64,000 nt of DNA from Phaeodactylibacter sp. (GTDB lineage: Bacteria; Bacteroidota; Bacteroidia; Chitinophagales; Saprospiraceae): contig NZ_JALEGS010000021.1 of assembly GCF_022763345.1 (NCBI RefSeq), forward strand, positions 35,083-99,082. Direction: 5' to 3'. Below the pieces are notes generated by a model that worked only from the letters and a program-made list of their open reading frames with translations, did no database searches and was not told where the DNA came from. A program made the translations under genes and the position numbers. The number at the start of each line of letters is the position of its first letter. The first letter of the stretch is position 1. Positions 1-64,000 of this stretch are shown piece by piece.

Positions 1-1
1 T

Positions 2-910
2 ATCAAAGTGTTCCGCAAAAACAAGGAAGGCCTACGCGGTACCTTCAAAGTGCTGGGGCAGATTGGATTAGGGCTATTGATTGCTCTGACGATGATCCAC
101 AGTGAAGACATCGTAGTTCGCCTTGAAGTAGACGAAGCAGCCGAGTTGGGATATACCGAAATGGTGGGTGATACCATCCACGTCCCCGCAGACCTGGCCT
201 ACGTTGGGCCTGCGGAAAAAGGCGATTACAAAGCCAACCTGACCAACGTCCCCTTCCTTAAAGGCAATCGCCTGGATTATGCCTGGCTGATGCCGATTCA
301 GGAGCCTTCTGCCTCGCGCTGGGTATGGTTGTTGTTTGTGCCGCTGGTCATTTTCGTGGTCACCGCGGTTTCCAACGCTGCCAACCTTACGGATGGGCTG
401 GATGGACTGGCTACGGGCGTTTCTGGTATCATTGGTGCAGCACTCGGCATTTTTGCCTACGTTTCGGGCAATGCCATTGCGGCCAACTACCTGAATATCC
501 TGCACCTCCCGGGCACCGGAGAGCTGGTGATTTTTGCGGCCTGCTTTGTGGGGGCGACCCTGGGCTTTTTGTGGTACAATTCCTTCCCTGCTCAGATTTT
601 CATGGGCGATACCGGGAGTTTGACCCTGGGTGGCATCATCGCTGCTATGGCCATTATCCTCCGTAAAGAGCTGCTAATCCCCCTGCTGTGCGGTATTTTC
701 CTGGTGGAAAACCTATCGGTGGTGCTGCAAGTCAGCTATTTCAAATACACCAAGCGCAAATACGGCGAAGGCCGGCGCATATTCCTGATGTCCCCCCTTC
801 ATCACCACTATCAGAAAAAAGGCATGCCGGAAGTGAAAATCGTCACCCGTTTCTGGATCATCGGTATCCTGCTGGCGGTATTGACGATCATCACGCTTAA
901 AATCCGGTAG
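2..910 (+). CDS. mraY: Phospho-N-acetylmuramoyl-pentapeptide transferase (5' truncated by window edge)
   Basis: [21 protein letters not shown] and SPLHHHYQ motifs, multiple TM helices; frame open to the window start; dcw context. Confidence 0.97.
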
Positions 911-1001
911 TCACCAACACATTACACAAATAAACAAATATGCACCAGAATCACCTTAGCTGTGGTTCTGGTTTCGGTATATGACCGGAAAATGCTGGAA
1001 T

Positions 1002-2306
1002 ATGAAAAACATCGTCATACTCGGAGCCGGGGAAAGTGGTGTAGGCGCTGCCCTGCTGGCCCAACAAAACAGGCACCATGTCTTTGTCTCCGACCGCGGG
1101 GGCATTGCAGAGAAATACAAGCGTGAGCTGGAAAGCCACGGCATTGCATACGAAGAAGGGCAACACACCCGGGAGCGTATCCTGCAGGCCGACGAGGTGA
1201 TCAAAAGCCCGGGCATTCCCGATCACGTACCTTTAATAAAGGAACTGGTTAGCAAAGGCATACCGGTTATTGCTGAAATTGAATACGCGGCCCGCTACCA
1301 CCAATCAAAAGTGATGGGTATTACGGGCAGCAACGGAAAAACCACCACCACCCGCCTGGCTTTCCACCTCCTGCAAACCGCAGGTTTTGATGTGGAAATG
1401 GGCGGTAATGTCGGCAAAAGCTTTGCCCGCTGCCTCACGGAGCCCCACCGGGCTTACTACGTGCTGGAGTTGAGCAGCTTTCAGCTGGATGGCATCGTGG
1501 ACTTCCGGCCGGATATTGGGATGATCCTTAATATCTCGCCGGACCACCTCGACCGCTACGATTACAAAATGGAAAATTACATCCGGTCTAAATTCCGGAT
1601 TTCCATGAATCAGCGGCCGGAAGATGTCTTCCTGTATCAGGCAAAGAATGAGCATATCGCTGCTTTTCTGCCGGAGCACGACATTCGGGCAGAAGCGCTG
1701 CCGATGCTGCGGGCGGCCCTCACGGAGAATGGCTTTATAGCTGGCGGTCATCATTTTGACCTTCAGCCGGCTAAACTTCGGGGAGAGCACAACGCATTCA
1801 ACGCATTGTTTGCCACTACGGCAGCACTGCGGTGGGGCGCAGCGCCGGAGGCTATACAGCGAGGGCTGGAAAATTTTACTCCGGTACCGCACCGTATGGA
1901 GTTGGTGGGCACCTATCAGGGTGTGGAGTACATCAATGACAGCAAAGCCACCAACGTGGATGCGGTCTACTACGCACTCGATGCCATGCCAAAGGGCGTG
2001 GTTTGGATTGCCGGCGGGCAAGACAAAGGCAACGATTACGAGCCTCTGCTGCCGCTCGTCCGGGAAAAAGTCCGGGCAATGGTCGCACTGGGCATTGACA
2101 ATACGAAACTGAAAGCCACTTTCGAGGGCCTGGTAGACACCTTTGTGGAAGCCCGGTCGGCAGAAGAGGCGGTCGAACAGGCCGCAAGGCTGGCAAAAAA
2201 CGGAGAAAAAGTTCTTCTGTCGCCAGCGTGCGCCAGTTTCGATTTATTTAAAAATTACGAACAACGGGGCGAGCTGTTCAAAGCAGCTGTCCGACAATTA
2301 AAATAA
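1002..2306 (+). CDS. murD: UDP-MurNAc-L-Ala:D-Glu ligase
   Basis: ILGAGESG, GITGSNGKTTT, ELSSFQL, INDSKATN, LSPACASFD; ATG at 1002 (MKNIVILG) preferred over ORF-track 981. Confidence 0.97.
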   Translation: MKNIVILGAGESGVGAALLAQQNRHHVFVSDRGGIAEKYKRELESHGIAYEEGQHTRERILQADEVIKSPGIPDHVPLIKELVSKGIPVIAEIEYAARYHQSKVMGITGSNGKTTTTRLAFHLLQTAGFDVEMGGNVGKSFARCLTEPHRAYYVLELSSFQLDGIVDFRPDIGMILNISPDHLDRYDYKMENYIRSKFRISMNQRPEDVFLYQAKNEHIAAFLPEHDIRAEALPMLRAALTENGFIAGGHHFDLQPAKLRGEHNAFNALFATTAALRWGAAPEAIQRGLENFTPVPHRMELVGTYQGVEYINDSKATNVDAVYYALDAMPKGVVWIAGGQDKGNDYEPLLPLVREKVRAMVALGIDNTKLKATFEGLVDTFVEARSAEEAVEQAARLAKNGEKVLLSPACASFDLFKNYEQRGELFKAAVRQLK

Positions 2307-2316
2307 ACAGACAAGC

Positions 2317-3459
2317 ATGTCGCTAGCAACGAGAATATATGCAGAACTTCGGGGAGATCGAGCCATTTGGGCGGTGATTGCCCTGTTGGCGCTTTTCTCA
2401 GTCATGGCGGTGTACAGCTCAACGGGTACACTGGCTTACCGGGAGATGGGCGGCAACACGGAGTCCTTTCTCGTCAAGCATTTGCTGATCGTAGTGGGCG
2501 GGCTGTTCCTGACATACCTGGCGCACCTGATGCACTACATGAAGTATTCCCGTTCAGCACCTGTGCTTTTGCTGATTTCGGTCCCATTGCTGATCTACAC
2601 CATCGCCTTTGGAGCCGACATCAACGATGCTCGCCGTTGGATTGAAGTGCCCTTCGTCGGGGTGACTTTCCAAACGTCGGACTTTGCCAAGCTGGCGCTG
2701 ATCATCTACCTGGCCCGTATGATCGGTTCTAAGCAGGATTACATCAAAGACTTTCAGTCGGCTTTTGTGCCGATCATTGTGCCGGTACTCATCATCTGCG
2801 GGCTGATTGCGCCGGCGGATTTGTCGACAGCCATCCTGCTCTTTTTCACAAGCGTCATGATGATGTTTGTAGGCAGGGTTGCCTTACAGTATATCGCATT
2901 GCTGTTGTTGTTGGGCATTGTGGTGTTTGCGATGCTGGTGCTGCTTGGAGAGTTTTTTCCTGATGTGGTCCGTTCCGATACCTGGGTCAACCGGGTCCGG
3001 GAATATATGGACAACCCGGATGGTGGTTATCAGGTGCAACAGGCAAAGATTGCTATGGCCAACGGCGAATGGCTGGGCCTTGGGCCGGGGAACAGTATTC
3101 AAAGGAATTACCTGCCGTCCCCGTATTCAGACTTTATCTACGCTATTATCGTGGAGGAGTATGGCATCTTTGGTGGCTTTGCCGTCATCGGTCTTTATGT
3201 GGCTTTGTTCTTCCGGTCCACTCGTTTGGTTACCAAGAGCCCAAAAGCGTTTGGTGCCATGCTTGTGATCGGGCTGAGCATTAGTCTGGTATTGCAGGCC
3301 TTCATCAATATCGCGGTTTCGGTCCATCTTGTACCCGTTACGGGGGTGACGTTGCCGATGGTGAGTATGGGCGGTACTTCGATCCTGTTTACTTGTATCT
3401 CCTTTGGGATGATCCTGAGTGTGAGCAAGTACATTGAGACGGTTGATGGGGGAGGGTAG
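2317..3459 (+). CDS. ftsW: SEDS family cell-division peptidoglycan polymerase
   Basis: ARRWI, FQTSDFAK, SDFIYAIIVEEYG, LPMVSMGGTS; lies between murD and murG. Confidence 0.95.
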   Translation: MSLATRIYAELRGDRAIWAVIALLALFSVMAVYSSTGTLAYREMGGNTESFLVKHLLIVVGGLFLTYLAHLMHYMKYSRSAPVLLLISVPLLIYTIAFGADINDARRWIEVPFVGVTFQTSDFAKLALIIYLARMIGSKQDYIKDFQSAFVPIIVPVLIICGLIAPADLSTAILLFFTSVMMMFVGRVALQYIALLLLLGIVVFAMLVLLGEFFPDVVRSDTWVNRVREYMDNPDGGYQVQQAKIAMANGEWLGLGPGNSIQRNYLPSPYSDFIYAIIVEEYGIFGGFAVIGLYVALFFRSTRLVTKSPKAFGAMLVIGLSISLVLQAFINIAVSVHLVPVTGVTLPMVSMGGTSILFTCISFGMILSVSKYIETVDGGG

Positions 3460-3545
3460 TGGTTTAGAGTTTAAGGGGTAGGGTTTAGAAAAAGCATTGA
3501 AAAAGCCGAGTCGAGTACGAAGGCTGATCTTAGAGGAATAAATTA

Positions 3546-4703
3546 TTGAAAGTGGCCATAGAAAAAGAAAAGCCGGGGGAAAGTTCCCCAACCTCAACGC
3601 CCAGGATTATCATATCCGGAGGGGGGACCGGTGGCCACATTTTCCCGGCTATTGCCATCGCTGATGCGGTAAAAGCCATAGCACCGGAAGCAGACATCCG
3701 GTTTGTCGGGGCGAAAGGAAAAATGGAGATGGAGAAAGTCCCCAAAGCGGGCTATCCCATCGAAGGGCTGTGGATCAGCGGATTCCAGCGAAAATTGACA
3801 TTACGGAACTTGAGTTTCCCTTTTAAGCTCATCAGCAGTTTGTGGCGGTCGCGGCGGATCATCCGGCGTTTTCGGCCACAGGTAGCTGTGGGCGTGGGAG
3901 GGTACGCAAGCGGGCCTTTGTTGCAGGTCGCGAACAGCCGGGGCATTCCAACCCTGCTGCAGGAGCAAAATTCCTTCCCGGGTATCACCAACCGTTTACT
4001 GGGCGGGAAAGCGGACAGGATTTGCGTGGCTTACGAAGGCATGGACCGGTTTTTTCCGGCAGAAAAGCTGTTGCTCACCGGCAATCCGGTTAGGGCGCAG
4101 TTGCAGGATCTCCGGGCGACCCGGGAGGAAGGCGCGAAGCACTTCGGATTTAATCCGGCAAAACCCATCCTGTTCGTTTTTGGCGGAAGCCTGGGGGCAC
4201 GGTCGATCAATGAAGCGATGGCCGCGAATGCCGAAGCGCTGAAAGCCCGGCCCGATGTACAGGTGCTCTGGCAGGTAGGCAAGCTTTACAAAGCCACCTT
4301 CACCGCTTGCGAAACGGCACAGTTGCCCAACGTGAAAGCACAGGCTTTCATCGACGGCATGGACCTGGCCTACGCGATGGCGGACGTCATCGTTGCCCGC
4401 TCCGGTGCCCTGACGATCTCAGAACTGCAATTTGCCGGGAAACCGGCGATTTTCATACCCTCCCCAAACGTGGCGGAGGACCACCAAAGCAAAAATGCAC
4501 AGGCTTTAGTTCGTAAAGATGCTGCCCTGATGATTCCGGATGCAGCAGCCAACGACCGAATCCTGAAGGATGCCATTGCTTTGATTGATGATGAGGAAAG
4601 GCGCCAAACGCTGAGCGCTAACATCAAAAAACTGGCACAACCGGATGCAGCAGGGCGGATTGCCCGCGAAGTGCTCCGGCTGGCCCAATCGGCAAAGCCA
4701 TAA
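3546..4703 (+). CDS. murG: Undecaprenyl-PP-MurNAc-pentapeptide GlcNAc transferase
   Basis: SGGGTGGHIFPA, GVGGYAS, GGSLGA, SELQ motifs; exact start uncertain (TTG 3546 or a nearby GTG). Confidence 0.97.
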   Translation: MKVAIEKEKPGESSPTSTPRIIISGGGTGGHIFPAIAIADAVKAIAPEADIRFVGAKGKMEMEKVPKAGYPIEGLWISGFQRKLTLRNLSFPFKLISSLWRSRRIIRRFRPQVAVGVGGYASGPLLQVANSRGIPTLLQEQNSFPGITNRLLGGKADRICVAYEGMDRFFPAEKLLLTGNPVRAQLQDLRATREEGAKHFGFNPAKPILFVFGGSLGARSINEAMAANAEALKARPDVQVLWQVGKLYKATFTACETAQLPNVKAQAFIDGMDLAYAMADVIVARSGALTISELQFAGKPAIFIPSPNVAEDHQSKNAQALVRKDAALMIPDAAANDRILKDAIALIDDEERRQTLSANIKKLAQPDAAGRIAREVLRLAQSAKP

Positions 4704-4706
4704 CCG

Positions 4707-6062
4707 ATGGACTTGAAAAGCATACAAACCGTGTACTTCATCGGAGTGGGAGGGATTGGCATGAGTGCCATCGCCCGCTACTTCAACGGCAGAGGTGCCA
4801 AAGTACTCGGCTACGATAAAACCTCAACCGAGCTAACCAGAACGCTGGCAGCAGAAGGCATTGACATACATTACGAAGAGGACGTCTCCCGTATTCCGGA
4901 GGGCGTGGACCTGGTGGTTTACACTCCGGCAGTGCCTGACACGCATGCGGAGTTGCAGTACTTCCGGCAGCAGGGCACGCCCATCAAAAAGCGGGCCGAA
5001 GTGCTGGGCATCATCAGCCGGGGTATGAAAGCGATTGCCATCGCGGGTACGCATGGCAAGACCACGACGACTACGCTGACGACCTATCTCCTACGGGAGT
5101 GTGGGATTGACTGTACGGCTTTTCTCGGCGGTATTGCCCTTGATTTCGAGACCAACTTCGTGGAAGGGCAATCAGAATGGGTGGTTGTGGAAGCCGATGA
5201 ATACGACCGGTCTTTCCTGCACCTGAGCCCCAATATTGCGGTTGTCCTTTCTATGGATGCGGACCACCTTGATATCTACGGCGACCGGGCGTCTTTGCAC
5301 GAGACCGGATTCCGGGCTTTCGCCAAAAAACTGGAGCCGGGTGGTAAGCTGTACTTGCAGCACCGCTGGGCAGCAGAGATGGGGAATGTACCCGGGCTGG
5401 AGCTTTTTGGAGTGGAAGGTGGCAGCTACCGCGCAGATCATATCCGCGTGGAAGACGGCTACTTTACCTTCGATTACCACAGCCCGGCGCACCGGCTTGA
5501 AGGACTCCAACTGAGCCTGCCTGGCCGGCACAACGTCGAAAATGCAACAGCAGCCATCACGGTGGCTTTGCAGCTGGGCGGTAAAGGAGAAGATATCCGG
5601 CGGGCCTTGCGCAGTTTCCGGGGCATCCGGCGGCGGTTTGAATTTTTGCACCGCAGCGAAAACCGGGCCTATATCGATGATTATGCCCATCATCCGGAAG
5701 AACTGCAGGCCGCAATCGGAGCAGCAAAAGAGCTGTTTCCGGACCGTGAAGTGACTGGCATTTTTCAACCACACCTGTTCTCGCGTACGCGGGACTTCGT
5801 GGGTGGATTCGCCCGGGCGCTGGAGCAGCTGGATGAAATCTGGCTGATGGATATTTACCCGGCCCGCGAAGCACCGATTCCCGGGGTGGACAGTGCCTGG
5901 TTGTTTGACAAAATAAACCACCCCCGCAAGCATTTGGTGCAGGCGGAGGAGATACTCCCACTGGTTCAGGAGCGGCAGCCCAAAGTGTTGCTGACCCTTG
6001 GTGCAGGTGATATTGATTTACTCAGAAACCCCTTGAAGGACTACTTCGGGGGAAAAGCATAA
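4707..6062 (+). CDS. murC: UDP-N-acetylmuramate--L-alanine ligase
   Basis: FIGVGGIGMSA, AGTHGKTTT, EADEYDRSF, DDYAHHP, FQPHLFSRT. Confidence 0.97.
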   Translation: MDLKSIQTVYFIGVGGIGMSAIARYFNGRGAKVLGYDKTSTELTRTLAAEGIDIHYEEDVSRIPEGVDLVVYTPAVPDTHAELQYFRQQGTPIKKRAEVLGIISRGMKAIAIAGTHGKTTTTTLTTYLLRECGIDCTAFLGGIALDFETNFVEGQSEWVVVEADEYDRSFLHLSPNIAVVLSMDADHLDIYGDRASLHETGFRAFAKKLEPGGKLYLQHRWAAEMGNVPGLELFGVEGGSYRADHIRVEDGYFTFDYHSPAHRLEGLQLSLPGRHNVENATAAITVALQLGGKGEDIRRALRSFRGIRRRFEFLHRSENRAYIDDYAHHPEELQAAIGAAKELFPDREVTGIFQPHLFSRTRDFVGGFARALEQLDEIWLMDIYPAREAPIPGVDSAWLFDKINHPRKHLVQAEEILPLVQERQPKVLLTLGAGDIDLLRNPLKDYFGGKA

Positions 6063-6066
6063 GAAA

Positions 6067-6864
6067 ATGGCGATACCGCTACTACAAAATATGGACCCTA
6101 AAACGCAGCGGATGCTTCGGCGCATCGGCTGGGTAGTCCTGTTTTTGGGCGTGCTGGTGATCTACATTTCGGCCGTGGAACAGAAAGGCGGCAGTGCGGT
6201 AAAGGATGTCATAGTTAATATTGAGCCGCTGCCCGATGGGAACAGCCTGTTGGCAGATGCTGATGTGAGAGACGCTATAGAACGGGCTTTTGACAAACCA
6301 CTAAAAGGACAGTCGTTGTCAGACATCGATATCGAGCGCCTGGAGCAGGTCCTGGAGGCAGAGCCTTTTATTTTGGATGCAGAGGCCTATGTGACGGCAG
6401 GCAATCATATCGTCATCGACATCAACCCCAGGGAGCCGATTCTGCGGGTGATTGACAATAACGGGTACAATTACTACCTGGACCGGGATGGTATACAAAT
6501 GCCCCTCTCGGATCATTTCACCGCAAAAGTGCTGGTGGCTACCGGTAGTTTGCCAACTTACAATGAGACCTTCCTGGAGCGCAAACGCAACCGGCTGAAG
6601 GACGCCTTTTTACTGGCGCAGCTCATTTTGAGTGATCCGTTCCTGGCGCCTTTGTCAGAACAGATTTATTTCGACAGCCGCGGGAAGATCACCCTGGTGC
6701 CGAAGATTGGCAGTGACCGCATTGAATTTGGAAGCTTTGAAGACGCCCGCAGTAAGCTGCGTCGGATCAAAATATTTTACAAGGAAGTGCTGCCCTACAC
6801 CGGGTGGCGCACCTACAATGAGATTAGTGTTGCCTATGATGACCAGGTGGTCGGGCGCAAGTAA
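6067..6864 (+). CDS. ftsQ: Cell division protein FtsQ/DivIB (Bacteroidota type)
   Basis: Single N-terminal TM, POTRA-like region (IDIERLEQVLEAEPFILDAEAY), C-terminal YDDQVVG; between murC and ftsA. Confidence 0.88.
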   Translation: MAIPLLQNMDPKTQRMLRRIGWVVLFLGVLVIYISAVEQKGGSAVKDVIVNIEPLPDGNSLLADADVRDAIERAFDKPLKGQSLSDIDIERLEQVLEAEPFILDAEAYVTAGNHIVIDINPREPILRVIDNNGYNYYLDRDGIQMPLSDHFTAKVLVATGSLPTYNETFLERKRNRLKDAFLLAQLILSDPFLAPLSEQIYFDSRGKITLVPKIGSDRIEFGSFEDARSKLRRIKIFYKEVLPYTGWRTYNEISVAYDDQVVGRK

Positions 6865-6888
6865 TTTGAAAACGAAAACTACAGTTAA

Positions 6889-8211
6889 ATGATACCCATG
6901 AGTGAGACCAATGTAAACAAATCGGAAATCATTGTTGCGCTCGATATCGGGACAACAAAAATCTGTGCTATCGCGGGCCGCCGGGATGAGCATGGTAAAA
7001 TTGAGGTGCTGGGCTTTGGCAAAGTCGCCTCCGAGGGCGTACTGCGCGGCGTAGTGTCGAATATTGAAAAGACCGTTAAGGCCATTGCAGAAGCGGTGAA
7101 CATGGCGCAGCGTACTGCCGGGCAGACCTTCAAGGTGGTGCACGTGGGTATTGCCGGGCAGCACATCAAGAGCTTGCAGCACCGGGGCATCCTTACCCGG
7201 GACTCAGATCATACCGAAATCAGCCGCCGGGATATCGACCGGCTGATCAGCGATATGTTCAAGTTGGTACTGCCTCCGGGTGACAAGATTTTGCACGTTA
7301 TTCCACAGGAATACACGGTAGATAACGAGCAGGGGATTACCGATCCTATTGGGATGTCCGGCATTCGTCTGGAAGCCAACTTCCACATCATTACCGGGCA
7401 GATTTCTGCATCCAACAACATCCATCGCTGCGTAGAGCGCACCGGGCTGAAAGTGGCGAATATGACCCTTGAGCCTATTGCTTCCGCTTCAGCAGTGCTG
7501 AGTGAGGAAGAGAAAGAAGCCGGCGTGGCACTTGTAGACATCGGTGGCGGCACCACAGATATCACCATCTTCCAGGAAGGCATCATCCGGCATACGGCTG
7601 TTATTCCATTCGGTGGCAATGTGATCACCAAAGACATCAAGGAAGGCTGTACCGTGATGAAGCCACAGGCGGAGAAACTGAAAGTAAAGTTTGGCTCCGC
7701 ACTGGCAGAGGAAGTATACGACAACCGGATTATCTCCATTCCCGGCCTGCGCGGTCAGGACCACAAGGAGATTTCCGAAAAGAACCTCGCGCGCATTATT
7801 CAGGCACGGGTAGAGGAAATCCTGGACTATGTGATCTGGGAAATCCGCCGTTCCGGCTTTGAGCGCAAGCTTATTGGCGGCATCGTGCTGACGGGTGGAG
7901 GAGCGCTGCTCAACCACATCGACAAGCTTTCCGAGTACCACACGGGCATGAGTACCCGCATTGGCACGCCGGTGGAGCATCTGGCGCACGGGTACCATGA
8001 GCACCTGAGCAGCCCGATTTATTCTACTGGTGTGGGCTTGCTCATCAAGGGGCTGGACGACCTGGAAGCAGGGCTCATCCCGGCGCAAGCTGAAGAACCT
8101 GCCGAAGAAGAAGTTACGGTAGAGAAAGAACCGGCAGGCAGCAACTGGTACGATCAGCTTTTCAAGCGCACGAAAGAGTGGTTTGAGGCTGAGCCGGATA
8201 ACGAATTCTAG
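6889..8211 (+). CDS. ftsA: Cell division protein FtsA
   Basis: ALDIGTTKI, LVDIGGGTTD, IVLTGGGA actin-fold motifs; start may be ATG 6898. Confidence 0.97.
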   Translation: MIPMSETNVNKSEIIVALDIGTTKICAIAGRRDEHGKIEVLGFGKVASEGVLRGVVSNIEKTVKAIAEAVNMAQRTAGQTFKVVHVGIAGQHIKSLQHRGILTRDSDHTEISRRDIDRLISDMFKLVLPPGDKILHVIPQEYTVDNEQGITDPIGMSGIRLEANFHIITGQISASNNIHRCVERTGLKVANMTLEPIASASAVLSEEEKEAGVALVDIGGGTTDITIFQEGIIRHTAVIPFGGNVITKDIKEGCTVMKPQAEKLKVKFGSALAEEVYDNRIISIPGLRGQDHKEISEKNLARIIQARVEEILDYVIWEIRRSGFERKLIGGIVLTGGGALLNHIDKLSEYHTGMSTRIGTPVEHLAHGYHEHLSSPIYSTGVGLLIKGLDDLEAGLIPAQAEEPAEEEVTVEKEPAGSNWYDQLFKRTKEWFEAEPDNEF

Positions 8212-8379
8212 ATCTGGTCCAATTAGCCAGCAAGCAAACCTTGTTCCGGAGCGGGAGGGACGCCCGGGGCCGGAACAGGGTGCAATAAACAACAAACGAA
8301 CGCTGATACTTCAATTAACCATGTTGGGTCCAGGCAAAGCGCAGCAGGAAAGCCCAGCAGAACAAAAAAACAAGCAGTT

Positions 8380-9834
8380 ATGGTATTTGATTTGCCAAAA
8401 GATGAAAGCCCGATAATTAAAGTACTGGGCGTGGGCGGCGGCGGCAGCAACGCCGTGACGCACATGTTCCGGCAGGGCATCGTAGGGGTTGACTTTGCGA
8501 TTTGCAATACCGATTCACAAGCCATGGAACTCAGCCCGGTGACTACCCGCATTCAGTTGGGGCCTAACCTGACTGAGGGCCGGGGTGCCGGTTCAAAGCC
8601 CAATATTGGCAAAATGGCCTGCGAAGAATCCATTGAAGCCGTTAAAGCTTATCTGGAGAATAACTGCCGCATGCTCTTTATCACAGCGGGCATGGGCGGT
8701 GGTACCGGTACGGGTGCAGCTCCGATCATTGCCAAAACAGCTAAGGAAATGGATATCCTTACCGTGGGTATCGTGACGCTGCCTTTCACTTTTGAGGGGC
8801 GCCGCCGTACTTCTCAGGGTTCTGAAGGCCTGGAGGAGCTGAAAAAGAACGTCGATACCCTCATCGTCATTTCCAACGATAAACTGCGGCAAATCCATGG
8901 CAACCTGTCCATCTCTGATGCTTTCGCGGAAGCAGACGACATCCTGACCACGGCAGCCAAGGGCATCGCGGAGATCATCACCGTGCCGGGATACGTAAAC
9001 GTGGACTTTGAGGACGTCAACACTGTTATGCGCGAAAGCGGTGTGGCCATCATGGGGACTGCCTCTGCGGAAGGGGAAGACCGGGCCAAGCGGGCCGTGG
9101 ACGATGCCCTGCATTCTCCGCTGCTTGAGGATAACGACATCCGTGGTGCACAGCATATCCTGCTCAATATCACTTCTGGTACGAAGGAGGTCACAATGGA
9201 CGAGATCTTTGAGATCACTGAATTTGTGCAAGAGGAGGCCGGATACGGTACAGACCTGATCTGGGGTAACTGTTACGACGAAGAGCTGGGCGAGAAGATC
9301 AGTGTGACAGTTATCGCCACCGGTTTTGAGCACAATAAGCAGAAAAAGGCGAATAAAGTTGCCGACGACAAGGTCGTCGTTGCGCTGGATGAAGATCAGC
9401 CCAAACCGGTTGAGGACCAGCCAAAAAAAAAGGGCCTGGCCGATATTGGGTATGAGCCTTCCGGCAATGGACGGCACACGGTAGAGTTTGATGATGTGCG
9501 CGAAACCATTGCGAAGTACCAGAGCCGTGGCCGGTACTCTTACGATGAGCCTTACGTAAATGCAGAAGGGGGCGAGGTCTCTGATGAAGACCGGGACAAA
9601 TTCCTGGAAAGAGAACGTAAACGTCGCGAACGCCTGCGCAACAATCGCGTCAAGCTAAGCAACCCACAGGCTATCATCGAACTGGAAAACGAGCCGGCCT
9701 ACTTGCGCCGGGGTGTGAATCTGGATAATGTGCCGGATTCCAAGGAAGAGCCACATTCCACCTGGAGCATCAACGATGATGATGAGCTGGAGGTCCGTGG
9801 CGGCAATTCCTTCCTTCACGATAATGTAGATTAG
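8380..9834 (+). CDS. ftsZ: Cell division protein FtsZ
   Basis: GVGGGGSNA, tubulin signature GMGGGTGTG, NVDFEDV, C-terminal NSFLHDNVD. Confidence 0.98.
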   Translation: MVFDLPKDESPIIKVLGVGGGGSNAVTHMFRQGIVGVDFAICNTDSQAMELSPVTTRIQLGPNLTEGRGAGSKPNIGKMACEESIEAVKAYLENNCRMLFITAGMGGGTGTGAAPIIAKTAKEMDILTVGIVTLPFTFEGRRRTSQGSEGLEELKKNVDTLIVISNDKLRQIHGNLSISDAFAEADDILTTAAKGIAEIITVPGYVNVDFEDVNTVMRESGVAIMGTASAEGEDRAKRAVDDALHSPLLEDNDIRGAQHILLNITSGTKEVTMDEIFEITEFVQEEAGYGTDLIWGNCYDEELGEKISVTVIATGFEHNKQKKANKVADDKVVVALDEDQPKPVEDQPKKKGLADIGYEPSGNGRHTVEFDDVRETIAKYQSRGRYSYDEPYVNAEGGEVSDEDRDKFLERERKRRERLRNNRVKLSNPQAIIELENEPAYLRRGVNLDNVPDSKEEPHSTWSINDDDELEVRGGNSFLHDNVD

Positions 9835-9872
9835 GCGAAAGCCTGATTTTCGAGATACTTTTGCTTTCGTAG

Positions 9873-9907
9873 GCGGCTTGACTCAAATGGGGTTAAGCCG
9901 CTTTTTT
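9873..9907 (+). terminator. Rho-independent terminator after ftsZ
   Basis: gcggcttgac / gttaagccgc stem followed by tttttt. Confidence 0.8.
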
Positions 9908-9983
9908 GTTGAAGTTTTTTGAGGAAATACATGAACAAAATACTGGGTTCAGAGTTATACCATTGAATTTTGAATCAAAACCA

Positions 9984-10283
9984 ATGGATAACCGAAAAAT
10001 AAAATTAGCACTCACTGTAGGTATTCTGAACCAGACTGGTCAGGGCAATACGTTGCAGCTGGTCAGAAGGCTCATGAATAAGTTTCGCGCTGAGGTGGGA
10101 GACTTCCTGGGACTTCGTCAATTAGAAGATCAGGTGCTCAACCGTTCGCATACGCTACAGTCTTTCGCATTGGATTTTGAGCACTACACCCTCAATCTGG
10201 ATATCGTAAACAATCGCACCGACAATACAGAGTCCATCAACAGGCTGGAGTTTTCTGCTCCGGCATCCATGATTGCGGCTTAA
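9984..10283 (+). CDS. Hypothetical protein (~99 aa)
   Basis: ATG 9984 (MDNRKIKLA) inside ORF-track 9906..10283; bounded by terminators on both sides; no recognised family. Confidence 0.55.
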   Translation: MDNRKIKLALTVGILNQTGQGNTLQLVRRLMNKFRAEVGDFLGLRQLEDQVLNRSHTLQSFALDFEHYTLNLDIVNNRTDNTESINRLEFSAPASMIAA

Positions 10284-10360
10284 AAATATGATATAGTAGT
10301 TTTTTACGGCGCAGGCCCGATTGCATAGGGTGGCTTGCGCTATTTTATTGCCTGACCGAA

Positions 10361-10400
10361 AAAAAAGCCCCACCGAAACAACGTCGGCGGGGCTTCTCTT
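10361..10400. terminator. Probable bidirectional terminator
   Basis: A-tract, aagccccaccga / tcggcggggctt stem, T-rich tail; between convergent ORFs. Confidence 0.75.
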
Positions 10401-10418
10401 TAAATGCGTCTGTATCTT

Positions 10419-12119
10419 TTAGCCTCCGAGAAGGATGTCGCAGTATTCCTGTGGGATGACAACATCTTCCACAATGATAGAAGCCCGGTTGTCTGGGTTG
10501 TCAAGGTCAACCTCAAGCTTATAGTCTTCCACTTCCAGGGTTTGGGACTCCACTACAATATCCATGAAGTCATAGGTGCGCCCGGCGTAAACGAGCCTGA
10601 AGTCATATACCTCGCCCCGGAAAAGACGACTGGTGGTAAAGGCGCCGCCGATAACCTGAGCCAGTGGTTCCCAGCGCTGCCCGGTTTGCCGGAAATAAAT
10701 AACAGCGTCTGGCTGAATAATAATATCTGGACCTGCTCCTTCGCACAATCCTGAGAACCGGACATCCAGCATCAACGGGCTCGGGGGTTCAAAGGTCTTC
10801 ATGTCGAGGACTGTGGTAGAATTACAGGTGGTCGTGAATGGAGGAGAGGTATAGATGACTTGATTACCCTCAGACACCTCCATGTACAAAGTCCGGTTTC
10901 TTGGGATGTTGTACATGTTGATGGTTTCCCCATTTAGCGCCCTGAAGTAGCGACGGTAGCTGAAACGACGGCCGGTAATGGCGTCATAAAGTTGCCCTCT
11001 TAGCCAGGGCGCATCCCGGAAGTTGTTATAGTCTGACTCGATCACCAGCCGAACTGGCTCAAACCAGCGGCAGGAGTTATAGAAGTAGTCAAAGTTCCAC
11101 CACGACAAGTGAGTGATCAGCATTGTAGCGCTCAGGTTGCCGTTAGCGTCTTTTTCTACAACGGCCTCGCCTTCGTGCTTCCATTCTCCGGTATTGTCAT
11201 CGAGGGACCAAATGGGGATAATGTCCCCTTCCTTTACCTGCTGCCCTGTGGCCGGGTCGATGGTCTCCGGGTTGATGCCTACTTCCACTTCAACCGGCTC
11301 AGAAAAATCAGTGACCTCATCATTGCCTACAAACATGTCCAGCGCAACGAAGCCAGCGGTTACAAACTCTATCGGCTCCATTTCGTTGCCGTTCTCATCT
11401 ACTACGTTGGTAGCGGTAAAACCACCGGGGAAAGAGGCCAGGGATTCATCACTGCGGTTGTCGAAGTGTACCAATTGCACCTCGATGTTGCCAGTAAGCT
11501 CTTCCCCATCGGCATTCATCACTTTAGTGCCTTGCTTTAGTTTGACACTGGCCATTTCCTCTTTGCCGGCTACCATTGGAGTCGAAAATGCGGTGTCCTG
11601 CATGACACCATCAGCGTCCGCAGCAGTCGTGCCCAACTGAAGGCTTACTCCTTTAGGCGGGGCATTGAGGCTCACCATATTGACTGGGATATACTGATAC
11701 GTCGTATCATAAAGCACAATGTTCTGAACGGTTTTGACATAACCGGGCGCTTCCGCAATGACGGTCAGCTCTAGTGGGTCATCCTCGGTGATCATGACTT
11801 CTTTGTCTAATCCAATTTCGAGGAAGCCTGCTACAGGTTTCAAATCCCGCTGCCCGTCCGTGGAATAAATCAGATCTTTATCGGGGCCCTCAATGGTAAT
11901 GGATAGATTATCAGGGGCATCACCGCCTGTATCCAGGTTAGCATCGCCAAAGTAGAAGGCAACGGGTACCCGAAAGATATCAGTATTAATATTGAGGTTG
12001 ACGCCATCAACGTACCCTTCGATCAAATCCTCCCGGGCTTCCTCTGTACAAGTAGTTACCAAAAAGGCAAGCATTAGAACTGCGCTTAGCCGCAAAGTAG
12101 GTAAGAATAGCTTTTTCAT
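10419..12119 (-). CDS. Surface lipoprotein of unknown function (CILP/FAM171-like central motif)
   Basis: SPII signal peptide (…AFLVTT-C), acidic beta-rich body, motif IWSLDDNTGEWKHEG…ITHLSWWNFD. Confidence 0.75.
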   Translation of the reverse strand: MKKLFLPTLRLSAVLMLAFLVTTCTEEAREDLIEGYVDGVNLNINTDIFRVPVAFYFGDANLDTGGDAPDNLSITIEGPDKDLIYSTDGQRDLKPVAGFLEIGLDKEVMITEDDPLELTVIAEAPGYVKTVQNIVLYDTTYQYIPVNMVSLNAPPKGVSLQLGTTAADADGVMQDTAFSTPMVAGKEEMASVKLKQGTKVMNADGEELTGNIEVQLVHFDNRSDESLASFPGGFTATNVVDENGNEMEPIEFVTAGFVALDMFVGNDEVTDFSEPVEVEVGINPETIDPATGQQVKEGDIIPIWSLDDNTGEWKHEGEAVVEKDANGNLSATMLITHLSWWNFDYFYNSCRWFEPVRLVIESDYNNFRDAPWLRGQLYDAITGRRFSYRRYFRALNGETINMYNIPRNRTLYMEVSEGNQVIYTSPPFTTTCNSTTVLDMKTFEPPSPLMLDVRFSGLCEGAGPDIIIQPDAVIYFRQTGQRWEPLAQVIGGAFTTSRLFRGEVYDFRLVYAGRTYDFMDIVVESQTLEVEDYKLEVDLDNPDNRASIIVEDVVIPQEYCDILLGG

Positions 12120-12147
12120 AATATTTTTGGATTGGATGATTCAGGAT

Positions 12148-13344
12148 TTACTGCTCGGCTTCGAGCGGGAAATGTTGTGTGATTGTCTTGGCGGCTCCAC
12201 CGGGGTCCGCTTTAAGGACCTTCTTGAACGGCTTATAGCCAGGTACGGTGATGTTAAGCTCATAGGTATCTCCAGGATCAAGGCCAAGAGTGAACTGCCC
12301 GGTAGGATAGGGCCCGGTACGCTCCAGCGTTTTGTCGCCGTTGGGGAGTACCTTGTACAGGTCTATATAAGCCTGACGCAGCTCCGCATTGGTAACGGCA
12401 TCAACGGCAGCGCCCTTCACAATAAGATAAGGGGATGCGGTAGGTGTTGCAGGCTTAGGCAGCACGGGATTGCCATCCGTAAGCTGCTCTTTGGGTGCGT
12501 CTTCCACGCGATTTTCTGCCTCGGGCACCGGTGCATCCACCATTTCGGAAGTACCCTCTGCGCCCGGGCGCAAGCCAAACAGGTCTTTTGGCAGATTAAA
12601 CTTATAGGCCAGCCGGAAGCCAACGGAGGGGTGTACCCGTACATTTTTAAAGTTTTCGGAAAGGACCGGGCCATTTTGGGCATTGTCGCTAAGTAAACCC
12701 GTAGAATTGAACTGGATGTCCGGGCGGCCTCTCACCATAGCTCCGGCTTCTAAAGCAAAGCTTAGGTGCCTTACGCCAAGCGAGCGGCCGAATCCGAGCC
12801 CAAAGTAAGGGTAAACGGCAGAGCCTGTGGTGTAATTTACATTAATGGTGCCAATGCGCTCAGGCGTCAGCTCATAGTCATTCACTGCTACGCCTTCTGC
12901 AAATTCACCATTGACATTAATATAATTGTTGAGGTTGATCATTAGCCCACCCATGAGCCGGAAAGAGCGTTTCGCTCCAATGGGCAGTTCTGCAATCAGA
13001 CCGAGGGTGCTAAGGTCCAGGTCGGAGCTCAGGATCAGGCTTTGTCCGGAGAAGCCAAGCGAAGAGGCATTAAAGCTGATCCCCTCTACGTCCATCCGCA
13101 TGCGGTTGTAGGAAATTCGGAAGTTAACGGGTTTTAGGACTCTTAAGGTGGCATCAACGCCAAAGAAGGCATGGGTGCCTGAGCTTAAACCAATGGACAT
13201 GGCTGGCTGAAAGGTAGAAGCAGGCGGGTCAGTTGCGGGTGCCGTACTGGCTTGTCCGTAGACGATGCCTGTTGGGGCTGTAGAAAAATAAAACGCAAAA
13301 ACGAAGGTGAGTATTCCGCTTGCGACGGGTAGTTTAATCCTCAT
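12148..13344 (-). CDS. Outer-membrane beta-barrel protein with C-terminal carboxypeptidase-regulatory-like domain
   Basis: Signal peptide, amphipathic strands (YPYFGLGFG; VGFRLAYKF), Pro/Glu-rich linker, then VKGAAVDAVT…GQFTL…YELNITVPGYKPF. Confidence 0.7.
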   Translation of the reverse strand: MRIKLPVASGILTFVFAFYFSTAPTGIVYGQASTAPATDPPASTFQPAMSIGLSSGTHAFFGVDATLRVLKPVNFRISYNRMRMDVEGISFNASSLGFSGQSLILSSDLDLSTLGLIAELPIGAKRSFRLMGGLMINLNNYINVNGEFAEGVAVNDYELTPERIGTINVNYTTGSAVYPYFGLGFGRSLGVRHLSFALEAGAMVRGRPDIQFNSTGLLSDNAQNGPVLSENFKNVRVHPSVGFRLAYKFNLPKDLFGLRPGAEGTSEMVDAPVPEAENRVEDAPKEQLTDGNPVLPKPATPTASPYLIVKGAAVDAVTNAELRQAYIDLYKVLPNGDKTLERTGPYPTGQFTLGLDPGDTYELNITVPGYKPFKKVLKADPGGAAKTITQHFPLEAEQ

Positions 13345-13594
13345 AGTAGTAAGGGTTTAGAAATCCGGAATTTGGGTTTTAATTATCAAAAACCTACTGA
13401 AAAACGGTAGGTATCATCCCTTTTCTATTGCCCTTAGTGTGTAGTTTGTAATTGTGTTTGTTTTGGGGCAATGAAATTATATACGGAAGAAGTTTAAGGA
13501 GGTTGCAAAACGCTGTAATTTTTTGACTGGGTTAAATTAGTGATTTTCAAATACTTGAAGTTTGGCAGCGCCATCAACTGCATTCAGTACAAAT

Positions 13595-13633
13595 GAAAAC
13601 CCCCTTCACGGATGATCCGCAAAGGGGGCTTTC
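13595..13633 (-). terminator. Rho-independent terminator for the T9SS gene
   Basis: ccccctt…aaggggg stem with flanking A/T tracts, ~55 nt beyond the 13687 stop. Confidence 0.7.
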
Positions 13634-13686
13634 TATTTCAGCCATCAATCAGGAAGCTATATGTTTCCTGTCGTTGAGGCGCTTAA

Positions 13687-16600
13687 TTATTGCTTGGTGA
13701 AGCGCAGCGTTTCCAGAATGCCGCTTTCGCCCTGTACTTCCAGGAAGTACATACCGGCAGGCAGAGCTGCCACATCAAGCTGAGTTTGTACAGCACCTGT
13801 CGCCACCTGCTGCTGACGGAGTGCCTGCCCAAACTGATTGCGTACGACTACGATGGTGTTGTGCTCTACCGCACGCTCGAAGCGCAGGTTCAGCGCATCA
13901 CGCGTCGGGTTCGGGAACAAGGTCGTATTGCGTACCTCCTGAGCCGGTACTTCAAAGGTAACTGCATTACCGTTTTGTGCTTCTGCACCGCGCTTGAGGC
14001 TGATGCCGTTGATCGCTTCCTGAACTTCCTCAGAAAGTGTAGGGATTGTATTGCCAAGCACTGTCACATTGCTAAATACCGCACTTGCAGGGGTGTTATT
14101 GACGGAGAAGACCACCATGCCTACCTCCACGCAGGCATCCATGGGTACGTAAGCGGCATTTACGAATGCGAAGCTGCCACCTGTGGTGCTGCTGTAGCCA
14201 ATAATGTAATCGCCCTGACGTACCAGGCGCAACCACCGTGGGAATGGCCGGTAGAAAGAGGTGAAGCTGCGGTTGGCATCCGTGTCATAACGGGTAGACC
14301 AGTAGATATTGCCGGTAATGTTGGTGAGCATGGTAACCATTTTGGCACCAGCTGCAGTACTTTCACGGATGGCAATGCCCGGGAATCCACCCTGACGGCT
14401 TTCTACCTTTATTGTAATGGACCCATCGCCACAGAGTTCCTGCGAAATAAACCCTGTATTGTCCGATACATCTTCCAGCGGGAAGTTGCGGCCTCCACTA
14501 GTGATCGCAAATTCACCATTATTGGCGTTGCACACCTCATAGCTAAATTCATTCTCGCCTTCGCCTACATCGCTGGCACCCCATGGTGCAGGCAGTTCAC
14601 CAGACTCATCAACTACAGTGATGTTGGAGGTACAGCTCTGTGGACCTTCCGGCGTATTGACCATTACAGTCACCATGACGGTTTGGCCAAGGTCATCACA
14701 AGTCAGCGTGGCTGGGCTGATCATGCCGAGTGTAATTTCGGGGCAATCAGATGGGTTGTCCTGATTGTCGATGTTTACCACGTCTGCTTCAGAAAGGCTG
14801 TAAGAACCAAAGTCGAGCAGTACATCATTGTCCACGCACTCGAAAGTAGGATCTTCGCAGCAGTCCACATCCGCATTAGCGCCGCCCTTGGTGTTCTGGC
14901 AGGTCTCGGTCCACACGCCGTCAATCAACTGCAGGGAGCCTTCTTCCGGTGTGCCGCCACCTTCGGTAACCCCTACGTCGGTGCTGGCAAAGCCATTAAC
15001 AGTCATATCGCCTTCGTAGCTCAACAGCTGGAAAATCTCATTATTGCACTCCAGTGCGATACCGTCAGGTGCGCCGTTTTGCAGGGAGCTGAACTCGAAA
15101 TAGTAGTAGGTTATACCGCTGGCGGTGCTGCCTTCGCTGAAGTTGTCAAGGGTTTCGCTATCGTAGGAGGTGTTGTTGCTGCCATTGTAGAGCACCACTT
15201 CAATACCGGATAAATCGCCCTCAAATTCGTTTGAAACCGCTACTTCCACAAACTCATTGACGTCGCCGCCAACGTTATCGTAGTGGAATTCGCTGATGAA
15301 GATGTCCTCTGATGTTGGGCAGGAGACACACTCGGGTACACGGAAGTAGTAAGTTGGCGTTCTGCAAGTAACATCCATCTGATCGAGCAGGTCGATTTTT
15401 GCTACTTCACCCGGAGTGTTACCGGTGATGCTGGCCTGACCGGTTCCAGATATAGTACCGTTTTCTACACCTGAGAAGATGCCATATCCGATACTTGTTT
15501 CAGGATTGATATTTAAATAGGAGCCTGAGCCATTGGATACAACTGCAGATACATCAAAAAAGGAGCTTTCTGCAAATGCGCCCGTTCCGCATGACAGGTT
15601 GGAGAAGGAAACATTGGTGAAGCCGCAGCCTCCGCCAGTACTACCGCCACCTCCGCCAGTGCTGCCACAACCGTCAAAGGTATGAGCCCCAAAGCCATCA
15701 GCTGTATTCTGAGGGAACTCGTCCCATTCTGCGGAAATATCGAAGGCATCACTGCCGTTTGTATCTCCAGAAGTCACACTAGATTTTCGGCGGTAAGTTC
15801 TGTCTTTGGCGAAGTTGGAATCGTTTCCGATTTGTCCGAAGATATCCAATGTTGTCCCGTCTGCTCTGAGCTCTACAGCATCGTTACCATTGAAAAAAGA
15901 AGCAGTAGACTCTTGGTCTACCTCTATCTCCAAAGTGGTACCGTCATCACAAAGGGTGTAAGTGGTGCCTGCGGAGACAGTACCTGTGAGGTTGATGGTA
16001 CCACCTACGGTAGTGTTATCATTGAAATAGAACAAAATCTGATAATTACCAGCATTCAGGTCAATAGATGAACTGGTTGGGTTAAAAACTTCAATACATT
16101 TGTTGTTGCCACTACCTTCCATGTACTCAGAAATGAACAGGTCGTCACAACCGCTTACCGGTGCGGATGGCATCATTGGCGTACCCGCAGTAGGTGTATT
16201 GTCATTGCCCAAGTTAAAGTCACTGATGACCCAGTCACTGGCCATGTCGGTGTCTACGCCATCCGTTACACGGCGTACGCCGGCTGGAAAGAAATTGCCA
16301 TCTGGGCCAATAACCGGGGCATCAAAGTAAAAGAATTCAGGGGATTCTTCATCGGTAAGTGCCACCACATCCCTCCAGAATTCACCACCGGTGATGCTGG
16401 AACCAGAAATACTGCTGGTCACAACCAGCCCATAGGTAGCGCTACTGTTTTCCAGGGAGTTAGAGTTGATGATTTTATTTGGCATTACTCCGTATTCGGA
16501 GTTGACACTTGAAGTGCCAATCAGGTAGAATCCGTTCGAACCAATTATGTCGTCAGCTCCAAAGTCAAATCGAAAATCAATAGAGCCATTGGAGGATTGG

Positions 16601-16779
16601 TCATCAGATTCTACTCCAATAACACTAAGGCCAAGCAGTGGAGTACCCGCCTCGCCGTAAATTTCGATGAATTCTACATCAGTACCAGTTGTACTGACAA
16701 GTAGCTCATTCAGCACTTGTGCTTGTAGTGTTGTTCCGAACATACATAGCGCAAAGAGCAGTAAGTAAAATTGTCTCAT
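13687..16779 (-). CDS. T9SS-secreted protein: three lamin-tail-like domains, HYR-like segment, ConA/DUF1349-like domain, type A CTD
   Basis: Signal peptide; LNELLVSTTGTDVEFIEIY, LFISEYMEGSGNNKCIEVFN and IFISEFHYDNVGGDVNEFVEV; WLRLVRQGDYIIGYSS; CTD LFPNPTRDALNL…LPAGMYFL…LRFTKQ. Confidence 0.85.
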   Translation of the reverse strand: MRQFYLLLFALCMFGTTLQAQVLNELLVSTTGTDVEFIEIYGEAGTPLLGLSVIGVESDDQSSNGSIDFRFDFGADDIIGSNGFYLIGTSSVNSEYGVMPNKIINSNSLENSSATYGLVVTSSISGSSITGGEFWRDVVALTDEESPEFFYFDAPVIGPDGNFFPAGVRRVTDGVDTDMASDWVISDFNLGNDNTPTAGTPMMPSAPVSGCDDLFISEYMEGSGNNKCIEVFNPTSSSIDLNAGNYQILFYFNDNTTVGGTINLTGTVSAGTTYTLCDDGTTLEIEVDQESTASFFNGNDAVELRADGTTLDIFGQIGNDSNFAKDRTYRRKSSVTSGDTNGSDAFDISAEWDEFPQNTADGFGAHTFDGCGSTGGGGGSTGGGCGFTNVSFSNLSCGTGAFAESSFFDVSAVVSNGSGSYLNINPETSIGYGIFSGVENGTISGTGQASITGNTPGEVAKIDLLDQMDVTCRTPTYYFRVPECVSCPTSEDIFISEFHYDNVGGDVNEFVEVAVSNEFEGDLSGIEVVLYNGSNNTSYDSETLDNFSEGSTASGITYYYFEFSSLQNGAPDGIALECNNEIFQLLSYEGDMTVNGFASTDVGVTEGGGTPEEGSLQLIDGVWTETCQNTKGGANADVDCCEDPTFECVDNDVLLDFGSYSLSEADVVNIDNQDNPSDCPEITLGMISPATLTCDDLGQTVMVTVMVNTPEGPQSCTSNITVVDESGELPAPWGASDVGEGENEFSYEVCNANNGEFAITSGGRNFPLEDVSDNTGFISQELCGDGSITIKVESRQGGFPGIAIRESTAAGAKMVTMLTNITGNIYWSTRYDTDANRSFTSFYRPFPRWLRLVRQGDYIIGYSSTTGGSFAFVNAAYVPMDACVEVGMVVFSVNNTPASAVFSNVTVLGNTIPTLSEEVQEAINGISLKRGAEAQNGNAVTFEVPAQEVRNTTLFPNPTRDALNLRFERAVEHNTIVVVRNQFGQALRQQQVATGAVQTQLDVAALPAGMYFLEVQGESGILETLRFTKQ

Positions 16780-17080
16780 GCTGTAGTAATTGTTTTATAG
16801 ATTCAGTAATTTTTACCAATAAATCAGTAGGTCTTCGGCTGGAAGACAAGGGGGAGCTTATGATAAGTAGTAGCCTAAAAAGGTCGTAAAAGATTACGGT
16901 GCGGGGGGAGCGTGCATATTTAATTCCTGTTGAATATGCTGCAAAATAAACAATTCTCAGCGGTCTGCCCAATTCACGCATGTTAACTATTTGTATATTT
17001 TGCCAGATTCCCGGATGAAAGACCTTTCTAAGTGCTGGCATGAGGATTTTTTTTAGCTTAGCCCTACCTAATAGCGAGAC

Positions 17081-17797
17081 ATGAATGATCAGATCAAAAG
17101 ACTGGACTCCAAGATTGGTAACCAACTCGAGTTGCTGTCCTTTCATATCCCAAAGTCTGCCGGGACATCTTTCCGCAATATGCTGCGCGATGTTTATGGT
17201 GCCGAAGCTGTGTTGCGTTTTGATACGCCCCTGCGCGGTGGGGGCAAATTCCGGGTAGAACAGCAGCCGTTCACCGGTCGTACTTTACCCAACCGGGTGC
17301 GGGTGTTGCACGGGCATTTTTCATGGCAACACGTCAACAACATTCTGGAGTTACCACCAGACATTCCAAAAATCACCTGGCTGCGCGATCCAGTGGAGCG
17401 CGTGGTGTCCAATTACTTTTATCTGGCCAAGCGTCTCCGGGAAATCCTGGACGAAGAAGGCCGGGGCATTAACATTCTCACCAAAATGGAGCGCAGCCTT
17501 ACCGAGTATGCCCAGGCAGAGATCAACCAAAACCGAATGTCTAAATTCCTGGAGGGGCTGCACCTGAGTGACTTTCGCTTTGTGGGCATCCTCGAGCGTA
17601 TGGATGAGGACCTGCAGCGTATGGCGGATGCGATGGGCTGGACGATTCAGGAGGCTTATCAGCATAATGCCACGGGTAAACGGAAGCGGGAAATCACTGC
17701 TGGAGAACGGGCGGTCATCGAAGCCTGTAATGCCGAAGACCTGGCACTTTATCAGGAGGCACTTGAGCTTCGAAAGCAGGGATACTGGACCGTATGA
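17081..17797 (+). CDS. Sulfotransferase family protein (copy 1)
   Basis: 5'-PAPS motif HIPKSAGTSF, 3'-PAPS motif WLRDPVERVVSNY, FRFVGILE. Confidence 0.88.
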   Translation: MNDQIKRLDSKIGNQLELLSFHIPKSAGTSFRNMLRDVYGAEAVLRFDTPLRGGGKFRVEQQPFTGRTLPNRVRVLHGHFSWQHVNNILELPPDIPKITWLRDPVERVVSNYFYLAKRLREILDEEGRGINILTKMERSLTEYAQAEINQNRMSKFLEGLHLSDFRFVGILERMDEDLQRMADAMGWTIQEAYQHNATGKRKREITAGERAVIEACNAEDLALYQEALELRKQGYWTV

Positions 17798-18456
17798 TCA
17801 GGCTAATCTCCATACATATCCCCAAAACGGGCGGTACTTCTTTTTACCGGGCCCTGCAAACCGTCTACGGTGCGCAGCAGGTTTCGGCCTCCTTTCGTCG
17901 GCGCGATTATGAAGCGGTAGTGAAAGCAGGCGGATGGTCCCGGGCATTGCCTCCACAGCTGAAAGTATTGCATGGCCACCTGCACTACGAAGAAGTCCGG
18001 GAGCTGCACCTGCAGCATAACCCCAAAATCATTACCTGGCTGCGTGACCCGGTAGACCGTGTAGTTTCCAATTATTCTTTTTTTAAGCACCGCCTGCTAA
18101 ATCCGGAGCACAACCCGGAGGTGGCAGCGGTCAATGCCCACCGGGTCTCAGAAACCCTGCTCGAGTACGCCACCCTGGAGGAAAATCGCAACCGCATGTC
18201 TAAATTTATGCGCGGGCTGCACCCGAAAGACTATTTTTTTATCGGATTGCTGGAATCCTTTGAGGCGGACTACGAGCGGTTGGGGAAACGCCTTGGCTGG
18301 GCTGAAGTCCCACCATTGCCCCGGCTCAACGATAACCGTCGTTTTCGTAAAGCGCTACCTGAAATTAAGGAGGAGGCCCTTCGTCAGTTACAGGCTCTCA
18401 ATGCAGAAGATATGGCGCTGTACGACTGGGTTAAAACACACCGCTCAGCGATTTAA
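17794..18456 (+). CDS. Sulfotransferase family protein (copy 2)
   Basis: HIPKTGGTSF, WLRDPVDRVVSNY, YFFIGLLE; ATGA overlap with copy 1. Confidence 0.88.
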   Translation: MIRLISIHIPKTGGTSFYRALQTVYGAQQVSASFRRRDYEAVVKAGGWSRALPPQLKVLHGHLHYEEVRELHLQHNPKIITWLRDPVDRVVSNYSFFKHRLLNPEHNPEVAAVNAHRVSETLLEYATLEENRNRMSKFMRGLHPKDYFFIGLLESFEADYERLGKRLGWAEVPPLPRLNDNRRFRKALPEIKEEALRQLQALNAEDMALYDWVKTHRSAI

Positions 18457-19536
18457 ACCTTGGTAAAGGTTGATGTAGGCCTGTACGGCATCCTTCAGAT
18501 GAAAAGGATGGAAGGGCCGGTTTTCCCAGTCTCCATCATACGCCCGCTGCAATGCCCGGGCGAGTGCCGCTACGCTCATCTCCTGCATGGGCACCCACTT
18601 TCCGCTTACCACTTCGCGCAACGCGCCTCGATCAGAAGAAATGATGGGTACGCCCATAGCAGAGGCTTCTGCTGCGACAAAGCAAAACCCTTCGCTGTAG
18701 GAGGGGATTACGACACAGGACGAATGTGCAATTTCCCGGTAAAGTGTCTCCCGCGGCAGGTCATGAAGCAGTTGTGTCTGTTGGCGGATGCCCAGTTGGT
18801 CCAATTGCGCCTGCACCCAATCGTACATCGGTTTAGGATAGGTCGGTACGATGAGCTTGAACCGGGCCTCAGGATGCTGCCTGAGCAAGGTTTGTGCGGC
18901 CGGCAGCAGGAGTTCCAGCCCTTTTGACATGCCCAGGCGCCCGAAGTAGGTAAAGGTAAATTCCCCTGGCGGCTGATGAGGATAAGCCTCAAAGGCTGTG
19001 TAGTCCAGCCCGTTGTAAATTCGTAGCGCTTTTTCTTCAGCAATGCCGCTTGCACGCAGCGCCTGCCGGGTGTAGTCGGATACCCCGATAAAGCGACGAA
19101 AAGGCAGTTTTAGCAGGAGTTGCTCCCAAGTGTAAAAAAGGGTACGTTGCAGCAGATTGGCAAAAGGTAGCTGCCACCAGAGACGCCCCCAAACTTCGTG
19201 GAAAGTAATGAGGACCGGCTTTCTGCTCAAAGCCGCGCCGAGCCAGGCCGGCAGGGCGGCATTATAGGAAGTAGTATGGACGAGGTCGTATTTTTTAGCC
19301 ATACGCCGGATCACCGGCAGGCTCACCAGGCTGAACCAGTAACGGTTGCGGCAGTTGACCCGCACCACTGATACGCCCTGAATCTCTTCCTGTTCCGGCA
19401 AATCGGGGCGGAACCGGGTGGTAACGACTGCAACTTCGTGCCCGGCCTTTACCAATGCCGTCGTCAGCTCGTAAAACAGCTTCTCTGCCCCACCGATATA
19501 AGGATGGAAATGCTCAAGTACGAAAAGGATTTTCAC
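18445..19536 (-). CDS. GT4 family glycosyltransferase
   Basis: MKILFVLEHFHPYIGGAE, YFGRLGMSKG, PSYSEGFCFVAAEA (EX7E). Confidence 0.9.
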   Translation of the reverse strand: MKILFVLEHFHPYIGGAEKLFYELTTALVKAGHEVAVVTTRFRPDLPEQEEIQGVSVVRVNCRNRYWFSLVSLPVIRRMAKKYDLVHTTSYNAALPAWLGAALSRKPVLITFHEVWGRLWWQLPFANLLQRTLFYTWEQLLLKLPFRRFIGVSDYTRQALRASGIAEEKALRIYNGLDYTAFEAYPHQPPGEFTFTYFGRLGMSKGLELLLPAAQTLLRQHPEARFKLIVPTYPKPMYDWVQAQLDQLGIRQQTQLLHDLPRETLYREIAHSSCVVIPSYSEGFCFVAAEASAMGVPIISSDRGALREVVSGKWVPMQEMSVAALARALQRAYDGDWENRPFHPFHLKDAVQAYINLYQGLNR

Positions 19537-19886
19537 GATTGGAGGTCTTCTTTTTCCGCCTGCTGAAGGGTGATTTTCCGAGCCAGCTCGGTGATGGCCA
19601 TCTGGTTTTTTTTCAGCATGAAAAAGAGTTTGTACTGAAAGAAGAAAATAAGCCCCAGGCAGAAAAAAATGATGGCGTTGATATTGCTCTTTATTCCAAA
19701 GAAGTCAGCAATGGCTTTGGAGATTGCGTCAGGAAAGAGCGCGAAAATGCCGACTGAAAGCCAAAAAGCAGCACCTAAAGCGGCTTCCTGCCAGCTGGCT
19801 TTTGATTTCAGAAAACGCCGGAACAGGTTGAAAACAAACCCCAGGGAGGCTAGTGGAACGATGATCTGATAGACTTCAAGCTTCAC
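19533..19886 (-). CDS. DUF2304 family membrane protein
   Basis: Three TM segments, IADFFGI…N motif, C-terminal ITELARKITL; classic neighbour of DPM-type GT2. Confidence 0.85.
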   Translation of the reverse strand: MKLEVYQIIVPLASLGFVFNLFRRFLKSKASWQEAALGAAFWLSVGIFALFPDAISKAIADFFGIKSNINAIIFFCLGLIFFFQYKLFFMLKKNQMAITELARKITLQQAEKEDLQS

Positions 19887-19887
19887 G

Positions 19888-20586
19888 TCACTTCATTTTT
19901 GAAGGGTAAAATAGCAATTTCCAAAGCAAATCCACTGCGGTGGTAACGCCCATAACCAGGTCCTGCCCCTTGTTAAGCGAGTAGTCGGTATAAGTAACCT
20001 GAATGGGAGCCTCAGCAATCATTAGCCCTTTTTCTTCAGCTTGCACAATCATTTCGCTACAGTAGCCAAAACCATCGAGCCGGAGCCGGAGATTGCGTAT
20101 GGCCCGTGCACTGAGCAACCGGAAGCCGGTCTGCGTATCCGAATAGCTGCGCTTGCAGAAGGTATTCGTCAGTACATTGGAGATGCGGTTGTACAGTATG
20201 CGTGTGGGTGGGATGCCAGGCGAAGGGTCCAGGAATCGGCTGCCCAGAACGATATCGGCTTCTGTTTGGGCCTGTACTTCCACCAGCCTGTGGATGTCTT
20301 CAGGGTGGTGCTGCCCATCGGCATCAATTTGCACCACACATTTCCATCCCTGCCGCCTTGCGTAAGCCAGGCCGGTCTGCGCTGCGGCCCCTGCGCCACG
20401 GTTGATGGGGTGGGAGAGGACACGTGCCCCGGCTCGCCGGGCTTGTATAGCCGTATCGTCTTTGCTGCCATCATCAATGACCAGTACATTTGGAAAACCA
20501 CTGCCAATCACCTTGGACACGACCTGATCGATGACAGGCCCTTCGTTGTAGGCGGGAATGACAATCCATATTTGTTCTGGTCGCAT
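19888..20586 (-). CDS. GT2 polyprenol-phosphate glycosyltransferase (DPM synthase-like)
   Basis: IVIPAYNE, VIDDGSKD, NRGAGAA, QIDADGQH, SDTQTGFR; ATG 20586 avoids overlap with the upstream gene (ORF track 20712). Confidence 0.9.
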   Translation of the reverse strand: MRPEQIWIVIPAYNEGPVIDQVVSKVIGSGFPNVLVIDDGSKDDTAIQARRAGARVLSHPINRGAGAAAQTGLAYARRQGWKCVVQIDADGQHHPEDIHRLVEVQAQTEADIVLGSRFLDPSPGIPPTRILYNRISNVLTNTFCKRSYSDTQTGFRLLSARAIRNLRLRLDGFGYCSEMIVQAEEKGLMIAEAPIQVTYTDYSLNKGQDLVMGVTTAVDLLWKLLFYPSKMK

Positions 20587-20644
20587 TATTTTGGGGTTTG
20601 TGCATCTACCGGGTAAATAGATTTGGAATATACGTGCAATATAG

Positions 20645-21775
20645 TCATACGTGATTGGAGTCGGGTTGTTTCGCAGCAAGTTTTTGGAGTGCAGCCCGGC
20701 AGGCTTTGGCATGTGCGGTCCAGGTAAATTGCCCCGCCCACTCCATCGATCGTTCCCTTAGGGCTGACCTTGCTGACTCGTCCAGTTGGTCTACTTCCTG
20801 CATTTGCCGGGCTATGGATGCAGGCTCCTGATAATCGGCATAGTAAGCGACTGCACCGCCTACTTCAGGCAAACTGGATACAGAAGAGCAAATTACCGGG
20901 CACCCGCAGCGCATAGCCTCAAGCACAGGCAGCCCAAAACCTTCGTACTCCGAAGGATAAATTAAGGCTTGTGCATGGCTGTACAGCTGAGGCAGCGCCT
21001 CGTCTGGCACAAAGCCGGTCAGGAGAATGTCTGCCCGGTACGGGTGCTGTTCCAGGGCTTCGAAGAACGGCTCAGATTTCCATCCCCGCTGCCCGGCTAC
21101 AATAAGCTGTCCGCTGCCGCCATTTTGCCGGTACTGCTGATAAGCCATTAGGAGGTTGACGAGGTTCTTCCGAGGCTCGATAGTGCCTACTGTAAGCCAG
21201 TAGGGTGAACAAATACCCTGCTGATCAAGCCAGTCCCGTGTTTTTAGTGGAGTGAGGTTAGGATTGGCCCCGAGGTGAGCCGCAATCACTTTGCCCTCCA
21301 GAAATGGGAAATGCTCGAGGACATCTTTGCGTGTATGCCGGGAATTGGTGATGACCAGGCTTGCCCTTTTGAGTATACCTTTGAGGAACAGGCGTTGCAG
21401 CATCTGACTGTGCCAAAGGTGGTACTGTGGGAAGAGCAAAGGCGTCAGATCATGGATTACCGTTACCCGGTGGACATGCCGCGGCAAATTGAACGGGCCA
21501 AAGTGAGCAGGCTCCAATACGACATCCACTCTGTACTGCCGGAGCAGATAAGGGACAATAAAAAACATGCGGAAGGCGGCGAATACCAACCCAAATCGGT
21601 TATTGGGCACTACGAGGGACTGCGTGCCTGGTATAGCAGGAGTGGCTTTCTCCCGCACCAGCAGGTACTCATTATCAGAGTCGAGCTGGACTAAAGCTGT
21701 GATAAGCTCACGGGTATAGACATGTACACCGCCACGTTGATTGTCCAGAGGGTCCGCAAGTATGGCTATTTTCAT
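20645..21775 (-). CDS. GT4 family glycosyltransferase (MtfB/WbaZ-like)
   Basis: [37 protein letters not shown] 21775 (MKIAILAD). Confidence 0.9.
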
Positions 21776-21796
21776 GATTTTGACCTGTGCTGAATG

Positions 21797-21804
21797 CAAA
21801 GGTA
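21797..21804 (-). promoter_or_regulatory. Bacteroidota -7 promoter box for the GT operon
   Basis: TACCTTTG on the minus strand (TAnnTTTG), 22 nt upstream of ATG 21775. Confidence 0.6.
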
Positions 21805-21885
21805 CAATCTTTGTGCCAACCTTTGAGCGATGGAGATGGCCCTAACATGCAGGACAAGCAATTGGAAAAAAGTATATTCGCCACC

Positions 21886-23310
21886 ATGAGTACTGATAAA
21901 AAGCGAATACCTGAGACGGGCCGGGATCCGGAAAAGCTGCTGGCAGAAATGGAAAGTTTTAAGTCTGGTGATGCCCGCTGGAAGGAAGGCCGCACCTGGA
22001 GTATGGTTTATCAGGTGGATGAAGCCCATAATAAGTTTTTAAAGCAGGCCTCGAACCTATTCTTCTCAGAAAGCTACATCAACCCCTTCGCCTTTGAGAG
22101 CCTTCAGCGTATGGAAAAAGAAGTAGTTGCTATGACGGCGGGCATGCTGCACGGGGATGAGCAGGTTGCAGGAACGATGACTTCCGGCGGCACGGAGAGC
22201 ATTTTCCTGGCGCTGTACACCTATCGGGAGTGGGGACGTAAGGCCAAACGAGGCTGTACCGAAGTGGTCGCGCCGGCTACCATCCACCCGGCTTTCGAGA
22301 AAGCAGCTCACATCCTTGGGCTTCAAATAAAGAAAGTGGAAGTGGGAGAAGATGGGAAAGCAGATGTGGAAGCCATGCGGCTGAGGATCGGGCCCAAGAC
22401 TTTGATGCTTGCTGCTTCTGCACCTTCTTATCCGCATGGGTTACTCGACCCGATTCCATCTATTGCTCAGATCGCACAGCAGCATCAGTTGCCTTTTCAT
22501 GTGGATGCCTGCATTGGGGGGTTCATGTTGCCATGGGTGGAGCAGTTGCGACCAGAACTCGTCCATCCGTGGGACTTCCGGCTGCCTGGCGTCACTTCCA
22601 TGTCCGCAGATACGCACAAGTTTGCCTACGGGGCAAAGGGCAGCTCGGTCTTGTTGTACCGGAGTATGACCTACCTCAGGCATCAGTTTTTTATAACCAC
22701 CGACTGGGCAGGAGGCATTTACGCTTCAGCTACGCTTCTTGGGTCACGTTCCGGCGGCCCTATCGCAGCAGCCTGGGCCGCGATGAACAGCCTCGGGCGG
22801 CAGCGGTACCTGGAGCTCGCCCGTCAGGTAATGGTGGGGGTGGATCAGCTCAAAGCCGCGATTGAAAGCATACCGGAGCTGGAATGGATTGGCGCACCTT
22901 GTATGAATATCCTGGCTTTTAAGACCCGGAATAACCGGCCGGATATTTTCGTAATCGCAGATGCACTTGCAGAAAAAGGCTGGTATGTAGACCGGCAGCA
23001 GCGCCCCAACTGCATCCACGTGACGGTTATGCCTCAGAATTTGCCAGTACTGGAAACTTACATCGCTGATTTGCGGGCAGCGATCGCTTTCGCGAAAGCG
23101 AACCCTAAAGCGAATGCGGAAGGCAATGCGGCACTCTATGGGCTTATGGCAAGGATCCCCTTCCGGGGAATGGTGGCGCAAAATGTGCGTAAAATGTTTG
23201 AAACCTTGTACGGAGAGCCCGTAGAGGAGGACACCTCTACCGAACCTGAACCTGCTAAGTGGATGGGCTGGGCGAATCGTTTGCTTAGCTTCAACCCGTT
23301 TCGGCGGTAA
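21886..23310 (+). CDS. PLP-dependent sphingosine-1-phosphate lyase-like enzyme
   Basis: TSGGTESI, SAPSYPHG, HVDACIGGF, SADTHKFAYGAKGSS (PLP Lys), YASATLLGSRSGG, AALYG…IP tail; ATG 21886 preferred over 21787. Confidence 0.8.
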   Translation: MSTDKKRIPETGRDPEKLLAEMESFKSGDARWKEGRTWSMVYQVDEAHNKFLKQASNLFFSESYINPFAFESLQRMEKEVVAMTAGMLHGDEQVAGTMTSGGTESIFLALYTYREWGRKAKRGCTEVVAPATIHPAFEKAAHILGLQIKKVEVGEDGKADVEAMRLRIGPKTLMLAASAPSYPHGLLDPIPSIAQIAQQHQLPFHVDACIGGFMLPWVEQLRPELVHPWDFRLPGVTSMSADTHKFAYGAKGSSVLLYRSMTYLRHQFFITTDWAGGIYASATLLGSRSGGPIAAAWAAMNSLGRQRYLELARQVMVGVDQLKAAIESIPELEWIGAPCMNILAFKTRNNRPDIFVIADALAEKGWYVDRQQRPNCIHVTVMPQNLPVLETYIADLRAAIAFAKANPKANAEGNAALYGLMARIPFRGMVAQNVRKMFETLYGEPVEEDTSTEPEPAKWMGWANRLLSFNPFRR

Positions 23311-23442
23311 CCCTAAAAGAAACGGAAAAAAACAGAATTGATGATTTATGCCACTGCAATTTTTGCCGTAAAAACCTATTTTTGTTTCAAAAGCACCAAC
23401 CCATCTGCGAACGATAAAGCCAAATTTAAAAACAAGAAATAT

Positions 23443-23901
23443 ATGTTTAAAAGTATCGATGCCCTTTCGCCTCAGGACCAGAAAGTATTGTACGATGCCG
23501 TGCCTCAGGTGGTCTTGCTTGTTGCTGGTGCTGATGGAATAATCGACGATTCAGAACTGGCAGCCAGTGAAAAAGTAGCTCATGTCCGGTCTTTCGATTT
23601 TCATCCGGAATGGATGGCGTTTTATGAAAAACTGGACCAGGAACTTCATGAGCGGTTACTGGCTATGATCCTGGAATTGCCAAGGGACACGGAACCACGT
23701 CAGGCAGAGCTGGTTAGCCGGCTTTCTAAAGTCAATCCTGTACTCAAAAAAATTGATAAGCGGCAGGCCCGCCATTTTTACGAGGGGCTGTTGAGCCTGG
23801 CAGGCCATGTAGCCAAGGCCTCCGGTGGGTTTATCGGTTGGTTGAGTATCGGGCCCAAAGAAGCAAAGGTGACCGATTTGCCAATGATAGACCCGGTCTG
23901 A
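23443..23901 (+). CDS. TerB-like protein
   Basis: LVAGADGIIDDSE motif, helical, VAKASGGFIG…IGPKE; ATG 23443 preferred over 23338. Confidence 0.55.
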   Translation: MFKSIDALSPQDQKVLYDAVPQVVLLVAGADGIIDDSELAASEKVAHVRSFDFHPEWMAFYEKLDQELHERLLAMILELPRDTEPRQAELVSRLSKVNPVLKKIDKRQARHFYEGLLSLAGHVAKASGGFIGWLSIGPKEAKVTDLPMIDPV

Positions 23902-24024
23902 TTTAAGTTGGTATTTTTTGGGATAGTAGTGAACATGGCTTTTGTTTTCCGGTAAAGTAAAGGTAACTTATATGTTGCACTGGGTATTGTGTACCCGTTT
24001 TACTTTACCAAAACCTATGTATTT

Positions 24025-24408
24025 ATGAAAGCATTACTACTATCCCTGACCTTACTGTTCAGCCTTATTGCCGTGGTTCCTGCCCATGCGGCTGCCGCTG
24101 TCCAAACAGCTGCCACTGAAATTGCAGCAGAAGAAGCCCCCCAACTAACCAAGCGGGAAATCCGTAAGAAGAAACGGCAGGAACGCCGTGCTAAACGGAA
24201 GGCGATCCGTGCAGCCATCAAGGACTGGCGTAAGGCTGATATATCGGAGAATGCGCTGCTGCTCATAATCATTACCATTTTGCTTCCACCTTTAGGAATG
24301 TTGCTTTTTGAAGGCGCACTGACCACAAGGGTATTGATTTCACTGCTTCTTACCGTGCTATTTTACCTCCCCGGATTGATTTACACACTTATAGTGATCT
24401 TAGGGTAA
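24025..24408 (+). CDS. YqaE/Pmp3 family membrane protein with N-terminal signal peptide and basic helix
   Basis: C-terminal IITILLPPLG…LLLTVLFYLPGLIYTLIVI. Confidence 0.85.
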   Translation: MKALLLSLTLLFSLIAVVPAHAAAAVQTAATEIAAEEAPQLTKREIRKKKRQERRAKRKAIRAAIKDWRKADISENALLLIIITILLPPLGMLLFEGALTTRVLISLLLTVLFYLPGLIYTLIVILG

Positions 24409-24435
24409 CTTGAAAAATTTAGGTATTTGCCTTAT

Positions 24436-24480
24436 CAGCCGCAGGCGCTTAACTGAGAAAGCGCCTGCGGCTGTTTGTTT
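24436..24480 (+). terminator. Rho-independent terminator
   Basis: Perfect 15-bp stem cagccgcaggcgctt / aagcgcctgcggctg followed by tttgttt. Confidence 0.8.
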
Positions 24481-24676
24481 GTAGGTGAAATGTAAAGAAT
24501 TACCGGGAGTACCGGTAGGCTTGTCGTTTGTAGCAGGGCAAAATCAACAAACCCTCTTTTCCATGCATTTATAGTTTGAAAGGATCGGTGACAAAGCCGC
24601 ATTTCTGCGTCTAACAACAGCGCTCCTACACAGAGCGCAAAAAAGGCAGCGGATCTTCCTGCTAAAAAGCAACTAC

Positions 24677-25699
24677 ATGTTCATCTGGATCGGGTTTATC
24701 ACCCTTGTGTTTTTTCTTCTGGCCCTCGACCTGGGCGTTTTCAACCGCAATCCTCATGCCATTACCACGCGTGAGGCATTGGGGTGGACAACGTTGTGGG
24801 TGAGCCTTTCTTTGCTATTCAGTGTGTTTGTATATTTTGCTTACGGCAATGGATGGATCGCGAATCCTGAATCCCTCACTGCAAAAGATGCTGTGCTCAA
24901 GTACCTGACCGGCTACCTGGTCGAGCAGTCCCTAAGCATGGACAATATCTTCGTGATTGCCATGATTTTCTCTTATTTCAGTATTCCACAAAAGTACCAG
25001 CACCGGGTTTTGTTTTGGGGCATTCTTGGTGCCTTGGTGTTCCGTGGCATCATGATTTTCCTTGGCGTCGTCCTGATTCAGAAATTTGCATGGCTGACTT
25101 ATGTGTTTGGCGTATTTCTGCTTTACTCTGCCTACAAGATGTGGTCTTCACATGAGGCTGCCCACCCCAATAAGAATCCGGTAATCAAATACGTAAGCCG
25201 GCTCATTCCAGTAACTAAAGAGTTTGACGGAGAGCATTTCTTTGTGAAACGCAAACACATCACCGCGGCAACGCCATTGTTCGTTGCGCTTATGGTGGTG
25301 GAAACCACGGATGTGATGTTCGCCTTTGACAGTATCCCTGCCATTTTTGCCATTACAACAGACCCCTTCCTGGTCTTCACGTCCAATATTTTTGCCATTC
25401 TGGGACTGCGTTCCCTGTACTTCGTGCTAGCGTCTGTACTGGATCGCTTCAAGTACCTGCAGCACGCACTTGTTTTCATCCTCGCCTATGTAGGCGTGAA
25501 GATGCTATTGGTGCATCAGATTCATATTCCAGAATGGTTGTCCCTAATCGTCATTTTCGTATCTCTGGGTGCTGGGGTGCTATTTTCCCTTTACAAAGCG
25601 CCTAAAGCGGAAGAAGCCCCGGCAGAAGAAGCCGCGCAGGATATTGCTGAGTCTGCTTCCAGGCAGTTGGATGCCCGTGCAGAGGGGAAGGAGCAGTAA
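24677..25699 (+). CDS. TerC/Alx family membrane protein
   Basis: YLVEQSLSMDNIFV, VLFWGILGALVFRG, ETTDVMFAFDSIPAIFAIT, SNIFAILGLRSLYF. Confidence 0.92.
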   Translation: MFIWIGFITLVFFLLALDLGVFNRNPHAITTREALGWTTLWVSLSLLFSVFVYFAYGNGWIANPESLTAKDAVLKYLTGYLVEQSLSMDNIFVIAMIFSYFSIPQKYQHRVLFWGILGALVFRGIMIFLGVVLIQKFAWLTYVFGVFLLYSAYKMWSSHEAAHPNKNPVIKYVSRLIPVTKEFDGEHFFVKRKHITAATPLFVALMVVETTDVMFAFDSIPAIFAITTDPFLVFTSNIFAILGLRSLYFVLASVLDRFKYLQHALVFILAYVGVKMLLVHQIHIPEWLSLIVIFVSLGAGVLFSLYKAPKAEEAPAEEAAQDIAESASRQLDARAEGKEQ

Positions 25700-25707
25700 G
25701 GGCATTG

Positions 25708-26145
25708 CTATCTGGGGATAAGCATATCTTTTACTACGCCCCAAATGGCAAATTCCATATCTGGCTCTAGTTGAACTGTTTCTTCATCAGTTTGAATGCT
25801 AATCTCTTCTTCTTGCATGTGCAGGCGGCATACGATAAAACTGCCTTCAAAATAGGCGACTATAATGTCCCGGTGGCGTGGCGTGGCCTGCCGGTCAACA
25901 ACTGCAATATACCCGGGCAGAAAGCCTTCACTGCCCAGTGTTTCCTGGCTGACCCTCAGAAAAAAGGTATGTGCCGGGTGGCGGATGAGCGCCAGGCTCA
26001 AATCCAGCCTGATGAAGTTGTACTCCTCGCCTGGTAGCGGAAAGCTTTTGCCATCACTAGCCTCTACTTGCAGGTAGGGGGTCATCTCGTCCATGTCCAC
26101 AACAGGGACGGTCTGAAAATCCTCGTAGGACCGTATTTTTACCAT
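25708..26145 (-). CDS. UmuD/S24-like protein with degenerate catalytic residues
   Basis: LDLSLALIRHPAHTFFLRV…IAVVDR…DIIVAY…GSFIVCRL…IWGVV follows the UmuD pattern but lacks the Ser-Met and Lys. Confidence 0.7.
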   Translation of the reverse strand: MVKIRSYEDFQTVPVVDMDEMTPYLQVEASDGKSFPLPGEEYNFIRLDLSLALIRHPAHTFFLRVSQETLGSEGFLPGYIAVVDRQATPRHRDIIVAYFEGSFIVCRLHMQEEEISIQTDEETVQLEPDMEFAIWGVVKDMLIPR

Positions 26146-26471
26146 CGCACATTTTGTTTTGTTAATACAATTTTAAAAACAAAAAGTTTTTAATGCAAGT
26201 ATTTGTGTGGTTTTTTATTCAGAATTGTTTTCCGCTTCCCCCCAGCTTCCGAAATACCTCAGAGTTTAGCTATCTTCGGGCGAAAATCAGAGGGCCGGCT
26301 GAACATCCGGAATTGGGCATCCTTTGAAACTGAAGTAAGCGTATGGCGCAGGAATGCGAAGCAAAAGGCCCGTGTGGCTGGAGGCTGGCGCTGTTCGAAC
26401 TATCCTCTACGGCTTTGATCGTTCCCGGCAGCTTACTTTATTTTGATTACCAAAACCTTATTCCTTTTAAC

Positions 26472-28517
26472 ATGGCAGATCCTACAATCACACAAAAAGC
26501 CGCAGACAACATCCGTGTGCTTTCCGCCGCAATGGTGGAAAAAGCGAGCTCCGGTCACCCCGGCGGCGCTATGGGCGGTGCAGACTTTATGCACATCCTG
26601 TTCACGGAGTACATGAACTACGACCCCAAAGACACAGCCTGGCCCTTCCGTGACCGGTTCTTTCTTGACCCCGGCCATATGTCCGCGATGCTGTACAGCC
26701 AACTCCACCTGCTGGGGCATTACAGCACAGAAGACCTTGAAAATTTCCGGCAGTGGGGCAGCCCAACGCCGGGCCACCCGGAGATCGACGTAGCCCGTGG
26801 TGTGGAGAATACTTCCGGTCCGCTGGGACAGGGGCACACTTTTGGCATCGGTGCCGCAATTGCTGAGCGCTTCCTGGCCCACCGTTTTGGGGAGTGGACA
26901 GCGCACAAAACCTACATTTACATCTCTGATGGCGGCATTCAGGAAGAGATTGCACAGGGTGCCGGGCGTACGGCAGGCTACCTTGGCCTGGGCAATGTGG
27001 TGATGTTCTACGATGCTAATGACATTCAGCTGTCAAGCGAAGTCAGCGAAGTTATGGACGAGGATACAGGCAAGAAATACGAAGCCTGGGGCTGGCACGT
27101 GCAGACGATTGAGGGCAACGATCCTGATGCCATCCGTAAGGCATTGGATGCCGCTGTAGCGGAAACGAACCGCCCTTCCCTCATTATTGGCAAGACCATC
27201 ATGGGTAAGGGAGCAGTAACTGAAGAAGGCGAGTCCTTCGAGCGTCAGGTGTCCACCCACGGCAAGCCGCTGAGCGGTGCCGGTGCCTCTTTTGAGAAAA
27301 CCGTTAAGGCGCTGGGTGGCGACCCGGATAACCCATTCGCGGTTTTCCCGGAAGTGGCAGAATTCTACGAAGAGGTGAAGACCGAAAAGCACGCTTATGC
27401 CGAACAAAAGCGGGCCGAACAGGAAGCCTGGGCTTCCGAAAACCCGGAGCTGGCGGATAAGTTGGAGCAGTACCTTTCCCGTGAGCTGCCGGAGCTTGAC
27501 TGGGCTGGTATCAAACAAAAGCCCGATCAGGCTACCCGTAGCGCTTCCGGTGCCGTGCTTAGCTATCTGGCAGATCACCTCGACAATATGATTGTCGCTT
27601 CTGCCGACCTTTCCAATAGCGATAAAACGGATGCCTTCCTCAAGAAGACCACTTCTTTTGTTAAAGGCGACTTTAGCGGTGCCTTTCTGCAGGCTGGCGT
27701 TTCCGAGCTGACTATGGCAGCACTGTGCACGGGTATGGCTTTGCACGGTGGCGTTATCCCGGTTTGCGCAACCTTCTTCGTCTTCTCCGACTTCATGAAG
27801 CCGACCATCCGCCTCGCCGCGCTGATGGAGCAGCCGGTAATTTTCATCTGGACGCACGATGCCTTCCGGGTAGGCGAGGACGGCCCCACGCACCAACCCA
27901 TCGAGCAAGAGGCTCAAATCCGCCTGCTGGAGCATCTGCAGAACCACTCCGGCCGCAACAGCTTTACCGCCCTGCGCCCTGCTGATGTGGACGAAACAAC
28001 CGTCGCCTGGCAGTTAGCCCTGGAAAACACCCACGGGCCGAGCGGGCTCATCCTTTCCCGTCAGGACATCAAAAGCCTACCCGCCAATGGCAGCCGCTAC
28101 GAAGCTGCTAAGGCAGCCGAAAAAGGTGCCTACATCGTCCAAAAGGAAGAGCGCGGCAACCCTGATCTCATCCTGGTCGGCAATGGCTCCGAAGTCGCTA
28201 CCCTGATCGAGGGCGCCAAGCTGCTGCGCGAGAAGAAAAAGCTCAATGTACGGGTTGTCTCCGCTCCATCCGAAGGCCTCTTCCGCAATCAGCCCATCAG
28301 CTATCAGCTGGACGTGCTGCCCTACGATGTGCCGACCTACGGCCTTACCGCCGGCCTGCCGGTCACCCTGCGCGGCCTGGTTGGCCCTCTGGGAGAGGTC
28401 GCAGGCCTGGACCACTTCGGGGAGTCCGCCCCCTACACCGTACTGGATGATAAATTCGGCTTCACTGCTGAGCGCGTCTACGAAGGTGCGGTGAGCTACC
28501 TGGAGGATTTTGAGTAA
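26472..28517 (+). CDS. tkt: Transketolase
   Basis: SGHPGGAMG, GHMSAMLY, TPGHPE, SGPLGQG, SDGGIQEE, THDAFRVGEDGPTHQP; ATG 26472 preferred over 26343. Confidence 0.97.
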   Translation: MADPTITQKAADNIRVLSAAMVEKASSGHPGGAMGGADFMHILFTEYMNYDPKDTAWPFRDRFFLDPGHMSAMLYSQLHLLGHYSTEDLENFRQWGSPTPGHPEIDVARGVENTSGPLGQGHTFGIGAAIAERFLAHRFGEWTAHKTYIYISDGGIQEEIAQGAGRTAGYLGLGNVVMFYDANDIQLSSEVSEVMDEDTGKKYEAWGWHVQTIEGNDPDAIRKALDAAVAETNRPSLIIGKTIMGKGAVTEEGESFERQVSTHGKPLSGAGASFEKTVKALGGDPDNPFAVFPEVAEFYEEVKTEKHAYAEQKRAEQEAWASENPELADKLEQYLSRELPELDWAGIKQKPDQATRSASGAVLSYLADHLDNMIVASADLSNSDKTDAFLKKTTSFVKGDFSGAFLQAGVSELTMAALCTGMALHGGVIPVCATFFVFSDFMKPTIRLAALMEQPVIFIWTHDAFRVGEDGPTHQPIEQEAQIRLLEHLQNHSGRNSFTALRPADVDETTVAWQLALENTHGPSGLILSRQDIKSLPANGSRYEAAKAAEKGAYIVQKEERGNPDLILVGNGSEVATLIEGAKLLREKKKLNVRVVSAPSEGLFRNQPISYQLDVLPYDVPTYGLTAGLPVTLRGLVGPLGEVAGLDHFGESAPYTVLDDKFGFTAERVYEGAVSYLEDFE

Positions 28518-28645
28518 AAGCATATCGCTTCATTGATAAATGGATGAGCGCCATTTCCTGTTTTTTGCGGGGATGGCGCTTGTTGTTACTGCTGGCTGGT
28601 CTGTCAGGCAGCGACTCCAGAGTTGCGATCTGACTTAAAGCAGAT

Positions 28646-28676
28646 GACCCCGGGAGCACTCCCTTCTCCCGGGGTC
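28646..28676. repeat. GC-rich REP-like hairpin
   Basis: gaccccgggag cactccctt ctcccggggtc, perfect 11-bp stem. Confidence 0.65.
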
Positions 28677-28696
28677 CTTAAATATGATAGCATACT

Positions 28697-28862
28697 AGCT
28701 CCCCAACAGGATCAAAGCGTTGCTGGTGTAGAGCTTGAGCCTAGCATTTCCGTAAGAGCTCTGCCCCAGCTTTGGTCTGGAAAAACCTATCGGATCCCGG
28801 TAAAGTACCGGGAGGGAAGCTCCCCGACAGGGCAGGAGCCTTGGGCTGCTGGTGTAGAGCTT
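28697..28862 (+). repeat. Two copies of a bipartite repeat
   Basis: agctcccc[a/g]acagg-(10 or 15 nt)-tgctggtgtagagctt at 28697..28736 and 28818..28862. Confidence 0.75.
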
Positions 28863-28903
28863 AATCTAAGCTATTGCCAAGTGTTCGTGGCAATCATTAA
28901 TTA

Positions 28904-29166
28904 GGGCAAACGCACCAAACGCGGTTTCCACGAAAACGTAGTGCAAAAGCTCCTGAAGAAGGGGGTTAGTTCAATTCTCGCCTCAAGCCAGCCACGTACG
29001 AGCCCTTATGGGCTGGGCTCTTCCTTTTTTTTCCGGTAAACCGGGACCAAAAAAGGAAGCAAAAACGCTAGAAATTCGCAAACTCCTCCGTCGAACATGC
29101 AATTTCGGCAGCCGCCACCCAATCTAACGTGTTCCGTGGCATGTTCTCATTTTGATGCGTTTGCCC
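28904..29166. mobile_element. MITE-like element (263 bp) with 16-bp terminal inverted repeats
   Basis: Left gggcaaacgcaccaaa vs reverse complement of right end gggcaaacgcatcaaa (15/16); tta on both flanks; internal hairpins; no ORF. Confidence 0.7.
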
Positions 29167-29273
29167 TTATCATTAATTAAAAAGATTGAAAAACATGTGA
29201 AAAGTTCTTAACTTGATAAGATAAGATGATCATGCAAGTTCATGTGTTCAACAGTAAACTAAATAAGTGGCTG

Positions 29274-37820: not shown

Positions 37821-39119
37821 ATGCGATATTTACTGACTTTAACATTATTGCTCGGGCTTATAGCCTGCGCCAACAACACCAATGTATCTGAAGAGCTGCC
37901 AGAAACAACCAATGCGAAATCCAGCCGCTGGTCAGATCCTACGCTCATCCTGCCCGATAATTTTGAAGCCGTAGTGGTGGCTGATTCGGTAGGCAGAGCC
38001 CGGCACATTGCGGTACGCAACAATGGCGATATTTACATACAATTGCAACAGCTAAAAGACGGAAAAGGTATTGCCGCCCTGCGCGATAATGATGGTGATG
38101 GGCGAGCTGACACCCTTGCGTATTTCGGTGAACACACCGGTACGGGGATGGAAATTTACAAAGGCTACCTTTACTGCTCCTCCACAACAGAAGTTTTCCG
38201 CTATCCACTGCCGGAAGATGGTGCCCTTGTCCCGGACGAAAACAGCCGCGAGCTCGTGGTAAGCGGCTTCCCTCAACAAGGCTCACACGAAGCCAAATCC
38301 CTCACCTTCGACAACGATGGGCACCTGTATGTCAATGTAGGCGCCCCGTCCAATGCCTGCATGAAAGAAGCCCGGACCAAAGGGTCAACCGGTATGGACC
38401 CCTGCCCGCAGTTGGAATGGCAAGGCGGCATCTGGCAGTTTGATGCCATGCAGGCCGGGCAAACGCAGCAGGCAAATGGCGAGCGCTTTGCCACCGGGCT
38501 GCGCAACTGCGTTGGCATTCAGTTCAATCATGAAGGCAATCAACTGTACGCTATGCAGCACGGGCGCGATCAGCTAAGCTACCTCTTCCCGGGCATGTAC
38601 AGCTACGAGCAAAATGCCGAACTCCCTTCTGAGGAATTCCTGAAGGTCGATAATGGCGACGACTTTGGCTGGCCCTATTGCTACTACGACCACAAGCAGG
38701 GCAAAAAGGTGCTGGCACCGGAGTACGGGGGCGATGGTGAAAAGCAGGGGCGCTGTGAAGGCATCGAGGAGCCGGTTGTGGCCTTCCCCGGGCACATGGC
38801 GCCAAATGACCTGGTCTTTTACCACAGCGATCAGTACCCCGAAAAGTACAGGGAGGGCGTTTTCATCGCTTTCCACGGCTCCTGGAACCGGGCCCCGCTG
38901 CCCCAAAAAGGCTACTTCGTGGCTTTTGTGCCCATGCGCAACGGCTCAGCCACCGGCGACTGGGAAATCTTCGTGGACAATATCGCCGCTGAGACGACCA
39001 TTGAGAAACCCAAAGATGCCAAACACCGCCCCACGGGACTGGCAGTCGGGCCCGATGGCAGCCTCTACATTACCGACTCCGTAGAGGGTAAGGTCTGGAA
39101 AGTCCGCTACCTCGGATAA
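37821..39119 (+). CDS. PQQ-dependent sugar/sorbosone dehydrogenase family lipoprotein
   Basis: SPII signal (GLIA-C), TGLRNCVG, HGRDQL, DFGWPYCY, AFHGSWNR, RPTGLAVGPDGSLYITD. Confidence 0.88.
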   Translation: MRYLLTLTLLLGLIACANNTNVSEELPETTNAKSSRWSDPTLILPDNFEAVVVADSVGRARHIAVRNNGDIYIQLQQLKDGKGIAALRDNDGDGRADTLAYFGEHTGTGMEIYKGYLYCSSTTEVFRYPLPEDGALVPDENSRELVVSGFPQQGSHEAKSLTFDNDGHLYVNVGAPSNACMKEARTKGSTGMDPCPQLEWQGGIWQFDAMQAGQTQQANGERFATGLRNCVGIQFNHEGNQLYAMQHGRDQLSYLFPGMYSYEQNAELPSEEFLKVDNGDDFGWPYCYYDHKQGKKVLAPEYGGDGEKQGRCEGIEEPVVAFPGHMAPNDLVFYHSDQYPEKYREGVFIAFHGSWNRAPLPQKGYFVAFVPMRNGSATGDWEIFVDNIAAETTIEKPKDAKHRPTGLAVGPDGSLYITDSVEGKVWKVRYLG

Positions 39120-39129
39120 ACTGAAAAAC

Positions 39130-39162
39130 GAATGGTGCCCTTTTTGACGAGGGGCACCATTC
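39130..39162. terminator. Terminator-like hairpin
   Basis: gaatggtgccc / gggcaccattc stem just after the stop at 39119. Confidence 0.6.
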
Positions 39163-39214
39163 TCATTTACAGGATGTGCGGCCGGCAGCCCTTCGGATTC
39201 CCCCGGCATTTTCT

Positions 39215-39222
39215 TACCTTTG
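39215..39222 (+). promoter_or_regulatory. Bacteroidota -7 promoter box
   Basis: TACCTTTG 57 nt upstream of the crotonase ATG. Confidence 0.55.
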
Positions 39223-39278
39223 CTAACGAACATTCATTCGTATTTTGAAGTCTGTTTACCAAAAGCATTAACCAAACC

Positions 39279-40055
39279 ATGACAGATAAAACCAAATTAG
39301 GCTCCGTAAGCATGGAAGTCGACGATAAAGGCATTGCCCGCCTGACTTTCGAGCACCCTGCAAGCAACTCTCTGCCCGGCCGTTTGCTGGCTCAACTGGC
39401 GGACACGATCACCGCTGCGGGAGCAGACCCTGCCGTCAAAGTAATCATCCTGCAAAGTGGAGGCGACCGTGCCTTCTGTGGCGGGGCAAGCTTCGATGAG
39501 CTGATCGCCATCAAGGATTTGGACACCGGCAAGCGCTTCTTTATGGGGTTTGCCAATGTCATCAACGCCATGCGCAAATGCCCTAAGTTTATCATCGGGC
39601 GCATACAGGGCAAAGCCGTTGGTGGTGGCGTGGGGCTCTGTGCAGCGACCGACTACTGCATCGCCAGCCAATGGGCATCGGTCAAGCTAAGCGAACTGGC
39701 GATAGGCATTGGACCGTTTGTAGTGGGCCCGGCCGTGGAGCGTAAAGTGGGCAAATCTGCCATGACGCAGTTAGCCATCAATGCATCGGAATGGCGCACG
39801 GCACAGTGGGCGAAGGACAAAGGTTTGTTCGCAGATGTCTTTGAAACCGTGGAGCAACTCGACGCCTATGTGAGCCATCTGGCTGAACGACTGTCGGATT
39901 ACAGCCCCGAAGCCATGCGGCAGCTCAAAGCGGTCTTCTGGGAAGAAGCCCAGGACTGGGATACGCTGCTCGAAGCCCGCGCCGAACGAAGCGGGGAGCT
40001 GGTCCTTTCTGATTTCACCGTGAATGCGATCAATGCCTTCAAACAAAAAGCCTAA
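39279..40055 (+). CDS. Enoyl-CoA hydratase/isomerase (crotonase) family
   Basis: RAFCGGASFDE, GKAVGGGVGL, SELAIGIGP. Confidence 0.9.
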   Translation: MTDKTKLGSVSMEVDDKGIARLTFEHPASNSLPGRLLAQLADTITAAGADPAVKVIILQSGGDRAFCGGASFDELIAIKDLDTGKRFFMGFANVINAMRKCPKFIIGRIQGKAVGGGVGLCAATDYCIASQWASVKLSELAIGIGPFVVGPAVERKVGKSAMTQLAINASEWRTAQWAKDKGLFADVFETVEQLDAYVSHLAERLSDYSPEAMRQLKAVFWEEAQDWDTLLEARAERSGELVLSDFTVNAINAFKQKA

Positions 40056-40057
40056 GC

Positions 40058-40309
40058 ATGGACCCCCGGCAAATTCTAAAAGACCAATTTCTGCAGATCG
40101 TCGATACGCAGTTGAAAGACAATGACCCGGCACATGCCCGGGTGACTTTCGACCGCCTCAGGGCTGCCGGCTACAACGATGAAACAGCCCGCCTGATGAT
40201 CGCGCAGTGTGTGGCTGCAGAAGTCCGGGAAGTCATGGCAAGCGGAGCGGAATTCAATACCGCCCGCTATATAAAAAACCTGGACCGGTTACCTGAACCA
40301 CCTGCATGA
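40058..40309 (+). CDS. Small conserved hypothetical protein (DUF1841-like)
   Basis: IVDTQLKDNDP…TFDRL…GY…A..MI pattern; tightly packed in the operon. Confidence 0.6.
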   Translation: MDPRQILKDQFLQIVDTQLKDNDPAHARVTFDRLRAAGYNDETARLMIAQCVAAEVREVMASGAEFNTARYIKNLDRLPEPPA

Positions 40310-40336
40310 TGTCAAAAAAATCATCCTGACCGAACC

Positions 40337-42412
40337 ATGAATAAAACCGCTATGAAAATCGCAAAAAAATCTCTGCTCGAAGGCTTTCGCCTGATGGCAA
40401 CCGCCAAAGCTATGACAGAGATTTATGAGGAAAACTTCAAATTCGTTTCCAAGTACGTGCACGCCACCTCCCGGGGGCACGAAGCCATTCAGCTGGCTAC
40501 CGGCATGCAGCTGCTGCCGCAGGACTATGTGGCGCCCTACTACCGGGATGATGCGCTGCTGCTCGGCATTGGCCTGCAACCCTACGACCTGATGCTGCAA
40601 CTGATGGCGAAGCGGGACGACCCGTTTTCCGGTGGACGGACGTACTATTCCCATCCCAGTCTGAAGGACGAGGATAAGCCGAAAATCCCGCATCAGTCCT
40701 CCGCGACCGGCATGCAGGCTATTCCCACTACAGGCGTGGCTATGGGCATTCAGTACAAAGAGCAGCAGGGGCTGGCAGAGGATTTTGGTGGGAAAAACCC
40801 CGTTGTGGTTTGTTCCCTGGGCGATGCTTCTGTAACGGAAGGAGAAGTGGCGGAAGCCCTGCAAATGGCCGCACTTAAGCAATTTCCCATTATTTATCTG
40901 GTACAGGACAACGGCTGGGACATCTCTGCTAACGCGGCGGAGACCCGGGCGCAAAATGCCGCCGAGTATGCTGCCGGCTTCAAGGGGATTGAAGTGGAAA
41001 GCATTGATGGTAGCGATTTTGCAGCTTGTTACGACACCCTGCGCAAGGTGATCCGTAAAGTGCGTAAGGAGCGCCGCCCGTTTTTGATACACGCTACGGT
41101 GCCCCTGCTCAACCACCACACCTCCGGCGTCCGCAAGGAATGGTACCGGGATGACCTGGATGAAGCGGCTGAGCGCGACCCGTACCCGGTACTGCGCGAT
41201 AAATTGCTCAATGAAGATATTGCTACCGAAGCGGCGGTGGAAAAGATAGAAGCGGAGGCACGGGCGTTGGTTGCTGAGCACTTCGAGCGTGCCCGGGCAG
41301 CCGAAGACCCCAAACCGGAAGACTTATACACCCACGATTTTGCGCCCACGCCCATTACCGAAGAGCGGGGCGAGCGGGAACCTGCCGGCGGTACACCAAC
41401 TGTTATGGTAGACAGCGCCCTCTTTGCGGTGGAGGAACTGATGCGCCAACACAAGGAATGCCTCCTGTATGGTCAGGACGTGGGCGGCCGGCTCGGCGGC
41501 GTATTCCGCGAGGCTGCCACCCTGGCGCAGAAATTTGGCGACGACCGGGTGTTCAATACGCCCATTCAGGAAGCTTTCATCATCGGTAGTACCGTGGGGA
41601 TGTCCGCGACGGGGCTCAAACCTATTGTGGAGGTGCAGTTTGCCGACTACATCTGGCCGGGGCTCAATCAGCTGTTCACGGAAGTCAGCCGGTCGTACTA
41701 CCTCTCCAATGGCAAATGGCCGGTCAGCAGTATCATCCGGGTGCCGATTGGAGCATACGGCAGCGGTGGCCCATACCACTCTTCCAGTGTGGAATCGGTG
41801 GTGACGAACATCCGGGGCGTAAAAATCGCCTATCCGAGCACCGGAGCCGACCTCAAAGGACTGCTGAAGTCCGCCTACTACGACCCGAACCCGGTCGTCA
41901 TTTTCGAGCACAAAGGGCTGTACTGGTCAAAAATGAAAGGCACTGAAGCTGCCAAAACCATCATGCCCGATGAAGATTATGTCATTCCTTTCGGGAAAGC
42001 CCGGGTGGCTTTGCAGGCCAATCCGGAGCAGATAGCGGCAGGCGATTCCCTGGCGGTGATCACCTACGGCATGGGCGTGCACTGGGCGCTGAATGCTGCA
42101 AAAGCTTATCCGGGGCAGGTGGAGGTCATTGACCTGCGCACCCTCAGCCCGGTGGATGAGGAGGCGATGTACGATGCTGCCCGCCGTCACAACAAAGTAT
42201 TGGTGGTCACAGAAGAGCCGGTCCATAACACCTTCGCGCAAAGCCTGGCTGCACGTATTCAGGAGTATTGTTTTGAGCACTTGGATGCACCGGTACGCAC
42301 GATCGGTTCTGAGAATATGCCGGCTATCCCGCTGAATGAGGTGCTGGAACGGGCTATGGTGCTTTCCATGGAACAGGTGCAGGAGGCTATAGGGGAGGTG
42401 CTGGCGTATTAG
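40337..42412 (+). CDS. 2-oxoacid (branched-chain-type) dehydrogenase E1, fused alpha+beta
   Basis: SRGHEA, TPP motif GDASVTEG…DN, GQDVG, FNTPIQE, VEVQFADY, GGPYHS, FEHKGLY. Confidence 0.92.
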   Translation: MNKTAMKIAKKSLLEGFRLMATAKAMTEIYEENFKFVSKYVHATSRGHEAIQLATGMQLLPQDYVAPYYRDDALLLGIGLQPYDLMLQLMAKRDDPFSGGRTYYSHPSLKDEDKPKIPHQSSATGMQAIPTTGVAMGIQYKEQQGLAEDFGGKNPVVVCSLGDASVTEGEVAEALQMAALKQFPIIYLVQDNGWDISANAAETRAQNAAEYAAGFKGIEVESIDGSDFAACYDTLRKVIRKVRKERRPFLIHATVPLLNHHTSGVRKEWYRDDLDEAAERDPYPVLRDKLLNEDIATEAAVEKIEAEARALVAEHFERARAAEDPKPEDLYTHDFAPTPITEERGEREPAGGTPTVMVDSALFAVEELMRQHKECLLYGQDVGGRLGGVFREAATLAQKFGDDRVFNTPIQEAFIIGSTVGMSATGLKPIVEVQFADYIWPGLNQLFTEVSRSYYLSNGKWPVSSIIRVPIGAYGSGGPYHSSSVESVVTNIRGVKIAYPSTGADLKGLLKSAYYDPNPVVIFEHKGLYWSKMKGTEAAKTIMPDEDYVIPFGKARVALQANPEQIAAGDSLAVITYGMGVHWALNAAKAYPGQVEVIDLRTLSPVDEEAMYDAARRHNKVLVVTEEPVHNTFAQSLAARIQEYCFEHLDAPVRTIGSENMPAIPLNEVLERAMVLSMEQVQEAIGEVLAY

Positions 42413-42464
42413 TTCAAGTCAGGTGGCGGCCTCGCAGTTGCCACGGCCTCATAAAACAACCCAG

Positions 42465-43340
42465 ATGAGCACGTTCCATCCCCGCAACCTCCACCGCGAG
42501 GGTTATGATTTTGACAGGCTTACGAAAGCCTATCCGCCCCTGCGGGCGCATGTGGTCAGGAACCCCGCAGGCGAGCCTACGATCTCCTTTTCAGACCCGG
42601 AAGCCGTAAAAGCGTTGAATACCGCCCTGCTCATCGGGCACTATGGCCTGCAGCACTGGGACATCCCCGAAGGTTACCTTTGCCCGCCGGTGCCGGGCCG
42701 GGCCGACTATCTCCATCATTTGGCGGACCTTCTGGCAGCCGGAGGGCCCCTGCTTACGGGCAAAAATATCCGGATCCTGGACATTGGCACAGGCGCTAAT
42801 CTGATTTATGCCATCCTGGGGCAGCGCATCTATGATTGGTCTATGGTGGGTACAGAGGTGGACCCGCTCGCGCTGAAAACCGCTAAAGCCCTGATCGATA
42901 TCAATCCGGTACTGCAAAACGGCATCAGGCTGCGGCAGCAGAAAGATCGCCGTTTCATTTTGGAAGGCATCATCCGTGAGCAGGACTTCTTCCATGCCAC
43001 CGTTTGCAATCCACCTTTTTACGCCTCTGAAGCAGAGGCAGCCGAGGCTAACGCCCGCAAACGGAAGAATCTCAAGCTCGGAAAGGTAGGCCGCACTGTG
43101 GCTGGGCAGCCCGCGGAGCTTTGGACGGAAGGGGGGGAGCGTTCGTTTCTCCTGCAACTCATCAGGGAGAGCCGGGCCTACGGGCAGCAGATCGGCTGGT
43201 TTACCACTCTGGTGTCCCAAAAGGATAATTTAGAACCTTTGAAGCACGCCCTGGAAAAAGCGGCGGCTAAAGCGGTGAAGGTCATTCCACTGGCTGCCGG
43301 GCAGAAGCGTGCGCGGGTGCTTGCGTGGCGCTTTCAGTAG
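42465..43340 (+). CDS. rlmF: 23S rRNA m6A1618 methyltransferase
   Basis: HPRNLH, LCPPVPGRADY, LDIGTGAN, CNPPFY, ELWTEGGE, WFTTLVS; ATG 42465 preferred. Confidence 0.93.
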   Translation: MSTFHPRNLHREGYDFDRLTKAYPPLRAHVVRNPAGEPTISFSDPEAVKALNTALLIGHYGLQHWDIPEGYLCPPVPGRADYLHHLADLLAAGGPLLTGKNIRILDIGTGANLIYAILGQRIYDWSMVGTEVDPLALKTAKALIDINPVLQNGIRLRQQKDRRFILEGIIREQDFFHATVCNPPFYASEAEAAEANARKRKNLKLGKVGRTVAGQPAELWTEGGERSFLLQLIRESRAYGQQIGWFTTLVSQKDNLEPLKHALEKAAAKAVKVIPLAAGQKRARVLAWRFQ

Positions 43341-43542
43341 TAGGGGCATTGTGCTGTTTGCAGAAGCCTGGCTTTTATCCAGTTCTCCGTCCTCACCCTG
43401 ATTTTAACAAATCCATAGCACTTCCAGAGTTATTAACAGGTTTTTAATACCCGTTAAGCTGGGATTAAACCCCTTCCGGGTACTAGGGGGCAGTTGTTGA
43501 AGGATGTATCTTATGGGAAAGATTAAACCAAACCCGACCACC

Positions 43543-43995
43543 ATGAGAATCCTTCAGTTTATAGTTGCCCTGACCATCATCACCACCGCCTTTTCCTGCT
43601 CAGATTATGCCCGTCTGGAACGCAAAGAAGACCGCCTCATTGGCGTATGGGAATTTGATAAAGCTTTCTACCGGGGCCATGGGCAAATTTTCCGCGACAA
43701 CGTCATCGATCAGTTCAACGGAGACATCATCGAATTCTACGAAGACTACACCGCAATTTACGATGACTACAGCGAAGGCATCGTCTACGCCGGGGAATGG
43801 GAGCTCTTCTTCGACCGCCAATGGGAAGGTGATGATACAGACATCGAGTTCTTCCTGGATATGTACTTCTTTGACCCTTACGGCCAGGAGTCTTTTGCCT
43901 ACTTCACCTGCGTGAACCTGATTACGAGAAATAAGCTGCACGTCCAGGCCCGTACCCGTCATGGTTTGTATACTTTTAAGTTTCGGCGGTTGTAA
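43543..43995 (+). CDS. Lipoprotein, lipocalin-like domain
   Basis: SPII signal (TAFS-C), LIGVW motif, Y.GEW motif, beta-rich. Confidence 0.7.
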   Translation: MRILQFIVALTIITTAFSCSDYARLERKEDRLIGVWEFDKAFYRGHGQIFRDNVIDQFNGDIIEFYEDYTAIYDDYSEGIVYAGEWELFFDRQWEGDDTDIEFFLDMYFFDPYGQESFAYFTCVNLITRNKLHVQARTRHGLYTFKFRRL

Positions 43996-44133
43996 GCATA
44001 TGAGGGGGCCATGCACCACTGCCTCTACACCCAAGCCAATTTCCCCTCATTCAGCTCTGGCTCCCCGTCAAACCGGTAAGTTAGGGTAGAGCACTCAAGC
44101 CGGTAAGTTCCGGAGGCTATTCACTATCTTCGG

Positions 44134-44278
44134 GCTGTCGGGCTCGCAGTCGATGTAGTTCCTAACAAACATGACTTTGCTGGGTGGGGTGGCGGTAAGC
44201 ACCGTTTTTGCGCTCATAGCCAAGCTTGCGGAGTAGGACTTTCAGGCGGTCAGAGTGACCGTATATGTCGCCGATGAG
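44134..44278 (+). ncRNA. Flavo-1-like structured non-coding RNA
   Basis: gatgtagttcctaacaaacat, gtggcggtaagcaccgtttttg and ttcaggcgg match my recollection of the Flavo-1 motif; folds as a rod (ggcggt/accgtt, gggtg/cgctc, gct/agc, ctt/aag); tatcttcg promoter-like box at 44125. Confidence 0.6.
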
Positions 44279-44523
44279 GTCTTGTGGGGGGGGATATTTA
44301 AATAAGTTTGCTCGAAAAGGCTATTGTGGTGTCCAGTTGGTTTTTCCTTGATTTTTTAGTTTGTTCACTATTCTTGAGCGTCCATTATTCCTGAGAAAAA
44401 ACAGCTCCTTCCGACAGTCGGAAGGTTTTGAAAAGGAAGCAGCCACTATAGCTGAGTTTTTCCGAGTGGAAATTCAGCTATCCCCTATTGCTGATTACTG
44501 TTGCAGATGGAGGCAGTGGCTAA

Positions 44524-45624
44524 CTACCCCTGTCCACCACGGGCCCGCTCAATCATAATCGCCTCAAGGATATTCTCGGTATTCAGCACGCCGAGGAGCT
44601 CGCCTTCGGGGTTGTAGACCGGGCAGATGCTCAGGTTGCGCTGGTTCATCAGGTCGTAAGCTTCATTGAGCTCCATGTCCGGCGAGAGCCTGACCCAATC
44701 GGTGTTGACGATGCGTTTGATGCGTTCTGCCGGGCCCATTTCCTGGAGGCCGCGCAGGATGTCGTCCCGGGAGATGGTGCCGATAAGGTCGCCCTGTTCA
44801 GTGACGATGAAGTCCTTTTCCTGTCCGTCCAGCAGGGTGTCGATGGCTTCGCTGATGGGCGACCAGGCATCCATTTCGGTGAATTGGTGCATGAGTACGT
44901 CTGAGACCTTGAGGTCAGTGAGGAGGTGGCGGGTGGTTTCGTAACGCGATTCTCCGCTGGCGCCCAGAAAGATGAACAGCCCGATAAAGATCAGCCAGAA
45001 GTCGTACATAAAGCCCAGGAAGACGAAACCAATGGCCAGAAATTGCCCGATCTGAGCGGCTATGGCGGTGGCTTTGGCCCGGTCGAACTTCATCGACAGC
45101 AGTGCCCGCAGTACCCGCCCGCCATCCATGGGGAAGGCCGGGATGAGGTTGAAGAGCACCAGGATGATGTTGACTGCGAGCAAGTTGGGGATAAAGGCAT
45201 TGCCCAGGCTGATCTGGCTTGGGTCTTCCAGTTGCTCGGTAGGGAAGGTGATGCCTGCTACCTGCATCACGATAAAGAGCAGAAGGGCAATCACGACATT
45301 TACAGCGGGCCCGGCAATGGCTACGAGCAGTTCCTCGCGGGGCTTCTCCGGCATTTTCTCCAAACTTGCCACCCCGCCAATTGGCAAAAGGGTAATGCGG
45401 CGGGTGGGGACGCCAAAGCGCCGGGCGGTCAGGGCGTGCCCGTATTCGTGCAGCACCACGCAGGCGAAGAGGGTGAGGATAAAGGCCACGCCCAGCAGGG
45501 CTTCCTGCATGTTTTGCCCGGAGCCCAGGCTCGAGAGGAAAATCCAACCCAGCAGAATCAGGAATGTCCAGTGGATGTAGACATTGATGCCGAAGAGGCG
45601 GGCAATCTTAAGGGACCAGCTCAT
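44524..45624 (-). CDS. Site-2 protease (M50) with two CBS domains
   Basis: HEYGH, IAGPAVN, FNLIPAFPMDGGR, C-terminal CBS pair. Confidence 0.93.
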   Translation of the reverse strand: MSWSLKIARLFGINVYIHWTFLILLGWIFLSSLGSGQNMQEALLGVAFILTLFACVVLHEYGHALTARRFGVPTRRITLLPIGGVASLEKMPEKPREELLVAIAGPAVNVVIALLLFIVMQVAGITFPTEQLEDPSQISLGNAFIPNLLAVNIILVLFNLIPAFPMDGGRVLRALLSMKFDRAKATAIAAQIGQFLAIGFVFLGFMYDFWLIFIGLFIFLGASGESRYETTRHLLTDLKVSDVLMHQFTEMDAWSPISEAIDTLLDGQEKDFIVTEQGDLIGTISRDDILRGLQEMGPAERIKRIVNTDWVRLSPDMELNEAYDLMNQRNLSICPVYNPEGELLGVLNTENILEAIMIERARGGQG

Positions 45625-45671
45625 GGTAGGTTTTATTAATTAAACCGTCTGATGCCTCGATTTTGTTCGGC

Positions 45672-45709
45672 AAAAAAGAAAAGGCTGCTTCCTGTTACCG
45701 GAAACAGCC
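45672..45709 (-). terminator. Terminator after valS
   Basis: ggctgcttcc / ggaaacagcc stem with a U-tract on the minus strand. Confidence 0.65.
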
Positions 45710-45733
45710 CTGCTTAATATGCTTTAATATGCC

Positions 45734-48451
45734 TTACTGGCAGCCCATGCTGGCCAGTTGCTCTTCCAGGTTTTTGACCTTGGCCTGGCCGTCAGCCAGT
45801 TTCATGCGCTCGCGTTCCACTACCGGTGCGGGAGCATTATTGACGAAGCGCTCGTTGCTCAGCTTTTTCTCCACGCTGGCTACGAACCCTTTTTGGTATT
45901 CCAGGTCTTCTTTGAGCTTTTTACACTCCGCTTCCAGGTCGATTTCCTGATTCAGCTCCAGGAAAAACTGGGTCTTGCCGGACAGGAAGGATACACTGTT
46001 GGGCACTTCTTCGCTGGTGAAGTCCAGCCCGGACAGGTTCGCCATCTTAATGATCATCTCGCGCAGCCCGGTAAGTTCGAACAACGCGCGGCTGTTGGCT
46101 TCGTCCTGAACGAAAAGGGCGAGCTCATCCTTCATCTTCACACCCTTGCTGTTGCGGGTTTCCCGTACACTGGCTACGATGTTCTTGGCCTGCTCAATGC
46201 GGTCGATCAGCGCCTGATCGTAGGCCTTAGCGGTTGGGTACGTGCTCATCACACAGTCATCCCCATCTGCCCGCTCTCGCAGGTTGTGCCAGATTTCTTC
46301 GGTGATGAAGGGCATGAACGGGTGCAGCAGGGTCATCAGCCGCTCGTAAATGCTGAGGGAAGCCTCAAGAGTCTCTGCATCGATCGGGGCACCGTAGTCG
46401 GGCTTGATCATCTCCAGGTACCAGCTGCAGAAGTCGTCCCATATGAGCTTGTACAGCATCATGAGGGCGTCTGAAAGGCGGTACTGCTCATATTGTTGCC
46501 CCAGCTTTTCGATGGTCTCGTTCAGCCGCTGCTCCATCCACTGTACGGCCAGGCGGTTGATGGCATCGCCTTCGCCGGGTTTGACCTCCCAGCCCTTCAT
46601 GAGGCGGAGGGCATTCCACATTTTATTGCAGAAGTTGCGGCCCTGCTCGCAGAGCTTGCTTTCGTTCAGAACCTCCTTGGTTTCCGGATCGAAAGGGGCA
46701 TCAAATACAATATCGTTGCCGGCTGCTGCACTGGAAAGCATGGCGAAGCGCACGCCATCCGCACCGTAGTTTTCAATGAGTTGCAGGGCATCCGGTGAGT
46801 TGCCGAGCGACTTGCTCATCTTGCGGCGGTCTTTGTCGCGGACCATACCGGTGAAGTAGACGTCGTTGAAAGGTTGAACACCTTTCGTTGTTTTGGTCTT
46901 TTCATCCAGCAGCCCTGGAGCATATTCATACCCCATCATGATCATACGGGCCACCCAGAAGAAAATGATGTCCCAGCCCGTCACCAGTACATTGGTCGGG
47001 TAGTAATAATTCAGCTCCTCGCTGGTCTCGAAGCCATCAAATACGGAAATCGGCCAGAGCTGGGAGGAGAACCAGGTGTCCAGCACGTCTTCGTCCTGAT
47101 GCAGGTCGTCCAGTTGCAGGTCCGGTTTGCCCAGTTCTGTCCGGGCTTTGTCCAAGGCTTCGGCAGCTGTTTCGGCCACGAAGATTTTATCCTCGTAGTA
47201 CCAGGCCGGGATGCGCTGCCCCCACCACAGCTGACGGGAGATGCACCAGTCGCGGATGTTGTCTTCCTTCAGCCAGCTGTTGAACATATTGTAGAAGTGC
47301 TCCGGGAAGAAGCTCACTTCGTCCGTTTCCACTGCCTTTAGCGCCGTTTGGGCAAAGTCCTTCATTTCCAGGAACCACTGCAGCGTCAGGCGGGGCTCTA
47401 CGATGGCGTCGGTCCGCTCGGAACGGCCAACTTTATTGCGGTAGTCTTCGTCCTTCACCAGGTGCCCGCCGGCTTTGAGGTCTTTAACGATCAGCTTGCG
47501 GGCTTTAAAGCGGTCTTCGCCTACGTAAAGCTGTGCCGCTTCGCTCATGGTGCCATCGGCGTTCAGTACGTCGATGACTTCCAGCCCGTGCCGCTCGCCG
47601 ATTTCATTATCGTTCATGTCGTGGGCAGGGGTGATTTTAAGGGCACCCGTACCAAACTCCATGTCCACATAGCGGTCTTCAATAATCGGGATGGCGCGGC
47701 CGATCAACGGGACAATAGCTTTTTTGCCCTTGAGGTGAGTGAAGCGCTCATCGTCCGGGTTGACGGCAATTGCGGTATCGCCCAGGATAGTCTCGGGGCG
47801 TACGGTTGCAATCGTTATGTACTCGCCTTCCGTACCCTCGATCTTATAGCGGAGGTAGTATAGTTTGGAGTTTTCGTCCTTATAAATTACCTCCTCGTTG
47901 GACAGTACGGTCTGCGCTTCCGGGTCCCAGTTGGTCATGCGCAGCCCGCGGTAGACTTTGCCTTTGTTGTAGAGGTCTACGAATACCTTGAGGACGGCTT
48001 CGGAAAGCTTGTCCTCCATCGTGAAGCGGGTACGCTCCCAGTCGCAGGAAGCGCCCAGCTTTTTGAGCTGATCGAGGATGATACCGCCGTATTTGTCTTT
48101 CCATTCAAAGGCGTACTTCATGAACTCGTCGCGGCTGAGGTCGGACTTTTTGATGCCCCGCTCGCGCAGCATTTTCACCACTTTGGCCTCCGTGGCAATA
48201 GAGGCGTGGTCCATGCCCGGTACCCAGCAGGCATTTTTGCCCTCCAGTCGGGCCTTGCGGATGAGGATGTCCTGAATGGTATTGTTGAGCATGTGCCCCA
48301 TGTGGAGTACGCCGGTTACGTTGGGCGGCGGGATCACGATACTGTAAGGCTCGCGCTCGTCGGGCTCGGAGTGGAAGTAGTCTTTGGACAGCCAGTGGTC
48401 GTACCATTTGGCTTCGGTATCCTGTGGGTTATAGCGGGTGGAAAGCTCCAT
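45734..48451 (-). CDS. valS: Valine--tRNA ligase
   Basis: PPPNVTGVLHMGH, WCISRQLWWG, DVLDTWFSS, KMSKS, C-terminal coiled coil. Confidence 0.98.
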   Translation of the reverse strand: MELSTRYNPQDTEAKWYDHWLSKDYFHSEPDEREPYSIVIPPPNVTGVLHMGHMLNNTIQDILIRKARLEGKNACWVPGMDHASIATEAKVVKMLRERGIKKSDLSRDEFMKYAFEWKDKYGGIILDQLKKLGASCDWERTRFTMEDKLSEAVLKVFVDLYNKGKVYRGLRMTNWDPEAQTVLSNEEVIYKDENSKLYYLRYKIEGTEGEYITIATVRPETILGDTAIAVNPDDERFTHLKGKKAIVPLIGRAIPIIEDRYVDMEFGTGALKITPAHDMNDNEIGERHGLEVIDVLNADGTMSEAAQLYVGEDRFKARKLIVKDLKAGGHLVKDEDYRNKVGRSERTDAIVEPRLTLQWFLEMKDFAQTALKAVETDEVSFFPEHFYNMFNSWLKEDNIRDWCISRQLWWGQRIPAWYYEDKIFVAETAAEALDKARTELGKPDLQLDDLHQDEDVLDTWFSSQLWPISVFDGFETSEELNYYYPTNVLVTGWDIIFFWVARMIMMGYEYAPGLLDEKTKTTKGVQPFNDVYFTGMVRDKDRRKMSKSLGNSPDALQLIENYGADGVRFAMLSSAAAGNDIVFDAPFDPETKEVLNESKLCEQGRNFCNKMWNALRLMKGWEVKPGEGDAINRLAVQWMEQRLNETIEKLGQQYEQYRLSDALMMLYKLIWDDFCSWYLEMIKPDYGAPIDAETLEASLSIYERLMTLLHPFMPFITEEIWHNLRERADGDDCVMSTYPTAKAYDQALIDRIEQAKNIVASVRETRNSKGVKMKDELALFVQDEANSRALFELTGLREMIIKMANLSGLDFTSEEVPNSVSFLSGKTQFFLELNQEIDLEAECKKLKEDLEYQKGFVASVEKKLSNERFVNNAPAPVVERERMKLADGQAKVKNLEEQLASMGCQ

Positions 48452-48457
48452 ATTTTA

Positions 48458-49345
48458 CTATCTGGGAATGATCAGTTTGAAATGCTGCAAATATATATTT
48501 TTATTCGGTTCCTTCAGTTGCAGGACGTACAATCCCGAAGATAAATCGGGGAGTTGCAGTTCGTGCCTGCCGGGGCTCAGCCCGGCCCAGGACCGGATAG
48601 GCTGGCCGAGGGCAGAAACAAGCGTGGCGGACAGTACCTGATTGCCGGTATTGGCCACCCAAACCCGTCCATCGGAGGGCAGGGTAGGGAAGACCTTAAC
48701 CAGACCCGGCTGTTCTACCATGGTGGTACTGACTATAACCGGGCAGTCAAAGCTAAAGGTGCACTGTGCATCGTCTACGGACGAATAAGCAAGGGTGTCA
48801 GCCAGGCGGAAGCACTGTAGTTCTGAGTATTCGCTCGGGTTGAGCAATCCCCGGTAGAGGGGTCCGGCCAGGCTGCCCACGCCGGCAATCCAGGTTTCCT
48901 GCAGCCCGTTGGTGGGCACAAAGTTGATCACGGTGCGGATATTTGTTCCTGAACCTACGGTAACAACGCTAGCTACTTTGAGCATGGTGCTACCGGAAAA
49001 CTCAACAAACTCCAGCATGATTTCATCGCCAGCTTGCAGGCTGAAATCGTACAAGAGGTATTCCTGCGTCTCTCCGGGGCGGACAAAGAAGCTGCGCACG
49101 CCGGTTGACCGAACTGCAGCGAGATAGGTGGTGTCACCACTATCCGGGCTGATACTGAGCATAGGCGTGTAGTGGCGCCCACCGATCAGCGTATCCCCAC
49201 AGGCGACTTGCCGAAAGGTGTCAAGCCCGGCAATATTGCTCTGAAAGCCCTGCCAGACAGCGTCCTGTACCGGAAAAGACTGCCCTGTTGCCGGGCGGGT
49301 CGACAGCAGGGCAAGCCATAGGATAAAAGCAATGCGTTGTAGCAT
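48458..49345 (-). CDS. T9SS type A sorting domain protein of unknown function
   Basis: Signal peptide; EYLLYDFSL..GD and WIAGVGS motifs; CTD VKVFPT…LSSGLYVL…FKLIIPR. Confidence 0.8.
   Translation of the reverse strand: MLQRIAFILWLALLSTRPATGQSFPVQDAVWQGFQSNIAGLDTFRQVACGDTLIGGRHYTPMLSISPDSGDTTYLAAVRSTGVRSFFVRPGETQEYLLYDFSLQAGDEIMLEFVEFSGSTMLKVASVVTVGSGTNIRTVINFVPTNGLQETWIAGVGSLAGPLYRGLLNPSEYSELQCFRLADTLAYSSVDDAQCTFSFDCPVIVSTTMVEQPGLVKVFPTLPSDGRVWVANTGNQVLSATLVSALGQPIRSWAGLSPGRHELQLPDLSSGLYVLQLKEPNKNIYLQHFKLIIPR
48488..48495 (-). promoter_or_regulatory. Bacteroidota -7 box for valS, embedded in the 3' end of the upstream CDS
   Basis: TATATTTG on the minus strand, 37 nt upstream of the valS ATG. 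Confidence 0.55.
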
Positions 49346-49355
49346 AAATGCGGTT

Positions 49356-50612
49356 TTATTTTACCGCAGGCGCCTCATCAAAAATCGGAGCTTCCACTTG
49401 CGTGCGGAGCAGGTCTTCCATGTTTTCCCGCTTGCGGATCAGGTAGGCCTGCCCTTCGTGGACGAGCACCTCTGCGGGCCGGTAGCGGGAATTGTAGTTG
49501 GAAGCCATTGAGAAACAATAAGCACCTGCATTATGCATACAAATGAAATCGCCCTCCTGAAGTTCCGTCATTTGCCGATTTATACCAAAAGTATCCGTTT
49601 CACAGATGTATCCGACTACGGTGTAGAAGCGGGCTTTGCCTTTGGGGCGGGAGATATTGGTGATTTTGTGGTATGCGTTGTAGAACATCGGCCGGATAAA
49701 GTGGTTCAGCCCGGAGTCCACGCCCGCAAAGACGGTGGAGGTGGTTTGCTTGATGACATTTACCTGCGCAAAGAAGTAGCCGGCCTCGCTTACCATGAAT
49801 TTGCCAGGCTCAAACATCAGCTTGAGGTCCTTGCCATATTCTTCGCAAAACTTATTGAAACGCTCCGATATGCGGCTACCCAACTCCTCAATATCCGTTT
49901 CCACATCCCCCGGCTTATAGGCCACTTTGAAGCCACTGCCAAAGTCGATGTAGTCGAGGTCGGGAAATTCCTTAGCGATGTTCAGCAGGATTTCTGCCCC
50001 GCTCAGGAAGACTTCCGGGTCTAGGATGTCTGAACCGGTGTGCATGTGGACGCCTTCCACCTTCAGTCCGGTCGCCTCCACAATGCGGTGCACAAGCGGC
50101 ATTTGGTGGAAGGAGATGCCAAACTTGGAGTCGATATGCCCCACTGAGGTTTTGGCATTGGCCCCAGCCATGATGTGGGGATTAATGCGGATACAAACGG
50201 GGGTATCCGGGAAGGCCTGTCCAAACTGTTCCAGAATGGAAGTATTGTCGATATTGATTTTTACGCCGTATTCCACTGCTTCTTCAATTTCTTCGAGGCT
50301 GACGCAGTTGGGCGTGAAGATGATGTCCTGTGGGTCAAAGCCCGCCCGTATGCCCATGGATACTTCCTGCACAGATACTGTGTCCAGTCCGGATCCCATC
50401 TTCCGGAAGAGTTTCAGGATATTGATATTCGACAACGCTTTGCAGGCGTAGTTGAGCTGCAGGCGTTTGACTTTCATGGCATTTTCCATGCGTTTGTACT
50501 GCCGCTGAATAATGGCACTGTCATACACATAAAGCGGGCAGCCATACTCCTCGATGAGCTGCAGCGGATCCACGCCTCCGCTAAGGACGTAACGGTCGTT
50601 GTCTAAAACCAT
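49356..50612 (-). CDS. lysA: Diaminopimelate decarboxylase
   Basis: YACKAL, RINP, SKFG, HMHTGS, DFGSGF, EPGKF, ICETD, GAYCFSMASNYN. Confidence 0.96.
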   Translation of the reverse strand: MVLDNDRYVLSGGVDPLQLIEEYGCPLYVYDSAIIQRQYKRMENAMKVKRLQLNYACKALSNINILKLFRKMGSGLDTVSVQEVSMGIRAGFDPQDIIFTPNCVSLEEIEEAVEYGVKINIDNTSILEQFGQAFPDTPVCIRINPHIMAGANAKTSVGHIDSKFGISFHQMPLVHRIVEATGLKVEGVHMHTGSDILDPEVFLSGAEILLNIAKEFPDLDYIDFGSGFKVAYKPGDVETDIEELGSRISERFNKFCEEYGKDLKLMFEPGKFMVSEAGYFFAQVNVIKQTTSTVFAGVDSGLNHFIRPMFYNAYHKITNISRPKGKARFYTVVGYICETDTFGINRQMTELQEGDFICMHNAGAYCFSMASNYNSRYRPAEVLVHEGQAYLIRKRENMEDLLRTQVEAPIFDEAPAVK

Positions 50613-50635
50613 GGTCTTGAGTTCATTTTAGCCTG

Positions 50636-50643
50636 CAAAGATA
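50636..50643 (-). promoter_or_regulatory. Bacteroidota -7 box for lysA
   Basis: TATCTTTG on the minus strand, 24 nt upstream of the ATG. Confidence 0.6.
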
Positions 50644-50679
50644 AAGAATGGATCAGGAAAAATGGGGCTTATCGGCAGG

Positions 50680-51180
50680 CTAATGCCCCATAAAACGTTT
50701 ATTGATAGCCACAATGCGCTCAAGGATATCCAGGACAGCCTTGAGGTTGCCGGTTTTTTCCTGTTTTGGATGCAGGAGCAGGTACTCTCGGAAGCCCTGC
50801 GCCACTTTGTCGGCATCATTGGTTTTGGAGGAGAAACGACTAAGCATTTCGAGGATGTCCTCTTGTCGCTGATGGTTGTCGGTGGTGAGAACAGGATGAT
50901 CGGAAAGCTCTAATTCGAGCAGAAGCGCGGGGTCTGCATCGAAGAAATAGGCAATCCTGAGGAAATTGGCCGCATTAGGTTCTACGGTCCCCGTTTCATA
51001 AGAAGCAATATTGCTTCGCTTCAACCCTACTTCCTGTGCCAGCTTTTGCTGGCTAAGCCCGCGAGCTCTTCTTAGCGATTTGAGATTTCGCGAAAATGGA
51101 GTCTTTGCCAATGCTACGTCAAATAAATAGGTAAAGCCCTCATCCACGCAAGCCATGAGGGGTTTAAAACAATTTCGCAA
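50680..51180 (-). CDS. XRE/Cro family HTH transcriptional regulator
   Basis: NLKSLRRARGLSQQKLAQEVGLKRSNIASYETG; true start is probably downstream of the ORF-track start. Confidence 0.85.
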   Translation of the reverse strand: MRNCFKPLMACVDEGFTYLFDVALAKTPFSRNLKSLRRARGLSQQKLAQEVGLKRSNIASYETGTVEPNAANFLRIAYFFDADPALLLELELSDHPVLTTDNHQRQEDILEMLSRFSSKTNDADKVAQGFREYLLLHPKQEKTGNLKAVLDILERIVAINKRFMGH

Positions 51181-51227
51181 TTTAGGAAATCTTTTGATTT
51201 AGCGCTCAGAAAATCAAAGGCGGGCAC

Positions 51228-51265
51228 AAAAAAACCGGGCTTACCTTATTCAGGCGCCCGGGTTT
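51228..51265 (-). terminator. Terminator after the GNAT-like gene
   Basis: aaaccgggc / gcccgggttt stem with a preceding A-tract. Confidence 0.6.
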
Positions 51266-51295
51266 GTCAGGTGATTCGATTAATAGGGAGTGGCT

Positions 51296-51604
51296 TTATT
51301 TGGTCCGCATCCCTGCAAATTCAGGGTGGCGGTTCATCCAGCCTGACATAAAGGAACAGGTGGTTTTAATTTTATAGCCCATTTTCTCAGCGAAGCGAAC
51401 GGCTTCCATGGCCATTTTTTCTTCGATGTCTACGCCGCTGAGTACTTCCGGGACATAGGTTTTTTTAATTTCCAGTACATTCGGGTTAGGATCTGTGTGG
51501 ATGTGGTACTGCATGTACACATCTTCGTCCCCCTTCATATCGAAGCGGAACTGTTCGCGTGAAGTATCCTGATGAATGTCTAACGCTTGTTTCGTAATTT
51601 CCAT
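51296..51604 (-). CDS. YjdJ-like small GNAT-fold protein
   Basis: TYVPE…KIKTTCSFM…RHPEF pattern. Confidence 0.75.
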   Translation of the reverse strand: MEITKQALDIHQDTSREQFRFDMKGDEDVYMQYHIHTDPNPNVLEIKKTYVPEVLSGVDIEEKMAMEAVRFAEKMGYKIKTTCSFMSGWMNRHPEFAGMRTK

Positions 51605-51647
51605 AATAAACTTGATGTGTTTTGGTTCCTGAGCCTATCAGCTCTAA

Positions 51648-53012
51648 TTACTCGATGTAGACGGTTTTGGGATTGGTAAATTCCCTAAGACCGTAGTGGG
51701 ACAGCTCTCTGCCGTAGCCGCTGTCTTTAATGCCACCAAAGGGCAATCGCGGGTCTGACTTAACCATCTCATTTACAAAACAGGCCCCTGCCTGCAGATG
51801 TTCGCGCGCTATGTGTTCGCCCCGTTCGATATTCTGAGTGAATACGGCGCTGCCCAGCCCAAAGCTGGTATCATTGGCGATCAGGATAGCTTCTTCTTCG
51901 TCCCAGGCCTGAATGACAGAAGCGACCGGGCCAAAGAATTCTTCATGATAAGCCGGAGTGCCCTTTTTAACATCGGTAAGGATGGTGGGGGGGTAGAAAA
52001 AGCCTTTGCCCTTCGGCTTTTTACCGCCGATTAGTCGTTTGGCACCGCCTTTAAGGCTTTTTTTCACTTGCGCGTGAAGCTGGTCGCGAAGGTCCTGCCG
52101 CGCCAAAGGCCCGAGGGCGGTTTCGGCTTCCAGAGGGTCGCCCATGACGGCTTCCTCCATCTGTGCTTTGAAGGCTTCCAGGAACTGATTGTACACCTGC
52201 CGCATCACGATGAAGCGCTTGGCACCGATACAGCTTTGCCCGTTGTTGAGCAACCGCCCTTTGGTGCAGACTTGTGCCGCTTTGATGACGTCTGCATCAT
52301 CAAGAATGAGGTAGGGGTCGCTGCCTCCCAATTCCAGTACGGTCTTTTTTAGGGCTTTGCCTGCCATACCCGCTACGGCCCGCCCCGCGCCGACGCTGCC
52401 TGTGAGGGTCACCCCTCTAACAACGCGGTTTTTGATGATCTTCTTGATGCGCTTTTCGTCAATAATCAAACTGGAAAAAACGCCCTTGGGGAAGCCGGCT
52501 TTCTCCATGATGTCGGCAATGGCCAGGGCACAGCCGGGCACATTCGGGGCATGCTTGAGCAGAATGGTGTTCCCCGCCATGAGGTTGGGCGCCGCAAAGC
52601 GAAAAACCTGCCAAAAGGGAAAATTCCAGGGCATCACCGCCAGAATAACGCCCAGGGGACGGTAGGAGATATAGCTTTTTGAGGCTTCTGTGGCAATGTA
52701 TTCATCCCTCAGGAAGCGCTCGGCGTTTTGGGCGTAGTAAAGGCATACCCAGGCGCATTTCTCCACCTCGGCCTTAGCGTCTTTGAGGAGTTTGCCCATT
52801 TCGCGGGTGATGAGCATCGCCAGGGCATCTTGTTCCTCCCCTAAAATACGGGCGGCCTCCCGGAGCAAGCGGGCCCTTTCCTCCAAGTCGGTGCGGCTCC
52901 ATTCCTGAAAGGCGGCCTGCGCGCCAAAGATGGTTTTATTCAGCTTCTTGTTGCTGATAAGCTTATAGGATTTAACATTTTTGCCCGTCGTCGGGTCGAT
53001 CGCAGTTTGCAT
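51648..53012 (-). CDS. NAD(P)-dependent succinate-semialdehyde dehydrogenase (Sad/GabD1 type)
   Basis: VMPWNFPFWQ, LKHA, TGSVGAG, LELGGSDP, GQSCI, EEFFGP, FGGIKDSGYGRE. Confidence 0.9.
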   Translation of the reverse strand: MQTAIDPTTGKNVKSYKLISNKKLNKTIFGAQAAFQEWSRTDLEERARLLREAARILGEEQDALAMLITREMGKLLKDAKAEVEKCAWVCLYYAQNAERFLRDEYIATEASKSYISYRPLGVILAVMPWNFPFWQVFRFAAPNLMAGNTILLKHAPNVPGCALAIADIMEKAGFPKGVFSSLIIDEKRIKKIIKNRVVRGVTLTGSVGAGRAVAGMAGKALKKTVLELGGSDPYLILDDADVIKAAQVCTKGRLLNNGQSCIGAKRFIVMRQVYNQFLEAFKAQMEEAVMGDPLEAETALGPLARQDLRDQLHAQVKKSLKGGAKRLIGGKKPKGKGFFYPPTILTDVKKGTPAYHEEFFGPVASVIQAWDEEEAILIANDTSFGLGSAVFTQNIERGEHIAREHLQAGACFVNEMVKSDPRLPFGGIKDSGYGRELSHYGLREFTNPKTVYIE

Positions 53013-53033
53013 ATTATTGTGGAGTCATTTTTT

Positions 53034-53420
53034 TTAAAGTGAGATTCCGAGTGTTTGGCTGATGTCCAGTAGCTGTACTTCAAGCTCGTCCAATTCATGG
53101 TACCACTGCCCAAGGACACTGTCCTGCTTCAGGTGCTGGGTGCGTTCGCTGAGTCGTTGGTATTGCTGCTCTAAAGCCTTTGCCTGGGCGCGCAGTCTGT
53201 TGGCTTCCTGCTTAGGGACGCTGTAAGCTTTGCGCCGCATTTTTTCCGTGCGCCGGTTGATCTCCTGCATTGCTTCGCCTAGCCGTAGCAACATAACTTC
53301 CCGGATGCTGTCCCGCACTTCATAGACATCATCGCTATCCGGCGGGACGGTATTGTCGATGGGGCGGCATTGCAGCAGGAGCAAGCTGAGTAGTAGGACT
53401 GTTGTATAGGTTTTCTGCAT
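53034..53420 (-). CDS. Hypothetical coiled-coil lipoprotein
   Basis: SPII-like signal (LLLQ-C), helical charged body. Confidence 0.6.
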   Translation of the reverse strand: MQKTYTTVLLLSLLLLQCRPIDNTVPPDSDDVYEVRDSIREVMLLRLGEAMQEINRRTEKMRRKAYSVPKQEANRLRAQAKALEQQYQRLSERTQHLKQDSVLGQWYHELDELEVQLLDISQTLGISL

Positions 53421-53568
53421 TTGCTAAAATCTAAAGCTGTGAATGAACCCTTCCAATATAGTGAATCCCGTGGACTAGGCGGATGACCTTTAATTCGTTT
53501 GAATTTGAGTTTATATCTTTATAAAATCCCTATATTTCGGCTCAAACCAAGCAACCTGTCTTAGAAAC

Positions 53569-55005
53569 ATGCACTACCGGCTGATGTTCTCCTTTGTTTT
53601 CTTGTGCGCTGTTTTGCCCAGCCTTTGCGGGCAGGAGCAGAAGGTAGTCGGTTATTTGCAGTACGGGCGGAGCTACATGCTGGATGAAATACAGTTTGAA
53701 AAGCTGACCCACCTATGTATCGCCTTTGCCAACCCGGATGAGAAGGGCCGGCTGCAAACGGGAGGTGTTGACATCAGCCCGATCGTCAAAAAAGCCAGGG
53801 CAGCGAATGTCAAAGTGCTGATCTCAGTAGCAGGTGGCGCACTTGACCCGGACTGGGCGGCGGCCTGGAAGACCTACATGCAGCCTTGGAACCGGCAGTA
53901 TTTCGTAGAAGAGATCATGCGCTACGTCCGCCGGCATCAGTTGGACGGGGTAGATGTGGACCTGGAGTGGAAGCATGTAGATCACCATTACAGCCCTTTC
54001 GTTCTGGCGCTGGGGCGGGCTTTGCACGCTGAGGGCAAGCTCATCACAGCGGCATTGCCGGGTAAAAAGCGTTACAAGCACATTACAGATGCAGCGCTCC
54101 GCATTTTTGACTTCATCAATATCATGGCTTATGACCTGACTGGCCCCTGGGACCCCAACCTTTCCGGGCCACACTCGCCTTATACTTTTGCCGAGTCCTG
54201 CCTGCAGTACTGGAAAAAGCAAGGAGTGCCTTCCGGCAAACTGGTACTAGGCCTGCCTTTTTATGGTTGGGACTTTACCAACCGGGACCGCATCCGGTCT
54301 GTAAATTATGGCGTAATTGTAGACCGCAACCCGGCATTTGCCCACCTCGATCAGGTCGGGCAATTGTATTTTAACGGCCTGATCACGATCACGGCAAAAA
54401 CGGAACTGGCCCTACAGCACGCTGGTGGAGTCATGCTTTGGGAGCTCGGCCGGGATGCCTTCAACGAATACTCCCTGCTGGAGGCCGTCAGCCGCGTAGT
54501 GCGGGGAGACACCTCGGCTTTGCCTGAGCCGCCGCCTGCCCTTGCCAAAACGGAGGTGAAAAAAGATAAAATCACTGATTTGCGCATTAATCAGCAACGC
54601 AAAGCCACCGCCCGTTTTATAGGGCCTATGTTGCCGGCTGATACAGTGGATGCCGATTTCGGAGAGGTACCGCTCGCCGCGGAAAGAGCAGATCCTTATC
54701 GTTTGGACCTGGAGGTCTTGCCCAACCCTTTTACGGATACCATAACCATCGTGAATCATGAAATGGGGCCCATCCATCTGGTCCTGACCAATGACAGAGG
54801 CCAAGTGCTGTTTGAGTCTGATGTACAGCCAAATTCTACTCTGACTTGGGAAACTTCCAGCTTCCCGCACGGTTATTATACTTTCTCCGCTATGGTAGGG
54901 GGGCGGCAGCTGTCCCGCCGGCTGATCAAGCGGATTCCTACGGATAAGCCGTTGAACGGTGTGCAATCTAAAGGAGGGGTACTGCAAAACTGGCCCCAAC
55001 ACTAA
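53569..55005 (+). CDS. GH18 chitinase-like glycoside hydrolase with T9SS CTD-like domain
   Basis: THLCIAFA, LISVAGG, catalytic DGVDVDLEW, IMAYD, LGLPFYG, GGVMLWE; VLPNPFTD…GYY…LIK. Confidence 0.9.
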   Translation: MHYRLMFSFVFLCAVLPSLCGQEQKVVGYLQYGRSYMLDEIQFEKLTHLCIAFANPDEKGRLQTGGVDISPIVKKARAANVKVLISVAGGALDPDWAAAWKTYMQPWNRQYFVEEIMRYVRRHQLDGVDVDLEWKHVDHHYSPFVLALGRALHAEGKLITAALPGKKRYKHITDAALRIFDFINIMAYDLTGPWDPNLSGPHSPYTFAESCLQYWKKQGVPSGKLVLGLPFYGWDFTNRDRIRSVNYGVIVDRNPAFAHLDQVGQLYFNGLITITAKTELALQHAGGVMLWELGRDAFNEYSLLEAVSRVVRGDTSALPEPPPALAKTEVKKDKITDLRINQQRKATARFIGPMLPADTVDADFGEVPLAAERADPYRLDLEVLPNPFTDTITIVNHEMGPIHLVLTNDRGQVLFESDVQPNSTLTWETSSFPHGYYTFSAMVGGRQLSRRLIKRIPTDKPLNGVQSKGGVLQNWPQH

Positions 55006-55047
55006 GCAGAAACATCCAAATTGAACCATAACTAACTGACCTGAAAG

Positions 55048-57561
55048 ATGATGAAGTGTAAGATGTGCATGCTACTGGTCTTGATGCTGCCCTTATTGAT
55101 GCGCGGGCAAGCGCCCGAGCGCTGGACAGCCACCGAGATTTACCAGGGTATTGAGAAGCTGAACTTCCTGGGTTCTGCCCTGTACGTAGCCGCTCACCCG
55201 GACGATGAGAATCAGCGCCTGATTGCCTATCTCGCCAATGAATACAATGCCGAAATGGCTTACCTTTCTCTGACAAGGGGCGATGGCGGGCAAAACCTGA
55301 TCGGCCCGGAAATCCGGGAACTGCTTGGCGTCATTCGTACACAGGAACTCCTGGGGGCTCGCCGTATTGACGGGGGCAAGCAGATGTTTACCCGGGCGAA
55401 CGACTTTGGCTATTCCAAGCACCCCGATGAAACGCTGGAAATCTGGCAACGGGAGGAAGTCCTGGGCGATGTGGTTTGGGCTATCCGCAAGTGGCAGCCG
55501 GATGTGATCATCAATCGCTTTGATCACGAGTCAGCCGGGCGTACACACGGGCACCACACTTCTTCGGCGATTTTATCCTTTGAAGCCTTTGATTTGGCAG
55601 GCGATCCTGAAGCATACCCGGAACAACTGGACTACCTGGACCCCTGGCAGCCCCGCCGCTTGTTTTTCAATACTTCCTGGTGGTTCTACGGCAGCCAGGA
55701 AGCTTTCGCGAAAGCGGATAAAACCAACCTGATGAGCGTGGATATCGGCGTTTACTATCCAATGCGCGGTAAGTCGAATAATGAGATTGCCGCTGAGGCG
55801 CGGAGCATGCACAAATGTCAGGGCTTTGGTGCGACGCTGCAGCGAGGCACCCAACAGGAATACCTGAAATTGCTCAAGGGCGATATGCCTGAACAAAAAG
55901 AAAACCTGTTTCAGGGCATTAACACGACCTGGAGCCGGGTGAAAGGAGGAGAGGCCGTTGGCGCGATACTGGAACAGGCCCTGGAAAACTTTACTTTCGA
56001 GCAGCCTTACAAAGTGGTGCCCTACCTTCTGGATGCCCGCAAAGCAATGGACGGGGTAGAAGAGGGGTACTGGAAGCGGGTCAAGTCCAAAGAGCTGGAC
56101 GAGCTCATTCTGGCCTGTATGGGGATGTACGTGGAAGCTACTGCCGAGGATTACTCCGCCACCCCGGGCGAAATGATTGAGCTGACGATGGAGGCCATCA
56201 ATCGTTCGCCGGTTAATGCGCGGCTCAAATCGGTGACTTACGAGCCGGTGATGACAGATACGACGCTGGCACTGGAACTGGAGAACAATCAGCAGTATGA
56301 GTTTTACAAAAAGCTGGAACTGCCTAACGATATGAGCTACACTAATCCATACTGGCTCAATGAAGAAGGCTCCCTGGGCATGTACAAAGTGGAAGATCAG
56401 CAGCTGCGCGGGTTGCCGGAAACGCCCCGGGCTTTGCAAGTGGCTTTCCATCTTGAGATCGAAGGTGTACCCATGACCGTCATCCGGGATGTGGTGTACA
56501 AGGAAACGAAGCCCTCACAGGGGGAGACCTACCGCCCCTTTGAAGTGACGCCACCGGTGTTCGCCAATATTGCGGAGAAGGTATATGTGTTTGCGGATGA
56601 AAAGCCTCAGGAAGTGGCAGTCCGCGTCCGGGCAGGCAAGGATGAAGTGAAAGGGCAGTTGTCGCTGTCCTTACCAGAAGGCTGGCGGGCTGAGCCTGCA
56701 AAAGCGGCATTTGAAATTGCGGTCAAATCCGGAGAGCAGGTCGTTACCTTCATGCTTTATCCTCCCGCTGAGCAAAGCGAAGGGCGTATTCAGGCGGTAG
56801 CTACCCTGGAGAATGGTAACGCTTATACTAAAGGCTTGAATATCATTGCCTACGATCATATTCCCACGCAAACTGTCATGCTGGAAAACAGTGCCAAAGT
56901 GGTGAAAGTAGATATAGCCACAGCCGGTAAGCAGATTGGCTACCTCATGGGAGCCGGTGATGAGATCCCAAACAGCCTGGAGCAGATTGGATATGAGGTG
57001 ACCCTGCTATCGGATGAAGATATTACCCTGGAGCAATTGCAGCAGTATGATGCTGTAATATTGGGCATTCGGGTGTATAACACCAATGAGCGGATGGCTT
57101 TTCATCAGCCGGTACTGCTGGACTATGTAAAACAGGGCGGCACCCTCATCAATCAGTACAACACCACCTGGAACCTCAAGGTGGATATGGAAGACATTGC
57201 GCCTTACCAGTTAAAAATCAGCCGGGACCGGGTGACTGTGGAGGAAGCAGAGGTGCGTATGCTTGCGCCTGACCATCCGGTGCTCAACTGGCCGAATAAA
57301 ATCACGGCTTCTGATTTTGAAGGATGGGTACAGGAAAGAGGGCTGTACTTCCCTAATGAGTGGGGCGATGAGTTCACGGCGGTCTTGTCTAGCAACGACC
57401 CCGGCGAAGACCCTAAGAATGGCGGCCTGTTGGTGGCACCCTACGGTGAAGGGTACTACATTTATTCCGGTTATAGCTGGTTTCGCGAGTTGCCGGCAGG
57501 GGTGCCCGGTGCCTACCGCTTGTTTGCCAACCTGATTTCTATTGGGAAGGAGAACAGATAG
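55048..57561 (+). CDS. PIG-L/LmbE family deacetylase, large secreted form with C-terminal GATase-like domain
   Basis: Signal peptide, AHPDDE, TRGDGGQN, DFGYSK, THGHH; C-terminal GYLMGAGD, WVQERGLY, AYRLFANL. Confidence 0.9.
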   Translation: MMKCKMCMLLVLMLPLLMRGQAPERWTATEIYQGIEKLNFLGSALYVAAHPDDENQRLIAYLANEYNAEMAYLSLTRGDGGQNLIGPEIRELLGVIRTQELLGARRIDGGKQMFTRANDFGYSKHPDETLEIWQREEVLGDVVWAIRKWQPDVIINRFDHESAGRTHGHHTSSAILSFEAFDLAGDPEAYPEQLDYLDPWQPRRLFFNTSWWFYGSQEAFAKADKTNLMSVDIGVYYPMRGKSNNEIAAEARSMHKCQGFGATLQRGTQQEYLKLLKGDMPEQKENLFQGINTTWSRVKGGEAVGAILEQALENFTFEQPYKVVPYLLDARKAMDGVEEGYWKRVKSKELDELILACMGMYVEATAEDYSATPGEMIELTMEAINRSPVNARLKSVTYEPVMTDTTLALELENNQQYEFYKKLELPNDMSYTNPYWLNEEGSLGMYKVEDQQLRGLPETPRALQVAFHLEIEGVPMTVIRDVVYKETKPSQGETYRPFEVTPPVFANIAEKVYVFADEKPQEVAVRVRAGKDEVKGQLSLSLPEGWRAEPAKAAFEIAVKSGEQVVTFMLYPPAEQSEGRIQAVATLENGNAYTKGLNIIAYDHIPTQTVMLENSAKVVKVDIATAGKQIGYLMGAGDEIPNSLEQIGYEVTLLSDEDITLEQLQQYDAVILGIRVYNTNERMAFHQPVLLDYVKQGGTLINQYNTTWNLKVDMEDIAPYQLKISRDRVTVEEAEVRMLAPDHPVLNWPNKITASDFEGWVQERGLYFPNEWGDEFTAVLSSNDPGEDPKNGGLLVAPYGEGYYIYSGYSWFRELPAGVPGAYRLFANLISIGKENR

Positions 57562-57588
57562 GGGGGATCAGGAAATAACAACATTCAA

Positions 57589-57630
57589 AATACAGAAGGC
57601 CCGGTCACCGTTGACCAGGCCTTCTGTATT
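57589..57630. terminator. Bidirectional terminator between convergent genes
   Basis: aatacagaaggcc / ggccttctgtatt plus inner ggtca/tgacc stem. Confidence 0.75.
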
Positions 57631-57652
57631 AAATTTGTATCGCGAAAGGGCA

Positions 57653-58534
57653 TTAGTGAGCCGCAGGATGTTGTCTTGTGATTTGCTGAAAGATTTCTTC
57701 AGTGCTGATGTTGCCAATCAGATCGGTATCCTCTTCGATTTCGGCAGTTTGTTCGGCCTCTTTGACCCGCAGTTTCGGATTGACAAAGGCGTAGTCCATT
57801 TCATCGTATTCGTAGATCGACCAGCGGCCCCACTTGTATTCCAGAGCAGTCAGGCTTTCCACCCAGTCGCCGGAGTTGAGGTAAGTAACCTGATGGCCGT
57901 GTGCTTCCTGTGACCGCATTTGTGCCCGGTGGATGTGCCCGCAGACCACGTAGTCGTATTTTTGCTCTCCGGCCAGCTGTATGGCCGTATCTTCAAAATC
58001 AGAAACAAATTTGATGGCTTCCTTAACCGATGATTTTACCCGCTTGGCAAAAGACATACGTGGTTTGCCCATGGCCATACGCACTTTATTGATAAAGCGG
58101 TTGAGCATGATAAGCCAGTCGTAGCCCTTGCCGCCGATTTTGGAAATCACGGGCGAGTACTTAATGAAGAGATCGAAGATATCTCCATGAAAGATCCAGT
58201 AGGTTTTGCCGTTGAGCTGAAGCAGGAGCTTGTCGCGCAGATGGATATTGCCGGAGGAGAAGTCAGAATAGCGGCGCAGCGCATCATCATGATTGCCGGT
58301 GATGTAGTAGACCTTGGTGCCTTTGGCTGCCATCTTCAGGATGCGTTGAATCACCTGAATATGCTCTTTAGGAAAGTACCGCTTGCGGAACTGCCACATA
58401 TCAATGAAGTCTCCATTGAGGATAAGCGTGCCGGTCTTGATACTTTTGAGGTAATTGAGCAATTCTTTGGCGTGGCAGCCATAAGTGCCAAGGTGCACAT
58501 CTGAGATTATGACAATATCTAATTCCCGCTTCAT
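57653..58534 (-). CDS. LpxH-like metallophosphoesterase (UDP-2,3-diacylglucosamine diphosphatase family)
   Basis: ISDVHLG, LNGDFID, ITGNHD, FHGDIFD, CGHIH, NSGDW; ATG 58534 preferred. Confidence 0.85.
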   Translation of the reverse strand: MKRELDIVIISDVHLGTYGCHAKELLNYLKSIKTGTLILNGDFIDMWQFRKRYFPKEHIQVIQRILKMAAKGTKVYYITGNHDDALRRYSDFSSGNIHLRDKLLLQLNGKTYWIFHGDIFDLFIKYSPVISKIGGKGYDWLIMLNRFINKVRMAMGKPRMSFAKRVKSSVKEAIKFVSDFEDTAIQLAGEQKYDYVVCGHIHRAQMRSQEAHGHQVTYLNSGDWVESLTALEYKWGRWSIYEYDEMDYAFVNPKLRVKEAEQTAEIEEDTDLIGNISTEEIFQQITRQHPAAH

Positions 58535-58878
58535 ATTTGCCTTTGAATCTGCATGCCAGCGTATGGAAAATCCCAAAAACTGACGTTTATAATGAATTGG
58601 GTGCAAATTCCGGCTTATATGTAAAGTAGGTGTAAAACGGGAATTATATATGTTTTAATCTTTTGCCTGACTGTAGGCGCAAAAAGAGCGTTAGGAGTGG
58701 CTTTGGCCAGGGAGCCGGGGAGGGAAGCATTTCGATTTTACTCCGCTCCCCGGTATCTTTTCAGGCCGCAATCTCTATTAGACTTGATGCGTCGGGGATC
58801 ATTGCAGGGTTAAAACGGCTCTTTCCTTCCCACGCTATGCCTTTTTTCAGTCACTTAGCTCAGGCTAGGCTCTTAAAA

Positions 58879-58898
58879 ACCCCGGTACGTACCGGGGT
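58879..58898 (-). terminator. Perfect 20-bp palindrome, probable terminator of the lipocalin-like gene
   Basis: accccggtacgtaccggggt, followed by a U-tract on the minus strand. Confidence 0.55.
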
Positions 58899-58952
58899 CG
58901 TATGGTTGAAAATAGCTCATTTTTCCCACTACACTGACCCGATGCATCAAGT

Positions 58953-59393
58953 CTATTCAGTAGCGGCTGGCGCAGGGCCTTCCACTTTCTTCAGGATGCG
59001 GGTATACTTGGAACGCCGGGTGGTATCCGCAGCCAGAACAAGCTCTTCGCTGGTGAGTTTGGTAATCTTGTTAGGGATTTCCTGTGAGCCCAGGTTCATG
59101 AATAAGGTTTTGGCATCCGGGCTCATATCCCAGGAACCATTGAGTGTGGCACCGTTTGGCGTCGTAACAAGCATTGAGCCATCCTCCTCAAAAATAAAGG
59201 CATCATTTTGGTACATCATCACGAAGCGTTCCAGAGCAACCTGCTCCTGAGGAGAAGGCTTGGTCTTCTGGAATTCTTCACTCATGCGGGCCGGGTCATA
59301 TTGCCATTTGCCCAGTAACATCTTTTTTTCCTCATCGTTGTTGCTGCAAGCCGCAAGCAAGGCGATCAACGCCACAAAAGCAATCTTTTTCAT
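58953..59393 (-). CDS. Lipoprotein, lipocalin-like domain
   Basis: SPII signal (LLAA-C), LLGKW, F.FEEDG, NGSW, ITKLTSEELVL. Confidence 0.75.
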   Translation of the reverse strand: MKKIAFVALIALLAACSNNDEEKKMLLGKWQYDPARMSEEFQKTKPSPQEQVALERFVMMYQNDAFIFEEDGSMLVTTPNGATLNGSWDMSPDAKTLFMNLGSQEIPNKITKLTSEELVLAADTTRRSKYTRILKKVEGPAPAATE

Positions 59394-59471
59394 GGGATAA
59401 GTGATTGTTAGTTAAACATTAGAGTGGGGTGTCTGCCTGCTTTTTTCCTGCAAAAGGAGGCACGTACGCCG

Positions 59472-59479
59472 CAAAAGTA
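59472..59479 (-). promoter_or_regulatory. Bacteroidota -7 box
   Basis: TACTTTTG on the minus strand, 79 nt upstream of the lipoprotein ATG. Confidence 0.5.
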
Positions 59480-59577
59480 GGGTCTGAAACGGAAACATCC
59501 ATCATTCCCACCTAAATATTTGCCTTAGTAGTGGGGCAAAACCAGTTGGGTATTTTATTTTTCGAGAAGCCCTTTAC

Positions 59578-60447
59578 TTAGGAAACGACTTTTCTGATGT
59601 TCTTGCGGTAAGCCCGTGGGCTGAGGTTGGTGATGTGCTTAAACTGCCGGTTGAAATGCGATAAGTTGTTGAACCCGCTTTCAAAGCTGACTGCTGCAAT
59701 TGTCATGCTGTCATCCCCAAGCAGTCGGCAGGCATGAGCGATGCGGAATTCATTCACAAACTGGCTGAAGGTTTTGCGGGTGAGCTTCTTGAAGTACCGG
59801 CAAAAGGCAGGTACCGTCATATTGGCCAGGCGCGCCGCTTCATCAAGGTTGACCTCATCCTTGAAGTTGTGCTGTACATAGTGGTAGATCGCTTCTATAC
59901 GGTCCTGGTCCTGTGTGTTGACCTCCAGTGCAAAACCGCTGGCGTTCAGCATTTCATAGTCTTTGGCTTCCGCCATTTCCTGTAGAATGTGCAGCAGTGT
60001 AAGCAGGCGGTCAAAACTATCCTGCTTAAGCATAGACTTCAGTTGTTCGCCCACCCGGTCTTTCACCGGGCCACTGAAGGAAAGCCCCTGCCGGGACCGC
60101 TGAAAGAGCTGCTTAATGGCTTGCATTTCAGGCTTTTTCAGGAATTCGACCCCCAGAAAGTCTTCTTTCATCTGCACTACAATCTCGGTATGTGCCTCAA
60201 AGACCTCTTCCGTAAACCCGAAGTGTGGGAGGTTGGGCCCCAGGAAAATCAGGTCCCCGGATTCAAAATAGGAGATATGGTCCCCGATATGCCGTTTGCC
60301 TTTACCCTTGGAGATGTACACAATCTCGTACTCCGGGTGGAAGTGCCAGTTAGGATGATTACAGTCATCGGATTCGTCGAAACTCTTTAAAGTAAAAGAG
60401 CTTCCAAAAACCGGTTCTATTTTTTCAAGTGCAGCTTTCATGCTCAT
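59578..60447 (-). CDS. AraC family transcriptional regulator with N-terminal cupin
   Basis: WHFHPEYEI, LGPNLPH, AFCRYFKK, SGFNNLSHFNRQFK. Confidence 0.93.
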   Translation of the reverse strand: MSMKAALEKIEPVFGSSFTLKSFDESDDCNHPNWHFHPEYEIVYISKGKGKRHIGDHISYFESGDLIFLGPNLPHFGFTEEVFEAHTEIVVQMKEDFLGVEFLKKPEMQAIKQLFQRSRQGLSFSGPVKDRVGEQLKSMLKQDSFDRLLTLLHILQEMAEAKDYEMLNASGFALEVNTQDQDRIEAIYHYVQHNFKDEVNLDEAARLANMTVPAFCRYFKKLTRKTFSQFVNEFRIAHACRLLGDDSMTIAAVSFESGFNNLSHFNRQFKHITNLSPRAYRKNIRKVVS

Positions 60448-60680
60448 GGTTTATCAGCTTGGGGCTTTCCGCAGTATAATTTGGTCGTGTGGCAGGGCTA
60501 TGGGCGGGAACAGCCACATAGCTGAGGGAAAAAATGGTTGGTTGTGCAGAGAACGCTGTTTGTCCTCTGTTTTATATTGCTAATACAGTGAGAAATTAAG
60601 AAAAGTTCAGCCTTTCACAAAAAGTTAATATGGTATTGATATTGGTGAAAATGGCGGAAGAATGGTTGTTGTAACACCAG

Positions 60681-60688
60681 TACCTTTG
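60681..60688 (+). promoter_or_regulatory. Bacteroidota -7 box upstream of the MFS gene
   Basis: TACCTTTG in the divergent AraC/MFS intergenic region. Confidence 0.5.
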
Positions 60689-60816
60689 CACCAGTAAATT
60701 TGAAAGAAGACTATAGTTTCATACACTGTTTTTGAAAGTGGTGGCGATCCCTTGGTTAGGGGGGCGTCACCATTATTTTTTGAATGACTTACCAATTGTC
60801 CATTTTCTAAGTAATT

Positions 60817-61968
60817 TTGTCTATGATCAAAACCCTCAAAACGTTCGCGTTTCATATGCCCAGCCTTTCAGTGGGGCTGACTTTTTTTACACTGAGTATG
60901 CTTTTTGGCAGCTGGCTGGCCCGGTTGCCTGAGGTGCAGGCCCGTTTGATGTTGTCTGAGGGGCAGCTTGGGCTGGCGCTTCTGGGCCTTCCAGTTGGGG
61001 CACTGCTCATGATGCCGCTGGCCGGATGGCTTTCCGCCCGGTTGAGCAGCGGGCAGGCGATGACGCTTTCCACTTTGCTCTTCTGTGGCGTATTTCCGCT
61101 GCCTGCCTTCGCACAGGGGCCCTACAGTTTGTTCGCCGGGCTACTGCTTATCGGCTTCGTGAACAGCTTTATGAATATTTCCATGAATGCGGCAGCGGCA
61201 GCGGTTGAACGCCATTACCACATCGCCATAATGTCGGTTTGCCACGGTATGTTCAGCCTGGGAGCGATGGTCGGGGCTGGGAGTTCCGGCCTCATTGCCT
61301 CTCTTGGGGTTTCTCTTCAGGTACACCTGATCACGGTTGCACTTCTGATGGTAGGCTTGCACCTGCTATTGCGCCCGGTCATCCATTCTCTGCCCAGTGC
61401 ACCCGCGGAGAATAATGGCCTTTCGATACCACCCCGTGCGTTACTGGGGCTTGCTTTCATCGGTTTTTGCATTATGATTGGAGAAGGGGCGATTGCCGAC
61501 TGGAGTGCCATTTTCCTCCGCAAGGAACTGCAGGCGGGCCCGTTTATTGCCGGGCTGGCCTATGCCGGATTTTCTATGGCGATGGCTATTGGCCGCTTTA
61601 TGGGCGATGGTATCCGCTTGCAGCTGGGGCTGGGCAAGGCTGTTACCATGGGCAGCCTGTTAGGAGCTGCCGGGCTTTTGCTGGCTATTTTGGCACCATT
61701 GCCATCGCTGTCAGTACTCGGTTTTACAATCGTGGGGCTTGGTTTCTCCACGGTGGTGCCTCTGCTGTTTAGCGCTGCGGCAAATACGCCCGGCGTGAGT
61801 GCAGGCAACGGTATCGCTGCAGTGGCGAGCTCAGGGGTCATCGGCTTTCTGGTCGCTCCCCCCCTGATCGGGTTGATCAGCGACCACTTTGGGCTGGCGC
61901 TGGGACTGGGTTTTGTGGTGGTCCTGGCTGTTCTGGCCTCTGTAACCGCTCGTGGTATAAAGGCTTAA
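60817..61968 (+). CDS. MFS transporter (YbjJ-like)
   Basis: About 12 TM segments, W.ARLP, MN..AAAVE, HGMFSLG, EGAIADWS, GRFMGD. Confidence 0.9.
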   Translation: MSMIKTLKTFAFHMPSLSVGLTFFTLSMLFGSWLARLPEVQARLMLSEGQLGLALLGLPVGALLMMPLAGWLSARLSSGQAMTLSTLLFCGVFPLPAFAQGPYSLFAGLLLIGFVNSFMNISMNAAAAAVERHYHIAIMSVCHGMFSLGAMVGAGSSGLIASLGVSLQVHLITVALLMVGLHLLLRPVIHSLPSAPAENNGLSIPPRALLGLAFIGFCIMIGEGAIADWSAIFLRKELQAGPFIAGLAYAGFSMAMAIGRFMGDGIRLQLGLGKAVTMGSLLGAAGLLLAILAPLPSLSVLGFTIVGLGFSTVVPLLFSAAANTPGVSAGNGIAAVASSGVIGFLVAPPLIGLISDHFGLALGLGFVVVLAVLASVTARGIKA

Positions 61969-61979
61969 GACTGCCTAAT

Positions 61980-63512
61980 CTATAACGCATTCAGCAGTGA
62001 GGTGTCAGACAGGGCACCCCACTGCAGGTCCGGGTCGTCAGCCAGGTGTGGGTATTGCCGTTTCAGGAACTGCGTGTACAAAGCTTCGCCATCCTGTGCA
62101 TTCCCCTTTTCCTGATCGCCAATACCGAAAAACCGGCGATTGTCCGACAGGTCGCAGAGGTGTACCTTGTCGAGAGACGTCTGGAAGTAGTTGTTCAGGG
62201 CATCCTCCAATGACCCGCGTATAGAGCTGGGAATAATACTTGGCAGCGGCTTGATGATAGCGTTCACCAGTACCCCCACTGCTTTTTTCGGGTAGAATTC
62301 GTCATTGAGGAAGTGGTCAACTTCCCGGAACCAGCCCTTTAGCAATTCTGTGATTTCTTCCCGGTTGAGGTTGATGTATTCCTCACTGGTCAGCAGTACA
62401 TCGGCGATGAGATTGGGGTAGTCGGAAGAGTCAGTCAGGACTTTGATGTCTCCGCAGCCTTCGGCAATGCAGGCTTCTACAAAGGGGCTCCACAGCACCA
62501 GTGCATCAAGGGTGTCGTCCTTTATGAAGCGTTTGGTGAGAAGGTCCAGGTCGGTGTGTTTTTGTGGAATGGCTTCCACTTCTTCTGTTTTTATCCCATG
62601 TTCCTGTAGCACATACTTCAGGAAAGTATGAGAAGGGGAGTCCTGAGGGTATAGGATGCGCTTGCCGCGGAGGTCGGCTACCGTTTCAATACGGCTCCTG
62701 GACAAAATGGCATCGGCACCGTTGGACCAGGAAGCCTGGTAGAAAACCTTGGGCGACCACTCCTTGATCTTATCGGCTACGTAGGGCAGGCGGTCGATCG
62801 TGCACCACATCATATCAATCTGCCCGGCTTTGAAGTCATCGCAAAGCTGATCGAGGTGGTCATTGAGCTCAAAGTGGACCTCGCGCCTGTACTTCTGGAA
62901 AAGTGGCGTATTTTCATTTCGGGCGAAGCCACCGTTGTACATGATGCTGGGTATGAAGCCGATCCAGGTAGGCAGGGCGATTTGTACGGATTTGGCATTA
63001 ATGCGGGCAATATATTCCTCCAGAGACTGAGCAATGCTTTCGTAGACTTTGCCCCGGTCCTTATCGGCTTCCGGCAGCTTGTCGAATACCCTAAGGTTCT
63101 CAATATCGAAATGCTGGTCGTAAATATCGTCCCAGCCATAAAGGTGGTTGAGCAGAATAGGCATAATGAAGCGCTCCTCTTTTCGGTAGGCATCGCTGTC
63201 GCTAAATCTGGCGTAGGTAGTCAGTAAGTCCCGTACTTCCTCGTCTACGATATCGTCGTTGACAAATTCAGGGCTAAAAAGTAGGAGCGTAATATCTGCC
63301 CGCTTGAGCTCATCCTTGAGCTGCCGCTCTACGGAGCCACCTATATCAATGTCAGTGGCAGTCCAGATGTGTACATTCGGGTAGCGGGCATTGATGCTGG
63401 TGAATTGCTTTTCCAGCTCTTCCCAGGCTTCCTGGTCGGCTTTGGCGTAAAGAACGGCAATGTGGATGTTGGTGCTGCGGTCCTGCGTCTCTGGTATCGG
63501 TTGTATGGGCAT
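61980..63512 (-). CDS. TIR domain fused to an NMT1/THI5-like solute-binding (PBP type II) domain; no signal peptide
   Basis: N-term IAVLYAKAD…IWTATDIDIGG…LKRADITLLLFSPEFVNDDIVDEEV…IMPILL; C-term TWIGF…YNGGF…SWSNGADAILSR…ADLRGKRI…SPSH…DALVLWSP…IADVL; ATG 63512 preferred over 63563. Confidence 0.75.
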   Translation of the reverse strand: MPIQPIPETQDRSTNIHIAVLYAKADQEAWEELEKQFTSINARYPNVHIWTATDIDIGGSVERQLKDELKRADITLLLFSPEFVNDDIVDEEVRDLLTTYARFSDSDAYRKEERFIMPILLNHLYGWDDIYDQHFDIENLRVFDKLPEADKDRGKVYESIAQSLEEYIARINAKSVQIALPTWIGFIPSIMYNGGFARNENTPLFQKYRREVHFELNDHLDQLCDDFKAGQIDMMWCTIDRLPYVADKIKEWSPKVFYQASWSNGADAILSRSRIETVADLRGKRILYPQDSPSHTFLKYVLQEHGIKTEEVEAIPQKHTDLDLLTKRFIKDDTLDALVLWSPFVEACIAEGCGDIKVLTDSSDYPNLIADVLLTSEEYINLNREEITELLKGWFREVDHFLNDEFYPKKAVGVLVNAIIKPLPSIIPSSIRGSLEDALNNYFQTSLDKVHLCDLSDNRRFFGIGDQEKGNAQDGEALYTQFLKRQYPHLADDPDLQWGALSDTSLLNAL

Positions 63513-63681
63513 AATTCTTAGTGTGTTGTGCTTTATTCGTAGTCTTAAAACGGCGAAAAGCAACGCTCGTTACGCTTTCAAGGGTTAAATTAAGACTTTT
63601 TTAATTTATCAGCAGATTGCCCTGAACTGTTACTGCCAAAGGATAGTTTTTTGATGCTTTCTCTACTGTCAGGTTGATAGG

Positions 63682-63999
63682 TTACTCTTTATCCCGTTCT
63701 GCCCGCTCGCTCAGGATTTCGACCAGCTTGAATAAAGTCTTTTGAAACTGTAGCACCTCCAGTTCCGTGAGCCGGCTGTCGTTGAAGGATTCGATGATCG
63801 TTTTGGGGATTTCCTCTGCTTCCGCTTTTAGCTGTGCGCCGGTTTCGGTGAGTTGGACCAGTACGCTGCGCTCGTCTTGAGAGGACCGCCTGCGGCTGAT
63901 GAGCCCTTTCTGCTCCAGGCGTTTGAGCAAAGGTGTGAGGGTATTGGATTCCAGGTAAAGACGGCTGCCAATTTGGTTGACGGTTTGCTTCCCGTGCTG
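63682..63999 (-). CDS. MarR family regulator, OhrR-like (5' truncated by window edge)
   Basis: IGSRLYLESNTLTPLLKRLEQKGLISRRRSSQDERSVLVQLT..G. Confidence 0.9.
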   Translation of the reverse strand, partial: QHGKQTVNQIGSRLYLESNTLTPLLKRLEQKGLISRRRSSQDERSVLVQLTETGAQLKAEAEEIPKTIIESFNDSRLTELEVLQFQKTLFKLVEILSERAERDKE

Positions 64000-64000
64000 C

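Follow-up and report, generated by a model that had tools for sequence, protein, structure and literature searches.

What is a TIR domain doing in front of a transporter-type ligand-binding domain? The question is raised by one gene (P0001) in the 64,000-nucleotide stretch of Phaeodactylibacter DNA analyzed here, which we call the window. TIR domains are the part that cleaves NAD in many immune proteins. Immunity in bacteria, plants and animals alike relies centrally on TIR enzymes that a ligand gates, and the gates known to us are either dedicated second-messenger receptors (STING, SAVED, cNMP-binding domains) or the ARM domain of SARM1. Our full-text literature search returned no paper on a TIR domain fused to a solute-binding protein, and for conflict systems Kaur et al. 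(2020; PMC7159879) mention TM-plus-PBP and OmpA domains only. The pairing of a TIR domain with a transporter-type ligand-binding domain is, then, previously undescribed.

The translation bore out the first-pass annotation of this DNA in the placement of the ORF and in every motif it had quoted: IAVLYAKAD, HIWTATDIDIGG and LKRADITLLLFSPEFVNDDIVDEEV in the N-terminal part, and PTWIGF...NGGF, WCTID, SWSNGADAI, DLRGK, DSPSH, LWSP and LIADV in the PBP part (Table 1). Full-length homologs of the protein fall into 33 clusters, and cultured carriers of the gene include Phaeodactylibacter xiamenensis KD52 and Lewinella cohaerens DSM 23179. An assembly chimera was rejected because genomes of isolates and >20 MAGs all carry the gene in intact form. 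Scanning the region for promoters and terminators gave nothing informative.

Table 1. The TIR-PBP gene, its domains and motifs, and the genes on either side (positions within the window)
Feature	Position	Strand	Basis	Remarks
TIR-PBP gene (P0001)	61980..63512	minus	ORF list, translation	510 aa; ATG start, stop included
TIR domain, residues ~14-173	62994..63473	minus	Pfam TIR_2 and ThsB_TIR, PADLOC ThsB, AF2/Foldseek	
Glu92 codon	63237..63239	minus	Alignment	Position of the catalytic Glu of TIR NADases (S80 + 12)
Acidic motif W127-D-D-I-Y-D-x-x-F-D-I-E-x-L-x-x-F-D144	63081..63134	minus	Conservation	Within the TIR domain, family-specific
PBP-II (Venus-flytrap) domain, residues ~175-505	61998..62990	minus	Pfam NMT1, SsuA 2x26, Foldseek	SsuA/TauA/NMT1 class
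Insertion P-L-P-x-I-I-P, residues 422-428	62229..62249	minus	Alignment comparison	TIR-fused form only
MFS transporter (context)	60823..61968	plus	Orthologue annotated MFS_1	Convergent, tail-to-tail, 11 bp from the TIR-PBP stop
OhrR-like MarR regulator (context)	63682..64000	minus	Pfam, NCBIfam	Upstream, co-oriented, cut by the window end

The N-terminal domain has a TIR fold, for which sequence and structure provide independent support. Pfam TIR_2 (PF13676) scores 28.8 bits against the whole protein and 31.9 bits against the isolated N-terminus (gathering score 28), and the N-terminal parts of all the homologs checked (21/21) match it as well; there are also weak matches to Pfam ThsB_TIR and to the PADLOC ThsB model (ThsB1, 1.5e-7). 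The order of secondary-structure elements in the AF2 model fits the flavodoxin-like fold of TIR domains (betaA-alphaA-betaB-BB loop-alphaB-betaC-alphaC...), with betaA at residues 16-22, Gly58 in the BB loop, betaC at 74-79, alphaC from about 87-91, and a long alphaE (150-173) that leads directly, as a single helix, into the PBP domain. A Foldseek search of the PDB with the N-terminal AlphaFold model returned almost exclusively TIR domains, among them those of TLR1, TLR10, AbTir, SPARTA TIR-APAZ, BtpA, MAL, MyD88, L6 and SARM1, with a target-normalized TM-score of up to 0.73 against AbTir (7uxu) for a model of moderate confidence (pLDDT 64; in the AF2 models the TIR part lies at 40-80); the CMP N-glycosidase BcmB ranked 43. 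Three of the proteins matched, AbTir, SPARTA TIR-APAZ and SARM1, are known NADases. The family profile, when searched against PDB sequences, had TIR chains as its top three matches, all weak (E 0.23-0.7), and searching with just the TIR region brought up its own family and nothing else. The first-pass annotation had called a TIR domain at residues ~14-160, and had named beforehand an N-terminus without a TIR fold as grounds for abandoning its reading; Pfam and Foldseek both find that fold.

Is this TIR domain an enzyme? Glu92 lies 12 residues after S80, the spacing of canonical TIRs, and in a profile alignment with the TIR chain 7uwg from Acinetobacter it falls on the Glu that we take to be the catalytic residue of that protein. 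It is invariant in 34/34 clusters that span 44-96% identity, so that the earlier placing of a Glu at the catalytic position holds across these clusters. Likewise invariant in all 34 are R94, G58 of the BB loop and D26, whereas position 91, immediately beside the Glu, varies freely (10 different residues). Invariance of E92 and R94 next to such a variable position is a pattern typical of a catalytic rather than a structural residue. On the other side, the Trp of the WxxxE motif, which normally precedes the catalytic Glu by four residues, is important in AbTir, SARM1 and plant TIRs, and the corresponding position 88 is occupied by I (17), V (16) or L (1), and by Trp in 0/34. Furthermore, the divergent homolog P0038 (38% identity) has Gln at the Glu92 position with the architecture kept, and P0041 and P0042 do not align cleanly there. 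I/V/L in place of the Trp and Gln in one divergent branch count against a strict NADase reading. The domain also contains a family-specific acidic motif, in a region of low AF2 confidence, in which W127, D132 and L140 never vary and D136 is present in 33/34.

The C-terminal part is, as the first-pass annotation had proposed, a complete PBP-II domain. Pfam NMT1 matches it at 36.7 bits (cut-off 20.5) and the sequence of SsuA (PDB 2x26) at 4.8e-8, NCBIfam SsuA_fam scores 51 bits, below its trusted cut-off of 163.5, and at the sequence level SsuA and TauA can be aligned with part of the domain only. The AF2 model is mostly above pLDDT 90, and its Foldseek matches include TauA (8e-16), SsuA, Thi5 and ThiY at E-values of 1e-16 to 1e-12, the likeness to Thi5 being one of fold at 13-14% identity. 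DszB is also among the structural matches, as is the SBP-like regulatory domain of CmpC (9uak, 9uai, 9u9z_C), which is a cytoplasmic sensor.

Its nearest relatives are the exported PBP(NMT1-like)-OmpA proteins of Bacteroidota, a subfamily of binding proteins for ABC importers of the NitT/TauT type and a likeness already noticed in the first pass, with 28-36% identity over residues ~175-505, the C-terminal helical part included. Pocket-type motifs are common to the two forms, and 40 exported PBP-OmpA proteins have in common with it T182, W183, G185, N193, G195, D218, T238, D240, W262, S263, G265, D267, P293, W341, S342, P343 and D371. The forms differ in that PBP-OmpA proteins are anchored in the membrane at the N-terminus and end in an OmpA domain that binds peptidoglycan, and the TIR-PBP protein has neither anchor nor OmpA; instead it has two features of its own. 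One is the PLPxIIP insertion, 94-100% conserved per position in 16 TIR-PBP proteins where the columns of the 40 exported proteins are 95-100% gaps. The other is the most conserved pocket loop, which reads SWSxGAD in the TIR form and DWSxGGD in the exported relatives, two changes that suggest a shifted ligand specificity. In a tree of PBP domains the two forms group together, distant from an SsuA-like outgroup, and the 16 TIR-PBP domains make up one clade (SH-aLRT 99), which indicates a single origin of the TIR-PBP form.

What ligand might such a pocket hold? Exported PBP-OmpA proteins are present in 112/168 genera of Saprospiraceae, although not as an orthologue in the genome of the window, and the single PBP-OmpA operon examined in full (genome G121) contains an ABC permease and an ATPase. 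The exported paralogs should have a related ligand. The pyrimidine- or nucleotide-like ligand that had been suggested for this protein finds no specific support, the domain belonging to the PBP-OmpA subfamily and not to ThiY/Thi5. Three Trp and three Asp are invariant, from which one might speculate that the ligand is cationic or an amine.

Both domains of the TIR-PBP protein are cytoplasmic, judging from its sequence and those of its homologs. In 38 TIR-PBP members we found no signal peptide, lipobox or TM helix, and within residues 1-60 the maximal Kyte-Doolittle mean over 19 residues stays below 1.0 in 38/38, compared with 1.6-2.7 in the exported relatives, which carry TM anchors at their N-terminus. 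These values uphold the first-pass view that the protein has neither TM helix nor signal peptide, and extend it to the homologs, which are likewise not exported.

The fusion is rare. When 1.84 billion representatives were searched exhaustively with a profile, only ~5 full-length TIR-PBP representatives emerged, all other matches being PBP-only or TIR-only, and plasmid and phage collections contained PBP-only matches and no fusion. Its hosts are marine, algal-associated Bacteroidota, limited to Phaeodactylibacter, Lewinella and related Saprospiraceae; 6/201 genomes of the family have it, with losses, including one in a congener. Where the gene is kept it is under strong purifying selection in both domains: against a 96%-identical orthologue dN/dS is 0.029 for the whole gene, 0.021 for the TIR domain and 0.034 for the PBP domain, at a dS of 0.67.

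Its surroundings are those of a stand-alone chromosomal gene, vertically inherited, in housekeeping contexts that track phylogeny. Beyond the OhrR-like MarR gene the contig continues with a glutathione peroxidase gene and a DoxX/MauE-like gene, an arrangement kept only in the closest Phaeodactylibacter clade, and the MFS gene has stayed adjacent in 9 loci of the Phaeodactylibacter clade and not in Lewinella. Across ~26 loci the neighbors are MFS, AraC, OhrR-like MarR, GPx, EF-G2, DUF554, DUF2851 and hydrolases, and clustering them revealed no partner gene conserved across clades. No CD-NTase, pyrimidine cyclase or other defense gene adjoins TIR-PBP in these loci, nor do they contain neighbors of the ThsA, SLOG, Macro or SIR2 kind, and ABC permease or ATPase genes adjoin it in none of the loci examined. 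PADLOC gave weak generic matches only for 10 neighbors. The MarR and MFS genes beside TIR-PBP are those that the first-pass annotation had named. A defense island or an operon partner was considered and rejected, since the ~26 loci follow phylogeny and have no conserved partner.

Which known systems does the protein resemble? In TIR-STING and TIR-SAVED (CBASS) and PycTIR (Pycsar) an N-terminal TIR domain is followed by a C-terminal sensor whose ligand drives TIR assembly and NAD+ cleavage, and TIR-PBP has the identical domain order and a Glu retained at the catalytic position. However, its sensor is a class-II solute-binding domain rather than a STING, SAVED or cNMP-binding domain, and its loci have no adjoining CD-NTase or cyclase and lie outside defense islands, so that its ligand is probably not a dedicated second messenger. 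ThsB, the TIR protein of Thoeris, senses a trigger and then acts on NAD+; to our knowledge it is always encoded beside ThsA and has no fused binding domain of the PBP kind, whereas TIR-PBP, with its weak profile similarity to ThsB, has such a domain and no ThsA nearby. Another parallel in logic is SARM1 of animals, a TIR NADase under the control of a metabolite-sensing ARM domain. There too a stand-alone, vertically inherited gene joins a non-immune metabolite-binding domain to a TIR, the proposed logic of allosteric control is equal and the SARM1 TIR is a structural match, although the sensor of TIR-PBP is unrelated, the protein lacks both a SAM-domain octamer scaffold and the Trp before the Glu, and its activity is a prediction.

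For the sensor half there are two further parallels. The cyanobacterial transporter ATPases NrtC and CmpC have a C-terminal NrtA/CmpA-type domain that serves as a cytoplasmic allosteric sensor of the transported solute, which provides both a structural match and a precedent for a solute-binding fold relocated to the cytoplasm; the output there is inhibition of transport within an ABC complex, whereas the partner of the PBP domain here is a TIR and no transporter is linked. In addition, PBP domains of the TIR-PBP subfamily occur in caspase-TM-PBP-OmpA and AAA_35/STAND-TM-PBP-OmpA architectures (P0069 and P0115, respectively), and so are likewise coupled to cytoplasmic domains of conflict-system type, but with the PBP outside the membrane, a TM helix between the domains and the OmpA domain kept, where TIR-PBP is all cytoplasmic. 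These couplings show that the PBP subfamily has repeatedly been used as a sensor.

Our preferred reading, held tentatively and with a confidence a little short of even, is that TIR-PBP is a self-contained cytoplasmic ligand-regulated TIR that cleaves NAD(P)+ or makes a signal, in its logic nearer to SARM1 and TIR-STING than to a defense-island gene. By analogy with these proteins, the TIR is probably turned on or off by a small molecule through the PBP domain. The ligand of that domain would be a small metabolite and would belong to the chemical class that its exported relatives bind, and opening or closing of the flytrap would alter TIR-TIR association, which in turn would build an active site around Glu92, as in other TIR enzymes; the assembled TIR could then cleave NAD(P)+ or turn it into an ADP-ribose-derived signal. 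With no conserved partner gene, the simplest output would be NAD+ consumption by the TIR-PBP protein itself. To what end? Given the stable chromosomal context outside defense islands, a physiological metabolite or stress switch with SARM1-like logic appears no less likely than abortive infection against phages. A more specific version, that a relocated, transporter-derived flytrap reads the level of an ordinary metabolite and directly licenses the TIR, which then consumes NAD+ or gives off an ADPR-derived signal, is possible although on balance doubtful; as the hosts are algal-associated, the metabolite of such a switch might be a phycosphere compound of the NitT/TauT-imported class.

These readings have to be weighed against others. 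In public annotation, that of NCBI included, homologs of TIR-PBP are named "ABC transporter substrate-binding protein", in keeping with an ordinary exported binding protein whose TIR match is spurious or whose start is mis-called, but an exported protein accords neither with 38/38 members devoid of export signals and membrane helices nor with loci in which no permease or ATPase gene adjoins, and a spurious match accords neither with a TIR fold backed independently by sequence and structure nor with a 175-residue N-terminal domain under a dN/dS of 0.02. Moreover, the sole possible extension, 17 residues from an in-frame TTG at 63563, is found in no homolog and is not hydrophobic. We rejected this explanation, to which we give next to no credence, on the lack of an export signal, the TIR fold and the selection on the N-terminal domain, and the public names are a mislabelling. 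The protein could also be a metabolite-binding scaffold or regulator whose TIR is a non-catalytic module for homotypic oligomerization or an adaptor, as in TLR/MyD88, with protein-protein interaction as its output. The Trp missing at -4 in all 34 members, the natural Glu-to-Gln change in P0038 with the rest conserved, the presence of the non-enzymatic TLR1, TLR10, MAL and MyD88 among the best Foldseek matches, and the housekeeping context and vertical inheritance all favor such a module; yet it leaves unexplained why, beside a variable position 91, neither E92 nor R94 changes in 34 clusters with identities as low as 44%, and no conserved partner gene is there to receive its signal. We consider it unlikely.

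Two further alternatives keep an enzymatic domain and change its role. If TIR-PBP were a two-domain metabolic enzyme, the PBP domain would capture a nucleoside- or nucleotide-like substrate and deliver it, rather than gate allosterically, to a TIR-like N-glycosidase. Such an enzyme would be akin to the TIR-related families of nucleoside deoxyribosyltransferases, LOG and CMP-glycosidases. The very low dN/dS and stable synteny are as in metabolic genes, Thi5 and DszB, cytoplasmic enzymes of the NMT1/THI5 fold, are among the structural matches, and BcmB appears at its rank of 43; set against this, the N-terminal domain matches TIR_2 proper and not the glycosidase families, the PBP domain is nearest to transporter binding proteins and not to Thi5/DszB, salvage or biosynthesis genes adjoin in no lineage, and presence is patchy, with 6/201 family genomes and the loss in a congener, all of which makes the idea quite improbable. 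Slightly less probable again is a ThsB-like generator, in which the PBP domain would sense a trigger and the TIR would make a cADPR-type messenger for an effector encoded elsewhere in the genome. The weak ThsB_TIR and ThsB1 matches point that way, but in the TIR signal systems known to us the genes of producer and receiver are kept adjacent, and the ~26 loci show no such adjacency, their neighbors including none of the ThsA, SLOG, Macro or SIR2 type.

If the preferred reading of a self-contained, ligand-regulated TIR is true, TIR-PBP would represent a new class of sensor for TIR domains, and would suggest that ordinary metabolites are among the things to which bacteria respond with TIR chemistry. 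If the more specific version holds, no earlier TIR enzyme would have had a solute-binding fold as its gate, and the TIR would serve physiology rather than phage defense. It is a tractable case, with one 510-aa gene, cultured strains and a single candidate catalytic residue, E92.

All of the sequence motifs quoted in the first-pass annotation were found in the 510-aa translation (P0001), which confirms its observation of a TIR domain fused to an NMT1/THI5-like PBP-II domain (placed here at residues ~14-173 and ~175-505). An in-frame TTG upstream would add 17 codons; the added peptide is non-hydrophobic, and the extension is common to no homologue in our alignment. Pfam matched TIR_2 to residues 18-98 of the whole protein (28.8 bits versus a cut-off of 28; 31.9 bits for the isolated N-terminus) and NMT1 to residues 270-392 (36.7 bits versus 20.5), along with weak matches to ThsB_TIR, Phosphonate-bd and NMT1_2. 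The protein also matched SsuA_fam of NCBIfam at 1e-13, far under its trusted cut-off, and, among PDB sequences, E. coli SsuA (2x26) at 4.8e-8. A full-length AlphaFold2 model from 34 homologues (mean pLDDT 80.8, pTM 0.77) had pLDDT mostly >90 in the C-terminal domain and 40-80 in the N-terminal one, and Foldseek matched it to TauA (8e-16), SsuA, Thi5, ThiY and PqqT, as well as to the SBP-like regulatory domain at the C-terminus of CmpC, a cyanobacterial ATPase. Modelled alone (pLDDT 64), the N-terminal domain has the strand and helix order of a TIR, and nearly all of its top 25 PDB matches in Foldseek were TIR domains; its matches were to TLR1, AbTir (TM-score up to 0.73), SPARTA TIR-APAZ, TLR10, MAL, BtpA, L6, MyD88 and SARM1. 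TIR chains also took the top three places when the N-terminal sequence profile was compared with the PDB, weakly (E 0.23-0.7). With TIR_2 above its cut-off and a TIR-like model, the fold proposed for the N-terminus holds.

That the protein lacks a signal peptide or TM helix, and that its homologues are not exported, was likewise borne out: in none of 38 TIR-PBP members is there a hydrophobic N-terminal or internal segment fit for either. The most hydrophobic segment, AVGVLVNAIIKPLPSIIPS, is part of the PBP domain and holds a Lys and three Pro. Because, in addition, the long TIR alphaE helix (150-173) leads straight into PBP beta1 in the AlphaFold2 models, the whole protein is, judged from its sequence, cytoplasmic, and the alternative that it is an ordinary exported solute-binding protein is effectively refuted.

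A word-indexed search gave 33 full-length clusters (44-96% identity, all ~490-520 aa), which, where named in their sources, are called 'ABC transporter substrate-binding protein'; HMMER, run exhaustively over 1.84 billion representatives, gave only about five full-length ones at 50% clustering (P0018, P0038, P0039, P0041 and P0042), and the TIR region, searched by itself, retrieved nothing beyond the family. Among named genomes, the gene is carried by Phaeodactylibacter xiamenensis KD52 (96%) and many MAGs of its genus, by Lewinella cohaerens DSM 23179 (46%), and by MAGs assigned to Lewinellaceae and Saprospiraceae. Only the window's own genome had the full-length form in the class (301 genomes) and order (201 genomes) samples, and six of 201 genomes had it in the family sample, one of them a distant 30% form. 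The gene is missing from one same-genus genome, in which synteny with the window is kept across PIG-L, metallophosphatase, lipoprotein, AraC and MFS and stops exactly at the expected site. The fusion was not found in plasmid and phage collections; Prevotella Lak megaphages carry a PBP-only homologue from this PBP subfamily. The window's genome encodes two additional TIR_2 proteins (see table). Three giant proteins, P0088 (1928 aa), P0118 (1921 aa) and P0170 (1119 aa), have 4-5 tandem TIR_2 domains each, one with an EAD2 effector-associated domain and one with a poly-gamma-glutamate hydrolase domain.

Coordinates of the TIR-PBP gene, its family-specific motifs and other features
Feature	Location	Strand	Remarks
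TIR-PBP gene	window 61980-63512	minus	ORF of 510 aa, N-terminus MPIQPIPETQ
Acidic motif W-D-x-Y-D-x-x-F-D-I-E-x-L-x-x-F-D, in TIR	window 63081-63134	minus	specific to the fused family
PLPxIIP insertion, in PBP	window 62229-62249	minus	residues 422-428; conserved, specific to the fused form
OhrR-like MarR, glutathione peroxidase, DoxX/MauE-like membrane protein	L008 3765-5143, past window end	same as TIR-PBP	upstream; MarR starts at window 63682
TIR_2 protein, 265 aa	G000:C2 ~14014-14334 (L005 1141-1938)		window's genome; helical N-terminus, then TIR
TIR_2 protein, 914-aa open frame	G000:C85 ~43972-44289 (L007 1486-3318+)		window's genome; TIR, long acidic linker, TPR-like helical-repeat region (repeat read from sequence)
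PBP-only homologue, Lak megaphage (example)	MK250019.1 281006-281719		unannotated in records; 28-30% identity over residues 176-405, E about 1e-22
PBP-OmpA unit	L026 5470-10394 (G121:C4)
PBP-OmpA unit	L027 6219-9576 (G589:C1)
Region of P0038 (Gln variant), ENA contig	L034 2742-10857		between two Fic-domain genes, several transposase fragments
CHAT-nSTAND1-WD40 conflict-system-type protein, 1414 aa	L030 6760-11004 (G517:C29)		3.5 kb from TIR-PBP gene

The likeness drawn earlier between the PBP domain and exported NMT1-like/OmpA fusions is well founded. Residues ~175-505 match, at 28-36% identity, a ~515-560-aa PBP-OmpA protein (N-terminal membrane anchor, PBP, C-terminal OmpA domain) that occurs in 112 of the family's 168 genera and in other orders; no orthologue was found in the window's genome. 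In the two loci tabulated, which share a conserved unit, PBP-OmpA follows a coiled-coil protein (~220-236 aa) and a PspA/IM30-like membrane protein (~337 aa), and in G121 an ABC permease and ABC ATPase come after it in one operon. When positions at least 90% conserved in the fused form were compared with 40 exported relatives, T182, W183, G185, N193, G195, D218, T238, D240, W262, S263, G265, D267, P293, W341, S342, P343, D371, N458, F461, F462 and W498 were common to both, whereas Ser261 and Ala266 are specific to the fused form, the exported relatives having Asp and Gly, respectively. In a quick maximum-likelihood tree of PBP domains, 16 fused proteins group in a single clade (SH-aLRT 99), which neighbours the PBP-OmpA groups and is well separated from the SsuA-like outgroups; the most divergent pair of fused forms has long branches and no firm placement. 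Two metagenomic proteins, P0069 (863 aa) and P0115 (856 aa), have PBP-OmpA behind a TM helix, with a cytoplasmic caspase (Peptidase_C14) or AAA_35/STAND-like NTPase, an arrangement that suggests transmembrane sensor-effectors whose solute-binding sensor lies on the envelope side.

TIR-PBP neighbourhoods track phylogeny. The closest Phaeodactylibacter clade has the order DoxX/MauE-like, glutathione peroxidase, OhrR-like MarR (159.7 bits versus a cut-off of 200), TIR-PBP, followed by convergent MFS, AraC, lipoprotein and LpxH-like metallophosphatase; a second clade has EF-G2 upstream, and in the Lewinella clade the upstream genes are DUF2851 and DUF554 and the downstream ones alpha/beta hydrolases. 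The oxidative-stress-type cluster is conserved in the nearest clade only, and in the neighbourhoods examined no partner gene is conserved across clades. The caveat that the MarR and MFS neighbours are not defence genes was correct: these neighbourhoods contain neither a cyclase or ThsA gene nor any other defence gene, and PADLOC gave weak generic matches only for ten neighbours. Of the members whose surroundings were examined, P0038 alone lies in a region rich in mobile elements, and the CHAT-nSTAND1-WD40 gene lies near TIR-PBP in one genome and is not conserved elsewhere.

Does the TIR act as an enzyme? In an N-terminal sequence profile, E92 aligns with the Glu of Acinetobacter TIR chain 7uwg that we take to be its catalytic residue. 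This Glu, whose non-conservation would have refuted the earlier reading, is invariant in a 34-member alignment, together with TIR residues including D26, W50, G58 (BB loop), D73, S80, R94, R114, W127 and D132. Ten different amino acids occur at the adjacent position 91, so the conservation is peculiar to E92 itself, and the 12-residue spacing from S80 to E92 is canonical. Among divergent homologues, P0039 keeps the Glu, P0041 has Asp-Glu displaced by one position, and P0042 could not be aligned there. A non-catalytic TIR scaffold, favoured by the replacement of the canonical Trp at -4 by I/V/L and by the natural Gln at the E92 position in P0038, is in our opinion unlikely. Relative to the 96%-identical orthologue (dS 0.67), dN/dS is 0.021 for TIR and 0.034 for PBP, and therefore both domains, which are under strong constraint, are functional.

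The stand-alone gene thus encodes a cytoplasmic TIR with a catalytic-position Glu and a transporter-derived flytrap in which pocket-type motifs are kept. We regard it as plausible, if short of probable, that the flytrap would bind a small metabolite and govern self-association of the TIR, which would lead to NAD(P)+ cleavage or signal synthesis. Slimmer chances than the scaffold's go, in descending order, to an N-glycosidase enzyme with substrate delivery and to a ThsB-like signal maker (PADLOC matched ThsB at 1.5e-7) with an unlinked receiver. Solute-binding folds have precedents as cytoplasmic sensors in the NrtC/CmpC regulatory domain and LysR effector domains, and TIRs gated by sensors are already known, so metabolite gating of this TIR by its flytrap would not be a new category. 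Full-text literature searches turned up no account of a TIR joined to a solute-binding fold, and the modules of this kind named in a survey of conflict systems are limited to TM-plus-PBP and OmpA (Kaur et al., 2020; PMC7159879). The stable, non-island context of the gene argues that a physiological (SARM1-like) role is at least as likely as an anti-phage one.
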